Shown here: piece after piece, positions 1 to 11,484 of the stretch
Layout of the letters: each line of letters opens with the position of its first letter
How positions within the stretch are numbered: the first letter of the stretch is position 1
Origin: a virus
Lineage: Duplodnaviria; Heunggongvirae; Uroviricota; Caudoviricetes
DNA length: 11,484 nucleotides
IMG/VR virus record: IMGVR_UViG_2778261514_000009
Reading direction: 5' to 3' (one strand)
The notes under the pieces: model-generated
What the model was told of the DNA's origin: nothing
Database searches by the model: none
What the model saw: only the letters and a program-made list of their open reading frames with translations
Position numbers and translations under genes: made by a program

Positions 1-1218
1 ATGAACAAACTGAGCGATACCTTGCTAAGGAAACTTCATGGTAAGCCAGCGGAGAAAAACACGTTTTATAGTGATGGCGGAAACCTGAGCGTGAAATATT
101 TAACATCAGGGAAATTGACCTGGTATTTCACATACAGGGCCGGAACGGGAAGGGAGACACGACCCGAACGCATTAAGCTGGGAAGTTATCCTGATCTGAG
201 CCTGAAAGCAGCCAGGGAAAAAGCCGCACAGTGTCGCACATGGCTGGCTGAGGGGAAAAATCCACGTCATGAGATGAATTACACCGTACAGGAAGCGTTA
301 AAGCCCGTAACGGTTGGCGATGCGCTCACCTACTGGCTTGAGTATTACGTAAAGGAAAACCGCGTGGATTATATCGCCCTGAAAAGGCGACTTAATAATC
401 ACGTAATACAGCAGATTGGTGCTATGCCGCTGGATAAATGCGAGCTACGGCACTGGCTGGCCTGTTTTGACCAGGTGGCAAAGCGAACGCCTGTTACTGC
501 CGGATTCGTGCTACAGGCGTGCAAACAGGCGCTTAAGTTCTGCCGTAGGCGGCGCTATGCAATCAGCAACGTTCTGGACGATCTGAACGTGGCGGACGTT
601 GGGAAAAAACCGGATATAAGCGAACGTGTCTTAAGTAACAAAGAACTTGGCGAATTATTGCAGGCACTGGACAAAAAAATATTCTCCCCTTACTACGTCG
701 CGTTAATCCGCCTCCTGATTGTCTTCGGAGCCAGAACGGTAGAACTGAGGTTATCGGAGATCGGGGAGTGGGATTTTACGGAAATGCTATGGACCGTTCC
801 GAAGGAGCACAGCAAAACGAAGGTCGCAATATTCCGGCCCATACCGGAAGCGATCCTGCCGTTCGTCACGCAGCTGGTGGAGCAGAACAGGCACACGGGC
901 TTATTGCTGGGGGAAGTGAAACAGGAGGCCAGCGTATCGCAGTATGGAAGATTAGCGCACAGGAGGCTTAATCATCCTCACTGGTCACTACATGACATCC
1001 GGCGCACCTTTACAACGATGCTGAACGATTTAGGCGTGGATCCTCACGTCGTGGAGCAGCTTACAGGCCACCAGATGCCAGGAATGCAGCGAGTTTATAA
1101 TCATTCCCGTTATCTGGATGCTAAACGCAATGCGCTGGATATGTGGACGGAGCGGTTAGGGATACTGGCGGGAACACATGAAAACGTAACCACGCTACCA
1201 GTAGCCAGAAGAAAATAA
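1..1218 (+). CDS. int: Tyrosine recombinase, P4-type phage integrase (405 aa; ORF begins at window position 1)
   Basis: N-terminal arm-binding-like region (YSDGGNLSVKY...WYFTYR) and C-terminal catalytic region (HDIRRTF...LTGHQ...VYNHSRYLD) typical of P4-family integrases; followed by an AlpA gene as in P4-like and PICI elements. Confidence 0.9.
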   Translation: MNKLSDTLLRKLHGKPAEKNTFYSDGGNLSVKYLTSGKLTWYFTYRAGTGRETRPERIKLGSYPDLSLKAAREKAAQCRTWLAEGKNPRHEMNYTVQEALKPVTVGDALTYWLEYYVKENRVDYIALKRRLNNHVIQQIGAMPLDKCELRHWLACFDQVAKRTPVTAGFVLQACKQALKFCRRRRYAISNVLDDLNVADVGKKPDISERVLSNKELGELLQALDKKIFSPYYVALIRLLIVFGARTVELRLSEIGEWDFTEMLWTVPKEHSKTKVAIFRPIPEAILPFVTQLVEQNRHTGLLLGEVKQEASVSQYGRLAHRRLNHPHWSLHDIRRTFTTMLNDLGVDPHVVEQLTGHQMPGMQRVYNHSRYLDAKRNALDMWTERLGILAGTHENVTTLPVARRK

Positions 1219-1270
1219 TTTTTTTCGTGTTTTTTCAGTATGCACATACTGGATATGCGAACAGATACAA

Positions 1271-1320
1271 CGTGCAACAATGAGCAACAATGTGGAACAA
1301 CCACGAACAAGAGGCGAAAA
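1271..1320. repeat. Five tandem 10-bp repeats (consensus nnnGCAACAA) in the int-alpA intergenic region
   Basis: Read directly: cgtGCAACAA / tgaGCAACAA / tgtGGAACAA / ccacGAACAA / gagGCGAAAA at exact 10-bp phasing in an AT-rich spacer. Confidence 0.5.
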
Positions 1321-1582
1321 AGTGTACGGATTTATAAGTAGCTGATTTTTAATGCGTTACTGGTTTTTTATACACTAGCGAATCACTCTTTAAAGAGCGA
1401 GAAAAAAGGCATGAAACAATATTTTATGCCTTTGTATTAACATGAATTTAAAAGATTTTATTCTTACTGTTTCATTTTCTGTAAATCATACATCCTCAGT
1501 ATTTGCCATTCATCACTCTAGCGGGAACAATACGACACAATAAGACACCTGATGACTCTTTAAGAAACGAAAGGGGGCAATA

Positions 1583-1771
1583 GTGTTAAGCACTGATCGG
1601 TTTATACGTGAAAAAGAATGCGAAAAACTAACCGGCCTTAGCCGTACGTGTCGCTACCGCCTGGAAAAGGCCGGACAATTCCCATCACGTCGTAAACTTG
1701 GCGGTCGTTCCGTTGGCTGGTCTTTATCCGAGGTTCTGGCCTGGAAGGATAGCTGCAAGGCAGTTCATTAA
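1583..1771 (+). CDS. alpA: AlpA-family transcriptional regulator / excisionase-like HTH protein (62 aa, GTG start)
   Basis: Pattern TGLSRTCRYRLEKAGQFP...LGGRSVGWSLSEVLAW matches the AlpA (Phage_AlpA) family; SD AAGGGGG lies 6 nt upstream of GTG at 1583. Confidence 0.85.
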   Translation: MLSTDRFIREKECEKLTGLSRTCRYRLEKAGQFPSRRKLGGRSVGWSLSEVLAWKDSCKAVH

Positions 1772-2040
1772 TCACGCTGGCGGCACGCAGCCGCCACACA
1801 TCAATCATCTGAACACAGAGCTATAACCATGAAGATTGAATATACGCCAGAACGTAGGCGGGGATTCGTTCGCCCTGGTGAAACTGAAAAACAACAAAAT
1901 TGGGGTTTTTCAGGCATAACAAAAAGCGCCCAGTTACCTGAGCGCCTTTGTGAACGATTAACCTGCTGCGAAAAAATTGGATCAGTGCAGGGGAATTATA
2001 TCAACTGTGTGAAGAAGCGCCACTATTGCCGGATAACAGG

Positions 2041-2069
2041 CAAAGAAAAGGCCACCAGTCACGGTGGCC
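2041..2069 (-). terminator. Rho-independent terminator for the minus-strand two-gene unit
   Basis: On the minus strand: GGCCACC-gtgact-GGTGGCC followed by TTTTCTTTG, about 80 bp past the stop at 2149. Confidence 0.45.
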
Positions 2070-2148
2070 CTGCGACACAAATTTCGCGTTATCCCCAACG
2101 CATGAGCATCGCCAACAATGCCACATTTGCGGCTGGTGGGCAATGCTA

Positions 2149-2322
2149 TCAGTCTGGTTCAGTTCGTTGCCATACCTGCAATGAGCGCTTTTCCCTGTAC
2201 TCTTTAAGGAATTGCTCAAGGGCAAAAGCACATGGCGCGAATCTTTCTGATTCATGCTCTATCTTTCTGCGCCGTCTTTTCCGTGCCGGTGATAATGTTT
2301 TGGTCAATTCTTTATCGGTCAT
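2149..2322 (-). CDS. Small highly basic hypothetical protein (57 aa from ATG at 2322; alternative start 2337)
   Basis: ORF track 2149..2337(-); internal ATG has AGGA 8 nt upstream; contains RKRRRRK basic tract; lies 57 bp downstream of the RHH gene and upstream of the terminator. Confidence 0.35.
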   Translation of the reverse strand: MTDKELTKTLSPARKRRRRKIEHESERFAPCAFALEQFLKEYREKRSLQVWQRTEPD

Positions 2323-2379
2323 TGTGTTGTCCTGCATAGCAATGCGCCGTAATACCTCACACCACGGCGCTGATAGTGA

Positions 2380-2559
2380 TTATTCTGATTCTTTGGCCTT
2401 GCGGCGCTGGCGGCGTTTGATCTCGCCTTCAAGTGCCGAAACGATAAATTGCCCTGTACTTTCGCCATCTTCCTTTAAATTTTCTACAGCATCAGCTATT
2501 GCGTGTGGTACTCGAGCCTCAAGCTTTTTGGATTTTGCATTAACTGCTTTTGTTGCCAT
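2380..2559 (-). CDS. Ribbon-helix-helix (CopG/Arc-like) DNA-binding protein, 59 aa
   Basis: Internal ATG of track ORF 2380..2700(-) with SD GAGGAAA 6 nt upstream; sequence KKLEARVPHAIADAVENLKEDGESTGQFIVSALEGEIKRR fits the strand-helix-helix pattern; faces a divergent promoter/operator region. Confidence 0.5.
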   Translation of the reverse strand: MATKAVNAKSKKLEARVPHAIADAVENLKEDGESTGQFIVSALEGEIKRRQRRKAKESE

Positions 2560-2580
2560 ATCTGATTTCCTCGTTATTAG

Positions 2581-2662
2581 GTGGCTGACAGTATACACAC
2601 AAGAAAACGGAAAAACACTATTGACGTGGCTGACACCCGTTACTAATATAGTGGCTGACACC
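2581..2662. promoter_or_regulatory. Divergent promoter/operator region: sigma70-like TTGACG-17-TAATAT (2621-2649, + direction) overlapped by three direct repeats of GTGGCTGACA
   Basis: Repeats at 2581-2590, 2626-2635 and 2651-2660; the second overlaps the -35/spacer and the third sits at the predicted start site; located between the minus-strand RHH gene and the plus-strand operon. Confidence 0.45.
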
Positions 2663-2753
2663 TTTGTCAAGGTAATCGATGAAAAGACAAAGCCCCGCAA
2701 GTGTCGTTACCACTCGCAGGGCTTCTAACCAACAACGTAAACTAGGAGCCGTT

Positions 2754-2954
2754 ATGGTTGCTGTAAATCATATACCACACCTTGTACACACACAAACGGC
2801 CTTTGTGTGGCGTTTTCTGGCACTGAGTGCCGGAGAATCTCAAATCATCCACGTAACCGCCTGGACGGAACGCGAAGCGCGTAGCCGTTGCCCGTCCGGT
2901 TGTGTTGCTGTATTCGCCGCCCGTATTCGTCAGGAGGTGTGCCATGTGCAATAA
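2754..2954 (+). CDS. Hypothetical small protein (66 aa), first gene of the replication-module operon; possibly Icd-like
   Basis: Internal ATG of track ORF 2679..2954 with SD AGGAG 6 nt upstream; the Icd-like resemblance is from memory only and unverified. Confidence 0.45.
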   Translation: MVAVNHIPHLVHTQTAFVWRFLALSAGESQIIHVTAWTEREARSRCPSGCVAVFAARIRQEVCHVQ

Positions 2955-3183
2955 AACCACACCGGACGCAGCCGCCGCCGCGCTCACTACGCTAATGCAT
3001 GCGCTGATTGATATTTCTGTTATTGCTGACAGGGCGCATAAGCACGCCACCAATGAAACAGAATATGCCGGGGCTTTCGTTCCTCATTCGCTGGCGGTTA
3101 TGCAACTTAGTGCTGATATGGCGCTGAATGAGGCTAAAGCCATCCTGATTGCTGATTGTGAAAATGGGGGTGGTTATGCGTGA
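2944..3183 (+). CDS. Hypothetical small protein (79 aa)
   Basis: ATG at 2944 with SD AGGAGG 7 nt upstream; start overlaps the previous stop (translational coupling). Confidence 0.45.
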   Translation: MCNKTTPDAAAAALTTLMHALIDISVIADRAHKHATNETEYAGAFVPHSLAVMQLSADMALNEAKAILIADCENGGGYA

Positions 3184-3409
3184 TGATCGTTTTAATTCCC
3201 TGAAACAGGAATTTTCCGGCGTTCCTGATGATGCGGCTGATGCGCTTTCGTCAATGCCAGAGCTTATTAGAGCGGCTTTTTTCTTACTTTCCACGAGAGA
3301 ATATAAATCAACGGGGCTTGATGTACTGAATATCGCCGCCGATTATGCGGAATATGTGGCAGAGGCGCATTACAGAAGAAAATTTCCTGAGGATGTAAGC
3401 CATGCGTGA
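3176..3409 (+). CDS. Hypothetical small protein (77 aa)
   Basis: ATG at 3176 preceded by GGGGGTGG; overlaps the upstream stop at 3181-3183; the track's TTG start at 3149 is less likely. Confidence 0.45.
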   Translation: MRDDRFNSLKQEFSGVPDDAADALSSMPELIRAAFFLLSTREYKSTGLDVLNIAADYAEYVAEAHYRRKFPEDVSHA

Positions 3410-3635
3410 TATTTACCACGAAACAATAGACCGCGCATTTCTTGCACTTTCTCACAGTGAAAACATGCTGGAAATATTGCGCATATGGCTTGAAACACTT
3501 GGCGACAATGAACGCGACAAACAAAAATCAAGAATTGCCACGGCATTAATAACGCTTCTTGAGCCTGTAATAATGGAACTGCAAGAAATAGATCTATTGC
3601 ACGACAGATATAAAGAACAGCACACCGGAGAATAA
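3402..3635 (+). CDS. Hypothetical small protein (77 aa)
   Basis: ATG at 3402 with GAGGA upstream; overlaps the previous gene's 3' end by 8 nt. Confidence 0.5.
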   Translation: MRDIYHETIDRAFLALSHSENMLEILRIWLETLGDNERDKQKSRIATALITLLEPVIMELQEIDLLHDRYKEQHTGE

Positions 3636-3640
3636 AAATA

Positions 3641-3940
3641 ATGAAACTTAAATATTCTGGCTTAACTGCCAGTGGCAACACTCACCCTAAATTTACGCGC
3701 GGTGATATTTACCGCGACCAGTACGGCGGCACGGTAATGATTAAGGGCGTGGAAGAACGGCGCGTAACCTACCGCCGTGAAGGCTACGAATATGACTGCG
3801 TGATGCCTGTTTATCAGTTCCGGCGTGATTTTTCTCTGGTACAGGCAGCGCCCCGCAGTAAACCAACCAGCAGGGAGAAAGCACGCGCCAATATTCAGGA
3901 AATAAAAAAGATACTTAACGTATTCAGGGGTAAAAAATGA
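3641..3940 (+). CDS. Hypothetical protein (99 aa) immediately upstream of and overlapping the primase gene
   Basis: ATG at 3641 with GGAG upstream; its stop overlaps the primase start (ATGA at 3937-3940). Confidence 0.5.
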   Translation: MKLKYSGLTASGNTHPKFTRGDIYRDQYGGTVMIKGVEERRVTYRREGYEYDCVMPVYQFRRDFSLVQAAPRSKPTSREKARANIQEIKKILNVFRGKK

Positions 3941-5691
3941 AACTGGCACCGAACGTAAAACAGCAGTCACGCGGCATAAAACACAAAGAAACAGAAGTCA
4001 TTATTTTTGCGGGTAGTGATGCCTGGTCACACGCGAAACAATGGCAGGAACATGATGCGCGTATGGCCGGAGATAATGAGCCTCCTGTGTGGCTTGGGGA
4101 GCAGCAGCTATCCGAACTGGATAATCTGCAAATTGTGCCGGAAGGCCGAAAATCAGCACGCATATACAGGGCCGGATATCTTGCGCCAGTAATGATAAAG
4201 GCGATTGGCCAGAAGCTGGCGGCGGCAGGCGTACAGGATGCAAATTTTTACCCTGATGGTATGCACGGTCAGAAGGTGGAGAACTGGCGCGAATATCTGG
4301 CCCGTGAGCGCCAGAATCTTTCTGATGGTCTGGTCATTGAGCTTCCGGTAAAGCAAAAGGCGCAACTTTCGCAGATGGCGGACAGTGAGCGCGCGCAGCT
4401 GCTTGCCGATCGCTTTGATGGCGTTTGCGTACATCCTGAAAGTGAAATCGTTCACGTATGGCGCGGCGGGGTATGGTGTCCGGTCAGCACAATGGAACTT
4501 AGCCGCGAAATGGTGGCGATCTATTCAGAGCACAGGGCCACTTTCAGCAAGCGCGTAATCAATAACGCCGTGGAAGCGTTAAAAGTTATTGCCGAACCAA
4601 TGGGCGAGCCGTCCGGCGATTTGCTGCCGTTCGCCAATGGTGCGCTTGACCTGAAAACGGGGGAATTTTCCCCGCACACGCCGGAGAACTGGATCACCAC
4701 GCACAACGGCATTGAGTACACGCCACCAGCACCAGGGGAGAACATCCGCGATAACGCGCCAAACTTTCATAAATGGCTTGAGCACGCAGCCGGAAAAGAC
4801 CCGCGCAAGATGATGCGTATATGTGCCGCGCTGTACATGATTATGGCGAACCGGTACGACTGGCAGATGTTTATTGAGGCCACCGGAGATGGCGGGAGCG
4901 GTAAAAGTACATTCACGCACATAGCCAGCCTTCTGGCAGGGAAACAGAACACGGTAAGCGCTGAAATGACGTCGCTTGATGATGCTGGTGGACGTGCGCA
5001 GGTTGTCGGGAGTCGTCTTATCGTCCTGGCTGACCAGCCGAAATATACAGGCGAAGGAACGGGCATCAAGAAAATCACGGGCGGTGACCCCGTGGAAATT
5101 AACCCGAAATACGAAAAGCGTTTCACGGCTGTAATCAGGGCGGTGGTGCTGGCGACCAACAATAACCCGATGATATTCACCGAACGGGCCGGAGGTGTGG
5201 CACGTCGTCGCGTGATTTTCCGTTTCGACAATATCGTCAGTGAGGCCGACAAAGACAGGGAGCTACCGGAAAAGATCGCGGCTGAAATCCCTGTCATTAT
5301 CCGCCGATTGCTGGCGAACTTTACCGACCCTGAGAAGGCACGGGCTTTACTACTGGAACAGCGTGACGGTGATGAAGCTCTGGCAATAAAGCAACAGACG
5401 GATCCGGTTATTGAGTTTTGCCAGTTCCTGAATTTTCTGGAGGAAGCACGCGGCCTGATGATGGGCGGCGGTGGCGATTCAGTGAAGTACACGACCAGAA
5501 ACAGCCTTTACCGCGTCTATCTGGCGTTTATGGCGTACGCAGGCAGGAGCAAACCGCTAAACGTAAATGACTTTGGCAAGGCTATGAAGCCAGCCGCGAA
5601 AGTTTACGGACATGAATATATTACGCGGAAAGTTAAGGGAGTAACGCAGACTAACGCAATAACAACAGACGAGTGCGACGCGTTTTTATAA
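3937..5691 (+). CDS. pri: Replication initiation primase/helicase (D5_N plus SF3-type P-loop NTPase; P4-family primase C-terminal region), 584 aa
   Basis: Walker A GDGGSGKST, the downstream hydrophobic strand with acidic residue (LIVLADQP) and the characteristic ...VEINPKYEKRFTAVIRAVVLATNNNP...RRRVIFRF block; followed directly by an iteron region, as in PICI pri-rep/ori modules. Confidence 0.88.
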   Translation: MKLAPNVKQQSRGIKHKETEVIIFAGSDAWSHAKQWQEHDARMAGDNEPPVWLGEQQLSELDNLQIVPEGRKSARIYRAGYLAPVMIKAIGQKLAAAGVQDANFYPDGMHGQKVENWREYLARERQNLSDGLVIELPVKQKAQLSQMADSERAQLLADRFDGVCVHPESEIVHVWRGGVWCPVSTMELSREMVAIYSEHRATFSKRVINNAVEALKVIAEPMGEPSGDLLPFANGALDLKTGEFSPHTPENWITTHNGIEYTPPAPGENIRDNAPNFHKWLEHAAGKDPRKMMRICAALYMIMANRYDWQMFIEATGDGGSGKSTFTHIASLLAGKQNTVSAEMTSLDDAGGRAQVVGSRLIVLADQPKYTGEGTGIKKITGGDPVEINPKYEKRFTAVIRAVVLATNNNPMIFTERAGGVARRRVIFRFDNIVSEADKDRELPEKIAAEIPVIIRRLLANFTDPEKARALLLEQRDGDEALAIKQQTDPVIEFCQFLNFLEEARGLMMGGGGDSVKYTTRNSLYRVYLAFMAYAGRSKPLNVNDFGKAMKPAAKVYGHEYITRKVKGVTQTNAITTDECDAFL

Positions 5692-5699
5692 TTTTTTGT

Positions 5700-5935
5700 A
5701 ATTGCTGTCTACCCTGTCTACCTGAGTAAAGAAAAATACATTTAATTCAGTGCATTAAGTTAGGTAGATAGCCTTTTTTTACTGTCTACCCACTATCTAC
5801 CCTCTCTACCTGATTTTACCTGAATCAGACAGGGAGGTAGACACGGGGTAGATAGTGGATAAAAGCACTCTACCCCGCTGAAAGCCGTGCCATTACTGGC
5901 ATGAGGGCCACTAAGGTAGATAAGGTAGACAAGGG
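5700..5935. repeat. Putative replication origin: about 11 iterons of GGTAGA(C/T)A in two inverted clusters around an AT-rich spacer
   Basis: Reverse-orientation copies (..GTCTACC..) at 5707, 5716, 5784, 5796, 5804, 5869; forward copies GGTAGATA/GGTAGACA at 5763, 5836, 5847, 5915, 5924; AT-rich stretch 5724-5760; sits immediately 3' of the primase gene. Confidence 0.6.
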
Positions 5936-5979
5936 GAGGCACAACTCAAAACTTTTTAAACGAGGGGGTAAAAATAAAT

Positions 5980-6258
5980 ATGCACACTTCAGGGAAATTT
6001 AATAAATCACTCAAAAAACGCAGAGACAGAACAGAACCGAAATATCGCGCGTTAGACATGACAGAGCACGCTTTAAAGGTGGCAATCAGAACGATAGACC
6101 GCCACGCGGGGGAAGGATACGCGAAAGCACATCCCGACCTGATAAGCGCATTCATGACCACGACGGCGGCAAATTTTGCCACGCTGACAGAGCGGGAGAT
6201 TGCCGAAGCGGAACAGGTAACAACAATCAACGTTAAAACCGGAGAGGTGGAATCATGA
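5980..6258 (+). CDS. Hypothetical protein (92 aa)
   Basis: ATG at 5980 with GAGGGGG upstream; stop overlaps the SSB start (ATGA at 6255); no family recognised. Confidence 0.45.
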   Translation: MHTSGKFNKSLKKRRDRTEPKYRALDMTEHALKVAIRTIDRHAGEGYAKAHPDLISAFMTTTAANFATLTEREIAEAEQVTTINVKTGEVES

Positions 6259-6665
6259 CAGCACAGATAGCCGCTTACGGGCGGCTGGTGGACGACCCGC
6301 AGGTAAAACAGACCAGCAAGGGCACACCGATGACGCTGGCGCGTATGGCGGTCCCCCTTCCGTGCAGCCAGGCAGATGACGGAACGGCGACGATGTGGTT
6401 ATCCGTCCTGGCATTTGGCAGACAGGCCGAAGCACTGGAAAGGCACCGCAAGGGTGAACTCCTGAGCGTGGCGGGTAACATGCAGATCAGCCAGTGGACT
6501 GGGCAGAACGGAGAAACGCGGCAGGGTTATCAGGTTATTGCAGACAGCGTAATCAGTGCCCGTGCGGCACGTCCTGGCGGGAACAGACGCAAAACCACAG
6601 GCACACAGGGTAATCAGCCACCAGCGGGAGGCGATGACCCTTACGGTGATGATATTCCGTTCTGA
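6255..6665 (+). CDS. ssb: Single-stranded DNA-binding protein (SSB homologue, 136 aa)
   Basis: OB-fold-like N-terminus, Gly/Pro/Gln-rich linker and C-terminal tail ...DDPYGDDIPF matching the conserved SSB acidic tip (E. coli SSB ends ...DFDDDIPF); SD GGAGAGGTGG. Confidence 0.85.
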   Translation: MTAQIAAYGRLVDDPQVKQTSKGTPMTLARMAVPLPCSQADDGTATMWLSVLAFGRQAEALERHRKGELLSVAGNMQISQWTGQNGETRQGYQVIADSVISARAARPGGNRRKTTGTQGNQPPAGGDDPYGDDIPF

Positions 6666-6675
6666 GGGGGTGAGG

Positions 6676-6948
6676 ATGGTACATGACCGCATAGCGGAGG
6701 AACTCGAGGCAAAAGGCTTTTACCGGAGGGCGGCGGCACGATGGGGTGAAGTCATGCAACTGGTGGAGACAGACAAGGAACGGCATCACATCACGATGCG
6801 ACGGCTGGAATGTTCAAGGAAGGCACAGAGGGCACCGGAGCCGCCGGATAATTTCGGAGACCTGAAAAAGGCAGTCGATCGCACTTATGCCGAAATGGGT
6901 ATAGATGGTGCTGGTGATGAAATATGGCGCAATTACCAGGACAGCTAA
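6676..6948 (+). CDS. PerC-family transcriptional activator-like protein (90 aa)
   Basis: N-terminal block MVHDRIAEELEAKGFYRRAAARWGEVM resembles the PerC/Pch family signature as I recall it; SD GAGGGGG 5 nt upstream of ATG 6676; the track's longer 6556 start overlaps ssb out of frame. Confidence 0.55.
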   Translation: MVHDRIAEELEAKGFYRRAAARWGEVMQLVETDKERHHITMRRLECSRKAQRAPEPPDNFGDLKKAVDRTYAEMGIDGAGDEIWRNYQDS

Positions 6949-6954
6949 TCAAAC

Positions 6955-6978
6955 AGCCGGAGAAATACGGCTTTTTTT
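6955..6978 (+). terminator. Rho-independent terminator after the PerC-like gene
   Basis: AGCCG-gagaaata-CGGCT followed by a T7 run, 7 nt after the stop codon. Confidence 0.5.
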
Positions 6979-7074
6979 GCACCAGTTGAAACGGTATGGC
7001 GCATTACCGGGTTTTCGTCACGGTCAGGCATAGTTACTATCTGAAACAAACAGACACAACAGAGGAAAAAAACA

Positions 7075-7299
7075 ATGCCGATGAAATTTGATGAGATATT
7101 AAAACAGCGTGATAAATACCATGCTGACAACATGGAGACGATGAGCATCAATGATTACCGCGCATTCCTGGAGACGGGCGCACTGATTGAAAAGGATCAG
7201 CATGGTTTTGTGAGATGTGCTCTATCCGGTGAAATGCTGGCGGTAAATCCTGAACAGATAGATGCATTGATAGAATTTCTGAAAGAGATCAGAGACTGA
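7075..7299 (+). CDS. Hypothetical protein (74 aa)
   Basis: Strong SD (GAGGAAAAAAACA-ATG); flanked by terminators on both sides, so it looks like a monocistronic unit; no family recognised. Confidence 0.5.
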   Translation: MPMKFDEILKQRDKYHADNMETMSINDYRAFLETGALIEKDQHGFVRCALSGEMLAVNPEQIDALIEFLKEIRD

Positions 7300-7318
7300 G
7301 CCAGCACACAGCACACAT

Positions 7319-7389
7319 AGCCGGAGCAATCCGGCTTTTTTGCGCCCAAAAAAAGCCCGATAAGGTCAGAGGGTTCTTATCGGGCTTTT
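7319..7389 (+). terminator. Tandem terminators: AGCCGGA-gcaa-TCCGGCT plus T-run, then a 12-bp-stem hairpin flanked by A-run and T-run (bidirectional)
   Basis: Read directly at 7319-7341 and 7347-7389. Confidence 0.6.
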
Positions 7390-7439
7390 GCATATGAGGT
7401 TTTTGGATGCACTGGCGTTCGTGATCGGGATAATCATTT

Positions 7440-7517
7440 CATAATTTGCAACATAACTCAATATCATTGCATAAAATGCAATTCTGATTATAATCAGGAC
7501 TGGATAAACATCCAGTT
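7440..7517 (+). promoter_or_regulatory. Capsid-operon promoter region with three palindromes and a TTGCAT-16-TATAAT promoter
   Basis: TTGCATaaaATGCAA (7467-7481), perfect 14-bp palindrome CTGATTATAATCAG (7484-7497) overlapping the -10 TATAAT (7489-7494), and ACTGGATaaacATCCAGT (7500-7517). Confidence 0.4.
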
Positions 7518-7550
7518 ATGATTTTTTTAGTCGAAGAGGAATTTCTTACT

Positions 7551-7757
7551 ATGGCTGAAGAGAAAAAAGGCGGTGTTTCGGTGTACATAAGCCCCGAAAT
7601 CGTGGAGGTGCTCAAGCAGCGCCACAAAAAAAACTATGAAGCTGGCGTTGCGGCTGGACTGGATCCGCTGATGACGCCGGAGCCGTCGATAGGTTCACTT
7701 GTGCGATCTTATTTACTTGCGGCGCTTGGGATGCACAAAAATTATGGGGGCGAATAA
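7551..7757 (+). CDS. Hypothetical small protein (68 aa) coupled to the major capsid gene
   Basis: ATG 7551 with GAGGAA upstream (the track's 7518 start lacks an SD); its stop overlaps the capsid gene start (TAATG). Confidence 0.5.
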   Translation: MAEEKKGGVSVYISPEIVEVLKQRHKKNYEAGVAAGLDPLMTPEPSIGSLVRSYLLAALGMHKNYGGE

Positions 7758-8812
7758 TGGCAGTCAAAGCAATAGCACTTAACACACACCAGCTTTTCGC
7801 GTACCTGAATCGCGAGGATATTGCGGAATTTAAATTTAGTCCGCTGTTTACCGCGCTGTTTTTCCCGAACGTGGCGACATTCAACACGCAGGACATCATG
7901 TTAGATAACCTGGATATTGAAGAAGTCACTATGTCGGCGTTTTGTTCGCCTATGGTTGGCAGCCAGGTTCAGCGCGATAAAGGGTACGAAACCAGCATTA
8001 TCCGCCCTGGCTACATGAAGCCAAAACACGAAATCGATCCATTAAAAACAATAATGCGCATGGCTGGAGAAGATCCGGCACAGCTTAACGATCCTACCTA
8101 CCGCCGTATGCGCCTGATTACTGGCAACATGCGCCGCCAGATAAATGCCATTAAGGCACGCGTTGAATGGCTGGCGGTGAATGCGGTAACGACCGGAAAA
8201 AACATCATTGAGGGCGAAGGCATAGAACGCTATGAAATCGACTGGAAGATACCGGAAAAAAACATCATAGAGCAGGCCGACGGTAAAAAATGGTCTGAGC
8301 AGGATAAAGACATACACGACCCAATATATGACATTGAACTATACGCAGATCAGGCAGGTTGCCCCGCCAACGTCATGATTATGGGCGTTGATGTATGGCG
8401 CATGTTACGCAGCTTTAAAAAATTCCGTGAACTGTACGATCTCTCCCGTGGTTCAGAATCCGCCGCAGAGCTGGCATGTAAAAACCTGGGCGAAGTGGTG
8501 AGCTTTAAAGGCTATCTTGGTGATCTGGCCCTTATCGTCTATTCCGGCAAATACACTGACAGCGACGGCACAGAAAAATATTTCCTTGAGCCTGATTTGC
8601 TTGTCCTGGGCAACACCAACAATAAAGGGCTGGTGGCCTATGGTGCGATTATGGATCAGGACGCAGTAAGAACGGGGGCAACGCAAAACATGTACTACCC
8701 GAAAAACTGGATTGAGGACGGAGATCCGGCGATTGAGTACGTGCAGACGCACAGCGCACCGCAGCCGGTTCCGGCAGATATTCGCAAATTTGTTACTGTC
8801 AAAATTGCTTAA
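7757..8812 (+). CDS. Major capsid protein, lambda gpE family (351 aa)
   Basis: Alignable along its length with lambda gpE as recalled: FKFSPLF, PGYMKPKHEIDP, EDPAQLNDPTYRRMR, WSEQDKDIHDP..DIELYA, VSFKGYLGDLALIVYSGKY, LVLGNTNNKGLVAYGAIMD, YYPKNWIEDGDPAIEY..HSAP. Confidence 0.9.
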   Translation: MAVKAIALNTHQLFAYLNREDIAEFKFSPLFTALFFPNVATFNTQDIMLDNLDIEEVTMSAFCSPMVGSQVQRDKGYETSIIRPGYMKPKHEIDPLKTIMRMAGEDPAQLNDPTYRRMRLITGNMRRQINAIKARVEWLAVNAVTTGKNIIEGEGIERYEIDWKIPEKNIIEQADGKKWSEQDKDIHDPIYDIELYADQAGCPANVMIMGVDVWRMLRSFKKFRELYDLSRGSESAAELACKNLGEVVSFKGYLGDLALIVYSGKYTDSDGTEKYFLEPDLLVLGNTNNKGLVAYGAIMDQDAVRTGATQNMYYPKNWIEDGDPAIEYVQTHSAPQPVPADIRKFVTVKIA

Positions 8813-8823
8813 CGGGGGATTCT

Positions 8824-9159
8824 ATGGACACTCCATACATTGAGTTATTTGCAGGCAGTCAGCAGGTCGCCACGACGCTGGTACATTTTGCCGCTGATGC
8901 TGGCGTTATTCAGGAATTTACCCCGCTGATGCTGGCGGACAATGGCGAGTTTAAGCCGTGGGATGGTCAGGAATCTGGCAAGGCTGTTTATCTGACTTCG
9001 TATCCTGTGGACACGTCAAAGCAGAAATCAGCACAGTGTTACAAGACGGGGATATTCAATATTGCCGCCGTTAACTGGCCTGAGAGCGTCGACACCGATG
9101 CGAAAAAATGCGCCGCCTTTGCGGGTTCCGGCGTATCCGTTCAGCCGCTGGCCCGATAA
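8824..9159 (+). CDS. Head decoration protein, lambda gpD-like (111 aa)
   Basis: Core matches lambda gpD as recalled (TPLMLADNGEFKPWDG vs TPLMLDTSSRKLVAWDG; CYKTGIFNIAAVNWPE vs FYKSGTFRYEDVLWPE; KKCAAFAGSGVSV vs KKRTAFAGTAISIV); SD GGGGG. Confidence 0.75.
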   Translation: MDTPYIELFAGSQQVATTLVHFAADAGVIQEFTPLMLADNGEFKPWDGQESGKAVYLTSYPVDTSKQKSAQCYKTGIFNIAAVNWPESVDTDAKKCAAFAGSGVSVQPLAR

Positions 9160-9171
9160 GCAGGGGGAACG

Positions 9172-9585
9172 ATGGCAACGAATGAAAGCATCATGACGCT
9201 ACCGCTGGCGAGTAAATTTAAAGCCGAAGCGCGGGCAATGGCTGACAGAGGTTTATCAACCTATGAGGCCGTATATCAACTAAACAAACTGGAAGAGCAG
9301 GACAAGCCGCGCGCTGATGCGATTATGGCGCTTCATGAGCATAAAGACTATCAGCCGCTGTTACGTGCAATGGCAAACGTGCCATGTATTAGCGTCGATA
9401 ATGCTCGTGAAATCCTGAACATGACCATAGAGCAGGAGCGCCCAAAGGTTGCACCAGAGCTTACCGCAGCCTTTGAAAACTTTATGGACATGCACAGCCC
9501 GCAAGCCGTATCAGCTGGCATGGCATACGATGGCAGAAACCAGGGCGATGACGGCGACATCGATCGCATACTGAAAACCATCTGA
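9172..9585 (+). CDS. Hypothetical protein (137 aa), last gene of the capsid operon
   Basis: SD AGGGGGAA 4 nt upstream; followed by a terminator; no family recognised. Confidence 0.5.
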   Translation: MATNESIMTLPLASKFKAEARAMADRGLSTYEAVYQLNKLEEQDKPRADAIMALHEHKDYQPLLRAMANVPCISVDNAREILNMTIEQERPKVAPELTAAFENFMDMHSPQAVSAGMAYDGRNQGDDGDIDRILKTI

Positions 9586-9589
9586 GACA

Positions 9590-9614
9590 AGGCCGGAGAA
9601 ATCCGGCTTTTTTT
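9590..9614 (+). terminator. Rho-independent terminator (GCCGGA-gaaa-TCCGGC plus T7) abutting cosQ
   Basis: Read directly; same hairpin family as the terminators at 6955 and 7319. Confidence 0.6.
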
Positions 9615-9790
9615 ACGGGTCCTTTCCGGCATATGGACCCGTTACGGGGCGGCGACCTCGCGGTTTTTCGCTATTTATGAGCCTTTTCAGGGGGGGGGTG
9701 GTGGTTTTGTTGTTTGCTCTATCTTTATGAATGAAAAGGGAAAGATGCAAACAATACACCAACCTGAAGCAGTAATTAAGTTGGTGTATT
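9615..9790 (+). other. Lambda-type cos site (copy A): cosQ-like ACGGGTCCTTTCCGG, cosN with 12-nt cohesive end GGGCGGCGACCT (9647-9658), then a divergent cosB-like region
   Basis: ACGGGTCCTTTCCGG-N11-GTTACGGGGCGGCGACCTCGCGGTTTTTCGCTATTTATGA matches the phage lambda cos junction as recalled, with the same cosQ-cosN spacing; downstream sequence departs from lambda cosB and carries a G9 run and the inverted repeat ATACACCAAC...GTTGGTGTAT. Confidence 0.7.
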
Positions 9791-9791
9791 A

Positions 9792-10334
9792 ATGAAATCG
9801 CACCTGATGAACAAAAAAAACATGGCGAAAAGCTGCCGTGTAAGTGCGACAGCGTTCGACAAGTGGGGAGTGACTCCCGTTGAACGTAAAGGCCGTGAGG
9901 CGTTTTACGATGTTGCCAGCGTGATAGACAATAGGGTTAACAATGCAATTAGCCAGCTTACAAACGACAAAGGCGATATTGATGATGATGAACTCTTACG
10001 AGTCAGGATCAGATTACTGACAGCACAGGCGGAGGCGCAGGAACTTAAAAACGAGCGCGATCGCGGTGACGTGATTGATACTGAGTTTTGCCTGTACGCG
10101 CTTTCAAAGCTGGCGAGTCAGATTTCATCAATCATGGACAGCCTCCCGCTTACTATGCAAAGGAGCTTCCCACAGATTACCCACGCCATGCTGGATAGGC
10201 TTAAAAGGGAAGTGGTTAAAGCCTGTAATGCCAGTGCCAGAGTTGCCGACAACCTCCCACAGATACTGGCTGATTACTTGAAAGAAACAACCGGAAACGT
10301 ACCGGAAAAGTTGCTACAGAAGAAAGGCGAGTAA
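9792..10334 (+). CDS. terS: Terminase small subunit, lambda Nu1 family (180 aa; start possibly at 9807)
   Basis: C-terminal two-thirds aligns with lambda Nu1 as recalled (RLLTAQAEAQELKNERD / LTRAQADAQELKNARD; FCLYALSKLASQISSIMDSLPL / FCTFVLSRIAGEIASILDGLPL; LKREVVKACN / LKRDIIKAMN); N-terminus NKKN... parallels Nu1 MEVNKKQ... HTH region; lies directly downstream of cos as in lambda. Confidence 0.8.
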   Translation: MKSHLMNKKNMAKSCRVSATAFDKWGVTPVERKGREAFYDVASVIDNRVNNAISQLTNDKGDIDDDELLRVRIRLLTAQAEAQELKNERDRGDVIDTEFCLYALSKLASQISSIMDSLPLTMQRSFPQITHAMLDRLKREVVKACNASARVADNLPQILADYLKETTGNVPEKLLQKKGE

Positions 10335-10339
10335 CAGAC

Positions 10340-10556
10340 GCGCAATTATTGAACAAAACTGAGAAACGACATGAAAGCGTCATAAATCGCCATTTTAGAT
10401 GATTACCGTGTCGTTTCTTTTTATTGTGTATCTATTTAAAAACAAATAGTTATGTTCGAGAAGTACCGACATGCTTTTTCCAGAAAAATTTTCATAAACA
10501 GATAAAAACCGCGAGGTCGCCGCCCCGTAACGGGCCATAATTCCAGGAAGGACCCG
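10340..10556 (-). other. Second, inverted cos module (copy B): cosQ-like, cosN (GGGCGGCGACCT on minus strand at 10514-10525) and a lambda-like cosB with I1-like and R-like elements
   Basis: Reverse complement of 10500-10556 reads CGGGTCCTTCCTGGAATTATGGCCCGTTACGGGGCGGCGACCTCGCGGTTTTTATCTGTTTATGAAAATTTTTCTGG, close to copy A and to the lambda left end; further along, CGAACATAACTATTTGTTTTTAAATA resembles the lambda I1 region; inverted CGTTTCT elements at 10363-10372 and 10409-10418. Confidence 0.6.
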
Positions 10557-10589
10557 ACGACACCAGACTATCAGAGCGATGGGGGCACA

Positions 10590-10877
10590 ATGACAGAAGC
10601 CGAACTACTGGGATTAATCCGCCGCGTTACCGGAATCAGCCAGCAGCATGACGAACAGGCCACGCAGCCGGACAGCGTGACCGCCGAAAATTACGCGCGT
10701 GTGGTTGCTGAGGTGATGCGCCGTGATGGTATCCAGCTTAATGATGTGGATATGCGCAACATAGGATCCGCGTTCTTGAAATGCTGGCCTACAATCGCCG
10801 CGTGGCACTGTATCGGGAAACGGAGAAAATTACGTACCACTGGAAGAAGCCGGAGCGGTTACGGCGTTAACGAGTAG
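10590..10877 (+). CDS. Hypothetical protein (95 aa), weakly supported
   Basis: ORF with a G-rich SD-like sequence upstream; no family recognised; could be non-coding. Confidence 0.3.
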   Translation: MTEAELLGLIRRVTGISQQHDEQATQPDSVTAENYARVVAEVMRRDGIQLNDVDMRNIGSAFLKCWPTIAAWHCIGKRRKLRTTGRSRSGYGVNE

Positions 10878-10886
10878 CGACATACC

Positions 10887-10921
10887 GTGACGGAGAGTGA
10901 CAACCAGTGACACGCCGTGAC
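10887..10921. repeat. Four GTGAC motifs at exact 10-bp phasing; candidate arm-type recombinase or RDF binding sites near the island right end
   Basis: cGTGACggag aGTGACaacc aGTGACacgc cGTGACaaaa; followed by GGTCAT direct and inverted repeats (11013-11041) and a GGTGTAGTCA direct repeat (about 11240-11261). Confidence 0.35.
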
Positions 10922-11325
10922 AAAAGACGGTTTAACCGTTAATTAAAAATTGACGGGATTTTGTGCTTTCCGGACGACGTGACCAACGTCATTTTTTAGC
11001 GAAAAGTTCTGATTAAGGTCATTGTCTGAATGGTCATAATGACCACTCCTACAAAACAGGTAAAGCCCACCAGCCTGATTAACAGTTAACCGGAAAAAAA
11101 TCCGGTAGCCCCGTTATGGGGATCCCCATATCAACATTAACGCCCCTCATGAATTAGCGCGCTTCCCCCTGGAAAGATGACCCGCCTGTATATTTCTTGT
11201 GTCTATTTGTTCCACGTTGTTTCATACAGTGCACCGAACGGTGTAGTCACTGGTGTAGTCATTTTGCGATTTATGGCACTTTTTGTAGTGAAAATTATTT
11301 AATTAAATCAATGCGTTAAGTGAAA

Positions 11326-11472
11326 TTAGTTATATATAACAGCAATAAATAATGCGAGAATAAACGGCACGATGATCTCGGCGGCAAAACGGATACCGCA
11401 GAGAATAATGACCAGCATTCCCAACATAATGACGATTTTTAGGCCATTGAGCGTGATGATCGGCTTTGCCAT
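11326..11472 (-). pseudogene. Truncated 5' fragment of a host inner-membrane protein gene (N-terminus resembles TqsA/YdgG), ending in an island-derived stop; marks the probable right junction of the island
   Basis: Minus-strand translation from the window end: [52 protein letters not shown]; hydrophobic TM-like N-terminus matching my recollection of TqsA up to ...ALFIAV, then divergence and stop; flanking sequence is AT-rich and repeat-rich. Confidence 0.45.
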
Positions 11473-11484
11473 GCTTGTCCCCAT

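What the first reader, a model, noticed from the sequence alone, without database searches (positions are those of the whole stretch)
2149..2560. Divergently transcribed RHH-like protein plus small basic protein with their own terminator
A 59-aa protein with a ribbon-helix-helix pattern and strong SD, followed by a 57-aa arginine/lysine-rich ORF and a clean minus-strand terminator, sits opposite the replication operon. It could be the island's repressor (autoregulating through the GTGGCTGACA repeats) or a small toxin-antitoxin or abortive-infection pair. Either role would be notable, since AlpA-controlled Gram-negative islands are described, as I recall, as lacking a dedicated master repressor.
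Basis: partly seen in the sequence, partly recalled or inferred. Interest (0 to 1): 0.55.

Follow-up and report, generated by a model that had tools for sequence, protein, structure and literature searches.

The report
Hidden repressor operon of a phage satellite
The two small minus-strand genes are real, and the first one very probably encodes the sequence-specific repressor that keeps this E. coli phage-satellite island silent, a regulator the literature says has not been identified in Gram-negative islands of this kind.

Summary
Minus-strand genes ylcI (2380-2559, 59 aa) and "s57" (2149-2322, 57 aa) form an operon. It has its own ribosome-binding sites and two intrinsic terminators, and it diverges from the icd-like/primase operon of an EcCICFT073/EcCIO42-type satellite island.

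The main evidence is comparative. In about 150 loci from roughly 25 enterobacterial genera, the YlcI beta-strand sequence predicts a 10-mer repeated three times at fixed offsets. One copy overlaps the -10 of ylcI's own promoter. One sits just after the -35 and one just after the -10 of a near-consensus rightward promoter. The best reading is therefore an autoregulated immunity-type repressor of the replication operon.

s57 occurs only in E. coli/Shigella and always lies 57 nt behind an RHH gene. Its function is unknown, and a toxin-antitoxin reading is not supported.

The overlapping 299-aa plus-strand ORF is not a rival. It corresponds to phage P4 eta, a long ORF kept open, usually in frame with the Kil/Icd-like gene. 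Its amino-acid substitutions are radical, whereas those in the minus-strand frames are conservative.

No binding or expression experiment exists, so the function is inferred.

The parts
2380..2559 (-). ylcI: 59-aa ribbon-helix-helix protein of the YlcI/YnfO family; candidate island repressor
2568..2572 (-). Shine-Dalgarno GAGGA of ylcI, 8 nt before the ATG
   Evidence: Read directly from the sequence.
2149..2322 (-). s57: 57-aa basic protein with a disordered RKRRRRK N-terminus and one long helix holding the invariant core SERFAPCAFALE-FLK; function unknown
   Evidence: Frame test. Only 9 representatives among 1.84 billion proteins.
2323..2379 (-). Spacer between ylcI and s57, always 57 nt, with a conserved hairpin (GCGCCGUGGUG...UACGGCGC) and the s57 SD AGGA (complement of 2330-2333)
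   Evidence: All 16 distinct spacers are 57 nt. Fold -17.7 kcal/mol, z = -1.1.
2040..2071 (-). Proximal intrinsic terminator of the ylcI-s57 operon (stem 2048-2071 plus U-tract)
   Evidence: Compensatory stem changes in L064/L067.
1916..1950 (-). Distal intrinsic terminator. It is the only terminator in most relatives. It lies between the convergent alpA and s57 units and has A- and T-tracts on both sides
   Evidence: -19.2 kcal/mol, z = -4.6. A different stem with the same structure in relatives.
2581..2590 (.). Operator O_L (GTGGCTGACA), overlapping the -10 and start site of the leftward promoter
2590..2595 (-). Leftward promoter -10 (TATACT on the minus strand); the -35 is weak
   Evidence: A hexamer with at least 5 of 6 matches sits at this offset in 84 of 109 distinct control regions; it is TATACT in 72.
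2621..2649 (+). Rightward promoter P_R: TTGACG, 17 nt, TAATAT
   Evidence: 9 of 12 matches. -35 TTGAnn at the same offset in 104 of 109 regions, and a -10 found 16-18 nt downstream in 71.
2626..2635 (.). Operator O_R1, starting at the last base of the -35 and filling the spacer of P_R
2651..2660 (.). Operator O_R2, 2 nt after the -10 of P_R, covering the expected start site
1829..2728 (+). eta-like plus-strand ORF (299 codons), antisense to s57, ylcI and the control region. In most relatives it continues in frame into icd-like; in this window it is closed by TAA at 2726-2728
   Evidence: Its substitutions are radical. No family hit.
2754..2954 (+). icd-like gene, homologue of P4 Kil (the C-terminus of Eta); first gene of the rightward operon
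   Evidence: NF033153 at E = 6e-18. P4 Eta residues 161-208 match the same model at E = 1.4e-20.
2689..2725 (-). Conserved hairpin with a U-rich tail that is much more stable on the minus strand; terminator-like element of an unidentified leftward transcript

Best explanation
The finding is a two-gene operon read leftward from a weak promoter whose -10 is TATACT (complement of 2590-2595). It ends at intrinsic terminators at 2048-2071 and 1922-1950.

Its first gene, ylcI, encodes a 59-aa ribbon-helix-helix protein. The inferred mechanism is as follows.
- YlcI dimers bind three 10-11 bp sites, GTGGCTGACA(C).
- Two sites sit inside the near-consensus rightward promoter P_R, one in the spacer just after the -35 and one over the start site. 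Binding there shuts off icd/kil-like, DUF4222 and primase, which form the island's replication operon.
- The third site overlaps the -10/start of ylcI's own promoter, giving negative autoregulation.

YlcI would then be the immunity-type repressor that keeps the integrated satellite quiet. In function it is the protein counterpart of the CI RNA that silences P_LE in phage P4. It exists in many specificity classes.

Proposed induction route, inferred by analogy with P4 and from published EcCICFT073 data: the helper phage switches on alpA. Transcription from upstream then runs through the eta-like ORF (1829-2728), antisense to s57 and ylcI, and bypasses the repressed P_R.

The second gene, s57, is a lineage-specific passenger co-expressed with the repressor. 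It is a small basic protein made of a single helix, possibly nucleic-acid binding. [quoted passage not shown]

What is shown: gene reality, the RHH fold, site positions, and covariation of sites with the protein. What is inferred: DNA binding, repression, and the induction route.
For: Fold and family
- YlcI/YnfO HMM scores above its cut-off.
- AF2 model has pLDDT 91 with a strand-helix-helix layout and a GES-T turn.

Geometry
- P_R is TTGACG-17-TAATAT.
- The repeats sit at 21, 66 and about 91 nt from the ylcI ATG in nearly all relatives.
- In 109 distinct control regions, 104 keep the -35 and 84 keep a leftward -10 next to O_L.

Covariation
- The beta-strand sequence predicts the repeat across genera. 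KKLEARV goes with GTGGCTGACA in E. coli and Xenorhabdus (RKLEARV in Pectobacterium). KRFDVRV goes with GTGTCCGACA. QMTTVRI goes with GTGTAT(T/G)TCA in about 10 genera. QQLNARF goes with GTGCGATTCA, LQVSVRL with GTGGTGTTCA, QSVTARI with GTGTAAGACA and QTVAARV with GTGTTCAACA.
- An unrelated Arc-like RHH in the same slot comes with different sites, GGTAATTACC palindromes.

Footprint
- Between E. coli and Xenorhabdus, the operators and promoter hexamers are invariant while the sequence between them varies.

Coding status
- In divergent pairs, the ylcI frame has 61.7% amino-acid identity and a mean BLOSUM62 score of +0.08 for substitutions. The plus-strand frame has 57.0% and -1.15.
- For s57 the figures are 67.8% and +0.02, against 65.2% and -0.97 for the plus-strand frame.

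Literature
- No repressor is known for Gram-negative PICIs. AlpA is an activator and its overexpression is enough for induction.
- The model island EcCICFT073 carries the same module.
Against: - There is no experimental binding or expression data for any member. I found no paper that treats YlcI as a regulator.
- The leftward promoter has a poor -35 and was not picked up by the consensus scan. No start sites have been mapped.
- Two pairs of variants share the beta-strand but have different repeats: QQLNARF short versus long form, and QKIQARA in L115 versus L118. The beta-strand therefore does not carry all the specificity, and N-terminal arm residues probably contribute.
- AlpA overexpression alone induces EcCICFT073. 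YlcI therefore cannot be an absolute block and may only prevent leaky early expression.
- The distant family members in lambdoid prophages, such as K-12 YlcI, show no triple repeat.
- The function of s57 remains a guess.
Confidence: 0.8

Rival explanations
1. Type II toxin-antitoxin or abortive-infection pair. YlcI would be an RHH antitoxin that autoregulates its own operon, and s57 a small toxin or effector released on phage attack.
For: - The gene order, an RHH gene followed by a small basic gene, and an operator at its own promoter resemble antitoxin-toxin operons.
- s57 is always exactly 57 nt behind an RHH gene.
Against: - ylcI keeps the same control region without any downstream partner in 77 loci from about 25 other genera, and no s57 homologue is found there.
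- The same s57 protein pairs with YlcI variants only 37-50% identical to the window's, and with unrelated Arc-like RHH proteins. This argues against a specific neutralising contact.
- After the RHH domain, YlcI has only a short basic tail, and that tail is also present where s57 is absent.
- s57 hits nothing in Pfam, NCBIfam or PADLOC. It is predicted to be one soluble helix rather than a known toxin fold.
- Two of the three operators lie in the neighbouring operon's promoter, not in the operon's own.
Confidence: 0.05
2. The plus-strand 299-aa ORF (1829-2728), annotated 'hypothetical protein' in the identical RefSeq record, is the only real gene, and the two minus-strand ORFs are antisense artefacts.
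For: - PGAP calls WP_032330742.1 on the plus strand and calls no minus-strand gene in NZ_CP075652.
- This plus-strand frame has no stop codons across antisense s57, the spacer and ylcI in all 56 distinct segments examined.
- In 35 of 47 distinct control regions it stays open and in frame into icd-like, and the in-frame spacer lengths are all 3n+1.
- pN/pS among near-identical alleles is low in both frames, 0.31 for s57 and 0.40 for the plus-strand frame.
Against: - The openness has a known precedent that does not need a conserved protein. In P4, the nested eta/kil genes span the early promoter and are translated to prevent termination. P4 Eta ends in the same Icd-like domain.
- Substitutions in the plus-strand frame are radical (mean BLOSUM62 -0.97 and -1.15). 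Those in the minus-strand frames are conservative (+0.02 and +0.08).
- The ORF has no family hit and no conserved start.
- It contains two structurally conserved minus-strand terminators, two promoters and three operators.
- PGAP itself annotates ylcI, and often the small gene too, on the minus strand in other records, including CFT073.
Confidence: 0.02
3. YlcI binds the repeats but is not primarily a repressor of the replication operon. It could be an architectural or accessory factor for replication, excision or packaging, as with TraY-, ParG- or omega-type RHH proteins. It could also act mainly as an activator or autoregulator of its own promoter.
For: - AlpA alone can induce EcCICFT073, so a strict repressor role is not demanded by the published data.
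- O_R1 lies just upstream of the weak leftward -35, a position from which activation is conceivable (sequence).
Against: - Two sites occupy the spacer and the start site of a near-consensus sigma-70 promoter in almost every class. That is the classic geometry of repression.
- There are only three sites and no iteron array. The published description places PICI origins downstream of the primase.
- No further copies of the site occur in the window, apart from one 1-mismatch match inside an ORF at 9238.
Confidence: 0.1

Closest known systems
Small ribbon-helix-helix repressors: Arc and Mnt of phage P22 immI, CopG of plasmid pMV158, omega of pSM19035
   Same: - A protein of 45-60 aa with a beta-alpha-alpha fold.
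- Short, repeated or pseudo-palindromic sites placed over promoter cores.
- Autoregulation.
- CopG and omega control replication or copy number, as proposed here for the primase operon.
   Different: - There is no detectable sequence similarity. The PDB profile search found nothing at E <= 10.
- The site is GTG-N5-CA(C), present in three copies at 21, 66 and about 91 nt from the start codon.
- The gene is embedded antisense in a long ORF of the opposite operon.
- Binding has not been tested.
Stl/Rpr master repressors of Gram-positive PICIs (SaPIs)
   Same: - Position and logic match. The gene is transcribed divergently from the excision/replication operon and sits in the regulatory region next to int.
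- It is proposed to keep the island quiescent until a helper phage acts.
   Different: - As far as I recall, Stl is a much larger helix-turn-helix protein that is inactivated when a helper-phage protein binds it.
- Here the protein is a 59-aa RHH.
- Induction is known to go through AlpA.
- No antirepressor is known.
- There is no homology.
Phage P4 immunity region: P_LE, CI RNA and the nested eta/kil genes downstream of vis (an alpA homologue)
   Same: - The layout is the same: int, then alpA/vis, then a long ORF spanning the early promoter and ending in a Kil/Icd-like domain, then the primase operon.
- An immunity function silences a constitutive early promoter, and upstream transcription bypasses it.
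   Different: - P4 silences P_LE by RNA-mediated premature termination and has no ylcI.
- This window has no C4/isrK-type RNA hit. It carries a protein repressor gene on the opposite strand instead.
- In this window the eta-like ORF is not fused to icd-like, because of the stop at 2726-2728.
YlcI/YnfO (DUF3950) proteins of lambdoid prophages, such as E. coli K-12 YlcI in DLP12
   Same: They belong to the same NCBIfam family, NF041551. They are small proteins of unknown function transcribed divergently from a neighbouring operon, nohD in DLP12.
   Different: - K-12 YlcI is only 20% identical.
- No triple repeat lies upstream of it.
- It sits in the late region of a prophage, not between alpA and a primase operon.

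Membership tests
YlcI/YnfO family (NCBIfam NF041551) | Score above the curated cut-off of the family HMM | tested here: met
   60.6 bits against a cut-off of 30, E = 1.1e-16, residues 9-50 over profile positions 1-42 of 42. Also phrog_949 at E = 3e-23.
Ribbon-helix-helix (Arc/MetJ/CopG) superfamily | N-terminal beta-strand followed by two helices joined by a G-x-S/T/N turn | tested here: met
Ribbon-helix-helix (Arc/MetJ/CopG) superfamily | Dimer that reads DNA through the paired beta-strands | tested here: inconclusive
   Covariation of beta-strand residues with the repeated 10-mer over about 150 loci fits this feature, with two exceptions. Dimerisation and binding cannot be tested with these tools.
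Type II toxin-antitoxin system | Downstream gene belongs to a toxin family | tested here: not met
   s57 has no hit in Pfam, NCBIfam or PADLOC. It is predicted as a single helix.
Type II toxin-antitoxin system | Antitoxin and toxin genes co-occur as an obligate pair | tested here: not met
   ylcI stands alone in 77 loci from other genera. s57 pairs with several unrelated RHH types.
Type II toxin-antitoxin system | Toxicity of the second gene, neutralised by the first | not testable with these tools
   This needs expression experiments.
P4-type eta/kil nested leader gene (applies to the overlapping plus-strand ORF) | Long ORF that starts just after the alpA/vis gene, spans the early promoter and ends in frame with the Kil/Icd-like domain | tested here: not met
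   In this window the ORF stops at 2726-2728 and icd-like (2754) is in another frame. The feature is met in most relatives: 314 aa in O157:H7, 428 aa in CFT073, and 35 of 47 distinct control regions. P4 Eta carries the same NF033153 domain.
P4/P1-type immunity RNA (Rfam C4, isrK) | Match to the covariance models | tested here: not met
   No hit at gathering score in the window, and none at E <= 5 in 1500-3300.
PICI master repressor (Stl/Rpr-like role) | Repressor gene divergent from the replication operon, with operators in the shared control region | tested here: met
   Gene order and operator positions.
PICI master repressor (Stl/Rpr-like role) | Loss of the repressor derepresses the island, and a helper-phage factor relieves repression | not testable with these tools
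   Published data show only that induction depends on AlpA.

The most novel reading that the evidence does not exclude
YlcI is the missing immunity repressor of Gram-negative phage-inducible chromosomal islands, including the model island EcCICFT073. It has diversified into 20 or more heteroimmune classes with a readable code linking beta-strand (and N-terminal arm) residues to operator sequence. It forms a two-strand switch with the opposite strand. In the quiescent state, YlcI made from the minus strand shuts P_R. On induction, AlpA-driven transcription and translation of the eta-like ORF run antisense through ylcI and s57, bypassing P_R and silencing the repressor at the same time. s57, and the conserved minus-strand terminator upstream of icd-like, would be further unrecognised layers of this switch.
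Probability: 0.4. Interest if true: 0.8.

Novelty: new variant of a known kind. Interest (0 to 1): 0.68.

Why it matters
Gram-negative PICIs are widespread: 1821 of 5426 complete E. coli genomes match this 721-bp region. They move virulence and defence genes between strains.

Their regulation is described as depending on the AlpA activator, and the founding paper says that whether a repressor exists is unclear. A conserved RHH gene with covarying operators over the replication promoter gives that open question a concrete candidate that can be tested directly. The gene is present in EcCICFT073 and in E. coli 042, which holds another island tested in that paper, but it carries only a newer RefSeq locus tag.

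The many specificity classes offer three things:
- a natural data set for RHH-DNA recognition;
- an explanation of how several related islands can coexist in one genome;
- a set of orthogonal small repressor/operator pairs for engineering.

The case also shows that genome annotation alternates between the two strands here, and that real genes are hidden inside a long antisense ORF.

Tried and rejected
Searches that found nothing useful
- Pfam gave nothing for either protein or for the 299-aa ORF. PADLOC gave nothing.
- Rfam gave nothing at gathering score or at E <= 5. The only weak matches were the two terminators.
- The PDB sequence-profile search with the YlcI alignment gave no hits.
- tblastn of YlcI against 50,697 phage records gave no match.

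Tests that did not discriminate
- pN/pS among near-identical s57 alleles did not separate the two overlapping frames (0.31 against 0.40), because their third codon positions coincide. Amino-acid identity and substitution quality on divergent pairs replaced it.
- I first took the stop-free plus-strand frame as possible evidence for a conventional overlapping gene. Synonymous-shuffle nulls gave P(no stop) of about 0.1-1.0 per gene. The at-risk sites are few and mostly homologous between variants, so the coding part alone is weak evidence.
- The stronger signal is the control region, which is stop-free and has 3n+1 lengths. The P4 eta/kil precedent explains it.

Ideas dropped or not pursued
- BLASTP of icd-like against the P4 ORF found nothing. 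The shared NCBIfam domain settled the homology.
- I dropped the idea that co-resident islands always carry different YlcI classes. Xenorhabdus indica has three fragments of the same class.
- No fold search was run for s57, because the model is a single helix of moderate confidence.
- My early note calling the window a capsid-forming PICI is withdrawn. The window has capsid, decoration and small-terminase-like genes, as EcCICFT073 does, but no portal, protease or large terminase.

Full report
**What the window is.** The 11.5-kb window is a complete phage-satellite island inserted in tqsA of E. coli. It is 99.9% identical over 1500-3300 to strain STEC17-183, and 97% identical over 91% of that stretch to an island at the same site in E. 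coli 042. E. coli 042 carries one of the islands tested by Fillol-Salom et al. 2018, probably this one. The gene order is:
- int (1-1218) and alpA (1583-1771);
- the region of the finding;
- icd-like (2754-2954), several small ORFs, DUF4222 and primase (3937-5691);
- ssb, perC, a capsid homologue, a decoration protein and a small-terminase-like gene.

The model Gram-negative PICI EcCICFT073 has the same layout.

**Checking the observation.**
- The RHH-like gene is 2380-2559 on the minus strand, one base short of the stated end. GAGGA lies 8 nt before its ATG.
- The second ORF is 2149-2322 on the minus strand, with AGGA 7 nt before its ATG. The alternative upstream ATG, which would give 62 aa, is lost in divergent alleles.
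- The "clean terminator" is at 2048-2071. A second and stronger one lies at 1922-1950. Relatives have different stem sequences that preserve both hairpins.
- GTGGCTGACA occurs three times exactly, at 2581, 2626 and 2651, which is far more than chance would give.

**Are the minus-strand genes real?**

ylcI:
- It scores twice the curated cut-off of NCBIfam NF041551, the YlcI/YnfO family.
- It has 88 homologues in E. coli, Salmonella, Pectobacterium, Proteus, Xenorhabdus, Serratia, Yersinia, Klebsiella and Enterobacter.
- Its AlphaFold model has pLDDT 91.

s57:
- It has 36 homologues, all from E. coli or Shigella. They share an invariant core, SERFAPCAFALE-FLK, and carry in-frame two-codon indels.
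- A profile search of 1.84 billion representative proteins found only nine, so the family is tiny.
- The model shows a disordered arginine-rich N-terminus followed by one long helix.

The two minus-strand frames share third codon positions with the overlapping plus-strand frame, so pN/pS among near-identical alleles cannot separate them. On pairs with at least 10% DNA divergence the frames do separate:

| Frame | Amino-acid identity | Mean BLOSUM62 of substitutions |
|---|---|---|
| s57 | 67.8% | +0.02 |
| plus-strand frame opposite s57 | 65.2% | -0.97 |
| ylcI | 61.7% | +0.08 |
| plus-strand frame opposite ylcI | 57.0% | -1.15 |

Selection on protein properties therefore acts on the minus-strand genes.

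**What the overlapping 299-aa ORF is.** RefSeq annotates it as a hypothetical protein in the identical record. In other records PGAP annotates ylcI, and often the small gene too, on the minus strand.

The plus-strand frame behaves oddly.
- It has no stop codon across antisense s57, the spacer and antisense ylcI in all 56 distinct segments from 93 loci.
- In 35 of 47 distinct control regions it also stays open and in frame with icd-like.
- The in-frame control-region lengths are 130, 181, 190, 193, 196, 199 and 205 nt, all 3n+1.
- The resulting ORFs reach 314 codons in an O157:H7 island and 428 in EcCICFT073.

This has a known precedent. In phage P4 the nested genes eta and kil lie just after the alpA homologue. 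Eta spans the constitutive early promoter, and its translation prevents premature termination (summary in PMC10111431). P4 Eta (214 aa) ends in the same NF033153 Icd-like domain as window 2754-2954.

The plus-strand ORF is therefore an eta-like leader ORF, kept open but not conserved as a protein. It coexists with the minus-strand genes. In this window a TAA at 2726-2728 closes it 26 nt before icd-like.

Translation of the plus-strand frame would not argue against the minus-strand genes.

**What ylcI does.** The shared control region has a conserved architecture.
- A near-consensus rightward promoter, TTGACG-17-TAATAT, at 2621-2649.
- One repeat that starts at the last base of the -35.
- One repeat 2 nt after the -10.
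- A third repeat abutting a leftward -10 (TATACT) just upstream of ylcI.

In 109 distinct YlcI-type control regions, 104 keep the -35 at the same offset and 84 keep the leftward -10.

The decisive result is covariation. I examined 93 E. coli or viral-contig loci found through s57, and 77 loci from about 25 other genera found through YlcI. In these loci the thrice-repeated 10-mer changes with the YlcI beta-strand and stays the same when the beta-strand is the same, whatever the host.

| YlcI beta-strand | Repeated 10-mer | Where seen |
|---|---|---|
| KKLEARV (RKLEARV in Pectobacterium) | GTGGCTGACA | this window, Xenorhabdus species, Pectobacterium |
| KRFDVRV | GTGTCCGACA | |
| QMTTVRI | GTGTAT(T/G)TCA | about ten genera |
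| QQLNARF | GTGCGATTCA | |
| LQVSVRL | GTGGTGTTCA | |
| QSVTARI | GTGTAAGACA | |
| QTVAARV | GTGTTCAACA | |
| QKMSARV | TGGGTGCCAG | |

- Where an unrelated Arc-like RHH occupies the slot, the sites become GGTAATTACC palindromes.
- Between E. coli and Xenorhabdus, the operators and promoter hexamers are invariant islands in otherwise diverged sequence.
- There are two exceptions in which the beta-strand is the same but the repeats differ. They suggest that N-terminal arm residues also contribute to specificity.

I conclude, with confidence of about 0.8, that YlcI is a sequence-specific repressor of the icd-like/primase promoter and of its own promoter. This remains an inference, because no binding or expression experiment exists.

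**How it fits published biology.** Fillol-Salom et al. [quoted passage not shown] They found that AlpA is an activator whose overexpression suffices for excision and replication of EcCICFT073, and that a reporter fused to "ORF3" needed alpA.

EcCICFT073 contains the identical s57, a ylcI of the QALKARV class with its own operators, and a 428-codon plus-strand ORF that is probably ORF3. The two minus-strand genes there carry only newer RefSeq locus tags.

A consistent model, by analogy with P4, has two parts. YlcI silences the constitutive early promoter, as CI RNA does for P_LE. AlpA-dependent transcription from upstream then reads through the eta-like ORF, bypassing P_R and running antisense across ylcI and s57.

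I found no paper that treats YlcI as a regulator. One 2026 survey lists it merely as a "prophage-associated protein".

**The toxin-antitoxin alternative and s57.**
- ylcI is monocistronic outside E. coli and Shigella.
- s57 follows many divergent YlcI variants and two Arc-like RHH types, always after exactly 57 nt.
- s57 matches no toxin or defence model.
- YlcI lacks a neutralising extension.

A toxin-antitoxin pair is therefore unlikely (confidence about 0.05). s57 is best described as a lineage-specific passenger co-expressed with the repressor. Its arginine-rich arm plus helix suggest nucleic-acid binding, but that is a guess.

**Verdict.** The repressor interpretation is well supported by comparison, and the toxin-antitoxin interpretation is not. 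The thing itself is an RHH repressor/operator module, which is a known kind. It appears here in a new setting:
- it is a candidate for the unidentified immunity repressor of Gram-negative PICIs;
- it has diversified into many specificity classes;
- it is encoded antisense inside an eta-like leader ORF.

Noticed in passing
window 2689-2725 (minus strand), with U-rich tail to about 2680: A conserved hairpin lies between P_R and icd-like. It folds at -27 kcal/mol on the minus strand (15 bp including G-U pairs, then UUUGUCUUUUCA) but only -16.3 kcal/mol on the plus strand. A similar hairpin with a T-rich tail lies 155-170 nt upstream of ylcI in 119 of 139 distinct regions across genera. Of 66 distinct hairpins, 64 are more stable on the ylcI strand, by 5.4 kcal/mol on average. 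It looks like the terminator of an unidentified leftward transcript, possibly a cis-antisense RNA over the icd/kil ribosome-binding site. Caveat: the hairpins were selected by their minus-strand fold. There is no Rfam match.
   Followed up: partly
window 2760-2780 (minus strand); related loci: A possible extended -10 promoter (TGnTAnnWT) lies on the minus strand inside the first codons of icd-like. It would start an RNA of roughly 85 nt ending at the 2689-2725 terminator. The motif was found in only 56 of 139 regions, mostly E. coli.
   Followed up: partly
window 1829-2728 (+) and relatives L171:2307-3251, L174:5267-6553: A plus-strand ORF is kept free of stops across two antisense genes, two promoters and three operators, and is usually in frame with icd-like. 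The in-frame control-region lengths are all 3n+1. It corresponds to P4 eta/kil. In this window a frame change and a TAA at 2726-2728 separate it from icd-like.
   Followed up: yes
L174 (E. coli CFT073, NC_004431 1377930-1388700): The model island EcCICFT073 carries the same module: an identical s57 protein, a ylcI of another specificity class with operators GTGGGGGACA and GTGGGCCACAC (two copies), and a 428-codon plus-strand ORF that is probably the 'ORF3' used in the published alpA reporter assays.
   Followed up: partly
window 1778-1796 (+), just after the alpA stop: A GC-rich hairpin, GGCGGC-ACGCA-GCCGCC (-13.9 kcal/mol, z = -3.7), has no U-tract. A relative keeps it with an altered loop. 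Its role is unknown; it could be a protein-binding site or a pause site.
   Followed up: no
window 1971-2105: A 135-bp segment is present here and in a few relatives but replaced by a shorter, unrelated stretch in most. It brings in the second terminator (2048-2071). The region between alpA and s57 is mosaic, and in other islands it holds BRO-N, AntA/AntB, Rha or GIY-YIG genes.
   Followed up: partly
loci L019, L028, L050, L092, L152, L157, L158, L170: A long form of YlcI (101-106 aa) carries an insert of about 42 residues (…AEGSGENPLVSSLDALAQVEKLGIKAAEEIGQLVTVAREEL…) between the RHH domain and the basic tail. This may be an extra oligomerisation or ligand domain.
   Followed up: no
loci (Xenorhabdus, Yersinia, Pectobacterium genomes): Several genomes hold two to four ylcI loci of different specificity classes: X. 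mauleonii has four, X. innexi three and Y. pekkanenii three. This fits heteroimmunity. X. indica instead has three contig-end fragments of one class.
   Followed up: partly
L175 (E. coli K-12 DLP12, ylcI 580251-580445): The family's namesake, K-12 YlcI, is only 20% identical to the window's protein. It is transcribed divergently from nohD in the late region of a lambdoid prophage, and no triple repeat lies upstream of it. The satellite proteins therefore form a distinct subgroup.
   Followed up: partly
window 9238-9247: ATGGCTGACA is a one-mismatch copy of the operator, inside the ORF 9172-9585. It is probably a chance match.
   Followed up: no

Follow-up and report, generated by a model that had tools for sequence, protein, structure and literature searches.

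Three candidate operators co-vary with a divergently encoded YlcI-family protein at the head of the replication operon of a PICI-type satellite of Escherichia coli

Introduction

Small repressors, clustered operators, and short RNAs are combined in several phage immunity regions. The immI region of phage P22 has the ribbon-helix-helix (RHH) repressors Mnt and Arc, the promoters Pant and Pmnt, and the sar antisense RNA. The immI region of phage P1 contains the c4 RNA, icd, and ant, and the satellite P4 has the CI RNA (Rfam C4, RF01695).

Gram-positive PICIs are silenced by a master repressor, which helper phages inactivate, and in the SaPI layout the gene for this repressor, Stl/Rpr, is divergent from the xis/replication operon (PMC6092414). 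For Gram-negative PICIs, the global repressor "is unclear," induction proceeds via the activator AlpA, and the difference from the Gram-positive islands has been called a mystery (PMC6092414). In islands related to the one described here, induction has been reported to run via helper-activated alpA (PMC6092414; bioRxiv 10.1101/2022.09.08.507074). Our literature searches on YlcI/YnfO, on Icd-like proteins together with antisense RNA, and on PICIs together with sRNA turned up no functional work on YlcI or on the sites and the RNA described below.

Here, we analyze a stretch of 11,484 nucleotides (IMG/VR record IMGVR_UViG_2778261514_000009, Caudoviricetes), which we refer to as the window. A first-pass annotation of the window had described three direct repeats overlapping a near-consensus sigma-70 promoter and proposed that they form the operators, and the likely induction switch, of the island. 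We compared the repeats and their surroundings with related loci to assess what reads these sites and what they may control.

Results

Gene content of the satellite and its rightward operon

We identify the window as a capsid-forming PICI-type satellite of E. coli, with Integrase, Phage_AlpA, D5_N/DUF5906/Pox_D5, SSB, and Phage_cap_E all present. The integrase gene int (1-1218) and a 62-aa alpA (1583-1771; Pfam PF05930, 5e-17) lie on the plus strand at the left, while SSB and the major capsid protein are encoded at 6255-6665 and 7757-8812. Between these is a rightward operon (2754-5691, plus strand) that is predicted to be driven by a promoter we call P_R and consists of an icd-like gene, small ORFs, a DUF4222 gene (3641-3940), and a D5-type primase gene (3937-5691). 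The first gene, icd-like (2754-2954; NCBIfam NF033153, 64.6 bits), is preceded by the Shine-Dalgarno sequence AGGAG at 2744-2748, and an identical sequence is annotated in RefSeq at locus L001. The ORFs of the operon are stacked or overlapping on one strand with the primase at the end, and the plus strand of 2754-5691 holds only two terminator-like matches, both weak (2789-2809, with 3 G-C pairs, and 4296-4315, with 6 pairs). P_R thus faces the replication operon, in agreement with the first-pass annotation.

In E. coli ESDR8, DNA near-identical to the window adjoins tqsA. Of 5,426 complete E. coli genomes, 144 carry the ylcI/operator allele of the window, and the icd-like/antisense region was found in 1,218; the module as such is present in many Enterobacterales.

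Three sites on two divergent promoters

A search of the whole window located exact copies of GTGGCTGACA on the plus strand at 2581-2590, 2626-2635, and 2651-2660 and no other exact copy, so the triplet and its start-to-start gaps of 45 and 25 bp are as originally described. With up to one mismatch, there were four matches in the window against 0.54 expected, a count that appeared in 1 of 200 shuffles. The fourth of these matches, at 9238 (ATGGCTGACA), was considered as an additional site and set aside as chance level. Copies 2 and 3 share an extended form, GTGGCTGACACC, and both lie inside a 21-nt repeat, ACTAnTnnnGTGGCTGACACC (similarity of 2617-2637 to 2642-2662); an A-rich stretch adjoins the repeats. 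Going forward, we refer to the three sites as O1 (GGTGGCTGACAG, 2580-2591), O2 (GTGGCTGACACC, 2626-2637), and O3 (GTGGCTGACACC, 2651-2662), without assigning them a strand.

Within 2200-3100, the only sigma-70-like match at 9/12 is TTGACG-17-TAATAT, our P_R, which has its -35 at 2621-2626, its -10 at 2644-2649 on the plus strand, and a predicted start at ~2656-2657. Shuffles of the same region yield a mean of 0.9 promoter matches, i.e., about the observed number of one. The P_R call therefore rests on position and conservation, and indeed TTGA(C/A/G)(G/A) is found at a constant offset in related loci. O2 starts at the final base of the -35 and occupies the P_R spacer, while O3 begins 2 bp past the -10, over the predicted start.

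A candidate leftward promoter, P_L, can be read from the sequence on the minus strand: its -10, TATACT, is at 2590-2595, its -35 is poor, and its predicted start is ~2583. Copy 1, which lies 22 bp before the ylcI start codon (2559), abuts TATACT, so that O1 overlaps the last base of this -10 along with the predicted ylcI start site, and the adjacent CAGTATAC is kept across the site classes described below. All three repeats had originally been placed on the -35/spacer and start site of the rightward promoter; this is where copies 2 and 3 lie, but copy 1 is part of the leftward promoter, that of ylcI. The right flank of O1 reads CAG where CAC is expected, and would be weaker because O1 has bases in common with the leftward -10. 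The location of O1 on the start of the leftward promoter suggests that ylcI may be autoregulated.

YlcI is a small protein with a predicted RHH fold

The gene ylcI (2380-2559, stop codon included; minus strand) is divergent from the P_R operon and encodes a 59-aa member of the YlcI/YnfO family, the proposed repressor. YlcI matches NCBIfam NF041551 with 60.6 bits (cutoff 30), its residues 9-50 spanning the full 42-position profile. An alignment-based AF2 model of the monomer is of the RHH type: it has the strand-helix-helix order within ~45-50 residues that defines RHH (MetJ/Arc/CopG) repressors. In this model, residues 3-7 fold back onto residues 10-13 and probably stand in for the partner strand of a dimer. 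Residues 13, 15, and 17 are mostly hydrophobic, and R16 is invariant. AF2 on the single sequence was uninformative (two long helices, pLDDT 74). Searched against PDB sequences, the YlcI profile gave no match at E ≤ 10, a Pfam search returned nothing even at E ≤ 10, Arc included, and tblastn found no YlcI homologue in 50,697 phage records.

The leftward unit includes a second gene, orf62 (2149-2337, minus strand), whose product shares 45% amino acid identity (E 8e-15) with WP_000182306.1, from an annotated minus-strand gene of locus L002. A terminator-like hairpin with a T-run at 2038-2071 (minus strand; 10 pairs, 6 of them G-C; tail TTCTTTGCCT), identified by pattern match only, would end the ylcI-orf62 unit.

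A 299-aa ORF on the plus strand (1829-2728) was evaluated as a real gene, since its frame, at the corresponding relative position, stays open in most loci and the O157 RefSeq record annotates a 247-aa homologue on the plus strand. We rejected it, as it is antisense both to ylcI and to orf62, a gene with protein-level conservation, and as the O157 homologue is antisense to a conserved HicB-like RHH gene. The 299-aa ORF is a probable shadow ORF, and we flag the RefSeq calls across ylcI (299 aa) and across the O157 RHH gene (247 aa) as resembling shadow ORFs.

Site sequence co-varies with the YlcI N-terminal strand

Our first comparison covered five E. coli relatives and 23 loci of other genera, all oriented in the same way. 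Overall, the related loci number ~35 from at least 10 genera (Escherichia, Xenorhabdus, Pectobacterium, Dryocola, Yokenella, Citrobacter, Cedecea, Edwardsiella, Klebsiella, Serratia, and Yersinia) and represent ~18 specificity classes, eight of which were fetched afterwards as a check. In nearly all loci, O1 lies at +24 from the ylcI start codon, the -35 (TTGAnn) at +64, and O2 at +69. O3 is placed either 21-25 or 34-36 bp beyond O2, in direct or inverted orientation according to class. The two O2-O3 distance groups are about one helical turn apart, which hints at a face-of-helix constraint, and the inverted O3 of several classes is as expected of a symmetric dimer on a near-palindromic site.

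The general form of the sites is (G)GTG-N5-CAC(C), and N5 differs among groups of loci. These groups coincide with the sequence of four residues (11-14) in the N-terminal strand of YlcI. KKLE or RKLE goes with GCTGA in the window (site GTGGCTGACAC), in six Xenorhabdus species, and in Pectobacterium polonicum, though the rest of the spacer has diverged in the latter two genera. QT(V/L)A goes with TT(C/T)AA (QTVA with GTGTTCAACAC in L002), Q(A/S)LK with G(G/A)CCA (QALK with GTGGGCCACAC in L003), QMTT with TATTT, (Q/R)QKT with (C/G)(A/G)AGT, and QQLN with CGATT. Core identity correlates with identity over the four strand residues (Mantel r = 0.74, p = 1e-4; 21 loci). Some co-variation is expected from shared descent alone, because the protein and its sites are tightly linked. 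With a non-redundant set, the correlation is lower but persists (r = 0.46, p = 4e-4), and in that set the core does not follow control spacer DNA (r = -0.03); these tests, together with the mosaic loci described below, lessen the concern about shared descent without dispelling it. When each protein column was scanned against the O2 core, residue 14 came out on top (r = 0.72), followed by residue 12 (0.58), both above every helix column. Residues 12 and 14 are the predicted outward-facing positions of the strand, which is where RHH proteins make their base contacts.

For the follow-up, 88 family members were collected by protein search, eight unseen strand classes were picked from the protein alone, and the DNA was fetched later. 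All eight classes have their own core at all three expected positions: GTGTCCGACA for KRFD, GTGTCC(G/C)ACA for KRID, GTGGTTAGCAC for TQIA, GTGGTGTTCAC for LQVS, GTGGAGG/TCCAC for QKVQ, GTGGAACAC for QKIH, GTGTAAGACAC for QSVT, and GTGGAGCACAC for KKMQ. The QKVQ and KKMQ classes have K12 and Q14 in common and differ at residues 11 and 13, and both have the core GAGnA. There are exceptions among the loci: O1 of L005 is of another class, L004 and L028 encode 65-67-aa variants and have sites of different length, and L023 and L024 have no clear site triplet. Altogether, the sites keep their positions while their sequence follows the neighbouring RHH protein. This upholds the operator architecture put forward in the first-pass annotation, and we consider it likely that the repeats serve the divergently encoded YlcI/YnfO protein as operators.

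An exchangeable cassette ahead of the replication operon

Mosaic loci separate the cassette from its surroundings. Locus L039 has the KKLE/GTGGCTGACA cassette before a different hairpin and a variant of the icd-like protein, while L002, L004, and L005 have other cassettes before an icd-like protein nearly identical to that of the window. The same cassette is thus found with different icd-like genes and different cassettes with the same one, so ylcI and its operators travel as a unit.

An island of E. coli O157:H7 (L038) is near-identical to the window in two parts, one reaching to ~2378, with the exception of a ~100-bp gap and a short divergent segment, and the other starting at ~2682; the stretch between is replaced. 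The replacement contains a 63-aa minus-strand ORF with HicB/Arc-like RHH features, which is unannotated in the RefSeq record and has 54 homologues, mostly named HicB-family antitoxin. It also has GTGGTCACC twice, around TTGACA-18-TAGCCT. Like the ylcI cassette, the HicB/Arc-like cassette fills a slot bounded on one side by the DNA that follows alpA and on the other by the terminator of the predicted antisense RNA described below, and it consists of a minus-strand RHH gene and repeated sites; unlike the ylcI cassette, it has an RHH protein of an unrelated family and another site sequence. The slot before the replication operon is therefore filled by alternative RHH cassettes. Related O157 islands without the ylcI cassette have been reported to be inducible through AlpA (bioRxiv 10.1101/2022.09.08.507074), and the ylcI module is therefore dispensable for this type of island.

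Alternative readers and functions of the repeats

The alternative that fares best, though we regard it as improbable, is that the sites are operators of a protein other than YlcI, either linked to the cassette, e.g., the product of orf62, or supplied by the helper, e.g., a helper-phage regulator. Linkage alone cannot fully separate YlcI from constant companions in its cassette, and orf62 comes after ylcI in the window. However, loci with the same operators differ in what lies downstream of ylcI (L002 has three small genes there, while L025 and the Xenorhabdus loci have something else), and the association peaks exactly at the predicted DNA-facing strand residues of YlcI. The absence of a YlcI homologue from the phage records searched counts against a helper-supplied reader, short of an unrelated phage protein.

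AlpA had been listed in the first-pass annotation among the proteins to assay on the repeats. Direct repeats are often bound by AlpA/Xis-type proteins, and on this reading AlpA, the island's activator and excisionase-like protein, would turn the replication operon on from the triplet. Related islands need AlpA for their induction, and AlpA activates transcription (PMC6092414; bioRxiv 10.1101/2022.09.08.507074). Nonetheless, one AlpA allele is found with three operator classes (L002, L003, and L005), and the AlpA of the window is identical to that of the O157:H7 island, whose cassette and repeats differ. On a near-consensus promoter, sites over the -35/spacer and over +1 are also positioned to repress and not to activate. 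We thus drop AlpA from the proposed readers: across the compared loci, neither AlpA nor the replication protein co-varies with the sites, and it is very unlikely that the repeats are AlpA sites.

It would be equally surprising if the repeats were replication-origin iterons for the primase or another initiator, a reading that three direct repeats with an A-rich neighbour and replication genes downstream might invite. Identical repeats are found in the window, with its D5-type primase, and in L001, where the replication protein is a RepA-family helicase, whereas they co-vary with YlcI; the inversion of O3 in several classes and the locking of the sites to promoter hexamers at fixed offsets are likewise at odds with iterons. 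In addition, the origin of Gram-positive PICIs comes after the pri-rep genes, and EcCICFT073 has been described with the same replicon organisation (PMC6092414). Finally, a functionless chance or mutational duplication, from which the 21-nt similarity could stem locally, is scarcely credible given the excess of matches over shuffles, a triplet unchanged from E. coli to Xenorhabdus though the spacer diverges, and other classes with their own triplet at the same positions. YlcI operators thus remain our preferred reading of the three repeats.

A predicted cis-antisense RNA over the icd-like start

Beyond the features noted earlier, we predict a further layer of the switch, a cis-antisense RNA of ~80 nt on the minus strand (~2760 to 2680, predicted ends) that would cover the icd-like ribosome-binding site and start codon. 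From its 5' end, the layout comprises a stem-loop with an anti-Shine-Dalgarno sequence in the loop, an outer helix with an anti-start codon, an invariant GGUUAGA, a terminator hairpin (2725 to 2689), and a U-run. The hairpin at 2689-2725 has a terminator score on the minus strand only, and the minus strand folds more stably than the plus strand in 31 of 31 loci (mean -23.3 versus -17.5 kcal/mol). A structure alignment of the minus strand from icd ATG+6 through the T-run has 96.3% of its cells paired and compensatory changes at 14 of its 20 pairs, a result reached by 0 of 500 shuffles. G.U, which pairs on the minus strand only, accounts for 85 cells, compared with 2 cells of A.C. We also considered the hairpin as a plus-strand attenuator and rejected this, since the plus fold is weaker in all 31 loci, with C.A mismatches where the minus strand has G.U.

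A candidate promoter for the antisense RNA lies inside codons 5-14 of the icd-like gene on the minus strand (TTGTGT, 2795 to 2790; a 17-bp spacer; TATGAT, 2772 to 2767). In nearly all loci, a minus-strand TAnnnT ends at icd ATG+13 (or +7), despite the different amino acids encoded there (QH, QS, HD, HS, NH, KF), and many loci have (C/T)TGA(A/T)A 17 bp upstream of TAnnnT. Rfam searches of the window (E ≤ 1) and of 2640-2820 (E ≤ 10) gave no credible family, C4 (RF01695) included; weak matches to sR1, rnk_pseudo, and ctRNA_p42d were far under the gathering scores.

Discussion

A proposed repression module and its relief

In the mechanism we propose, one YlcI dimer would bind each (G)GTG-N5-CAC(C) site. 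Recognition of the variable 5 bp at the centre would fall to strand residues 12 and 14, while the invariant R16 and the invariant residues N7, K9, and S10 of the N-terminal arm would grip the constant GTG/CAC flanks. YlcI at O2, on the -35/spacer, and at O3, on the start, would shut P_R and keep the icd-like, DUF4222, and primase genes silent. At higher repressor levels, YlcI would also occupy the weaker O1 on the P_L start and thereby limit its own synthesis. As a second lock, the antisense RNA would block translation of leaky P_R transcripts by pairing over their ribosome-binding site and start codon; strong P_R transcription through the antisense promoter could in turn silence the antisense RNA. 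We infer the binding, the repression, the autoregulation, the transcription starts, and the route of relief from sequence.

Of the "induction switch" first proposed for the repeats, the operator part is supported by the comparison; the induction part does not fit as well, as the published induction of related islands runs via AlpA, with no repressor described. The repeats are better described as a point of repression or immunity, and our confidence that they are the place where induction is sensed is much lower than our confidence in YlcI operators. Relief could come about in two ways. Because alpA is upstream of P_R and on the same strand, helper-activated alpA read-through across ylcI in antisense is one candidate. 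The other is an anti-repressor. AntA/Bro-type genes occur between alpA and ylcI in some relatives, and we regard them only as a lead to such a protein.

More broadly, and only as a tentative proposal that we would not bet on, enterobacterial PICIs and cf-PICIs may carry a true RHH master repressor in an exchangeable cassette, YlcI-type here and HicB/Arc-type in O157, with matched operators at the promoter of the replication operon and, as backup, a cis-antisense RNA against icd-like. The many specificity alleles would then mark heteroimmune satellite lineages, which do not repress one another, and induction would have to overcome the repressor, via alpA read-through or an anti-repressor from the helper or satellite. 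If true, this would revise the current "AlpA activator only" model.

The kind of mechanism proposed is classical. What would be new is a role for the YlcI family, the many matched protein/operator alleles, the satellite setting, and the predicted antisense RNA. A repressor with its operators in front of the replication genes would make the question of why Gram-negative and Gram-positive islands differ testable by simple reporters and gel shifts. The ~18 natural protein/operator pairs, which differ mainly in two strand residues and five base pairs, are a data set for an RHH recognition code, and the series could supply orthogonal repressor-operator pairs.

Comparison with known systems

The proposed module resembles P22 immI in having a small RHH repressor gene divergent from the operon it would control, operators over back-to-back promoters, and a predicted short cis-antisense RNA that arises within the operon and faces the ribosome-binding site of its first gene. 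The DNA-facing strand pattern is also alike, with K12-x-E14-x-R16 in YlcI and Q9-x-N11-x-R13 in Arc. In contrast to P22, there is one repressor and not two, and YlcI has no detectable homology to Arc or Mnt. Its three separate sites of 11-13 bp differ from the 17-21-bp operators that P22 repressors bind as tetramers. Furthermore, the operon runs from icd-like to primase where P22 has an antirepressor, and the element is a phage satellite.

P1 and P4 share with the window an operon headed by an icd-type gene and a small antisense RNA, predicted in our case, that acts against translation of that operon, and P4 is also a satellite. The c4 and CI RNAs, however, are processed from the same strand and act in trans, while the RNA predicted here is on the opposite strand and would act in cis, and neither P1 nor P4 is known to have an RHH-operator layer at the corresponding promoter.

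Like Stl/Rpr of the Gram-positive PICIs, ylcI is divergent from the replication operon and has many alleles. Unlike the Stl/Rpr genes, it is not co-directional with int (1-1218, plus strand), which runs opposite to ylcI. YlcI is moreover a 59-aa RHH protein, for which homology to Stl is neither detected nor expected.

Other RHH proteins, such as CopG, omega, ParD, TacA, and the RHH domain of PutA, differ from YlcI in that there is no toxin partner or partition function near ylcI. Compared with these proteins, the GTG-N5-CAC(C) site form and the distribution of three sites over two divergent promoters are peculiar to the YlcI family.

A putative leftward transcription unit and an overlapping open reading frame

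Downstream of ylcI, on the same (minus) strand, lies orf62 (2149-2337), which is conserved at the protein level in the related locus L002 and did not match any family. A terminator-like hairpin follows on the minus strand, 3' of orf62 (2038-2071). Together, orf62 and this hairpin would complete a leftward ylcI-orf62 unit. On the plus strand, a 299-aa ORF (1829-2728) runs antisense to orf62, ylcI, and the entire operator region. Its relative frame is also open in most related loci, reaching 937 codons in L033, and the open frame extends over the non-coding spacer as well. Gene callers frequently predict a gene in this frame. Because its translation resembles antisense nonsense, the 299-aa ORF is probably a shadow ORF.

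Spacing, orientation, and apparent recombination of the proposed operators

In related loci, the distance between the second and third proposed YlcI operators (O2 and O3) takes one of two modes, 21-25 bp or 34-36 bp, which differ by approximately one helical turn. Many classes carry O3 in inverted orientation, and these include four of the five loci that have the longer O2-O3 spacing. Where O1 is recognisable, the O1-O2 distance is 44-47 bp throughout, and mostly 45 bp.

Operator classes are mixed in locus L005. Its O1 (GTGGTGTTCAG, offset +24 from ylcI) belongs to the LQVS class of YlcI strand residues, as in L033, while O2 and O3 (GTGCAAGTCAC) fit the locus's own QQKT class. The spacer of L005 thus appears to be recombinant and to carry a non-cognate autoregulatory site. 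In L015 (Xenorhabdus japonica), the region upstream of ylcI has only one hybrid site, GGTGGCTGGCACC, and no promoter was found there; the hybrid site looks like an O1-to-O3 deletion via recombination of the direct repeats.

Predicted RNA features around the P_R start and icd-like

A short hairpin (CACCTTG...CAAGGTG, 2660-2674) overlaps the right flank of O3 and begins no more than a few bases from the predicted start of the rightward promoter P_R. Short hairpins occupy the equivalent position in L003, L010, L025, L029, L030, L034, L036, and L037. The window's hairpin is weak (-3.3 kcal/mol), and several in the relatives are strong (up to -11.7 kcal/mol). This hairpin could act as a stabilising stem-loop at the 5' end. 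Its 3' arm in L002 and L016 is similar to a fourth operator.

Further downstream, we identified a conserved candidate cis-antisense RNA of ~80 nt (2680-2795 with its promoter, minus strand; ends predicted), which opposes the icd-like Shine-Dalgarno sequence and start codon. The candidate promoter lies within the icd-like ORF at a position kept among related loci, and a hairpin (2725 to 2689, minus strand) forms the predicted terminator. Rfam searches of the whole window and of 2640-2820 gave no family match, and literature searches (Icd-like with antisense RNA; PICI with sRNA) found no paper. A plus-strand terminator-like hairpin (2789-2809; CACACAAACGGCCTTTGTGTG plus GCGTTTTCTG) sits 35 nt inside icd-like and shares bases with the antisense -35. 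It is absent from other icd-like variants and is probably due to chance.

Gene content of related islands

In L032, L033, L034, and L040, the interval from alpA to ylcI contains antirepressor-like genes (AntA, Bro-N, or ORF6N) encoded on the same strand as alpA. In L033, ylcI is also flanked by a BrnT/BrnA pair and TumE. In E. coli ESDR8 (L001), the window's closest E. coli relative, ISEc20 and an IS21-family element (9830-11026 and 12234-14541) interrupt the rightward operon; this island copy is probably defective. The O157:H7 island (L038; ATCC 35150, NZ_CP038405.1) has an unannotated 63-aa HicB/Arc-like RHH gene (3246-3437, minus strand) in place of the ylcI/operator cassette; across it, RefSeq calls a plus-strand 247-aa "hypothetical protein" (WP_001304194.1). 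Here, two copies of GTGGTCACC are arranged around TTGACA-18-TAGCCT.

Follow-up and report, generated by a model that had tools for sequence, protein, structure and literature searches.

What a cluster of short repeats does directly after the stop codon of a helicase-like gene is the question raised by an ~11-kb phage-inducible chromosomal island (PICI) of E. coli, which was analysed as a stretch of 11,484 bases (the window). All substantial ORFs lie on the + strand and, besides those listed in Table 1, encode PerC, a major capsid protein E and a lambda D-like decoration protein. E. coli STEC17-183 has a chromosomal segment that matches 3900-6300 at 100% identity, and in that chromosome the island as a whole lies within tqsA, which Table S1 of PMC6092414 gives as the att site of EcCI042 and EcCIK1516. 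Together with the size of the island, the presence of int and alpA and the unidirectional genes, this listed EcCI att site agrees with what is expected of a PICI. When 3900-6300 was used as a query, 559 of 5,426 complete E. coli genomes had a place covering at least 80% of it; the query includes the neighbouring DUF4222, orf92 and ssb sequences, and with it some E. coli genomes gave up to seven matching places. A phage database search with 5650-5980 gave no match.

The initial annotation described the cluster as about 11 copies of GGTAGAYA, a count that stands as nine exact and two degenerate copies. All nine exact matches in the window fall within 5706-5931, against a chance expectation of 0.31, and this number was reached in none of 200 shuffles. 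A one-mismatch scan added GGTAGAGA at 5803-5810 (-), and a hexamer scan added GGTAGAGT at 5867-5874 (-), both with the GGTAGA core kept; relatives have GGTAGACA or GGTAGATA in the column of the latter copy. Of the 12 GGTAGA hexamers in the window, the array contains 11 and the remaining one is at 738; exact and hexamer scans of the whole window found no second GGTAGA cluster in the island. The array was also said to lie directly 3' of the initiator gene, and indeed its first copy begins 14 nt past the TAA stop codon (5689-5691) of ORF 3937-5691.

From left to right the copies are oriented - - + - - - | + + - + +, which agrees with the earlier description of reverse copies mainly to the left and forward copies mainly to the right, and their start-to-start spacings are 9, 48, 20, 11, 9, 33, 11, 20, 48 and 9. 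Given these orientations and spacings, five pairs of iterons mirror each other to the base around a centre at 5818/5819, and the copy at 5803-5810 is the only one that has no mirror partner. When eleven oriented octamers were placed at random over the same span 20,000 times, five mirrored pairs arose in none of the placements and four arose in three. Long imperfect inverted repeats, I1 and I2, are centred on the same two bases. The iteron arms are mirror-symmetric but the intervening DNA is not: the left ~40-nt spacer has 22% G+C and its right mirror 58%. An AT-rich spacer had been placed between the two clusters; the spacer there (5811-5835) is only mildly AT-rich, with 40% G+C, and the strong AT tract sits instead in the left arm.

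Table 1. Genes of the island and elements of the repeat region (window coordinates).
Feature	Coordinates	Strand	Remarks
Tyrosine integrase	1-1218	+	
AlpA	1583-1771	+	
DUF4222 protein	3641-3940	+	
Initiator gene, 584 aa	3937-5691	+	N-terminal module of ~135 aa, P4-alpha-like SF3 helicase, C-terminal winged helix
Predicted origin-binding winged-helix domain, aa 488-579	5398-5673	+	phmmer match to PDB 1KA8
AT-rich tract	5682-5704		Spans initiator stop codon, left of first iteron pair; kept in E. coli relatives
Outer-left iteron pair	5706-5713, 5715-5722	-	GGTAGACA twice, exact; 9-nt spacing; exact mirror of 5915-5931
AT-rich spacer, left arm	5724-5762		22% G+C, low duplex stability; between outer pair and lone + copy
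Lone opposed iteron, left arm	5763-5770	+	GGTAGATA, exact; mirror of 5867-5874
Inner-left cluster	5783-5790, 5794-5801, 5803-5810	-	Last copy with one mismatch; spacings of 11 and 9 nt
Central spacer	5811-5835		Dyad centre 5818/5819; 40% G+C; inverted repeats I1, I2, I8
Inner-right pair	5836-5843, 5847-5854	+	Exact; 11-nt spacing; mirrors of 5794-5801 and 5783-5790
Lone opposed iteron, right arm	5867-5874	-	GGTAGAGT, core intact
GC-rich spacer, right arm	5875-5914		58% G+C; most stable duplex of the region
Outer-right pair	5915-5922, 5924-5931	+	Exact; 9-nt spacing; mirror of 5706-5722
Conserved block AAAACTTTTT...GAGGGGG	5948-5979	+	Beyond last iteron pair; includes RBS of ORF 5980-6258
92-aa ORF (orf92)	5980-6258	+	
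SSB, likely replication-module accessory	6255-6665	+	Pfam SSB, E 1.2e-15
Nu1-family protein (Nu1-like small terminase)	9792-10334	+	

In an alignment with seven E. coli relatives, 82% of the GGTAGA core columns were invariant, compared with 28% of the other intergenic columns (Fisher p = 5e-14). Iteron positions 7-8 contained no invariant column and have drifted, being YA in the lineage of the window and RG in that of O157. As judged from these columns, the conserved iteron unit across the seven relatives is the GGTAGA hexamer.

Evidence that the region acts as an origin comes from the work of Fillol-Salom et al. (2018, ISME J), who studied the origins of EcCICFT073 and other Gram-negative PICIs (PMC6092414). 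EcCICFT073 (L090 in our set) was taken by the coordinates in Table S1 of that paper. Its gene order is the same as in the window, its initiator is identical at 577 of 584 residues (99%), and the DNA between the initiator gene and the following ORF is 97% identical, with 11 of 11 GGTAGA cores unchanged. There are about ten substitutions in this intergenic region, two of them at iteron position 7 and both within Y. The two islands differ in their site of integration, which is tqsA for the window island and ycfD-phoQ for EcCICFT073.

The authors used a thermosensitive plasmid carrying the pri-ori segment, which gave colonies at 44 °C, while the Δpri-ori and pri-Δori derivatives were impaired (PMC6092414). 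Loss of ori “significantly reduced” colony numbers but did not abolish them, and the Δori plasmid retained an intact initiator gene under an arabinose-inducible promoter (PMC6092414). When the published primers were mapped on EcCICFT073, the forward primer fell at L090 4449-4469, the Δori reverse primer at 6231-6251, 4 nt past the stop codon, and the pri-ori reverse primer, which differs by 1 nt (GG vs G), at about 6538-6558. The deleted “ori” is therefore L090 6252-6558, corresponding to window ~5696-6002, with the whole array inside. This ~300-bp deletion removed the iterons together with the conserved AAAACTTTT/RBS block. Since the published deletion covers a near-identical region, the replication test that the initial annotation had called for has in essence already been done.

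The position and layout of the array point in the same direction. PICI origins sit directly 3' of the pri/rep gene (PMC6092414), as the window array does, and the outer pair at 5706-5722 and the inner copies at 5763-5810 flank the AT-rich 5724-5762, within the larger mirror dyad. The suggestion of a probable island ori is thus borne out by the 97% identity to a region of EcCICFT073 whose deletion impairs plasmid maintenance (PMC6092414). We conclude with high confidence that this EcCICFT073-type PICI uses 5696-~5980 as its vegetative replication origin. The origin of this island type is already known, having been described and tested in 2018, so current understanding is unchanged.

The plasmid data also bear on another reading, in which the cluster would be an auxiliary cis element like P4 crr, serving in copy control, handcuffing or as a replication enhancer, with initiation elsewhere in the island. 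The parallels are that P4 crr is a type-1 repeat set at the same position 3' of alpha, that the annotated rep_origin of P4 lies 4.5 kb away and that the window initiator is a P4 alpha homologue. However, the island has no second cluster to serve as such an origin, the sole other GGTAGA being that at 738. Moreover, the GGTAGA cluster 3' of the initiator gene is the only one in the EcCICFT073 pri-ori fragment (L090 4449-~6558), and this fragment sufficed for maintenance. We consider a purely auxiliary role very unlikely.

Homology to P4 alpha suggests which part of the initiator would read the repeats. The initiator has the Pfam domains D5_N, DUF5906 and Pox_D5 and matches the NCBIfam model primase_Cterm, P4 family. 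Its residues 141-579 align with residues 324-762 of P4 alpha at 40% identity over ~440 aa (E 3e-112), and its C-terminal ~90 residues (aa 488-579) match PDB 1KA8, the C-terminal domain of P4 alpha (phmmer, E 6.9e-7). In the earlier label “primase/helicase”, “primase” is a name by association: sequence searches found no primase catalytic domain in the initiator, there is a tentative TOPRIM-like fold only, and the N-terminal DnaG-type primase region of P4 alpha (residues 1-323) has no counterpart in the alignment.

The N-terminal ~135 aa of the initiator gave no alignment to P4 alpha and no Pfam match. This module is common to DUF927-type (79% identity) and RepA-type (53%) initiators. Because initiators with unrelated iterons have it in common, it is not the specificity domain, and the proposal to use the N-terminal domain in an EMSA addressed the wrong end of the protein, the P4-type DNA-binding domain being C-terminal. 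ORF 1829-2728 (299 aa) was considered as a separate primase and rejected, as it has no similarity to P4 alpha and no match in Pfam, PHROGs, NCBIfam or PADLOC. This ORF occupies a variable slot between alpA and an icd-like gene, where EcCICFT073 has other genes, and it may be an accessory gene.

Comparison across loci provides evidence on which part of the initiator the repeat word follows. A scan of one genome per species collected 80 loci encoding alpha-like proteins, in genera that include Shigella, Xenorhabdus, Photorhabdus, Proteus, Serratia, Yersinia, Raoultella, Pantoea, Rosenbergiella and Aeromonas. In the 400 nt after the initiator stop codon, GGTAGA was the commonest hexamer at 14 loci, with 6-13 copies; the commonest words at other loci were GGTATACA, GGTGTTCA, GGTGAACA, GGTGGACAGT, GGCGGACAGT, GGTAGGG or GGTCACTG. 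For 70 loci of other genera, identity in the C-terminal domain predicted whether a locus belongs to the GGTAGA class with an AUC of 0.99, compared with 0.74 for identity in the helicase domain. C-terminal domain identity to the window protein was 46-53% in the GGTAGA class and 24-48% in all other loci. Raoultella loci have a helicase only 45% identical, yet 11 GGTAGA copies, whereas L016-L018 have a helicase 62-63% identical, yet zero copies. The arm geometry of 9 / 46-48 / 20-21 / 11 was seen again in Xenorhabdus, Rosenbergiella, Symbiopectobacterium and Raoultella. The co-variation of word and domain may partly be linkage, since the iterons adjoin the C-terminal domain in the DNA.

Additional evidence came from sister islands with other initiators. 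Islands with DUF927 or AAA_25/RepA-type initiators have TGCGGGTTA or AAAGTGAGG repeats, respectively, at the same spot; they keep DUF4222 upstream and orf-ssb downstream, and the DUF927-type island L091 (from E. coli Xuzhou21) also keeps perC. An SSB gene adjoins the origin in islands of all three initiator types. This comparison indicates that the repeat word is tied to the helicase/C-terminal part of the initiator and not to the N-terminal module or the neighbouring genes. In L091, 6690-7010 is a dyad as well, with opposed outer TGCGGGTTA pairs 9 nt apart and inner clusters between them, so unrelated initiators share one origin layout. The GGTAGA motif, which had been proposed as the binding site of the initiator, very probably has that role as a putative site, given that the protein is a homologue of P4 alpha with its winged helix, that the word tracks this domain across genera and that it changes with initiator type.

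The same comparison weighs on the possibility that the repeats are an operator array for the orf92-ssb-perC-capsid genes, bound by the initiator or another regulator, with an indirect effect on replication. The cluster does have gene blocks of the same direction on both sides, with ORF 5980-6258 located 50 nt downstream, and is followed by the conserved AAAACTTTTT...GAGGGGG block; island transcription is unidirectional (PMC6092414), so a bound protein could act as a roadblock. However, the repeat word tracks the DNA-binding domain of the initiator while the downstream genes are constant, and the Δori plasmid was impaired despite its intact, arabinose-driven initiator gene (PMC6092414). Furthermore, a scan of 5500-6100 found no + strand sigma-70-like promoter or terminator; it gave one weak minus-strand promoter-like site and nothing above shuffles. 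The chance that the array is primarily an operator appears very slim. A packaging function, with the repeats recognised as a cos/pac site by the Nu1-like small terminase of the island, can be set aside as extremely improbable. In its favour, a Nu1-family protein is encoded on the island, and small terminase subunits recognise sites that are repeated. However, 3.9 kb separate its gene from the cluster, the word found in the repeats varies with initiator type and not with the packaging genes, and the cos sites of EcCICFT073 are a separate feature with their own figure and Δcos constructs (PMC6092414).

Several elements of the origin lie outside the iterons. Within the region, duplex stability is lowest for 30-mers that begin at 5682-5683 and 5717-5733, with a dG of about -32, and highest at 5870-5880; the tract 5682-5704 is among the least stable, with -31.7 compared with a window mean of -40.9 (sd 3.6). 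The spacer 5724-5762 is the predicted site of first melting. Most relatives have an AT-rich spacer at this position, but L021, L024 and L026 do not, which makes the site of melting uncertain. Within this spacer, the IHF-like word ATTCAGTGCATTA (5745-5757) has two mismatches to the IHF consensus WATCAANNNNTTR, and in seven relatives a 1-mismatch IHF-like word occupies this position, 5-6 nt ahead of the lone + iteron. Given that such 1-mismatch words arise 0.5 times per 300 shuffled bases, a putative IHF site is a weak lead only. The central spacer contains a short palindrome, CTGATT...AATCAG, at 5810-5815 / 5823-5828. A DnaA-box-like word, TTATCCACT at 5854-5862 (-), matches at 8 of 9 positions; it was rejected as a DnaA box, being present in the closest relatives, including EcCICFT073, but missing in L003, L004 and distant E. 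coli or O157-type relatives.

Two further blocks are conserved. The block CTGAAAGCCGTGCCATTACTGGCATGA (5878-5904) lies within the GC-rich spacer, its columns are kept in E. coli relatives, and akin words of the form AAAGCC...CCA-N-TGG are found in other genera. RNAalifold predicted no pairs for a conserved hairpin in 14 homologous right spacers; therefore, what is conserved there is sequence and not structure. This block stands at the mirror position of the AT-rich tract, and CATTACTG is also present in P4 ori, possibly by chance. The block 5948-5979 is invariant in the seven E. coli relatives. It lies beyond the end of the array as initially annotated (5935) but inside the published Δori deletion. 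Its word AAAACTTTTT lies 17 nt past the last iteron; several genera, and also loci of other iteron classes such as L058 and L072-L076, have AAAACTTT 12-20 nt beyond their last iteron. A permissive Rfam search for an RNA gene gave only sub-threshold matches to eukaryotic miRNA precursors, explained by the inverted repeat; within the reach of Rfam, an RNA gene can be excluded.

These features suggest a mechanism for the 5696-~5980 origin. After induction and excision, the initiator would bind the eleven RGGTAGA sites through its C-terminal winged helix (aa ~488-579), and we strongly infer that this domain contacts the RGGTAGA cores. The two mirror arms, each consisting of a pair, a ~40-nt spacer, an opposed copy and an inner cluster, would place two initiator assemblies head to head. 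The duplex would open first in the AT-rich left arm, 5724-5762, and perhaps also at 5682-5704. The helicase would then be loaded, the island SSB, encoded 560 nt downstream, would cover the single strands, and primers would be made by host primase or by the N-terminal module of the initiator itself. The head-to-head pair and the melting from the left arm are suggested by the mirror geometry taken together with general knowledge of SF3 initiators. The published work, on a 97%-identical sequence, shows that initiator and region together sustain a plasmid (PMC6092414); the binding domain, the bases read, head-to-head loading, the start of melting and the source of priming are inferred.

A broader scheme would extend to the whole family. 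Iterons across the P4-alpha family fit GGT-NNN-CA, and it is possible, though doubtful, that P4-alpha initiators read this word with its centre set by a few winged-helix residues, on a mirror-symmetric platform where two SF3 hexamers are loaded head to head and the AT-rich flank melts, the GC-rich block 5878-5904 having a second function. Neither the GGT-NNN-CA scheme nor the mirror-platform idea was found described in the searchable literature, which largely misses older P4 papers, and a full-text search for the P4 iteron word TGTTCACC returned unrelated primer sequences only. In the first 300 nt after the stop codon (2854-3150 in both), L016 and L017 have GGTATACA and GGTGTTCA, respectively, at equivalent positions. 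The C-terminal 125 aa of their initiators differ at 5 residues, two of them just before the conserved TN motif. This pair may be a natural switch of specificity.

The origin and its cognate initiator decide which islands replicate after induction by a helper phage, and which co-resident islands cross-activate or compete. A rule for annotation follows from the layout: directly 3' of a P4-alpha-like, DUF927 or RepA-type initiator gene, words of 8-10 bp should be sought in the arrangement pair / ~45-nt spacer / opposed copy / cluster. Some details may be new: the arms mirror each other to the base, the system can be linked to the winged helix of P4 alpha and to a family of GGT-NNN-CA words, there is evidence against the N-terminal module setting specificity, and two non-iteron blocks, 5878-5904 and 5948-5979, are conserved.

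Among known systems, the origins of SaPIs and other Gram-positive PICIs likewise follow the rep gene on its 3' side and have iterons that surround AT-rich DNA, and the Gram-positive Pri-Rep-ori segment drives autonomous replication (PMC6092414). They differ from the window origin in host phylum and iteron word. The window origin also has points in common with the origins of iteron plasmids and lambda, namely multiple initiator sites beside easily melted AT-rich DNA. In iteron plasmids (pSC101, R6K, RK2, P1) and lambda ori, the sites are direct repeats of 17-22 bp in one orientation, bound by a non-helicase Rep or O protein, and host DnaB is recruited; classical iteron-plasmid origins have DnaA boxes as well. 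The window sites are 6-8 bp long and occur in both orientations, and the initiator is itself homologous to SF3 helicases. SV40 large T and papillomavirus E1 combine an origin-binding domain with an SF3 helicase, and their core origins have inverted short words around a centre, with an AT-rich flank opposite a GC-richer one, a layout that supports a head-to-head double hexamer. The likeness to the window is one of layout, a functional analogy only: the origin sequences are unrelated, and the binding domain of the window initiator is a winged helix C-terminal to the helicase, unlike in large T and E1.

P4 has a homologous initiator, alpha being related to the window protein in both the helicase and the C-terminal winged helix. 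Its annotated record lists 8-bp type-1 repeats, GGTGAACA, in both orientations and often paired 9-11 nt apart, in both ori and crr. This word and the window's GGTAGACA have the same length and share 6 of 8 bases; the window word is GGTAGAYA, and GGTGAACA-class origins are found at other loci, e.g. L077-L089. P4 crr lies directly 3' of alpha, as the window array does relative to its initiator gene, but consists of two 120-bp direct repeats, whereas the window array is a mirror-image dyad. P4 needs two separate elements, ori and crr, while the window island has a single mirror-dyad cluster.

Follow-up and report, generated by a model that had tools for sequence, protein, structure and literature searches.

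A PchE-type PerC homologue as a standard component of an EcCICFT073-type phage-inducible chromosomal island in Escherichia coli

Introduction

EPEC PerC, encoded on pMAR2, and the EHEC proteins PchA/B/C activate LEE1, and the group 1 Pch proteins are required for ler/LEE expression (PMC6265319). PchE-type proteins, which constitute group 3 in the published Pch grouping (PMC6265319), are reported not to act in this manner. As relayed in three reports (PMC6265319, PMC11773190, PMC6092414) that cite Iyoda 2004 and Porter 2005, PchE was without effect on LEE1 fusions or adherence, and according to PMC11773190, citing Porter 2005, LEE1-lacZ was unaffected by the PerC-like genes of the islands EcCIEDL933 and EcCICFT073. 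Other host loci do respond to PchE. In experiments that rely mostly on plasmid overexpression, csgD fell by more than 7-fold and csgA by over 280-fold, biofilm formation and HEp-2 adherence were reduced, eae and lpfA1 were decreased, and flhDC, fliC and motility were increased (PMC6265319, PMC7369912), while ler rose only about 2-fold (PMC7369912). Deletion of pchE resulted in a slight rise in Congo-red binding (PMC6265319).

Regarding mechanism, activation by PchA is wholly dependent on H-NS/StpA/Hha silencing and lowers H-NS occupancy; H-NS was not co-precipitated with PchA, and Fukui et al. favoured DNA-complex competition (PMC4764244). The proteins of the ANR family (Aar, Rnr, Cnr) are likewise small, with three helices and no DNA-binding domain, and make protein contacts with AggR-type activators and H-NS; Aar itself lacks DNA-binding capability and binds both AggR and H-NS (PMC5570504).

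The pchE gene of O157:H7 Sakai (ECs1588, also ECs_1588) lies in “prophage Sp7”, which corresponds to CP-933C / O-island 51 (PMC3378721) and was later characterised as the capsid-forming phage-inducible chromosomal island (PICI) EcCIEDL933 (bioRxiv 10.1101/2022.09.08.507074). O-island 51 has been described as a P4-integrase/AlpA/primase island in which pchE stands directly after ssb (PMC3378721). In O157 strain PA20 the pchE mRNA starts 10 nt upstream of ECs1586, and the gene is transcribed together with ECs1586 and ssb (PMC7369912 section 4.4). This start was mapped by RACE and RNA-seq, and expression was basal without induction, dropping 6-7-fold upon SOS/prophage induction (PMC7369912 section 4.4; PMC6265319). 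The prototype Gram-negative PICI is EcCICFT073, for which the capsid gene c1499 and the decoration gene c1500 have been described; it is induced by lambda and phi80 helpers through alpA, the expression of which is itself switched on by the helper phage, and is then transferred at high frequency (PMC6092414). PerC homologues in Gram-negative PICIs have already been described (PMC11773190, PMC6092414). One of these, EcCIMP1_025, is carried by the E. coli island EcCIMP1, which is without structural genes; this more distant PerC-like protein, with about 40% identity to its counterparts in EcCIEDL933 and EcCICFT073, silences LEE1 in C. rodentium, which shows that host virulence promoters can be targets of PerC homologues from PICIs (PMC11773190).

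Here, a perC gene and the island that carries it were analysed and compared with these systems.

Results

Organization of the island

The window analysed is the whole stretch of 11,484 nucleotides, which recurs with 100% identity in the chromosome of E. coli STEC17-183 (NZ_CP075652), and its features are collected in Table 1. An integrase gene, alpA and a pri-rep gene with an adjacent iteron origin occur together, without lysis or tail genes, in an element of the expected size (about 10-15 kb), and homologues of c1499 and c1500 are located behind a conserved late promoter, so that the window is an EcCICFT073-type PICI, bounded by two halves of tqsA. The first-pass annotation had proposed that perC is carried by a satellite, at the end of the replication module and before the capsid unit; both statements hold, with the primase gene, iterons, hyp, ssb and perC preceding the capsid gene in that order.

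Table 1. Features of the window (position 1 is its first letter).
Feature	Position	Strand	Remarks
int	1-1218		Pfam integrase
alpA	1583-1771		Pfam AlpA
small ORFs	1772-3640		
DUF4222 protein, RgdR-like, 99 aa	3641-3940	+	92% identical to RgdR/ECs1581
D5/P4-type primase	3937-5691		Pfam
TGTCTACC iterons	5700-5936		directly 3' of the primase gene
hyp92, 92 aa	5980-6258	+	opens the conserved hyp-ssb-perC cassette; homologous to Sakai ECs1586; phrog_1231
ssb	6255-6665	+	Pfam SSB, E=1e-15; immediately upstream of perC and co-oriented
Shine-Dalgarno-like purine-rich stretch GGGGGTGAGG	6666-6675	+	directly 3' of the ssb stop, before the perC ATG; read from the sequence
perC/pchE-type gene, 90 aa	6676-6948	+	ATG 6676, TAA 6946-6948; Pfam PerC, RefSeq
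intrinsic terminator AGCCGGAGAAATACGGCT + T7	6955-6979	+	seven bases 3' of perC
74-aa ORF (phrog_1957)	7075-7299	+	PHROGs match
two further terminator hairpins	7319-7342, 7351-7392	+	3' of the 74-aa ORF; precede the late promoter
palindrome ATTGCAT-N3-ATGCAAT (N3 = AAA)	7466-7482		overlaps the late promoter
late-operon promoter TTGCAT-16 nt-TATAAT	7467-7494	+	read from the sequence
palindrome CTGATTATAATCAG	7484-7497		overlaps the late promoter
68-aa ORF	7551-7757		
lambda gpE-like capsid	7757-8812		Phage_cap_E, E=1e-49
gpD-like decoration	8824-9159		phrog_49 match; allelic protein with Pfam HDPD in sister islands
137-aa protein, similar to the lambda gpC protease at its Nu3 end	9172-9585	+	PHROGs
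Nu1-like terS, 180 aa	9792-10334	+	
tqsA pseudogene fragment	11326-11484	-	second fragment at 1708-2613 of locus L001

The insertion site tqsA, which encodes an AI-2 transporter, is split by the island into two pseudogene fragments, whereas the sister islands are inserted between roxA and phoQ. The integrase accessions differ as well, being WP_000085276.1 here, WP_000085256.1 in CB9615 and WP_000085269.1 in CFT073.

Directly behind the primase gene, the iterons form a dense, AT-rich array (36% GC) of TGTCTACC / GGTAGACA units in both orientations, which is almost certainly the replication origin of the island. At the equivalent place Sakai Sp7 contains unrelated ATAACCCGC-type repeats along with a different primase, indicating that origin and primase are exchanged as one module. 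In the loci L043-L051, in which the PerC allele is identical and the capsid module the same, the D5/P4-type primase is replaced by a RepA-type AAA_25 helicase (466 aa), and the hyp-ssb-perC cassette thus has exchangeable modules on both flanks. The 74-aa ORF belongs to the conserved cassette of some islands and is absent from the loci L051 and L055 as well as from CFT073. RgdR/ECs1581 of O-island 51, to which the DUF4222 protein is 92% identical, is an activator of LEE1 and a repressor of motility (PMC3378721); two small regulators for which effects on the host are reported are therefore encoded on the island.

The protein encoded downstream of the decoration gene matches positions 495-567 of the 583 positions in a PHROGs head-maturation-protease family, namely its C-terminal part. 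The matching C-terminal region of lambda gpC is additionally produced as a protein of its own, the Nu3 scaffold, and the island may encode its own scaffold beside the capsid and decoration proteins. The Nu1-family small terminase gene occupies the place of rppA in EcCICFT073, and no similarity of its 180-aa product to RppA was detectable; this sub-type of island may redirect packaging with its own TerS rather than with an Rpp-TerS heterocomplex. An Rfam scan of the window at the gathering threshold returned no matches.

Family and allele of the perC gene

In the first-pass annotation the gene was assigned to the PerC family, and an HMM search was named as the check. This search was carried out and bears out the assignment: PF06069 (Pfam PerC) matches the 90-aa ORF with E=3.9e-43 and 146.1 bits, against a gathering cut-off of 22.6 bits, and residues 1-89 align with model positions 1-89 of 90, so that the match is full-length. 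The product also matches PHROGs phrog_994 (E=3e-47), and the gene coincides with the RefSeq CDS WP_000233304.1, “PerC family transcriptional regulator”, in NZ_CP075652; the same protein is annotated in O55:H7 CB9615. It is a single-domain protein that has the size of the family (about 90-105 aa) and its conserved N-terminal core. In an alignment of the window PerC with PchE, PchD, a PchABC-type protein and EPEC PerC, the residues M1, A7, L10, E11, G14, R17, R18, A19, R22, W23, M27, R36, R43, C46, G75 and R85 were invariant. The dN/dS of perC against three alleles is 0.19-0.22, indicating a constrained coding gene under purifying selection and ruling out a chance ORF.

Two other readings of the region were considered. 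A 130-aa GTG-started frame (6556-6948) that overlaps ssb was rejected, since the conserved homologues begin at the ATG at 6676. The 42-aa RefSeq “hypothetical protein” WP_001301569.1 (6905-7033, plus strand) overlaps the 3' end of perC and spans the perC terminator hairpin, and is probably a spurious call.

The window PerC is identical to Sakai PchE at 81 of 90 positions (90%), while identity decreases to 83% over 78 aa for the EcCICFT073 PerC-like protein (WP_000233305.1), 42% for both EPEC PerC and the PchABC-type protein, and 36% for PchD, which places it in group 3 (PchE-type) and sets it apart from group 1 (PchABC) and group 2 (PchD). Its location directly after ssb in a P4-integrase/AlpA/primase island is also that of group 3. 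The resemblance to the Sakai/EDL933 island extends beyond PchE, which is likewise of 90 aa, to the synteny of hyp, ssb, pchE, the 74-aa ORF and terminator; the differences are the nine substitutions in the protein, the primase/ori module, the promoter region upstream of the cassette, and the downstream module, which in Sakai consists of HK97-type capsid, protease, portal and terminase genes and here of gpE-type capsid, decoration and Nu1-like terS genes. Island gene order and late promoter region are as in EcCICFT073, of which the PerC-like protein differs in its length of 82 aa and its other C-terminal end, and which has no 74-aa ORF and encodes RppA where the window has the Nu1-like terS. 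With EPEC PerC and EHEC PchA/B/C, the Pfam family and the N-terminal LEAKGFYRRAA.RW core are shared, and the genes of those proteins lie in the perABC operon or in a lambdoid late region after the lysis genes. The gene studied here is an intact, already annotated PchE-type gene and a standard part of E. coli phage-satellite islands.

Transcription unit and late promoter

A small transcription unit, hyp-ssb-perC, follows shortly 3' of the primase/ori module and ends with perC; a terminator hairpin equivalent to that behind perC is also found in Sakai and in the loci L051 and L055. Near-identity to Sakai begins inside hyp92 (about position 6000), runs through perC, the 74-aa ORF and the first of its terminators, and gives way to unrelated sequence from about 7341. 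The pchE promoter mapped by RACE in O157 could not be placed at this locus, where the upstream sequence is unrelated owing to the different primase/ori module. As the cassette promoter differs from that of Sakai, the O157 expression pattern may not hold for this island.

The late promoter region (7400-7599) is AT-rich, with 36% GC, and is conserved in EcCICFT073 and in L051. In EcCICFT073 the counterpart of the second palindrome, CTGATTATAATCAG, is ATGATTATAATCAT, with changes on both arms, implying that the palindrome has been kept; it looks like a putative operator for a regulator. A perfect TATAAT overlapped by two palindromes suggests negative control of the late promoter. No 9-mers or longer words common to the gpE-type late regulatory region and that of the O157 cf-PICI were found in a k-mer search. 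Since homology with the O157 cf-PICI ends at about 7341, the late regulatory DNA travels with the capsid/morphogenesis module and apart from perC.

Distribution of the family

In the assembly collection, 18,214 blocks list WP_000233304.1, and among 5426 complete E. coli genomes 1592 contain all or part of the cassette, as judged by matches to a 1.4-kb ssb-perC-late-promoter query. When each species was represented by a single genome, 34 PerC loci were recovered, all but one in Enterobacterales, about half of which are int-alpA-(DUF4222)-primase-[ssb]-perC islands with D5-type or DUF927/Toprim primases; ssb is directly upstream of perC in 10 of these 34 loci from other genomes. The downstream genes in other genera are variable cargo, largely defence- or toxin-antitoxin-like (PRiA4_ORF3, SocA/Panacea, ABC-3C, HamA, AAA ATPases), and by tblastn none of the 34 other-species loci had the window capsid, Sakai cf-PICI or lambda-like modules downstream of the perC homologue. 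An exhaustive profile search of 1.84 billion representatives returned 217 proteins at E<=0.001, indicating that the family is small, and in a word-indexed search for homologues all relatives returned were from E. coli and at least 62% identical.

The contexts of the family comprise PICI-like islands, the lambdoid late region after lysis genes (PchABC-type), perABC on the EAF plasmid, ibrA/ibrB-pchD and T6SS clusters. Regarding the last, distant PerC-like ORFs (35-40% identity) directly follow a T6SS VasL/ImpA_N gene at three loci (L033, 7888-10594; L036, 7829-10237; L040), from the genera Apirhabdus, Mixta and Rosenbergiella, and in L033 a protein with sigma-70 region-4/HTH matches is encoded between the VasL/ImpA_N gene and the PerC-like ORF. 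We know of no description of this T6SS context for the PerC family.

Predicted fold

The AF2 model of PerC consists of five helices, with a pLDDT of 80 overall and above 90 for residues 10-50, and its confident N-terminal half forms a TPR/ANR-like helical hairpin. Helix-turn-helix matches were not found in PerC; a PDB sequence search gave only chance-level F-BAR matches (E of at least 0.01), hence no solved relative by sequence, and Foldseek against the viral library returned nothing at E<0.02 for the model. The resemblance to the ANR family is weak and lies below the family cut-off. The NCBIfam ANR model NF033650 matches residues 7-52 with 20.4 bits (E=3.3e-4), under the curated cut-off of 32 bits, so that PerC falls outside the family as defined by this cut-off, and the same model matches 9 of 22 PchE-type alleles at E<0.01, all below the cut-off (best E=5e-5). 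A phage “ANR family” model superposes on the PerC model at 0.7 A over 43 columns, with a Foldseek E-value that is not significant. ANR proteins differ in their size of about 60 aa and do not have the C-terminal 40 residues of PerC.

Discussion

The presence of a TPR/ANR-like hairpin together with the absence of helix-turn-helix matches makes it likely that PerC works by protein contacts that modulate nucleoid or regulator complexes. On the strength of the model, PerC would be a small all-helical adaptor. By analogy with PchA and Aar it would alter transcription indirectly, most likely through the remodelling of silencing complexes of the H-NS/StpA type or through contacts with other regulators. 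In the integrated state of the island it is probably expressed at a low level and may then be pleiotropic on AT-rich, H-NS-controlled host loci, as with the decrease of csgD/curli and the increase of flhDC/flagella seen for PchE, without being a LEE1 activator of the PerC/PchABC kind. We regard as reasonably probable the joint explanation that the protein is a group 3 PerC-family adaptor with such pleiotropic effects, no activator of LEE1 and probably no dedicated switch of the capsid operon. The first-pass annotation had also raised cross-talk with host virulence regulons. The reported effects of PchE indicate that cross-talk exists for close relatives and that it concerns adhesion and motility, not LEE activation, and the more distant EcCIMP1_025 silences LEE1; the idea is thus supported through the 90%-identical PchE (csgD/curli and flagella; PMC6265319, PMC7369912) and is not borne out in the form of LEE activation, for which published LEE1 tests of the closest relatives were negative. 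The nine substitutions relative to PchE could alter the activity of this allele. That the protein is nevertheless a LEE activator equivalent to EPEC PerC or EHEC PchABC is extremely improbable: the common Pfam family, the 42% identity to both and the origin of the host, a STEC isolate, would agree with such a role, yet LEE1 fusions and adherence are reported not to have responded to PchE or the EcCICFT073 PerC-like protein (PMC6265319, PMC11773190, PMC6092414), and ler responded only about 2-fold to overexpressed PchE (PMC7369912). An ANR-like anti-activator, which would inactivate an AraC/XylS-type or other activator, or H-NS, by binding, with repression as the net effect, is rather unlikely. 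The sub-threshold ANR_neg_reg matches in the PchE-type alleles and the superposition of the N-terminal helices on the phage ANR model are consistent with it, as are the repression of csgD, eae and lpfA1 by PchE (PMC6265319, PMC7369912) and that of LEE1-lux by EcCIMP1_025, for which its authors raise this idea (PMC11773190); but the score of 20.4 bits falls short of 32, EcCIMP1_025 is a distant relative (PMC11773190), no partner protein is known, and PchE raises flhDC and ler (PMC7369912). It is very unlikely that PerC assists island replication or the interaction with the helper phage as an accessory factor, binding for example SSB, primase or a phage protein, with the transcriptional effects arising as side-effects of overexpression. 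Such a role would fit the protein-binding nature of a TPR-like fold and the tight linkage that perC shows, throughout Enterobacterales, to the 3' end of the replication module (after ssb at n=10 loci, after a DUF927/Toprim primase elsewhere), but relatives occur in the non-replicative contexts perABC, lambdoid late region, ibrAB-pchD and T6SS clusters, and a transcriptional role has been demonstrated for group 1 Pch (PMC4764244). Overexpressing AlpA is by itself enough for the intact EcCICFT073 island to excise and replicate (PMC6092414); that island still has its perC homologue, so this result does not bear on PerC (PMC6092414).

It was further proposed in the earlier annotation that PerC activates the late operon of the island, that is, that it turns on the promoter at about 7440-7517 which drives the capsid, decoration and terS genes. 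In islands of the EcCICFT073 and cf-PICI types, perC lies just before the late module, which speaks for this idea, as does the AT-rich late promoter region, the type of DNA that a Pch-like counter-silencer could open, and no other late regulator was identified in the island. Against it, perC is closed by its own terminator, further terminators and a recombination break-point stand between the gene and the late promoter, and the perfect -10 under palindromes looks more like repression than activation. The kind of downstream module is not followed by the identity of the PerC allele: the exact allele (8 of 8 places) and an 88% allele both precede gpE/HDPD/Nu1 genes, a 93% allele precedes the HK97-type capsid-protease-portal-terminase set of a cf-PICI, and a 74% allele has no morphogenesis genes downstream but a Mor-like gene and then the island end. 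The gpE-type and cf-type late regions have no common motif, yet their PerC proteins are 90-93% identical, and in other genera cargo genes take the place downstream of perC. Moreover, pchE is on without induction and goes down on SOS induction, the opposite of what a late activator would display (PMC6265319), and it is AlpA that has been shown to activate the PICI cycle (PMC6092414). A generic anti-silencer would need no conserved site, which leaves the late-activator idea some room, but overall we consider it quite improbable, and PerC is probably not a dedicated activator of the capsid operon.

Conclusions

The perC gene is a known component of a known element: the layout of the island is that of the described EcCICFT073, and PerC homologues have been published for PICIs, so the finding as such is already known. 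In a broader and doubtful view, which we would not expect to be correct, PerC-type proteins would primarily be satellite genes that counter-silence H-NS on the AT-rich ori and late-promoter DNA of the island and keep it inducible, and/or reprogram the host surface (curli off, flagella on) for the encounter with a helper phage, with virulence cross-talk as a by-product and with PerC and ANR as one superfamily of small helical anti-silencers. The practical value of the result is modest. For annotation, an appropriate description of the gene is PchE-type (group 3) PerC homologue of an EcCICFT073-type PICI, and it should be counted neither as a LEE activator nor as a virulence marker. The worthwhile question is what PerC homologues do for their satellites and, related to this, whether the effects on curli and flagella of the host are selected or incidental.

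Follow-up and report, generated by a model that had tools for sequence, protein, structure and literature searches.

Why an island that encodes neither a portal, nor a protease, nor a large terminase (TerL) should keep genes for a lambda-like shell is the question raised by the DNA analysed here, a stretch of 11,484 nucleotides (the window). Its positions 7551-9585 carry four co-oriented genes, which encode a 68-aa protein, a coat protein, a decoration protein and a 137-aa protein, all of them at the places given in a preliminary description of the sequence. The puzzle lies in the fact that the coat, decoration and scaffold set is intact and under selection, and belongs to a lineage apart from sequenced phages, with no phenotype in published assays.

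These four genes are almost certainly the capsid cassette in the late region of a classical Gram-negative PICI of the EcCICFT073 family, located in tqsA of a STEC strain. This identification follows from the position of the island, which splits tqsA, from the int, alpA, primase, SSB and PerC genes found upstream of the cassette, from the cassette order of EcCICFT073 and the match to PDB 3BQW presented below, and from the published descriptions. The island matches the source genome, E. coli STEC17-183, at 100%; there, its ~11.5 kb lie between two tqsA fragments, flanked by the core genes pntAB on one side and ydgV-mdtJI on the other. The integrase gene occupies one end and is followed by a co-oriented alpA-type regulator, as in other classical Gram-negative PICIs, and the only ORFs of at least 300 aa in the window are those of the integrase, the D5/P4-type primase and the coat protein (Table 1). 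The small size (in the ~10-20 kb class), the specific chromosomal att site, the lack of tail, lysis, portal and TerL genes, and the combination of a helper-type cos site with a packaging-specificity gene, in this case terS, are likewise those of classical PICIs, although helper induction and high-frequency transfer have been shown experimentally for EcCICFT073 only (PMC6092414). The absence of portal, protease and TerL, already pointed out for the window, holds for the whole element and for its flanks in STEC17-183 (ORF list, Pfam and PHROG). Head-tail adaptor or connector and HNH genes were also absent from the island and flanks with the same resources, and the remaining ORFs gave no other head, tail or lysis matches in Pfam or PHROG.

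Table 1. Features of the island in window coordinates, with the evidence for each assignment.
Feature	Position	Strand	Evidence or remarks
int	1-1218		PHROG 1, E 9e-71
alpA-like gene	1583-1771		PHROG 2790 'excisionase and transcriptional regulator', E 2.5e-17
Primase, D5/P4-type	3937-5691		D5_N, DUF5906 and Pox_D5 domains (Pfam); PHROG 864, E 5e-176
Two tandem terminator-like hairpins	7319..7390	+	Close the upstream replication/perC transcription unit
Putative promoter/operator region of the cassette	7440..7523	+	Direct sequence reading
68-aa satellite-specific protein	7551..7757	+	PHROG 3255, unknown function
Major capsid protein, lambda gpE family	7757..8812	+	351 aa; Pfam PF03864 (Phage_cap_E), E 9.6e-50
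Head decoration protein, lambda gpD / phage 21 SHP family	8824..9159	+	111 aa; Pfam PF02924 (HDPD), E 1.3e-17
Candidate Nu3-type scaffold homolog, 137 aa	9172..9585	+	PHROG 53 C-terminal end; profile-profile comparison
Terminator-like hairpin with T-run, closes the cassette	9590..9616	+	GGCCGGAGAAATCCGGC then TTTTTTT, read directly
cosN, exact lambda 12-base cohesive-end sequence	9647..9658	+	Exact match to GGGCGGCGACCT
TerS, Nu1-type small terminase	9792..10334	+	180 aa; Pfam Phage_Nu1, E 1.2e-23; PHROG 57, E 1.7e-52
Second exact cosN 12-mer	10514..10525	-	Inverted, downstream of terS

The coat protein is a full-length member of the gpE family, covering positions 15-328 of the 329 in the Phage_cap_E profile. 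In PHROG it falls in family 29, 'major head protein' (E 4e-108). Compared with lambda gpE, it shows 44% identity across 328 residues, which is essentially the full length, and in the PDB it matches both 3BQW, from CFT073 (E 4e-228, ~95% identical), and the lambda coat structure 7VI9 (E 1e-82). The decoration protein belongs to PHROG 49 (E 2.6e-27) and matches the phage 21 protein SHP (PDB 1TD0, E 1.5e-13) and gpD (E 3.5e-9). Neither protein is truncated in comparison with lambda E and D, and the HMM searches bore out their initial description as gpE-like and gpD-like. No NCBIfam family was obtained for any cassette protein, and none of them matched the Sid and Psu families in Pfam or PHROG; the decoration protein is of the lambda D family, and the cassette is not a P4-type Sid/Psu remodelling system.

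The other two proteins had been described as unknown, which stands for the 68-aa protein and no longer for the 137-aa one. The stop codon of the 68-aa gene overlaps the start of the coat gene (TAATG). Its product had no tblastn match in 50,697 phage records, so that this additional gene has no phage counterpart there, and a word-indexed homolog search found homologs in E. coli and Salmonella only. The AF2 model (mean pLDDT 72.5) presents two helices (residues 15-34 and 47-58) after an extended N-terminus, with no Foldseek match to the PDB at E <=0.001. The Foldseek matches below significance include ribbon-helix-helix proteins (TraM, YiiF), so that a DNA-binding role for this protein is only a hunch.

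With respect to the 137-aa protein, profile comparison identifies it as a homolog of the C-terminal region of the lambda Nu3 scaffold, an assignment that is new here. It consists of a repeat unit and the C-terminal F-x-x-F-M-x-x-H-S-P tail of lambdoid gpC/Nu3, and its PHROG match is to the C-terminal end of family 53, 'head maturation protease' (E 1.7e-10); this is the sole protease-related match, and it falls in the non-catalytic, C-terminal scaffold part. When used in tblastn, it led to the 3' end of a gpC-like gene of phage 204576, located just upstream of a D-like gene, and exhaustive phmmer searches retrieved the Nu3-like proteins P0041 and P0042 (E 2e-5 and 5e-5, respectively). The link to Nu3 is a transitive one, through P0041 (E 2e-16 against lambda Nu3), which requires an intermediate sequence and profile comparison: hhalign against an alignment that includes lambda Nu3 gave a probability of 96.7% (E 3.8e-10), and BLASTP run directly on lambda gpC/Nu3 gave no significant match (E 0.3). 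Searching the PDB sequences with this protein gave no matches, and its homologs in the word-indexed search were close E. coli and Salmonella relatives only. The label 'phage head-tail connector protein', which some NCBI records carry for this family, was not adopted, since no model supports it. The Salmonella relative has a 79-aa gene after its decoration gene. By eye its product could be taken as similar to the Nu3 tail, but BLAST gave no similarity either to Nu3 or to the 137-aa protein; thus, the scaffold is not universally conserved. Taking into account this candidate scaffold homolog, the earlier suggestion that the scaffold is supplied by the helper is probably wrong.

As judged from its predicted signals, the cassette is an operon of its own, consisting of a promoter, the four genes and a terminator, and followed by a lambda-type cos and a Nu1-type TerS. 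In the upstream hairpins, the terminator scan found AGCCGGAGCAATCCGGCT and then a T-run at 7319-7336, and a perfect 14-nt inverted repeat (7351-7364/7376-7389) precedes TTTT. The promoter/operator function of the next block is inferred from a predicted promoter, TTGCAT-16 nt-TATAAT (7467-7494), overlapped by three palindromes (ATTGCAT/ATGCAAT, CTGATTA/TAATCAG and ACTGGAT/ATCCAGT). The block is nearly invariant in six E. coli PICIs and one Salmonella PICI, the coat protein of the latter being only 68% identical. The hairpin that closes the cassette was recognised by direct reading and is not listed by the terminator scan. The first cosN, with flanking bases that read CGTTACGG...CGCGGTTTTTCGCTATTTATGA, lies 134 bp upstream of terS, a layout like that of lambda cosN-cosB-Nu1. 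TerS is 35% identical to lambda Nu1 over its full length, and its best phage match is that of N15 (46%); a PDB search with it yielded chance matches only.

This architecture is already known: the layout, described in 2018, is that of the textbook late region in PICIs of E. coli. The prototype EcCICFT073 (Fillol-Salom et al. 2018 ISME J; 2019 Mol Cell) shares the common plan of int, alpA, primase, SSB, PerC and late region, and has the same cassette order at 92% nucleotide identity; its coat protein is c1499, whose structure is 3BQW. Like the island, it has two lambda-type cosN sites, reported to be functional (PMC6092414), and no portal, protease or TerL. Three differences were found. The gene after the cassette encodes TerS (180 aa) here and RppA (144 aa) in EcCICFT073; integration is in tqsA here and next to phoQ in CFT073; and the 68-aa gene is a different allele (dN 0.20 between the window and CFT073). 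Genes of Rpp type, of 144-146 aa, occupy the TerS position in CFT073, EcPF5 and VTB96933v, and RppA was considered as a truncated relative of TerS and rejected, there being no detectable similarity between the two. Since 21 of the 29 reference PICIs from Gram-negative bacteria have capsid genes (PMC10111431), and EcCICFT073 has the same cassette, the proposal of a distinct architecture could not be maintained.

The comparison with other systems places the island more precisely. The capsid-forming PICIs, or cf-PICIs (for example EcCIEDL933; Alqurainy et al. 2022/2023), have, like it, int, alpA and replication genes, together with capsid proteins and a TerS of their own whose lineages are separate from the phage homologs. 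However, their head and packaging set is complete (major capsid protein, protease, portal, head-tail connectors, HNH, TerS and TerL), and they make their own small capsids, whereas the island has only the coat, decoration, scaffold homolog and TerS, and its close relative was packaged as phage-sized DNA; the island is not, therefore, a cf-PICI. With lambda it shares homologs of E (44%), Nu1 (35%), the D family and the C-terminal region of Nu3, together with the exact cosN 12-mer upstream of terS, but its genes follow a permuted order (E, D, Nu3-like, cos, Nu1), A, W, B, C, FI and FII are missing, and the scaffold homolog is a free-standing 137-aa gene, while Nu3 is nested in the lambda protease gene. 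SaPIbov5, another cos-packaged satellite, also carries a homolog of the HK97-fold coat protein of its helper, Ccm. This protein leads to small capsids and blocks the helper, whereas the EcCICFT073 ortholog of the island coat does neither with lambda; the available part of the published account of Ccm describes no decoration or scaffold partner.

The cassette is found at >=80% coverage in 592 of 5,426 complete E. coli genomes (~11%), O157:H7 included. All four ORFs are intact in 8/8 sampled islands, whose replication modules and integration sites differ, and the genes are annotated as intact across the 28 full-length matches listed. The cassette is under purifying selection, with dN/dS values, obtained from eight mosaic sequences only and with dS up to 0.23-0.37, of 0.08 (decoration), 0.11 (coat), 0.29 (scaffold homolog) and 0.30 (68 aa), the decoration protein thus being the most strongly constrained of the four. 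No phage coat protein more than 48% identical to that of the island was found in 50,697 phage records, while that of the Salmonella PICI is 68% identical; this difference points to a satellite-specific coat lineage that is long-standing and not recent debris. The conservation of gene order and promoter extends as far as Salmonella.

The experimental information comes from EcCICFT073. [quoted passage not shown] Lysates of lambda with EcCICFT073 contained packaged DNA of phage size only, and size redirection was excluded by the authors (PMC6092414). A tetA insertion, which makes the island larger, lowered its transfer in comparison with the size-neutral cat replacement (PMC6092414), a difference consistent with the cos-to-cos packaging of multimers in full heads.

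The reading preferred here, held tentatively and with the balance somewhat against it, is that the cassette is a cognate shell-building set that works on helper portals, redundant with the helper and dispensable in laboratory assays. The coat, decoration and scaffold proteins would form a co-evolved set; after helper induction, shells of island coat would assemble around portal and protease supplied by the helper, with normal lambda size (T=7) and not a small one. The island TerS would guide helper TerL to the island cos, and TerL would load some four island genomes into each shell (4 x 11.5 kb = 46 kb), whose expanded form the island decoration protein would then stabilise. The island coat could in this way give rise to phage-sized heads redundant with those of helper coat. 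Its 44% identity to gpE counts against the mechanism, since a coat this divergent might neither nucleate on a helper portal nor be processed by the helper protease. In lambda, gpD binds expanded, DNA-filled shells only, and Nu3 acts in shell assembly only. The strong selection on decoration and scaffold argues for island shells that are indeed assembled and filled, the only situation in which these functions make sense, and phage-sized packaging is also what T=7 island shells would be expected to give. The fact that the coat and decoration orthologs can be deleted with no change in transfer speaks against this mechanism, and, together with the c1499::cat results, means that island shells are not needed. 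According to the proposal, no deletion phenotype appears in laboratory transfer assays because island shells are redundant with helper capsids, and their benefit would be only conditional, for instance when the helper coat is limiting, incompatible or disabled.

An improbable alternative is that the cassette serves interference or defence, its proteins poisoning or mis-assembling the capsids of certain lambdoid phages other than lambda and phi80, to the protection of the host population or the advantage of the island. The tight organisation of its own promoter, in which three palindromes are conserved, is what might be expected of a regulated, potentially toxic function; the cassette is widespread and selected, and PICIs commonly carry interference functions downstream of ori. 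However, when the post-ori genes of EcCICFT073 were expressed singly, only c1503 (rppA) reduced lambda plaques, and its deletion fully restored plaquing with the cassette still present (PMC6739421). A simple poison subunit, moreover, would hardly account for the keeping of a full cognate decoration protein and scaffold. The phages tested were lambda, phi80 and HK97 only.

Still less probable is size redirection, put forward in the preliminary description as small capsids made from the island coat, by which this protein, alone or mixed with helper coat, would produce small one-genome capsids that exclude the helper genome. The idea has precedents in SaPIbov5 Ccm and in PmCI172, which makes small heads and has a coat homolog (PMC6092414). 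By calculation, a T=3 lambda-type shell would also hold roughly the ~11.5 kb of the island, and the cassette has its dedicated scaffold homolog. Against it, the ~95%-identical ortholog accompanied phage-sized DNA only, the lower transfer of the tetA-enlarged island fits multimers in full heads, and interference was not relieved by loss of c1499 or c1500 (PMC6092414), nor does any cassette gene expressed alone inhibit lambda (PMC6739421). Finally, that the cassette is a non-functional or weakly selected leftover of a captured helper head-gene cluster would agree with the lack of phenotype (PMC6092414, PMC6739421) and with the proposal of the Williams group that PICIs capture and then lose late genes in cycles (PMC10111431), but it is very unlikely in view of the intact ORFs, the dN/dS of 0.08-0.30 at the dS values given above, the gene order and promoter kept out to Salmonella, and a divergence from every known phage (<=48% identity) that implies long retention.

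Returning to the cognate shell-building set, the identity of the scaffold and the constraint on the decoration protein, the strongest in the cassette, sharpen the puzzle into a testable hypothesis. In its more far-reaching form, which is unlikely as it stands, classical PICIs would be hidden 'shell-forming' satellites that build T=7 shells of their own on stolen helper portals, with the 68-aa protein perhaps as a regulator or adaptor. If this were true, many PICI transducing particles would be chimeric, with an island shell and the portal, terminase and tail of the helper, and earlier assays would have been blind to island shells because DNA size is unchanged and helper shells substitute for them. 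Islands of this kind would then represent an intermediate grade between capsid-stealing PICIs and cf-PICIs. Should island shells indeed assemble and fill with DNA, the view of how PICI particles are built would change, which would matter for the engineering of PICI-based delivery vehicles.

The island has been located in the chromosome of E. coli STEC17-183 (NZ_CP075652.1), which the window matches at 100% identity. Within this locus and its 6 kb flanks, it splits tqsA, the gene for an AI-2 transporter, into two fragments. Core genes stand at both sides (pntAB left, ydgV-mdtJI right), and thus the flanks, in which portal or protease genes were to be sought, are chromosomal. The element is about 11.5 kb long, the window covering all but about 190 bp of its left end, and all the main island genes are reported as co-oriented.

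Features of the island (window coordinates)
Feature	Position	Remarks
Integrase	1-1218	
alpA-type regulator	1583-1771	
Small ORFs, several	between alpA-type regulator and primase in gene list	
D5/P4-type primase	3937-5691	
SSB	6255-6665	
PerC-family regulator	6676-6948	Pfam PF06069, E 1.2e-42
Terminator-like hairpins, two	7319-7390	upstream of cassette
Palindrome block	7440-7523	
-10 hexamer TATAAT	7489-7494	perfect
Capsid cassette, four genes	7551-9585 (+)	68, 351, 111 and 137 aa
cosN 12-mer GGGCGGCGACCT	9647-9658 (+)	exact; 134 bp upstream of terS
Nu1-family small terminase (TerS)	9792-10334	180 aa
cosN 12-mer, second copy	10514-10525 (-)	exact, inverted
ORF 3' of terS	10590-10877	95 aa, PHROG 1561

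The host of this PICI, with its PerC-family activator, is a Shiga-toxin-producing strain, and the identical PerC protein accession is found in the annotated PICIs of O157:H7 FRIK2455 and FORC_028; the gene may be a virulence-regulating cargo. At 1829-2728 (+), PGAP annotates a 299-aa "hypothetical protein" without a PHROG match, while the C-terminal 59 residues of an ORF at 2380-2700 (-) match PHROG 949 (E 1.8e-22); the former call is probably spurious, the real gene being short and divergently transcribed. In the source genome, the 95-aa ORF carries a frameshift annotation, and sister islands carry an intact 93-aa gene in its slot. Just within both island ends, one upstream of int and one near attR, lie copies of a 23-bp direct repeat, CGGTGTAGTCACTGGTGTAGTCA, itself a doubled motif GGTGTAGTCA (5941-5963 and 17239-17261 of the source-genome locus, the latter being window 11239-11261), which could together be arm-type sites of the integrase.

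The four cassette ORFs lie exactly where the preliminary description had placed them, and its expectation of E-like coat and D-like decoration genes was borne out by domain searches. The 351-aa product (PF03864, E 9.6e-50; PHROG 29, E 4e-108; 44% identity to lambda gpE over 328 residues) is a major capsid protein of the lambda E family, and the 111-aa product (PF02924, E 1.3e-17; PDB 1TD0, E 1.5e-13) is a decoration protein of the lambda D/SHP family. The claimed lack of portal, protease and large terminase also holds for the whole element, in which ORF scans and domain and PHROG searches found none of them; the only window ORFs of at least 300 aa encode the integrase, the primase and the coat protein, and no other island ORF matched head, tail or lysis families.

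The 137-aa protein belongs to a PHROGs family of unknown function, although its residues 46-119 align to the extreme C-terminus of PHROG 53, a head-maturation-protease family (E 1.7e-10). Its sole phage tblastn match is the 3' end of a gpC-like gene of Escherichia phage 204576, directly upstream of D-like and E-like genes. In this record (CP025907.1, 850-3500 of the extracted locus), the three genes are split into many short frames, which look like sequencing or assembly frameshifts and make it a poor basis for comparing proteins. When 1.84 billion representatives were searched exhaustively with phmmer, only nine proteins came up. Two of them, P0041 (whole-library E 2e-5) and P0042 (5e-5), consist of RIMxLxEAxGRExLAxxLAxxPGMTxxxAxxLL repeats and, after these, an FxQFMQxxSP tail. 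P0041 matches both the C-terminal part of lambda Nu3 (E 2e-16) and the 137-aa protein (E 6e-11), and profile-profile comparison joins the 137-aa and Nu3-like families with 96.7% probability (E 3.8e-10). Direct BLAST against lambda gpC was not significant, so the relationship is remote. Judged by these comparisons, the 137-aa protein is a homolog of the Nu3-type scaffold; the island would thus encode coat, decoration and scaffold, and the earlier suggestion of a helper-supplied scaffold is probably wrong.

The 68-aa gene, whose stop codon is overlapped by the coat gene start, has no homologs in 50,697 phage records, its relatives being confined to E. coli and Salmonella. Its AlphaFold model (pLDDT 72.5, moderate), with an extended N-terminus and two helices, gave no significant fold match.

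This architecture had been put forward as new, but it is already known. The coat protein matches PDB 3BQW (E 4e-228), a "putative capsid protein of prophage" from E. coli CFT073, and the CFT073 region beside phoQ is the right end of EcCICFT073, the prototype Gram-negative PICI, with the order PerC, 68 aa, major capsid, head decoration, 137 aa, 144 aa and 93 aa. The cassette is the same, in the same order and with 92% nucleotide identity to the window, and its capsid (c1499) and head decoration (c1500) genes have been described by Fillol-Salom et al. 2018 (PMC6092414). The island agrees with classical Gram-negative PICIs in its terminal integrase and co-oriented alpA-type gene, in small size, chromosomal insertion site and lack of tail, lysis, portal and TerL genes, and in its helper-type cos sites with a packaging-specificity gene. 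In contrast to capsid-forming PICIs, it has no portal, protease, connectors, HNH or TerL, and does not belong among them.

Upstream of the cassette, the hairpins are followed by an AT-rich stretch in which TTGCAT, 16 nt and TATAAT form a predicted promoter, overlapped by three perfect or near-perfect palindromes (ATTGCAT-AAA-ATGCAAT, CTGATTA-TAATCAG and ACTGGAT-AAAC-ATCCAGT). This block is almost unchanged across six E. coli PICIs and persists in a Salmonella PICI with as little as 68% identity in the coat protein; thus, the palindromes are probably operator sites of some regulator. A hairpin with a T-run lies directly 3' of the 137-aa gene. The two cosN copies flank terS and share a longer context, CGGGGCGGCGACCTCGCGGTTTTT, resembling EcCICFT073, for which two functional cos sites have been reported (PMC6092414).

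The main difference from EcCICFT073 is in the slot 3' of the cassette, occupied either by a 180-aa Nu1-type TerS (this island, O157:H7, FORC_028, P15-385 and strain 9) or by a 144-146-aa Rpp-type protein (CFT073, L002 2660-3094; EcPF5 and VTB96933v, with sister-island loci L009 4698-5132 and L010 4698-5138), RppA in CFT073. The two proteins are unrelated, without sequence similarity, and they seem to be exchanged, as alternative cassettes for packaging specificity, among islands that are nearly identical in other respects.

The cassette is present in 592 of 5,426 complete E. coli genomes, O157:H7 included (at least 80% coverage; matches of 90-100% identity). Six further islands differ in replication genes (primase or RepA helicase), integration site and downstream gene (TerS or Rpp); in every one of them the four ORFs are intact and their order is unchanged. 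Mean dN/dS (Nei-Gojobori, eight sequences) is 0.11 for coat, 0.08 for decoration, 0.29 for the 137-aa and 0.30 for the 68-aa gene. Among phages, coat protein identity stays at or below 48% (lambda, 21, N15, phi80 and Gifsy-1 at 43-48%) and TerS identity at or below 46%. Taking into account these distances, the conservation and the selection, cassette coat and TerS are long-standing satellite lineages, not recent helper debris; such conservation contradicts the reading of the cassette as a decaying remnant, which is highly improbable. The start of the related Salmonella PICI (L012 1-587 and 702-1922) directly follows a gene fragment in which gpJ tail-fibre domains are recognised (FNIII-A_GpJ, Phage-tail_3, Ig_J), which suggests a helper-embedded element integrated in a prophage tail gene.

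A scaffold is useful for shell assembly only, and in lambda, proteins of the gpD type attach to shells only once these are expanded and filled with DNA. Given the strong purifying selection on a cognate coat, decoration and scaffold trio, it can tentatively be proposed that island shells assemble and are filled with DNA. They would need the portal, protease and TerL of the helper, and their expected size is that of lambda shells (T=7). Four copies of the island add up to 46 kb, within the packaging window of lambda.

For the cassette, gene identities, operon layout and conservation are established here, and its EcCICFT073 ortholog is dispensable in published laboratory assays. Deletion of c1499 or c1500 neither restored lambda plaquing nor affected island transfer, and lambda and phi80 efficiently transferred a derivative carrying cat in place of c1499 (PMC6092414); redundancy with helper shells would mask such a phenotype. 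When each post-ori gene was expressed singly, only c1503 (rppA) inhibited lambda, and its deletion fully restored plaquing (PMC6739421). Poisoning of the capsids of further lambdoid phages is unlikely; for lambda, phi80 and HK97, this reading is contradicted. [quoted passage not shown] Filling of T=7 shells with four genomes would agree with this DNA size, and also with the lower transfer of a tetA-enlarged island than of the size-neutral cat derivative (PMC6092414).

In the literature collection searched, no later work on the function of the cassette genes was found. The remaining interest is in why the cassette is conserved, a puzzle that the scaffold assignment sharpens.

Follow-up and report, generated by a model that had tools for sequence, protein, structure and literature searches.

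A remote homologue of the lambda scaffolding protein Nu3 in the capsid gene cassette of an EcCICFT073-type phage-inducible chromosomal island

In phage lambda, translation from a start codon inside gene C yields the scaffolding ("capsid assembly") protein Nu3, which therefore has the same sequence as the C-terminal portion of the gpC protease. The interaction partners reported for Nu3 are E, B, C, and Nu3 itself (PMC3224144). SaPI1 encodes CpmB, a small helical satellite protein that is at least partly related to the scaffold of its helper and plausibly acts by binding the inner surface of the coat (PMC6893505); it works on the helper coat and gives rise to small capsids. SaPIbov5 Ccm and PmCI172 represent satellites that carry a homologue of the helper coat protein (PMC6893505), come without a recognized scaffold homologue, and redirect capsid size or shape. 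In Escherichia coli, the cf-PICIs (e.g., EcCIEDL933) are phage-inducible chromosomal islands (PICIs) that are built on an int/alpA/rep backbone and supply capsid proteins of their own (bioRxiv 10.1101/2022.09.08.507074), with a full set of coat, protease, portal, connectors, HNH, TerS, and TerL. EcCICFT073, the prototype of the Gram-negative PICIs, contains a coat gene (c1499) and a decoration gene (c1500), which are followed by c1501 and cos1. The supplementary tables of the published work identify c1501 as a 137-aa protein without a listed function (PMC6092414).

The window analyzed here, i.e., the whole stretch of 11,484 nucleotides from IMGVR_UViG_2778261514_000009, is a PICI of the EcCICFT073 type. 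It is identical to an island of ~11.4 kb that is inserted in tqsA of E. coli STEC17-183, and it contains genes for an integrase, an HTH regulator, an Icd-like protein, a primase, SSB, and a PerC-family protein together with capsid genes, cos, and terS. The integrase, the regulator, the replication module, the size of ~11 kb, the lambda-type cos, and the split host gene tqsA all correspond to the EcCICFT073 type; moreover, the island is syntenic with EcCICFT073, and cos1 and cos2 are both present. The two islands differ beyond cos, where EcCICFT073 carries rppA (c1503), whereas the window carries a Nu1-like small terminase gene (terS; positions 9792 to 10334, plus strand; Pfam Phage_Nu1, 1e-23; 35% identity to lambda Nu1). 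Across loci, this slot was found to be swappable, being occupied by a Nu1-like TerS, by RppA, or by neither, with the same capsid cassette 5′ of it. No portal, protease, large terminase, or connector genes were found in the window. In contrast to the cf-PICIs with their full set, whose int/alpA/rep backbone it shares, the island has only a coat protein, a decoration protein, a Nu3-like protein (see below), and TerS, and it would need the portal, protease, TerL, and connectors of a helper.

Several further features of the island were recorded. A second, inverted lambda-type cosN lies on the minus strand at positions 10514 to 10525 (surroundings at ~10381 to 10590), between terS and the next open reading frame (ORF). 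Compared to cos1, this site has a flank with a longer stretch of similarity to lambda cosB, and it is the counterpart in the cos1/cos2 pair described for EcCICFT073. A 95-aa ORF at positions 10590 to 10877 (plus strand; PHROG 1561, function unknown) is flagged by RefSeq as frameshifted in the identical island, and its homologues in other islands comprise 93 to 94 aa. The 299-aa ORF at positions 1829 to 2728 (plus strand), which RefSeq lists as a hypothetical protein, has an unusual translation rich in Cys, Arg, and Ser and is possibly not a true gene; antisense to it, on the opposite strand (positions 2380 to 2700), lies an ORF of 106 aa. The PerC-family transcriptional activator (positions 6676 to 6948, plus strand) and the Icd-like cell-division inhibitor (L001 5355 to 5555) are possible host-affecting accessory or regulatory genes. 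Adjoining EcCICFT073 in its own host, a lambdoid prophage at positions 1424900 to 1436000 of CFT073 encodes a gpC-type protease with three Nu3 repeats; judged by order, it is probably helper prophage 4.

The capsid genes of the island form a conserved cassette of four genes just 5′ of cos. The first is a 68-aa ORF (positions 7551 to 7757, plus strand; PHROG 3255, function unknown; annotated as a CDS in RefSeq), whose stop codon overlaps the start of the gpE-like major capsid (coat) gene (positions 7757 to 8812, plus strand; Pfam Phage_cap_E, 1e-49). The gpD-like head decoration gene starts 11 nt past the coat gene (positions 8824 to 9159, plus strand; Pfam HDPD, 1e-17; PHROG 49; 44% identity to the gpD-like protein of the prophage). 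The gene under study (positions 9172 to 9585, plus strand) follows, with an ATG start located 12 nt past the TAA of the decoration gene and a Shine-Dalgarno sequence, AGGGGGA, at positions 9162 to 9168 on the same strand. It encodes a 137-aa, acidic, predicted all-helical Nu3-family homologue, the orthologue of c1501 (WP_000224596.1), which has the same length and is 93% identical. An intrinsic terminator-like hairpin with a U-run (positions ~9589 to 9614, plus strand; ΔG of −15.3 kcal/mol, z = −2.6) closes the capsid gene string, and a published c1501 clone ended at the same hairpin sequence (PMC6739421). The hairpin is followed by cos1, a lambda-like cosQ/cosN region that was identified by alignment with lambda cos (positions 9612 to 9691, plus strand). 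The exact position of cosN, i.e., of the 12-nt cohesive-end sequence GGGCGGCGACCT, was located at 9647 to 9658, so that cosN begins 61 nt past the stop codon of the 137-aa gene. The original prediction, which described the gene as the last one of the capsid operon immediately before cos, was thus correct on this point: the gene is the final one in a tightly packed string of capsid genes, and c1501 occupies the same position in EcCICFT073.

We compared 81 related loci, of which 80 are on IMG/VR contigs and one is on a Logan contig. The 137-aa gene followed the coat and decoration genes at a fixed spacing in all 81 of them, while the replication and packaging genes varied. The 68-aa ORF adjoins the coat gene in 79 loci, and the other two loci end inside the coat gene. 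Two alleles of the 68-aa ORF occur (~100% or ~69% identical), while the coat protein is at least 89% identical across the 80 IMG/VR loci; by eye only, the 68-aa protein has the look of a ribbon-helix-helix protein. The reading frame of the 137-aa gene is unbroken in 80 loci, for which dN/dS values of 0.28 (137-aa gene), 0.14 (coat gene), and 0.11 (decoration gene) were obtained; within the 137-aa gene, the parts that encode the two protein ends gave the lowest values (0.15 and 0.20). Among 5,426 complete E. coli genomes, 596 (11%) carry the gene, with up to five copies per genome, and at least 80% of its length is covered in 591 of these 596 matches. RefSeq likewise annotates it as a CDS. These data confirm that the predicted 137-aa ORF is a genuine, conserved, and intact gene rather than a chance reading frame. 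The family is narrow, since an exhaustive search of 1.84 billion cluster representatives yielded, apart from a few Nu3-like phage proteins, no more than two clusters of full length (P0001 and P0040). No relatives were present in a scan of genome contigs with one genome per species.

The original prediction also stated that the protein belongs to no recognizable family. This holds for Pfam, NCBIfam, PADLOC, and PDB sequence searches, all of which were empty, but not for phage protein profiles. The protein matches PHROG 1999 (function unknown) with an E value of 4e-65, and residues 46 to 119 match the C-terminal end (positions 495 to 567 of 583) of the profile of PHROG 53, "head maturation protease" (E = 1.7e-10). 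The sole tblastn match in phages was the 3′ end of an S49 protease ORF that directly precedes gpD-/gpE-like genes. In a BLASTP comparison with all lambda and CFT073 prophage head proteins, the only significant match was the S49 peptidase of the CFT073 lambdoid prophage (residues 416 to 493 of 501; E = 3e-11; 39% identity). The region encoding the homologous segment directly precedes the gpD-/gpE-like genes in phage 204576 as well as in the CFT073 prophage. BLASTP of the 137-aa protein directly against lambda Nu3 gave no match, and the link to Nu3 therefore required intermediate sequences and profiles. One such intermediate is P0041, a stand-alone Nu3-like protein of 195 aa from the search of cluster representatives, which matches residues 5 to 116 of the 137-aa protein (BLASTP, E = 6e-11) as well as lambda Nu3 (E = 2e-16). 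For an independent test, we built a hidden Markov model (HMM) from homologues that had been gathered with lambda Nu3 as the sole seed and then aligned; this model scored the 137-aa protein with 19.3 bits, compared to a maximum of 7.4 bits for 2000 shuffled sequences. Finally, hhalign (run with -M first) aligned residues 42 to 120 with residues 117 to 190 of Nu3 (E = 1.6e-4; probability of 50%).

Taken together, these comparisons show that the protein is a remote yet significant homologue of the lambda Nu3 scaffolding region, with a similarity that lies below the detection level of Pfam and NCBIfam. We therefore describe it as a stand-alone, shortened, satellite-borne member of the Nu3 family of scaffolding proteins. 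Among the roles that the original prediction had proposed on the basis of gene position, that of a scaffold gains support from this homology to the Nu3 region at the C terminus of lambdoid gpC-type proteases. We found no paper that ties c1501 or PICIs to Nu3. A group of 135- to 137-aa proteins found with lambda Nu3 had been considered as a second class of satellite scaffolds and was rejected: P0145, the one examined, turned out to be a piece of gpC, encoded where the contig of an ordinary lambda-like phage ends.

A different identity is implied by NCBI, where many homologues bear the name "phage head-tail connector protein." A head-tail connector, a head completion protein (as also suggested by the original prediction), or a gpFI-like packaging chaperone would agree with the location next to the capsid genes and cos and, in the latter case, with the similar length (137 aa versus 132 aa for gpFI). 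However, the connector families of Pfam, NCBIfam, and PHROG were unmatched, and BLASTP against the W, FII, and FI proteins of lambda and the prophage gave no significant match (lambda gpFI, E = 0.42 over 13 aa; prophage FI, unmatched), the only significant similarity being that to the Nu3/gpC tail. We consider such a role to be highly improbable.

The features shared with lambda Nu3 and the gpC C terminus are a helical repeat of the type IMxxL..EA.G....A..LA..PG.TVE.AR.IL and a subsequent block of the type LxxxM..(H)(S/A)P.A..AG. Both proteins are also acidic (pI of 4.9 for the 137-aa protein and 4.5 for Nu3), helical or poorly ordered, and encoded beside gpD-/gpE-type genes. In contrast to Nu3, the satellite protein is encoded by a stand-alone gene that is not nested in a protease gene, and no S49 protease was found anywhere in the window. 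Since stand-alone Nu3-like ORFs such as P0041 are known, nesting is a matter of genome organization and not of protein family. Further differences are the gene order (E-D-Nu3-like versus C/Nu3-D-E in lambda), the missing counterpart of the N-terminal ~110 aa of Nu3, the N-terminal LPLASKF and C-terminal DIDRILKTI sequences that are specific to the satellite protein, and an identity to phage homologues of at most 39%.

The 137-aa protein contains two helical repeat units of ~43 aa, compared to one unit in lambda Nu3 and three in the CFT073 prophage protein. Unit 1 (residues 5 to 44; positions 9184 to 9303, plus strand) is a degenerate copy of the Nu3 repeat (IMxxL..EA.GRE..A..LA..PGMTVE.AR.IL), aligns with the second repeat of P0041, and opens with an invariant IMxLPLASKF sequence. 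Unit 2 (residues 48 to 88; positions 9313 to 9435, plus strand) shows the best conservation with respect to the repeat of lambda Nu3 (residues ~117 to 160 of Nu3). The internal repeat score was 35, compared to a mean of 19.2 (standard deviation, 3.8) for shuffled sequences, and was reached by 8 of 5000 shuffles. Natural in-frame deletion variants of 93 aa (P0025, P0029, and P0031) have lost exactly one 44-aa unit between two RAMA motifs; a version with one repeat is apparently tolerated. The repeats are followed by the FENFMDMHSPQAVSAG motif (residues 100 to 116; positions 9469 to 9519, plus strand), which is of the FxxFMxxHSPxAVxAG type and common to gpC-type proteases (ALFEHFMANHSPAAVxGG). 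Its counterpart in lambda Nu3, LDRLMQGAPAPLAAG, shows a weaker likeness than the gpC-type proteases do.

The protein ends with an acidic linker and a C-terminal tail helix, GDDGDIDRILKTI (residues 125 to 137; positions 9544 to 9582, plus strand), that is near-invariant across the family. Even P0040, which is only 41% identical, retains both the N-terminal IMxLPLASKF and the C-terminal IDRILKTI sequences, and the adjoining coat protein is 84% identical. In a positional alignment, the tail helix corresponds to DAVNDLLNTPV of lambda and DADVKMLMAMP of the prophage; the extreme C terminus differs between the satellite and phage proteins. Because of this difference, a coat-binding role of the tail can only be inferred.

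Structure prediction and a Foldseek search had been proposed along with the original prediction as a means to check it. AlphaFold2 models from two alignments were all-helical and of low confidence (pLDDT of 58.8 and 58.9), the C-terminal tail helix included, which is what one expects of a scaffold. A Foldseek search of the models against BFVD and PDB gave no match with an E value below 1; the informative evidence came from sequence profiles instead.

The three proteins encoded downstream of the 68-aa ORF are similarly distant from their phage counterparts. The coat protein is 44% identical to lambda gpE and 46% identical to the CFT073 prophage coat protein, and the identities of the decoration and Nu3-like proteins amount to 44% and 39%, respectively. 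Among 50,697 phage records, no relatives of the coat protein with more than 48% identity were found. The roughly equal distance of all three proteins from phages, along with this lack of a closer phage coat, leads us to conclude that the coat, decoration, and Nu3-like genes constitute an old, co-inherited, and satellite-specific shell kit. The island shares with SaPIbov5 Ccm and PmCI172 the possession of a coat homologue; in contrast to these satellites, its coat gene is accompanied by that of a scaffold homologue, and the data for the sister island EcCICFT073 revealed no change in size.

These published data bear directly on the possibility, raised by the original prediction, that the protein redirects capsid size. 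As an alternative scaffold in the manner of SaPI1 CpmB, it could compete with the helper Nu3/gpC for the helper coat, or act together with the island coat, to produce small heads. Such a role would follow the same logic as that of CpmB and 80alpha gp46 (reviewed in PMC6893505), given that the protein is a satellite-encoded relative of a helper scaffold, and would suit an island of ~11.4 kb, about a quarter of lambda. Like CpmB, the protein is small, helical, and satellite-borne, and it may likewise bind to the inner surface of a coat. However, there is no sequence similarity between the two proteins (the PDB sequence search was empty at E ≤ 10, and Foldseek against PDB gave no significant match), and the island has a coat gene of its own. 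When EcCICFT073 with intact c1499-c1501 was mobilized by lambda, all packaged DNA was phage-sized, and with the natural helper (prophage 4) a PICI monomer band was absent (PMC6092414). We rejected the notion that "c1501::tetA" denotes a gene disruption, which would have voided the phage-sized-capsid result: the primer sequences place tetA directly past the c1501 stop codon, and c1501 was thus intact in these experiments. Four island copies amount to ~45 kb, which fits a lambda-sized head, and the extreme C-terminal tail is unlike those of phages, which argues against competition for the same site on the coat protein. The size data do not extend to TerS-type islands like the present one, which were not mobilized and for which no helper was found (PMC6092414). 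With c1501 being 93% identical, the data for EcCICFT073 do not support size redirection, and judged by the published evidence for this sister island, shells would not differ in size from helper heads when lambda is the helper. We regard this role as doubtful.

Alternatively, the protein could be a decoy, i.e., a protease-less copy of the gpC/Nu3 tail that binds the portal, protease, or coat of the helper and poisons head assembly to the benefit of the host or the satellite. In favor of this role, its homology is to the gpC/Nu3 segment by which the prohead initiator is engaged, with Nu3-B, Nu3-C, and Nu3-E interactions being described (PMC3224144), and interference genes are typical of PICIs in the same region (PMC6739421). 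However, pBAD18-c1501 (pJP2216) was among the single-gene clones tested for interference, and lambda plaquing was reduced by c1503 (RppA) only; deletion of c1503 restored lambda growth (PMC6739421). Interference is thus, like size redirection, not supported for EcCICFT073. A PADLOC match is also absent, and a constructive role is a better fit for a gene so strictly linked to that of a full-length coat protein, which is itself under strong purifying selection. A decoy function seems doubtful to us, too. We also rejected an identity with the Rpp proteins (wHTH; RppA/RppC): RppA is encoded by a separate gene beyond cos in CFT073, and the PDB sequence search, in a collection expected to include the published RppC structures, returned nothing.

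Deletion of c1499 (coat) or c1500 (decoration) in EcCICFT073 changed neither the island transfer by the natural helper nor the interference with lambda (PMC6092414), and the cassette is therefore dispensable for mobilization under the tested conditions. These unaltered phenotypes raise the possibility that the cassette is selected for something other than mobilization by the tested helpers, e.g., for use with other helper types, as a back-up shell when the helper coat is limiting or targeted by host defenses, or for a non-packaging role. Purifying selection on all three genes and the presence of the 137-aa gene in 11% of the complete E. coli genomes agree with this possibility; on the other hand, it argues from missing phenotypes in two helper systems, and it is compatible with scaffold biochemistry for the 137-aa protein. 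We consider it rather unlikely.

The role that we favor for the protein, with a probability of about one in two, is that of a cognate internal scaffold or assembly chaperone of Nu3-family identity for the satellite's own coat. While the homology to Nu3 emerges from the sequence comparisons themselves, we infer every step of the following mechanism. Through its conserved ends, most probably the C-terminal DIDRILKTI helix, the protein would attach to the island coat protein on its inner face. In the manner of Nu3 with gpE and gpB, it would then promote polymerization of the coat into a procapsid shell on the portal of the helper, and the repeat region that it shares with Nu3 may tie this assembly to the portal/protease initiator of the helper. 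Subsequently, the protein would exit or be degraded by the gpC-type protease of the helper. The portal and protease of the helper are invoked here because the island encodes neither.

More tentatively, EcCICFT073-type PICIs could be regarded as "shell-forming" satellites that build their own shell, consisting of coat, decoration protein, and Nu3-like scaffold, on a stolen helper portal and rely on the helper protease and terminase for processing and filling. We think that this reading is unlikely. It would place these islands between the classical PICIs, which use all-helper capsids, and the cf-PICIs with complete heads of their own, and the 137-aa protein would act as an adaptor that couples the satellite coat to the portal/protease initiator of the helper. 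Assembly might then need particular helpers, and the shells might differ in size or stability.

The gene c1501 and its satellite family have been described before, and the Nu3 annotation is new. Knockouts in the cassette are without a phenotype, and the scaffold function is put forward as a proposal based on homology. Since 2018, the capsid-like genes of the commonest E. coli PICIs have been without an assigned role, with c1501 as a blank box on the maps, and the widespread database name "head-tail connector" would be corrected by the annotation proposed here. As a natural minimal variant of Nu3, with two repeats and a tail (and a single repeat in the deletion variants), the protein could serve for studying lambda-type scaffolds. 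Recognition of a Nu3-type protein would turn what might be taken for stray phage fragments into a coherent, co-inherited shell kit of coat, decoration protein, and scaffold. The retention of capsid genes by PICIs thereby becomes a testable matter of whether shells assemble, on whose portal, and with which helpers.

Follow-up and report, generated by a model that had tools for sequence, protein, structure and literature searches.

The two opposed lambda-type cos sites that flank terS in the window (the whole stretch of DNA analysed here, 11,484 nt) are confirmed to be real. In our judgement they are probably the cos1/cos2 pair of an EcCICFT073-family PICI, providing two packaging start sites that differ in recognition specificity. 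The first-pass annotation had raised the possibility of two such entry sites, copy B for helper Nu1 and copy A for the Nu1-like protein that the island itself encodes. The idea of two sites with different specificity fits the anatomy, a survey of related loci and published experiments on EcCICFT073; which protein binds and cuts which site we infer from sequence, together with the recruitment of the large terminase (TerL) and any benefit of copy B in this island. Bidirectional packaging, also suggested in that annotation, follows directly from the geometry: because copies A and B are inverted, packaging from them would run in opposite directions. The expectation of a single cos is wrong for the EcCICFT073 family, where two sites, forming an inverted pair of the same kind, were reported in 2018 (Fillol-Salom 2018 ISME J, PMC6092414; 2019 Mol Cell, PMC6739421). 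The two-cos layout is hence not a new kind of system, and what we document here are its anatomy, homologies, conservation and cassette swapping.

An EcCICFT073-family island in tqsA

The window is an 11.4 kb EcCICFT073-family PICI that lies in tqsA of E. coli STEC17-183. It is 100% identical to positions 5015989-5027472 of that genome (NZ_CP075652.1), where tqsA is split by the island and fragments of it remain on either side. The gene order is int, alpA, icd-like, DUF4222, D5/P4-type primase, ssb and perC, followed by gpE-like capsid, gpD-like decoration and c1501-like genes, terS and a small ORF (Table 1). Pfam matches in the window comprise integrase, AlpA, DUF4222, D5_N, SSB, PerC, Phage_cap_E, HDPD and Phage_Nu1. 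Lysis, tail, portal and large-terminase genes are absent from the annotation and ORF list of the 11.4 kb island, and a tblastn search of the window with a lambdoid TerL query found no TerL homologue. This size and gene content fit an EcCICFT073-type Gram-negative cos PICI (10-15 kb, with no lysis, tail, portal or TerL genes). Gene order is shared with EcCICFT073, counterparts of c1499 (capsid), c1500 (decoration) and c1501 being present and collinear, and DNA identity is 84-94% throughout except at about 9689-10478, the sole part of the island that does not align. In single-cos relatives the small ORF comes directly after terS.

Table 1. Features of the island and of its two cos sites (positions in the window)
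Feature	Position	Strand	Sequence, basis or remark
Whole PICI	1..11484	+	Genome match, Pfam, collinearity with EcCICFT073
Tyrosine integrase	1-1218		Island end; Pfam PF00589, PF13356
AlpA-type regulator	1583-1771		Phage_AlpA, E = 5e-17
Primase of pri-rep replication module	3937-5691		D5_N, DUF5906 and Pox_D5 domains
Terminator-like hairpin	9591..9615	+	GGCCGGAGAAATCCGGC then T7; immediately 5′ of copy A cosQ
Left arm (cosQ, I2 region, cosN, ~30 bp further)	9616..9687	+	Near-identical to EcCICFT073 cos1
Copy A cosQ	9617..9623	+	GGGTCCT; 23 nt ahead of cosN, lambda spacing
Copy A cosN	9647..9658	+	GGGCGGCGACCT; 12/12 identical to lambda
Variable cassette (copy A cosB, terS, copy B cosB)	9689..10478	.	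Bounded by conserved inverted arms
Copy A proximal cosB	9691..9715	+	G9, then GGTGGTGGTTTT, then GTTGTTTG; alignment to N15 left end
Copy A R3-like element	9697-9708	+	GGTGGTGGTTTT; cos bp 51-62, in register with N15 R3
Copy A R2-like element	9752..9764	-	CAATACACCAACC, reverse complement GGTTGGTGTATTG; inverted relative to R3-like and R1-like elements
Copy A R1-like element	9780..9790	+	GTTGGTGTATT; ends 1 base ahead of terS start codon
terS	9792..10334	+	180-aa full-length Nu1-family small terminase; RefSeq 'terminase small subunit'
Copy B R1	10359..10373	-	CATGTCGTTTCTCAG; lambda register, pairs with R2 as inverted repeat I2
Copy B R2	10406..10420	-	AAAGAAACGACACGG; inverted relative to R1 and R3, as in lambda
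Copy B I1-aligned segment	10430..10454	-	CATAACTATTTGTTTTTAAATAGAT; aligned with lambda I1 (IHF site) region in comparison with lambda and PhiR5_1; putative
Copy B R3	10458..10473	-	CATGTCGGTACTTCTC; cos bp 53-68, register of lambda R3
Right arm	10485..10556	-	Inverted repeat; near-identical to EcCICFT073 cos2
Copy B cosN	10514..10525	-	GGGCGGCGACCT; 12/12 identical to lambda
Copy B cosQ	10549..10555	-	GGGTCCT; 23 nt ahead of cosN
Conserved small ORF	10590..10877	+	Immediately outside copy B; RefSeq: frameshifted

Two inverted cosQ-cosN arms bound a variable cassette

A 47-nt pattern made up of cosQ GGGTCCT, 23 nt, cosN and CGCGG was matched without mismatch at 9617-9663 (+) and 10509-10555 (-), and in 0 of 200 shuffled sequences. 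The cosN positions of the first-pass annotation are exact, and the resemblance to lambda cos that it had noted is borne out, both copies aligning to lambda and to other lambdoid cos sites. Copy A is ~84% identical to lambdoid cos over ~80 nt, the similarity ending ~45 bp past the start of cosN, and copy B is 75% identical to lambda cos over 125 nt. The inverted-repeat arms are 72 nt long and 82% complementary, with a 31-nt identical core. By analogy with EcCICFT073, where transfer assays give indirect evidence, each copy is expected to be nicked by terminase to leave 12-nt cohesive ends.

The layout was present in 487 of 5,426 complete E. coli genomes (at least 80% query coverage) and in 52 of 80 IMG/VR contigs. 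This recurrence rules out an assembly artefact and contradicts the misjoin for which the earlier reading had allowed. In 19AR0646 these same flanks of the variable cassette surround an rpp cassette.

The terminator-like hairpin ahead of copy A has a fold energy of -15.3 kcal/mol (z = -3.9 versus shuffles), and its sequence is also kept in EcCICFT073. In a scan of 9100-11000, terminator-like matches at both cosN sites were the cosN sequence itself, and no sigma-70 promoter for terS was found on the + strand of the same region. One direct repeat (D2) and two inverted repeats (I3 and I4) were taken as chance or weak homology.

Compared with lambda, both copies share the cosQ sequence, the 23-nt spacing and the 12-nt cosN, and copy A lies directly upstream of terS as lambda cos lies upstream of Nu1. 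In contrast to lambda, there are two opposed sites ~870 bp apart and no terL in the island; what follows copy B is not a terS gene but the 3′ end of terS in reverse; and the R cores are not those of lambda.

Copy A carries an N15/Monarch-like cosB

The cosB of copy A had been described as unrelated, with a G9 tract and an inverted repeat of its own. Both the tract (9691-9699) and the repeat (9752-9764 / 9780-9790) are present; the lack of relatives is contradicted by three N15/Monarch-like R elements. The R3-like element matches N15 R3 (bp 48-59/60, GAGGTTGTTGTTT; PMC4669245, PMC9026076) at 9/12 positions. The R2-like element is similar to GGTTGTTGT, the R core of N15. In most islands GGGGGGTGGTGGTGG stands in place of the G9 run of the window, and the tract is only a point variant of a (GGT)n run.

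We read the cosB of copy A as an N15/Monarch-type site with three R elements, of which R2 is inverted, in line with the published description of the Monarch prophage group. The R cores of copy A (GGTGGTGG and, in R2 and R1, GGTTGGTGT) nevertheless differ from that of N15, and its cosN is of lambda type rather than N15 type. The specificity of copy A and TerS is probably related to that of N15/Monarch yet distinct. In the phage collection, no record matched the cosB of copy A (type T0a), or that of type T0b, beyond about bp 45-55.

The cosB of EcCICFT073 cos1 is of a different, Rpp type, with a conserved ACCACCACC at bp 55-63. Copy A lacks a cosB of this type, having instead GGTGGTGGTTTT at bp 51-62 and belonging to a separate cosB cluster. 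The sequence GGTGGTGGT is the reverse complement of ACCACCACC; this is a three-base repeat, and the match may be a coincidence.

The island encodes a full-length Nu1-family TerS

TerS matches Pfam PF07471 with E = 1.2e-23 (84 bits versus a cutoff of 30) and shows 46% identity to N15 gp1 across 90% of its length. Residues 1-55, the DNA-binding domain, are 62% identical to N15 gp1; residues 56-110 and 111-180 are 64% and 55% identical, respectively, to PhiR5_1 Nu1, and there is a 12-aa C-terminal extension. The recognition helix shares AFDKWGV with N15 gp1, and about three positions differ in the recognition-helix region (RVSAT in TerS versus GISVQ in N15). The C-terminal half aligns to invariant positions common to five phage TerS proteins. 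The protein thus appears to have a Nu1-family N-terminal winged-helix DNA-binding domain and a putative TerL-binding C-terminal region. A PDB sequence search with TerS gave chance-level matches only (E ≥ 0.07).

Because it is full-length and keeps its C-terminal half, TerS could dispense with the TerS of the helper. There is a precedent in a chimera whose N-terminal part comes from N15 TerS and whose C-terminal part comes from lambda TerS: it functions with lambda TerL, and cosB-N15 DNA is not packaged by lambda- or 21-specific terminases (Feiss et al. 2015, PMC4669245). The identification of TerS as an Rpp was ruled out by its length of 180 aa, its 19% identity to RppA and the retained C-terminal half. 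No Rpp homologue was found in the window by tblastn with RppA and a second Rpp, which gave only matches with E > 2.

Copy B resembles a complete lambdoid cos

Copy B appears to be a complete lambdoid cos, with R3, an I1-like segment, R2 and R1 in lambda order, orientation and register, in agreement with the lambda-like I1 and R-like elements that had been noticed there. The nearest phage is PhiR5_1, whose cos is 83% identical over 150 nt, the alignment extending through cosB; the nearest known phage cosB is thus only ~83% identical. Megablast located the copy B cosB in 101 genomes, the median being one occurrence per genome and the maximum two. Because it occurs about once per genome, no near-identical resident-prophage cosB is evident at the sensitivity of megablast.

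Comparison with EcCICFT073 cos1 and cos2

In EcCICFT073, cosN(+) and cosN(-) lie around rppA, i.e. they too form an inverted pair, and the published cos.1 and cos.2 sequences are this pair. Each cos, when cloned, let lambda and phi80 transfer a plasmid; transfer of the island was lowered by deletion of cos1, raised by deletion of cos2 and abolished by the double deletion; and RppA boosts cos1 only, via the cos1 cosB (PMC6092414, PMC6739421). For this homologue the literature has therefore shown that both sites are functional and that only cos1 depends on an island protein. A phage cosB was reported in neither site (PMC6092414, PMC6739421), and why a second cos should exist was a question expressly set aside (PMC6739421). 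EcCICFT073 cos1/cos2 with RppA is also treated by Murialdo & Feiss 2022 (PMC9026076).

We found 93% identity between EcCICFT073 cos2 and the PhiR12_1 phage cos, which sits between Rz and Nu1. A prophage of CFT073 has a cosB of the cos2 type and a TerS identical to that of PhiR12_1. In the published work on CFT073, transfer was abolished only by deletion of prophage 4 (21-type).

The two islands share their backbone, near-identical arms and an inverted cosQ-cosN pair around a packaging-specificity gene, and each has an island-specific upstream cosB immediately ahead of that gene. They differ in the gene itself, EcCICFT073-type islands having a 139-154-aa Rpp without the proposed TerL-binding end and the present island a 180-aa Nu1-family TerS. 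The upstream cosB differs correspondingly (Rpp type in cos1, N15/Monarch-like in copy A), and the downstream cosB is PhiR12-like in cos2 and PhiR5_1/lambda-like in copy B.

The downstream cosB is exchanged between related islands

The survey covered 83 related loci, of which those from IMG/VR are largely E. coli-derived and so are non-independent samples. The gene-linked cosB types, T0a and T1, were found upstream only, adjoining TerS or Rpp, and the upstream cosB invariably accompanied its own kind of gene. A downstream inverted copy was present at 55 of the 83 loci, with cosN conserved at 12/12 positions in nearly all, and the cosB of all 55 belongs to one of five types. T0b and N15 have the R3 core and the sequence GGTTGTTGTTTAAT in common; T2 matches PhiR12_1 cos at 93% identity; T3 is weakly phage-like (best match 72%, to a partial phage record); T4 is PhiR5_1-like; and T5 is 21-like.

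Among islands whose terS is 100% identical and whose cosN/cosQ arms also match exactly, the one point of difference is the ~150-bp copy B cosB, with 54-66% identity. TerS alleles do not co-vary with the type of copy B, one allele occurring with either T3 or T4. Copy B is dispensable, since about ten islands in the survey carry terS with copy A alone and one has a truncated copy B.

Two proposed packaging routes and the alternatives

In the reading that we favour, the island-specific cosB of copy A, the equivalent of cos1, would be read by the island TerS through its N15-type DNA-binding domain. The lambdoid C-terminal half of TerS would then recruit the helper's large terminase (gpA/TerL) to nick cosN, and packaging would run rightward. 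Copy B, the equivalent of cos2, would be used by the unmodified terminase of a helper of matching specificity, i.e. of the PhiR5_1 lineage, and packaging from it would proceed leftward. Since both routes, on a concatemer, would end at the next same-orientation copy of the site from which they began, either would yield multimers of the whole island, about 4 x 11.4 kb to fill a lambda-size head. The inverted cosQ-cosN arms, which are conserved, may serve as recombination boundaries for exchange of specificity cassettes and, in gene-less islands, for inversion. A second cos may carry a cost with a non-matching helper, because deletion of EcCICFT073 cos2 raised lambda-mediated transfer. It is conceivable, though we would not lean towards it, that the downstream inverted cos is a plug-in, helper-matching module, the private site (copy A with TerS or Rpp) being kept while a repeatedly swapped ~150-bp cosB in a second, complete phage cos widens helper range. 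The swaps would then track the circulating lambdoid group (lambda/PhiR5_1, PhiR12, 21, N15/Monarch or T3). On this reading terminase and ligase could also invert the cassette, since cutting at both cosN sites would leave a fragment with matching ends.

The increase in lambda transfer of EcCICFT073 on deletion of cos2 would also be expected if copy B were a by-product of recombination with helper phages at cosQ-cosN, hitch-hiking with no selected role and tolerated or mildly harmful. Single-cos islands and the one copy B remnant point the same way, as do the swap boundaries, both of which fall in sequence that phages also have: cosN/cosQ at one end and, at the other, the stretch that precedes the Nu1 start. 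We nevertheless consider this unlikely: copy B is intact at 55 of the 83 loci with its cosN preserved, the phage-like cosB types examined retain full sets of R elements, the orientation of copy B is always inverted, and cos2 is functional in the published EcCICFT073 assays (PMC6092414, PMC6739421). The exact replacement of just ~150 bp of cosB in islands that are otherwise the same throughout terS and the arms, moreover, looks like turnover of a site in use.

Copy B might instead act mainly in interference, soaking up helper terminase on a replicating high-copy island, with packaging secondary. Its anatomy is that of a full phage initiation site, the island amplifies upon induction according to the literature, and EcCICFT073-family PICIs block helper packaging by acting on TerS. 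That interference, however, maps in published work to Rpp and not to the cos sites, and a decoy would need no inversion; we regard the idea as improbable. It also overlaps with the two-route reading, because terminase captured at copy B would still package island DNA. Less probable again, to the point of being very doubtful, is that the inverted pair is an invertible or bidirectional device, either switching the cassette or packaging outward into the flanking chromosome (lateral transduction). By its geometry, a fragment released by cleavage of both cosN sites would have two identical ends and could be re-ligated either way; the gene-less T0b/T2 cassette does occur in both orientations (4 versus 6 loci), and both cos sites lie only ~1-1.8 kb from the right end of the island. 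Against this, orientation does not vary among the 38 TerS cassettes or among the 21 Rpp cassettes, and termination of cos packaging needs a second same-orientation cos, none of which was found within 6 kb of flanking chromosome.

Relation to other satellites and significance

The cos-type SaPIs (SaPIbov5 and SaPIbov4) are likewise satellites that carry the helper's cos and are packaged by the helper terminase, and SaPIbov4 is cited as having two putative cos sites. They differ in host, phage lineage and terminase family (HNH-dependent), all unrelated to those here, and have no island TerS paired with a private cosB. The pac-type SaPIs resemble the present arrangement in combining the satellite's own small terminase with the helper large terminase and a satellite-specific site; they differ in using headful pac packaging and unrelated proteins, with a separate inhibitor, Ppi, added.

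EcCICFT073-family PICIs spread virulence and defence genes at high frequency among E. coli, and which phages can mobilise them hinges on how the packaging site is recognised. For cos1 the Rpp route has been well described, and the question of cos2 is now testable, since cos2 sites have a phage-like anatomy, fall into several specificity groups and are exchanged as a small cassette. Candidate matched helper phages are PhiR5_1 for the island described here and, in the case of EcCICFT073, PhiR12_1. For the TerS-type island we predict that the helper TerS is bypassed altogether.

The window is an EcCICFT073-type island

The window is 100% identical to positions 5015989–5027472 of E. coli STEC17-183 (NZ_CP075652.1), where it forms an 11.4-kb insertion splitting tqsA. 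Its genes encode a tyrosine integrase, AlpA, an Icd-like protein, DUF4222, a D5/P4-type primase, SSB, PerC, lambda gpE-like capsid and gpD-like decoration proteins and, at the end, a 137-aa protein, a ‘terminase small subunit’ (TerS) and a small ORF. The same gene order is found in EcCICFT073, the type element of the Gram-negative cos PICIs, which we located at ~22931–33700 of our CFT073 locus (L006). The two share 84–94% DNA identity throughout, with the exception of window positions 9689–10478. The window island is a TerS-type variant within the EcCICFT073 family.

The PerC-family transcriptional activator has a Pfam E of 4e-43; in EPEC and EHEC its family is associated with the regulation of virulence. 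The capsid and decoration genes are homologues of c1499 and c1500; deletion of the capsid/decoration genes in EcCICFT073 left both transfer and interference unaffected (2018 paper, PMC6092414). Immediately 5′ of the copy A cosQ is a strong terminator-like hairpin with a T7 run behind it, which is kept in EcCICFT073; no sigma-70-like promoter for terS was found 3′ of it in a + strand scan of 9100–11000. The small ORF just beyond copy B is a frameshifted pseudogene according to RefSeq, yet is conserved across islands; where there is only a single cos, it starts ~12 bp downstream of the terS stop.

Two inverted cos units bracket terS

Each strand has a single occurrence of GGGCGGCGACCT, the 12-nt cohesive-end sequence of lambda, and a 47-nt pattern (cosQ GGGTCCT, 23 nt, cosN and CGCGG) matches with 0 mismatches at both places and in 0 of 200 shuffles of the window. 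A repeat finder returned inverted arms of 72 nt that are 82% complementary and have an identical 31-nt core. Both copies match the cos of lambda and that of many lambdoid coliphages. For copy A, identity to phage cos is ~84% over ~80 nt and the alignment ends ~45 bp past the cosN start. Copy B is 75% identical to lambda cos over 125 nt and 83% identical to PhiR5_1 cos over 150 nt, reaching well into cosB. The two inverted lambda-type modules reported by the first-pass annotation are therefore real and their coordinates exact, and the alignment to lambda cos that it had proposed as a check bears them out.

Features of the window discussed in the text (cos bp are counted from the start of cosN)
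Feature	Position	Strand	Sequence or remark
PerC-family activator	6676–6948		
gpE-like capsid and gpD-like decoration genes	7757–9159		
Terminator-like hairpin	9591–9615		
Inverted arms	9616–9687 / 10485–10556		
Copy A 47-nt pattern	9617–9663	+	
Copy A cosN	9647–9658	+	
Copy A G9 run	9691–9699		
Copy A R3-like	9697–9708		GGTGGTGGTTTT; cos bp 51–62
Copy A repeat	9697–9705		GGTGGTGGT
Copy A R2-like	9752–9764		inverted; reverse complement GGTTGGTGTATTG
Copy A R1-like	9780–9790		GTTGGTGTATT
terS	9792–10334	+	180 aa
Copy B R1	10359–10373	−	
Copy B R2	10406–10420	−	inverted
Copy B segment aligned with lambda I1	10430–10454	−	
Copy B R3	10458–10473	−	CATGTCGGTACTTCTC; bp 53–68
Copy B 47-nt pattern	10509–10555	−	
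Copy B cosN	10514–10525	−	
Small ORF	10590–10877		

The two-cos layout itself is not new. In EcCICFT073, rppA is flanked by a + strand cosN (L006 32559) and a − strand cosN (33298), and the two sites are exactly the cos.1 and cos.2 of Fillol-Salom et al. 2018 (Supplementary Fig. S5, where cos.2 is printed as the reverse complement). In both published sites cosQ and cosN are lambda-like and cosB differs. Either site cloned alone supports plasmid transfer by lambda and phi80; EcCICFT073 transfer falls on deletion of cos1, rises on deletion of cos2 and disappears only in the double mutant. RppA pairs with the helper TerS and favours the use of cos1 via the cos1 cosB (PMC6092414, PMC6739421).

The two cosB regions are organized differently

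The first-pass annotation considered the copy A cosB unrelated. With respect to phage sites this does not hold, as an R3-like element lies in register with N15 R3 (bp 48–59/60, GAGGTTGTTGTTT) and is followed by R2-like and R1-like elements. The three-R layout with N15-like cores agrees with the ‘Monarch’ prophages of Feiss et al., compared by description only. The G9 tract and inverted repeat noted for copy A are both present, but the repeat is the R2-like/R1-like pair, and the G9 run is polymorphic among related islands, most of which have GGGGGGTGGTGGTGG or GGGTGGTGGTGGTGG. G9 represents a point variant of a (GGT)n stretch within the R3-like element and no separate feature.

Reverse-complemented, the copy A repeat GGTGGTGGT is exactly ACCACCACC, a conserved core that has been proposed to be the Rpp-binding R3-PICI (CFT073 cos1 bp 55–63, L006), and it lies at a nearly equal distance from cosN. 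Being a three-base repeat, this match may be coincidence.

Copy B has R3, the I1-aligned segment, inverted R2 and R1 in the order and register of lambda, and ends ~25 bp from the terS stop codon; the first-pass annotation had noted lambda-like I1 and R-like elements here. Judged by sequence, copy B amounts to an entire phage cos as far as the would-be Nu1 start, in reversed orientation next to the end of terS. The closest phage relative known shares only ~83% identity, and no near-identical cosB in a resident prophage was evident at megablast sensitivity.

TerS resembles a complete phage small terminase

The terS product matches Pfam Nu1 (84 bits, cutoff 30). It is 39% identical to lambda Nu1, 44% to PhiR5_1 Nu1, 45–46% to N15 gp1 and 19% to RppA. 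The protein is a mosaic: residues 1–55 are closest to N15 gp1 (62% identity), with which it has AFDKWGV in the recognition-helix region in common, and residues 56–110 (64%) and 111–180 (55%) are closest to PhiR5_1 Nu1.

Alignment to phage TerS proteins extends through the C-terminal half, which is proposed to contain the TerL-binding domain and is absent from Rpp proteins (Murialdo & Feiss, PMC9026076). Because TerS keeps this half, and no Rpp or TerL homologue was found in the window, we predict that the island supplies a complete small terminase that would recruit the helper TerL directly, rather than an adaptor needing the helper TerS. RppA needs the helper TerS, whereas the window TerS is predicted to do without it. 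As a precedent, a lambda hybrid whose TerS joins an N15 N-terminal part to a lambda C-terminal part remains viable with lambda TerL, and cosB-N15 DNA is not packaged by lambda- or 21-specific terminases (PMC4669245).

cosB types follow position in the island family

The 137-aa protein encoded immediately upstream of copy A was used as query, and 80 related IMG/VR loci were fetched; the islands of the window, CFT073 and 19AR0646 brought the total to 83 loci, the IMG/VR loci being non-independent samples. An inverted cos pair was present in 55 of the 83. T0a and T1 were found only upstream, adjoining their own gene, and the downstream copies had a phage-like cosB type in every case.

cosB types in the 83 loci
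Type	Character	Position
T0a	TerS-linked; window copy A	upstream only
T0b	N15/Monarch-like; shares GGTTGTTGTTTAAT with N15	downstream or gene-less pairs
T1	Rpp-linked (ACCACCACC)	upstream only
T2	PhiR12-like	downstream or gene-less pairs
T3	R core CAGATCC; a partial phage record matches at 72%	downstream
T4	PhiR5_1-like; window copy B	downstream
T5	21-like; CFT073 prophage 4 and an O157 prophage fall in its cluster	downstream

T0a with TerS was accompanied by downstream T3 (12 loci), T4 (10) or T5 (2); in another 14 loci the downstream cos was absent, and contig ends fail to explain ~10 of these. T1 with Rpp was accompanied by T2 (12 loci) or T0b (9). Gene-less T0b/T2 pairs made up 10 loci, in orientations split 4 to 6.

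Gene-less islands (IMG/VR L018–L024, L029, L030, L075 and L078) have neither terS nor rpp between the cos sites, only back-to-back T0b and T2 cosB in both orientations, with cosN–cosN distances of 524–625 bp. Seven further loci (L061, L062, L064, L082–L084 and L086, at ~3911–4330) have a single upstream cos with a different, GGGCGGGAGCGG-like cohesive end and T2-like cosB, then a short ORF whose N-terminus resembles PhiR12-type TerS (VATQTEVARHL...).

The downstream cos is phage-like and exchangeable

Over 179 bp, EcCICFT073 cos2 shares 93.3% identity with the cos of PhiR12_1 to PhiR12_5, which in PhiR12_1 sits between Rz and Nu1. It has been published that a phage cosB is missing from both EcCICFT073 sites; this is therefore true with respect to lambda and phi80 only. 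A resident lambdoid prophage of CFT073 (chromosome locus L091, 5534; ~1,348,533) shares its cosB type with cos2, and its TerS and the PhiR12_1 TerS are identical. The prophage lies only a few kb from EcCICFT073, whose published helper is prophage 4, of the 21 type.

Some islands with 100% identical terS and cosN/cosQ arms differ solely in the ~150-bp copy B cosB, which is 54–66% identical between them. The cassette swap is a precise one. TerS alleles did not track copy B type. In single-cos islands the next ORF stands directly 3′ of terS, and in L031 (~4650–4700) what remains of copy B, directly after the terS stop codon, is the distal portion of cosN plus cosQ, cosB and the rest of cosN having been deleted. 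Copy B has thus been gained and lost over time, and is dispensable in some islands. TerS ends in ...EKLLQKKGE in two-cos islands and ...EKLQ(Q/P)NKDK in most single-cos islands (window ~10310–10334), placing one boundary of the copy B insertion within the last terS codons.

Discussion

The best-supported reading is of two packaging start sites with different specificity. The first-pass annotation had suggested this, and on this point its interpretation is supported by the anatomy and the survey; its premise of a single expected cos fails against the published EcCICFT073 layout. Our comparison establishes the anatomy of the sites, their homologies, the positional rules for cosB and the cassette turnover, and the homologous EcCICFT073 sites are functional, as published. 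For the window island we infer that TerS would read copy A and recruit the helper TerL for rightward packaging, and that copy B would be read by an unmodified helper terminase of matching specificity for leftward packaging. On concatemers each route would end at the next site of the same orientation, giving intact island multimers both ways.

We also considered that copy B may be a recombination relic or a terminase decoy, or that the inverted pair may be an invertible or bidirectional device. The one observation favouring such a device is the gene-less cassette in two orientations, against which all 59 of 59 gene-bearing cassettes have one orientation. Any benefit of copy B under the reading of two start sites would also have to accommodate the raised lambda-mediated transfer after cos2 deletion in EcCICFT073 (PMC6092414, PMC6739421). 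Seen as a swappable phage-like cos, cos2 would offer a testable answer to why these islands have a second cos.

Follow-up and report, generated by a model that had tools for sequence, protein, structure and literature searches.

A satellite island of Escherichia coli carries a Nu1-family small terminase with an N15-type DNA-binding domain, a candidate private packaging address

That phage-inducible chromosomal islands (PICIs) can encode a small terminase subunit (TerS) of their own is a concept established from SaPIs, whose TerS-S belongs to another TerS family than the protein described here. SaPI TerS-S (Ubeda 2007, cited in PMC6739421 and PMC6092414) recognises the site of its own island and uses the large subunit (TerL) of the helper, with no TerL encoded by the island. 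Its system is Gram-positive and headful (pac) and acts with a separate inhibitor, Ppi. For the Gram-negative cos PICIs, Rpp is the sole mechanism studied. Rpp proteins (RppA, RppB and RppC of EcCICFT073-type PICIs) are 135–153 aa long and have no region for binding TerL; they depend on heterodimers with the helper TerS, in which they contact its DNA-binding domain (DBD) and alpha3 (PMC6739421, PMC9026076). A laboratory counterpart to what follows is the viable lambda-N15 hybrid phage hy4, in which a chimeric TerS, its DBD from N15 and its 3' half from lambda, functions together with lambda TerL on the cosB of N15, while N15 cos is not packaged by the terminases of lambda and 21 (Feiss et al. 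2015, PMC4669245). The presence of terS on some Gram-negative PICIs was already noted by Fillol-Salom et al. in 2018, with EcCIRM12579 among those listed (PMC6092414), and in SatelliteFinder terS counts among the core components of a PICI, with the role of 'redirecting packaging' (PMC10085698). The cf-PICI modules (PMC10085698; bioRxiv 10.1101/2022.09.08.507074) combine TerS with capsid genes, as the present island does, but unlike it they additionally encode TerL, HNH, portal, protease and connectors. The literature searched contained no study of a cos-type, Nu1-family PICI TerS, and neither this island nor EcCIRM12579 figured in any experiment there; what is added here is the mosaic architecture of the protein, a conserved R3-like site, and a view of two cos sites as one cassette.

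The window, meaning the whole stretch of 11,484 nucleotides that was analysed (IMG/VR record IMGVR_UViG_2778261514_000009), holds an island of ~11.3 kb that is whole, lies in tqsA, and is 100% identical to E. coli STEC17-183 (NZ_CP075652.1). Its genes are, in order, a tyrosine integrase, an AlpA-type regulator, a D5-type primase, SSB and PerC (ORF list, Pfam, RefSeq annotation), followed by a lambda gpE-like major capsid protein, a gpD-like decoration protein, a 137-aa ORF and terS. The island thus has the int, alpA and primase/replication module, the size of ~11 kb and the dedicated att site by which Gram-negative PICIs are recognised, and is without tail or lysis genes. It is syntenic with EcCICFT073 and EcCIRM12579, both of which Fillol-Salom et al. 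(2018) enter as PICIs in their Table S1; the table also gives EcCI042 and EcCIK1516 an att site in tqsA (PMC6092414). Judged by this content, the window is a complete EcCICFT073-like PICI of E. coli. Searching the whole window for TerL homologues of the gpA, N15 gp2 and PhiR5_1 A types yielded none, and likewise no Rpp homologue. Apart from TerS, the packaging and head genes on the island are only the E-like, the D-like, and possibly a scaffold-like gene. The absence of an overlapping terL marks the satellite context and is no bar to membership in Phage_Nu1.

Three smaller frames deserve mention. The 137-aa ORF (9172–9585, + strand) between the gpD-like gene and the first cos site, cos1, aligns with the C-terminal end of the PHROG 53 profile, 'head maturation protease' (positions 495–567 of 583, E 1.7e-10), and may encode a Nu3/scaffold-like protein; if it does, the island would hold capsid, decoration and scaffold homologues. 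A 95-aa ORF to the right of the second cos site, cos2 (10590–10877, +), is frameshifted according to RefSeq and matches PHROG 1561 over residues 1–64 only; its counterpart in EcCICFT073 (L006:11374-11655) is intact. A hypothetical ORF of 299 aa (1829–2728, +) has an unusual, low-complexity-like composition, overlaps a 106-aa minus-strand ORF (2380–2700, −) and may be spurious; EcCICFT073 has small minus-strand genes of the YlcI/YnfO family at this position.

The product of terS is annotated by RefSeq as 'terminase small subunit' (WP_024226396.1). An earlier note on this DNA, made from the letters alone, had read the frame as a satellite-encoded small terminase of the Nu1 family that aligns with lambda Nu1 over its whole length, and both statements hold: the ORF is exact, it lies in a complete PICI that has no TerL, it matches Pfam Phage_Nu1 (PF07471) with 84 bits where the cut-off is 30 (E 1.2e-23) and PHROG 57 'terminase small subunit' (E 1.7e-52), and it aligns by BLASTP with lambda Nu1 at 35% identity (query 6–166, lambda 3–180, E 5e-35). 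Aligning a profile of the satellite TerS with lambda Nu1 by hhalign gave a probability of 99.9% (E 1.5e-31, 161 columns). N15 gp1 is likewise homologous over the whole length, at 46% identity. A phmmer search of PDB sequences with the single TerS sequence found neither lambda Nu1 nor Rpp; lambda TerS came up only when the family profile was used (E 0.006). The structure prediction of the N-terminal winged helix-turn-helix (wHTH) that the same note had proposed as a check came out in its favour: the predicted wHTH matches that of lambda TerS, with long helices predicted for codons 72–166 (AF2; the model was built on a 92-sequence alignment, a 24-sequence alignment having given an unusable model with pLDDT 52). 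The gene also sits where phages have it, directly 3' of a cosQ-cosN-cosB array with R-type repeats, with its start codon at bp 146, which is the position right after cos of the N15 and lambda genes. On these comparisons terS is a member of the Nu1 family over its full length.

The nearest relatives of this TerS are found in other satellites. All those that are at least 54% identical and whose context was examined are satellite-borne, in islands of the same kind, where cos1 and terS accompany genes like those for gpE and gpD and TerL is missing (Enterobacter/Citrobacter-type, Kosakonia and Superficieibacter loci), whereas the phage-borne relatives, in which gpA comes next in order, are at most 46% identical (N15, Pseudomonas phages, Shewanella prophages). 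By this distribution, TerS belongs to a lineage specific to satellites. Scanning genome contigs with narrow peptide patterns returned 4 loci.

Table 1. Coordinates of the packaging features around terS, numbered from the first letter of the window; distances in bp are from cosN.
Feature	Position	Strand	Sequence or remark
Terminator-like stem-loop and T-run	9591–9614	+	GGCCGGAGAAATCCGGC then T7; RNAfold −14.2 kcal/mol
cos1, cosQ-like box	9617–9629	+	GGGTCCTTTCCGG; element 9617–9658
cos1, cosN cohesive-end sequence	9647–9658	+	GGGCGGCGACCT; same as lambda
cos1, cosB R3-like site	9694–9716	+	GGGGGTGGTGGTTTTGTTGTTTG; bp 48–70; assigned from position and conservation
cos1, cosB R2-like site	9747–9764	−	GCAAACAATACACCAACC on the + strand; inverted copy of the R3-like motif
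cos1, R1-like copy	9780–9790	+	GTTGGTGTATT; direct copy, abuts the terS start codon
terS	9792–10334	+	Nu1-family small terminase; ATG start, 180 aa, stop included
TerS, wHTH DBD of N15/D3 type	9792–9932	+	codons 1–47; recognition helix and wing TAFDKWGVTPVERKGRE
TerS, helical core and C-terminal region	10005–10289	+	codons 72–166; homologue of the lambda Nu1 regions for self-association and for binding gpA
TerS, 14-aa tail	10290–10331	+	codons 167–180; TGNVPEKLLQKKGE; from alignments
cos2, inverted	10359–10555	−	cosQ-like box 10555–10543, cosN 10525–10514
cos2, phage-type cosB R3	10473–10457	−	bp 53–69
cos2, phage-type cosB R2 (inverted)	10418–10406	−	bp 108–120
cos2, phage-type cosB R1	10373–10359	−	bp 153–167

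Likeness to the known small terminases is distributed unevenly along the protein. The DBD (residues 1–47) is 60% identical to N15 gp1, 38% to lambda Nu1 (with three deletions) and 32% to PhiR5_1 Nu1, and its recognition helix and wing (AFDKWGV-PVER-GRE) are nearly the same in N15 gp1. The linker (48–71) shares 4% with lambda Nu1, the core (72–130) is 51% identical to N15 gp1, 54% to lambda Nu1 and 66% to PhiR5_1 Nu1, and the last 36 alignable residues (131–166) reach 31%, 31% and 47%, respectively. The same split is seen in tblastn searches: residues 1–53 matched 41 records, among them only N15, an N15-like Enterobacter phage, an Alteromonas phage and Pseudomonas phages and not one E. coli lambda-like phage, whereas residues 72–180 matched 152 records with E. 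coli lambda-like phages on top (PhiR5_1 59.6%, PhiR12 50%, lambda 45%). Some 110 E. coli lambda-like phages match the C-terminal two thirds, and none of them has this type of DBD. TerS is a natural hybrid of an N15-type DBD and a lambda-type body, which is the architecture of TerS-hy4, though the latter is a laboratory construct in a complete phage.

This result refines what the earlier note had said about divergence. It had placed the strongest divergence from lambda in the N-terminal DNA-binding region, and with 38% in the DBD and 4% in the linker against 54% in the core, the N-terminal third is indeed the most diverged; the identity to N15 gp1 and the tblastn split nevertheless indicate a different, N15/D3-type DBD and not a lambda domain that has drifted. 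Its second claim, that the C-terminal region is better conserved, is borne out for the core and fails for the extreme C-terminus. It is the extreme C-terminal ~40 residues of Nu1 that are usually assigned to gpA binding. The 14-aa tail is found in all E. coli island alleles examined and has no counterpart in lambda, in N15 or in the Enterobacter-type satellite TerS; together with the lack of an overlapping terL behind the gene, it sets the E. coli island alleles apart from lambda Nu1 and N15 gp1.

Upstream of terS, the terminator-like stem-loop closes the capsid gene block just before cos1 and is identical in EcCICFT073. The likeness of cos1 to phage cos sites is confined to 9610–9692, that is cosQ, cosN and ~45 bp beyond; farther from cosN than this, no match was found in any of 50,697 phage records. 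At the R3 position cos1 has a motif, GGTGGTGGTnTTGTTGTT, that resembles R3 of N15 and is kept, along with the DBD, in every TerS-type satellite examined, including Enterobacter and Kosakonia. R3 lies at bp 50–65 in lambda and at bp 48–59 in N15, where it reads GAGGTTGTTGTT (PMC9026076, PMC4669245). Within the R3-like site TTGTTGTT is invariant, N15 included, and the site, with its GGT/GTT repeats at bp 48–68, is related but not identical to the R3-N15 of hy4: its GTTGTT core lies 8 bp farther from cosN than that of N15, and at the N15 GTTGTT position the island reads GGTGGT (4/6 match). The R2-like site is an inverted repeat of 18 nt, 78% complementary to 9700–9717, of which CAATACACC(A/C)AC is conserved across genera; it lies ~50 bp away, as against ~200 bp in N15 and hy4, and no convincing copy of the remote N15-like rR2 site was found inside terS. 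The R1-like copy (11 nt, 100% complementary to 9753–9763) is less conserved than the other two and has diverged in the loci L016, L018 and L019. The repeats thus run direct, inverted, direct, the order of R3, R2 and R1 in lambda.

Conservation picks out these repeats from their surroundings. Between E. coli-type satellites and those of the Enterobacter/Kosakonia/Superficieibacter type, conservation reaches 83% in the R3-like block and 67% in the R2-like one, as against 30–47% for the segments around them (bp 35–47, 69–100 and 119–145; 44–47% on either side of the R3-like site), and both blocks are retained even where cosN has changed (L018, L021). By its conserved repeats and its lack of phage matches, cos1 appears to have a private, island-specific cosB. 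A hairpin spanning 9753–9790 was considered as an RNA element and set aside, as only its 5' arm and not its 3' arm is conserved in other alleles, a pattern that fits a DNA-binding site better. The Rpp-type cos1 of EcCICFT073 has ACCACCACC at bp 55–63 (L006:10609-10623), the reverse complement of GGTGGTGGT (9697–9705 in the window), which lies at a similar distance from cosN in all TerS-type islands.

On the far side of terS lies cos2, so that two lambda-identical cosN, each with a cosQ-like box, stand inverted around the gene; the inverted arms (9616–9687 and 10485–10556) are 82% complementary. Through its cosB, cos2 is 83% identical to the cos of PhiR5_1 and 75% to that of lambda. Among islands whose terS is the same or close (protein identity 83–97%), the cosB of cos2 is of another type or missing, with very different repeats in RM12579 and L016. 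The Enterobacter-type islands lack cos2 altogether. In the lambda arrangement, the repeat is TGTCG(T/G)T here (10359–10473, −), CAGATCC in RM12579 (L007:10740-10928), ATGTCCGGTT in CFT073 (L006:11130-11300) and ATGGGACA in L016, which also has a different cosN (L016:4640-4860); for EcCICFT073, Fillol-Salom et al. 2018 had reported no phage cosB at all (PMC6092414). The pairing of cos1 with terS, in contrast, is kept in every TerS-type satellite fetched, from E. coli, Enterobacter/Citrobacter-type, Kosakonia and Superficieibacter loci. As cos1 is constant and cos2 variable or absent, cos1 travels with terS and cos2 tracks something else, plausibly the helper, and the differences in its repeats from island to island suggest that it may be matched to different helper TerS types. 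No clean covariation of the C-terminal TerS allele with the cos2 or cosN type emerged, the C-termini of the window and RM12579 being one substitution apart with different cos2 cosB.

The arrangement closely resembles that of the Rpp islands. EcCICFT073 is nearly identical to the window as far as the cosN of cos1 and again outward from the cosN of cos2, and between both cosN it carries rppA (c1503) and cosB sequences of its own (L006:10520-11330) where the window has terS; the corresponding cassette of EcCIRM12579 is ~92–94% identical to that of the window. Rpp and TerS thus share a backbone and a slot (cosQ, cosN, private cosB, gene, inverted second cos), a presumed aim, turning lambda-type packaging toward the island, and a similar wHTH fold. 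They differ in that TerS is a full-length Nu1 homologue whose DBD is N15-type and not lambda-type. TerS has no similarity to RppA (BLASTP E 1.3; hhalign probability 0.06%), and membership in Rpp was rejected on this ground and because TerS has 180 aa with a Nu1-type C-terminal region. The segment between the inverted cosN might accordingly be an exchangeable packaging-specificity cassette, with sister islands solving the same problem through either Rpp or a whole TerS; I regard this as tentative, at somewhat short of an even chance, and the same guarded estimate applies to its further parts, that TerS would make the island independent of the helper TerS and that the helper-matched cosB of cos2 would be swapped among islands. 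Were the cassette reading true, this would be the first cos-type satellite TerS working without a satellite TerL.

terS is under purifying selection. Pairwise dN/dS among E. coli alleles is 0.15–0.27 overall and 0.11–0.24 in the C-terminal 50 codons. Among satellite TerS the DBD evolves slowest and the C-terminus fastest (dN 0.20 vs 0.92, window against Enterobacter type), and residues 131–180 are mosaic between E. coli island alleles, with a dS of 1.2 as against ~0.1 elsewhere (window against L016). At least 3 C-terminal allele types occur in E. coli island TerS, with recombination breakpoints near codon 130. Of 5,426 complete E. coli genomes, 479 (~9%) have at least 80% of the cos1-terS-cos2 cassette, O157:H7 and O55:H7 included; the frame of 180 aa is intact across hundreds of genomes and a form of 167–170 aa across genera, and some O157 copies are interrupted by IS elements.

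Taken together, it seems fairly probable that terS encodes a functional, satellite-borne small terminase of the cos type that gives the island a private packaging address, and the comparisons support the view that TerS may recognise its own cosB and dock the helper TerL. The N15-type wHTH would bind the private cosB of cos1 at the R3-like GGTGGTGGTTTTGTTGTT (bp 48–68), and probably at the inverted R2-like copy, the lambda-type helical core would oligomerise, and the C-terminal region would recruit a gpA-type TerL from a resident or infecting lambda-like helper. This TerL would nick the lambda-identical cosN of cos1 and pump island concatemers into heads made by the helper, where by my own estimate a head of lambda size would be full with about four units of 11.3 kb (45 kb). 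As lambda-type TerS does not use an N15-type cosB, the helper TerS should ignore cos1, and competition for TerL would then bring about interference with the helper as a by-product. cos2, with its helper-type cosB, would be a second entry point, usable by the helper TerS. The functional model for this proposal is SaPI TerS-S, with the differences that the island system is cos-type, that cosN is common to island and helper, and that the distinction lies in cosB alone. The C-terminal region, the candidate gpA-binding part, is alignable to lambda and PhiR5_1 and under purifying selection; given that its last 36 alignable residues are only 31% (lambda) and 47% (PhiR5_1) identical, it may or may not fit a given TerL. 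Two TerS-encoding E. coli islands, from IHE3034 and 18098, showed no transfer after mitomycin C with their resident prophages (PMC6092414), and their TerS type may differ from this one. Since lambda DNA is also packaged by the N15-specific terminase (PMC4669245), the island TerS might not be strictly private.

The main rival to this reading is that TerS acts much as Rpp does, mainly forming mixed oligomers with the helper TerS through the conserved helical core, which would divert the complex from phage cosB to cos1 and would still need the helper TerS for contact with TerL. I consider both parts of this unlikely, though not exclusive of a private address, since the two could hold together: the nil similarity to RppA by BLASTP and hhalign speaks against it, as does the full-length, selected C-terminal region that the short Rpp proteins lack, and Rpp contacts the TerS DBD and alpha3, where the island DBD is of a different type. 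A more doubtful idea, which I would call improbable, is that there is no private address and that cos1 and terS were simply captured from an N15- or Monarch-type phage that is itself the natural helper, TerS then being redundant and only raising the dose. The DBD and the R3-like motif do look like those of N15, and Monarch prophages are reported to have a cosB with three R sites, like that of cos1, along with an R3 and a recognition helix of the N15 type (PMC4669245). Yet none of the 50,697 phage records matches cos1 past ~45 bp from cosN or has a TerS above 46% identity, the likeness of the core and C-terminus is to lambda/PhiR5_1 and not to N15, and the close relatives with examined context are all satellite-borne. 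That terS should be a non-functional relic of a degraded prophage head-gene cluster is very improbable indeed. The frameshift in the adjoining 95-aa ORF and the IS elements that split some O157 copies would suit a relic; the dN/dS of 0.15–0.27, with saturated dS between lineages, the frame kept intact in E. coli and in other genera, and the conservation of the neighbouring DNA motifs along with terS would not.

An observation on the related islands concerns their insertion sites. Relatives of the Enterobacter/Kosakonia type interrupt gene E, for the major capsid protein, in a lambda-like prophage (L025:1-12803; the same insertion is seen at ~9000–9900 in L008 to L014 and at L021:7709-8500). 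There, gpC and gpD are followed by the 5' part of E (a fragment of 91 aa); next come the island, from int to terS with its cargo, the 3' part of E (254 aa), and FI, FII, Z, U, V, G, T, H and further genes. These islands bring E- and D-like genes of their own, and such a satellite may disrupt the capsid gene of its helper.

Islands of this kind carry genes for virulence and defence from one E. coli strain to another, O157:H7 and O55:H7 among them, and the packaging-specificity factor decides which phages can mobilise an island. If the private packaging address proposed here is real, such islands would need only a compatible TerL and no compatible helper TerS, and predictions of helper range would change with it. 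The mosaic of an N15 DBD and a lambda core, together with the conserved R3-like site, offers a system in which one can test how packaging specificity is determined by the domains of TerS, and a modular part for engineered cos-based delivery particles.

Follow-up and report, generated by a model that had tools for sequence, protein, structure and literature searches.

The stretch of DNA analysed here (11,484 nucleotides; referred to as the window) is occupied by a phage-inducible chromosomal island (PICI) of ~11 kb sitting in the tqsA gene and is 100% identical to a segment of E. coli STEC17-183 (L001:5122-16605). In the STEC17-183 genome, the island is flanked by two tqsA fragments, beyond which lie pntB at one end and ydgV/mdtJ at the other end. 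Annotation and matches to Pfam and PHROG revealed the gene layout of a Gram-negative PICI, with int, alpA and, ahead of an iteron origin, a pri-rep gene; transcription is rightward and the length is ~11 kb. The N-terminal domain of the integrase matched PF13356 (Arm-DNA-bind_3; E = 1.4e-18, residues 4-91). Further genes specify AlpA, which is encoded beside int, an Icd-like protein, a DUF4222 protein, a D5-type primase, an SSB, PerC, a capsid protein of the lambda E type, a decoration protein of the D type and a Nu1-type small terminase of 180 aa. The landmarks of the island body are as follows.

1-1218: integrase, a P4-family tyrosine recombinase with Arm-DNA-bind_3 and Phage_integrase domains
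5699-5936: island origin with TCTACC/GGTAGA iterons, after the primase gene
10514-10525: lambda-type cosN, AGGTCGCCGCCC, with the cosB side pointing left
10590-10877, plus strand: last gene, of the phrog_1561 family, normally 93 aa and frameshifted in this copy

The last gene is flagged by RefSeq as frameshifted, and its PHROG match spans residues 1-64 only. Comparison with the intact homologue of an O157 island (L003) placed the end of the intact frame at a stop codon at 10868-10870. This gene is also the last one in eight relatives of the island located at five sites (tqsA, phoQ, clpS, yifB and yejO), and in these relatives it is followed by 0.5 to 0.9 kb of noncoding DNA consisting of exchangeable blocks. 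A homologue search with the 93-aa protein returned 909 matches, the 120 listed of these 909 all being at least 86% identical, and a scan of genome contigs for relatives of the gene returned a single Shigella locus. The AlphaFold model of the 93-aa protein was of moderate confidence (pLDDT of 66.7) and consisted of three helices; a Foldseek search of the PDB with this model gave no match at E <= 0.001. Beyond the last gene, the right end of the window contains a succession of short repeats leading up to the host chromosome, and these are listed here together with the corresponding core at the left end.

10877-10921, plus strand: GTGAC array of five units in exact 10-bp phase, outside the integrase arm; the first unit is a degenerate GCGAC at 10877
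10927-10996, plus strand: terminator-like hairpins ending the rightward operon, from a terminator scan and RNA folds, conserved in relatives L004-L006
11017-11045: GGTCAT direct repeat and 15-bp palindrome TGGTCATAATGACCA (11031-11045), conserved in relatives
11060-11106: conserved block starting with CCCACCAGCC and including the hairpin ACCGG-A7-TCCGGT (11089-11106), common to elements with different integrases
11115-11130: 16-bp palindrome TATGGGGATCCCCATA, containing GATC, conserved
11197-11223, plus strand: three TTGTnnC units in exact 10-bp phase (starts at 11197, 11207 and 11217), candidate AlpA sites
11240-11249 and 11252-11261, plus strand: GGTGTAGTCA tandem in 12-bp phase, candidate integrase arm-type site
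11306-11318, plus strand: IHF consensus AATCAATGCGTTA, 18 bp from the core in a stretch of 23% GC
11326-11472, minus strand: 5' fragment of tqsA, with 45 native codons, followed by IYN from the junction and by a stop (11326-11328)
11336-11344: attR core ATAACAGCA, where the crossover takes place; attL, attB and attP have the identical sequence
L001:4926-4934: attL core ATAACAGCA, 187 bp upstream of window position 1

Alignment of the empty site of K-12 with the left and right junctions of the island detected a 9-bp identity, ATAACAGCA. An earlier note on this DNA had proposed a probable attR at the right end, terminating at 11335, and had set comparison with an island-free strain as a check beforehand. 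The K-12 empty site placed the junction at the 9-bp core at 11336-11344, with host sequence beginning exactly at 11336 and with 11335 being the last element-specific base. A matching core had also been anticipated upstream of int, beyond the start of the window, and was found there. When 5426 complete E. coli genomes were searched, the host match started exactly at window position 11336 in 5423 genomes; the arm, core and 5' end of tqsA occurred together in 246 of the 5426, and tqsA was uninterrupted across the site in 5171.

The joined form of the two ends was represented by a metagenomic contig from IMG/VR (L036). This contig is circular, with 11,098 nt and identical 119-nt ends, corresponding to a circular form of ~10,979 bp, and holds the P arm, ATAACAGCA and the P' arm contiguously, as in the predicted attP junction, the sequence of which includes TTATATATAACAGCATTTTATC. 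It is 99.6 to 99.7% identical to the attP reconstructed by joining both junctions, and the stretch flanking the core differs from the predicted attP by one base. The circularity of L036 could stem from concatemers, either replicating or packaged, instead of from a simple excised circle, with attP being present in either case. The circular attP-containing contig and the lambda-type cosN at 10514-10525 are indirect indications of a possible helper-dependent excision, replication and packaging.

Only the truncation of tqsA speaks for the junction being the scar of a deletion or rearrangement and not a product of site-specific integration. This explanation has a negligible probability, being refuted by the 9-bp repeat that both island ends share, the recurrence of the same junction in 246 genomes, the intact empty site in 5171 genomes and the existence of a circular attP contig. 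The P4-family tyrosine integrase recombined the attP of the island with a site inside tqsA, with the exchange taking place within the 9-bp ATAACAGCA. The region under study was, overall, interpreted as comprising the right end of a PICI of the EcCI042 type, a putative helper-phage-dependent satellite, and the junction of this island with the host chromosome, and we assign this interpretation a probability of about 0.93.

The terminal ORF of the window had been described as a TqsA-like N-terminus cut off by a stop codon. This minus-strand ORF matched tqsA, and all of the matching genomes have it annotated as a truncated AI-2 transporter; its translation runs to ...FIAV and then continues with IYN and a stop. 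It is identical to K-12 tqsA at the nucleotide level from 11336 to all but the last two bases of the window. The true start of tqsA is at 11472, with an upstream ATG at 11484 being due to one base difference from K-12. The insertion is at codon 46 of ~344, with the core spanning codons 43-46, and the suggestion that the element had integrated into the 5' part of a protein-coding gene, and not into a tRNA gene, was therefore correct. At attL, the tqsA frame is directly preceded by TGA and TAA, and the next in-frame ATG is the native Met55. As these stop codons come directly after the attL core, tqsA is split and not rebuilt by the island. The remainder of the gene lies beyond attL, and precise excision would restore it. 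The gene for the AI-2 exporter is split by this satellite family in ~4.5% of complete E. coli genomes. For annotation, the value of this finding is that the truncated "pheromone autoinducer 2 transporter" pseudogenes of RefSeq are the attR and attL halves of one gene.

The 456 bp from 10880 to 11335 have a GC content of 0.419, compared to 0.488 for the window, and this value falls to 0.23 in 11262-11335, in agreement with the description of the right end as AT rich. Helically phased short repeats are typical for directionality factors, such as lambda Xis, L5 Xis and P2 Cox. The presence of repeats of this type, and the location of all of the repeats between the last ORF and the core, would fit with the whole 456 bp being a single long attP arm in which the GTGAC units, the GGTCAT repeats, the palindromes and GGTGTAGTCA are all sites for Int, Xis or IHF. 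Comparison with other islands argued against such an arrangement. In BLAST searches of the 5426 genomes, 11036-11317 shared 91% identity with the right-hand end of a PICI of O157:H7 that forms capsids, is located at phoQ and has an integrase of about the same length and the same AlpA, while 10886-11105 was 95% identical to a PICI located between cspD and clpS, where the integrase is different. The GTGAC array and the sequence up to ~11105 travel with the last PICI gene alongside other integrases and target sites (occurring with the other integrases and cores of the clpS, yifB and yejO sites) and are absent from an O157 island having the same arm and AlpA. Moreover, the distance between the array and the arm tandem varies among relatives from 353 to 671 bp, terminator-like hairpins lie between the array and the arm, and the P' arm contains no equivalent of the GTGAC units. 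A single long arm is, hence, very improbable.

The 456 bp are instead a mosaic and not one attachment arm. There are two cassettes: 10877-10996, which is the tail of the rightward operon, and ~11197-11335, which is the P arm. The proposal in the earlier note that the repeats of this region are parts of attR was, therefore, borne out for ~11197-11335 but not for the GTGAC array and the sequence up to ~11105, as the latter occur with other integrases. This dissection distinguishes the integrase arm proper, the right third of the region, from an independently moving cassette.

The true P arm is restricted to ~11197-11335, and this segment behaves as the arm of the integrase. It consists, in order, of the three TTGTnnC units, the GGTGTAGTCA tandem, an AT-rich spacer containing the IHF consensus, and a short segment next to the core. 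The IHF consensus pattern, WATCAANNNNTTR, had one match in the entire window, at 11306-11318, and the ~18 bp adjoining the core vary with the target site. A direct repeat noticed in the initial reading of the window corresponded to the copies of GGTGTAGTCA at 11240 and 11252. The P' arm, before int, mirrors the P arm, with TTGTnnC at L001:5020, 5030 and 5040 and GGTGTAGTCA at 5063 and 5075, and the composite of TTGTnnC and GGTGTAGTCA has the same orientation in both arms. Exact copies of GGTGTAGTCA numbered four in 32.6 kb, with two in each arm and none elsewhere. Five more TTGTnnC units, again in 10-bp phase but inverted, were located at 1270-1310, in the interval separating int from alpA.

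An exact-pattern scan of IMG/VR detected 107 occurrences of the GGTGTAGTCA tandem, a number that includes loci already in the comparison and in which the invariance of the tandem is by construction, since the loci were collected with an exact-match pattern. In 19 of the 107, the tandem was just upstream of a long ORF, in the same manner as the P' tandem before int, and most of the others were at the right ends of islands. In two of the loci (L059 and L071), the flanks are unrelated.

As TTGTnnC is found in each arm and again in the intergenic regulatory region, these units are candidate sites for AlpA, acting as a Vis-like directionality factor or regulator. Position and the analogy with lambda and P4 point to GGTGTAGTCA as a candidate arm-type site of the integrase. 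On the model of a lambda-type attP, the N-terminal domain of the integrase would bind one set of repeats and AlpA, with bending of the DNA by IHF, the other, leading to formation of an intasome. The AlpA protein of E. coli PICIs has been reported to be an inducer of the island cycle and not a plain excisionase (Fillol-Salom et al. 2018). A tandem of GGTGTAGTYA was reported as the "att core" of island EcCIDI14; this tandem is more likely to be an arm-type site, present in both arms.

Between the last gene and the P arm, the best terminator candidate was a stem at 10976-10990 followed by TTTTTT, and two relatives (L007 and L009) have a stronger hairpin with a T run. The RNA folds were mildly more stable than those of shuffled sequences (z = -1.4 to -2.8). 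In a promoter scan, neither 10400-11484 nor the P' arm contained a sigma-70-like promoter. The direct and inverted GGTCAT repeats noted previously were present, with direct copies at 11017 and 11032 and inverted ones at 11039 and 11177; a pair of these four forms TGGTCATAATGACCA. The window contains 11 copies of GGTCAT compared to 4.7 expected, and four of these are in 10880-11335. TGGTCATAATGACCA was retained in relatives with differing flanks, and its variants, the symmetric TGGTGATAATCACCA and also TGGTGGAAATCACCA, retain dyad symmetry, which is compatible with a hairpin and with a protein site alike. The 16-bp palindrome had likewise been recognized in the initial reading, although its position, given there as 11114-11129, was off by one base. 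TATGGGGATCCCCATA is the sole perfect 16-bp palindrome in the window and is kept in most relatives, often at the boundary of exchangeable blocks. In relative L008, this palindrome differs by two compensatory changes and by two that create G-T pairs, and in four other variants a pair is broken, a pattern compatible with a hairpin as well as with a dimer-binding site.

The four GTGAC units at 10-bp phasing were present as initially described, starting at 10887, 10897, 10907 and 10917, and are accompanied by the fifth, degenerate unit (GCGAC). None of 200 dinucleotide-preserving shuffles of the window reached a match to the four-unit pattern. Arrays in relatives had four or five units and the pentamers were invariant, except for the GCGAC of the window's own variant, while the spacers exhibited point differences and whole 10-bp units were gained or lost. 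In 13 distinct variants, the array was located either immediately after the phrog_1561 gene or after inserted hairpin modules following this gene. The O157 island L003 had the phrog_1561 gene, the arm and AlpA, with the array being absent. The variable distance to the arm and the absence from the O157 island indicated that the array does not behave as part of a recombination site. A BLAST search of 50,697 phage records with 10860-11140 produced one marginal 60-nt match.

A number of roles for the array were considered and rejected. The array shares GTCAC with GGTGTAGTCAC, as might be the case for an Int arm site, yet relatives with the arm site GGTGTAGTTA keep the array. It is not the island's own origin, as the latter has TCTACC iterons and is located downstream of the primase gene, and the array is found in islands with three different replication genes. 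A contribution to cos was discarded because cosN is at 10514-10525 with the cosB side facing leftward.

An exact-pattern scan of IMG/VR for four GTGAC units at 10-bp spacing detected 78 distinct arrays in unrelated sequences. All 49 of the arrays located inside ORFs of at least 150 aa were antisense to the ORF, and the ORFs hosting these arrays mostly specify phage replication-initiation or replisome-organizer proteins (phrog_3729 for 20 and phrog_1408 for 14 of the 49, among others). Gp36 of Escherichia phage Tritos has two GTGAC clusters, and its N-terminal coding region was present in 2186 of the 5426 E. coli genomes (~40%). The island array, with at least four GTGAC/GTCAC units at 10- to 11-bp phase, resembles the origins of replisome organizers in its arrangement. 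These findings, and the near invariance of the PICI pentamers against a background of varying spacers and of 10-bp units that come and go, are consistent with the array being made up of orphan iterons from a replisome-organizer origin, which may recruit the initiator of a resident or helper phage to form a second origin or may titrate this initiator and so hinder the helper. If the array were a decoy or second origin of this type, it would represent a novel mechanism by which a satellite links itself to the replication of its helper or disturbs it.

Several observations weigh against a role as phage iterons. The array is intergenic rather than antisense inside an initiator gene, and there is no flanking homology to any initiator gene, with tblastn of the initiator against the window giving chance-level matches only. 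No second iteron cluster was found ~250 to 300 bp away, such that the window has one cluster compared to two in the phage examples. At the position preceding the pentamer, A predominates in the island and C in the E. coli phages. Furthermore, the island has its own origin, with the TCTACC iterons at 5699-5936; unrelated proteins can share a 5-bp motif; and a literature search on GTGAC iterons found no support. This role for the array was, on balance, considered unlikely.

Another possibility is that the array is bound by a protein of the island, such as the phrog_1561 product, or is an RNA element in the 3' untranslated region of the last transcript. The position of the array in the 13 variants, right after the phrog_1561 gene or its hairpin modules, argues for such a function, as does its location upstream of the terminator-like hairpins, where it would be transcribed. 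Both forms of this explanation have to contend with the presence of the gene without the array in the O157 island L003. For a protein-binding site, the frameshift of the gene in the window, where the array is intact, is a further difficulty, and the moderately confident model of the 93-aa protein (pLDDT of 66.7), which had no significant structural match, showed no DNA-binding fold. For an RNA element, an Rfam scan of the whole window returned nothing in 10880-11484 at E <= 1. Attribution of the array to an island protein or to a 3' untranslated element is doubtful and was judged to be about as likely as binding by a phage initiator.

The attachment site, core and target gene of this island are already known, so that the present findings on these points are correct and confirmatory. 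EcCI042 (FN554766.1, 1832521-1843554; 11 kb) and EcCIK1516 are listed with the core ATAACAGCA and tqsA as the att gene in Table S1 of Fillol-Salom et al. 2018 (ISME J). Disruption of tqsA, among other core genes, by prophage integration was described by Bobay et al. 2013, and tqsA is among the candidate cases of regulated gene integrity of Mageeney et al. 2020.

In comparison with known systems, the GTGAC array shares with the iterons of replisome organizers of the Tritos gp36 type (phrog_3729 and phrog_1408) the presence of four to six GTGAC units at 10- to 11-bp spacing with variable spacers, but differs in being an intergenic, single cluster located after the last gene with no initiator gene alongside. 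As in the elements associated with regulated gene integrity (Bobay et al. 2013; Mageeney et al. 2020), the host gene is split without restoration, in this case at codon 46; a difference is that there was no evidence here for excision acting as a switch of tqsA expression. The attachment region is similar to a lambda-type attP and to the Int-Vis system of P4 in having an arm-binding tyrosine integrase, repeats in each of the two arms, an AT-rich core region adjoined by an IHF consensus, and a gene of the AlpA/Vis family by int. It is distinguished from a lambda-type attP by both arms carrying the same composite, three phased TTGTnnC units and a tandem 10-mer, in the same orientation. Relative to EcCI042 of E. 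coli 042, to which it is closely related as a mosaic, the present island has a D5-type primase in place of a RepA-type helicase, the 180-aa Nu1-like small terminase in place of a 144-aa protein, and a frameshifted last gene, and its integrase is of identical length but is a different RefSeq protein. The two islands nevertheless have the same target and core, right ends that are 99.5% identical, the same RefSeq AlpA, and similar capsid and decoration genes.

Two kinds of repeat in the att arms were matched to sequences elsewhere, one inside the island and one in a published description. The features concerned, and the others treated here, are as follows (window coordinates unless marked L001, the E. 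coli STEC17-183 locus identical to the window).

L001:4940-5122, minus strand: RefSeq hypothetical protein of 60 aa, overlapping window position 1
1270-1316, minus strand: array of five TTGTnnC units spaced exactly 10 bp apart, in the interval from the int stop to alpA
5699-5936: island replication origin, directly 3' of the primase gene
7757-10334: the island's own genes for a lambda E-type capsid protein, a D-type decoration protein, a Nu1-type small terminase (180 aa) and a 137-aa protein
10335-10560: cos site of the lambda type, comprising cosN, its flanks and R-type repeats
10514-10525: lambda-type cosN, AGGTCGCCGCCC, the reverse complement of GGGCGGCGACCT
10590-10877: frameshifted phrog_1561 gene, the last of the island (relatives encode 93 aa)

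The TTGTnnC motif of 1270-1316 was also present three times in each att arm; together these sites may constitute a common AlpA/Vis-type binding array, a candidate that would tie recombination to regulation. The 'att core' published for the E. coli PICI EcCIDI14 is CGGTGTAGTTAATGGTGTAGTTAATT (Fillol-Salom 2018, Table S1), which is the arm tandem found in both arms of the present island family (compare window 11240-11261 and L001:5063-5084). The published core is probably an arm-type site and not the crossover core.

Two points concern annotation at the island ends. The 60-aa RefSeq ORF begins within the int start, crosses the P' arm and ends at the attL core, and is probably spurious. At the other end, the annotated tqsA start is 11472, and an ATG at 11484, due to a single base difference from K-12 (CCCCAT versus CCCCGT), adds four codons to the terminal ORF (window 11472-11484).

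The frameshift in phrog_1561 falls after residue 58, inside the 64 residues matching the family profile, and the GTGAC array downstream of this gene is intact. Three to five repeats of the last gene's 3' end (GCGGTAACTnnnTGATATTyyCG) were present in related islands (L003:13445-13900, in the O157:H7 island at phoQ; L005:3270-3520; L006:2195-2495), and behind each copy lies a short perfect hairpin that differs from copy to copy. These copies and hairpins form a modular array extending from the last gene to the GTGAC array or the arm.

Among the IMG/VR loci, GTCAC repeats with 10- to 11-bp spacing were detected inside phage replisome-organizer or replication-initiation genes of many unrelated contigs (L104 to L219, e.g., L192:5387-6433; also L220:1507-2577). 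They were mostly arranged as two clusters separated by ∼290 bp, and their amino acid footprint, VT/SR/H, was visible in the alignment consensus. A second type of GTGAC array, consisting of 3 to >6 copies of identical 10-bp tandem units (CGGTGACATT / CGGTGACAAA), was observed in L191, L195, L216, L138 and related loci, immediately upstream of the portal start codon, between a 511-aa ORF and the portal gene.

The flanks of the window cosN resemble the lambda left end. R-type repeats similar to GAAACGACA lie between cosN and the small-terminase stop, indicating that the cosB side faces left. The 137-aa protein has weak similarity to the C terminus of a head maturation protease (scaffold-like); portal and large terminase genes were absent from the island gene set. 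EcCI042 differs in encoding a 144-aa protein in the position of the terminase-like gene.

An origin-like structure was observed between attR and the last gene of the yifB-site island (L007:2730-2900), in the order three copies of GCGGGTTA, an AT-rich stretch and three copies of TAACCCGC. The window origin contains approximately six direct TCTACC-type iterons and approximately six inverted GGTAGA copies, arranged on either side of an AT-rich stretch, a layout matching that described for PICI origins.
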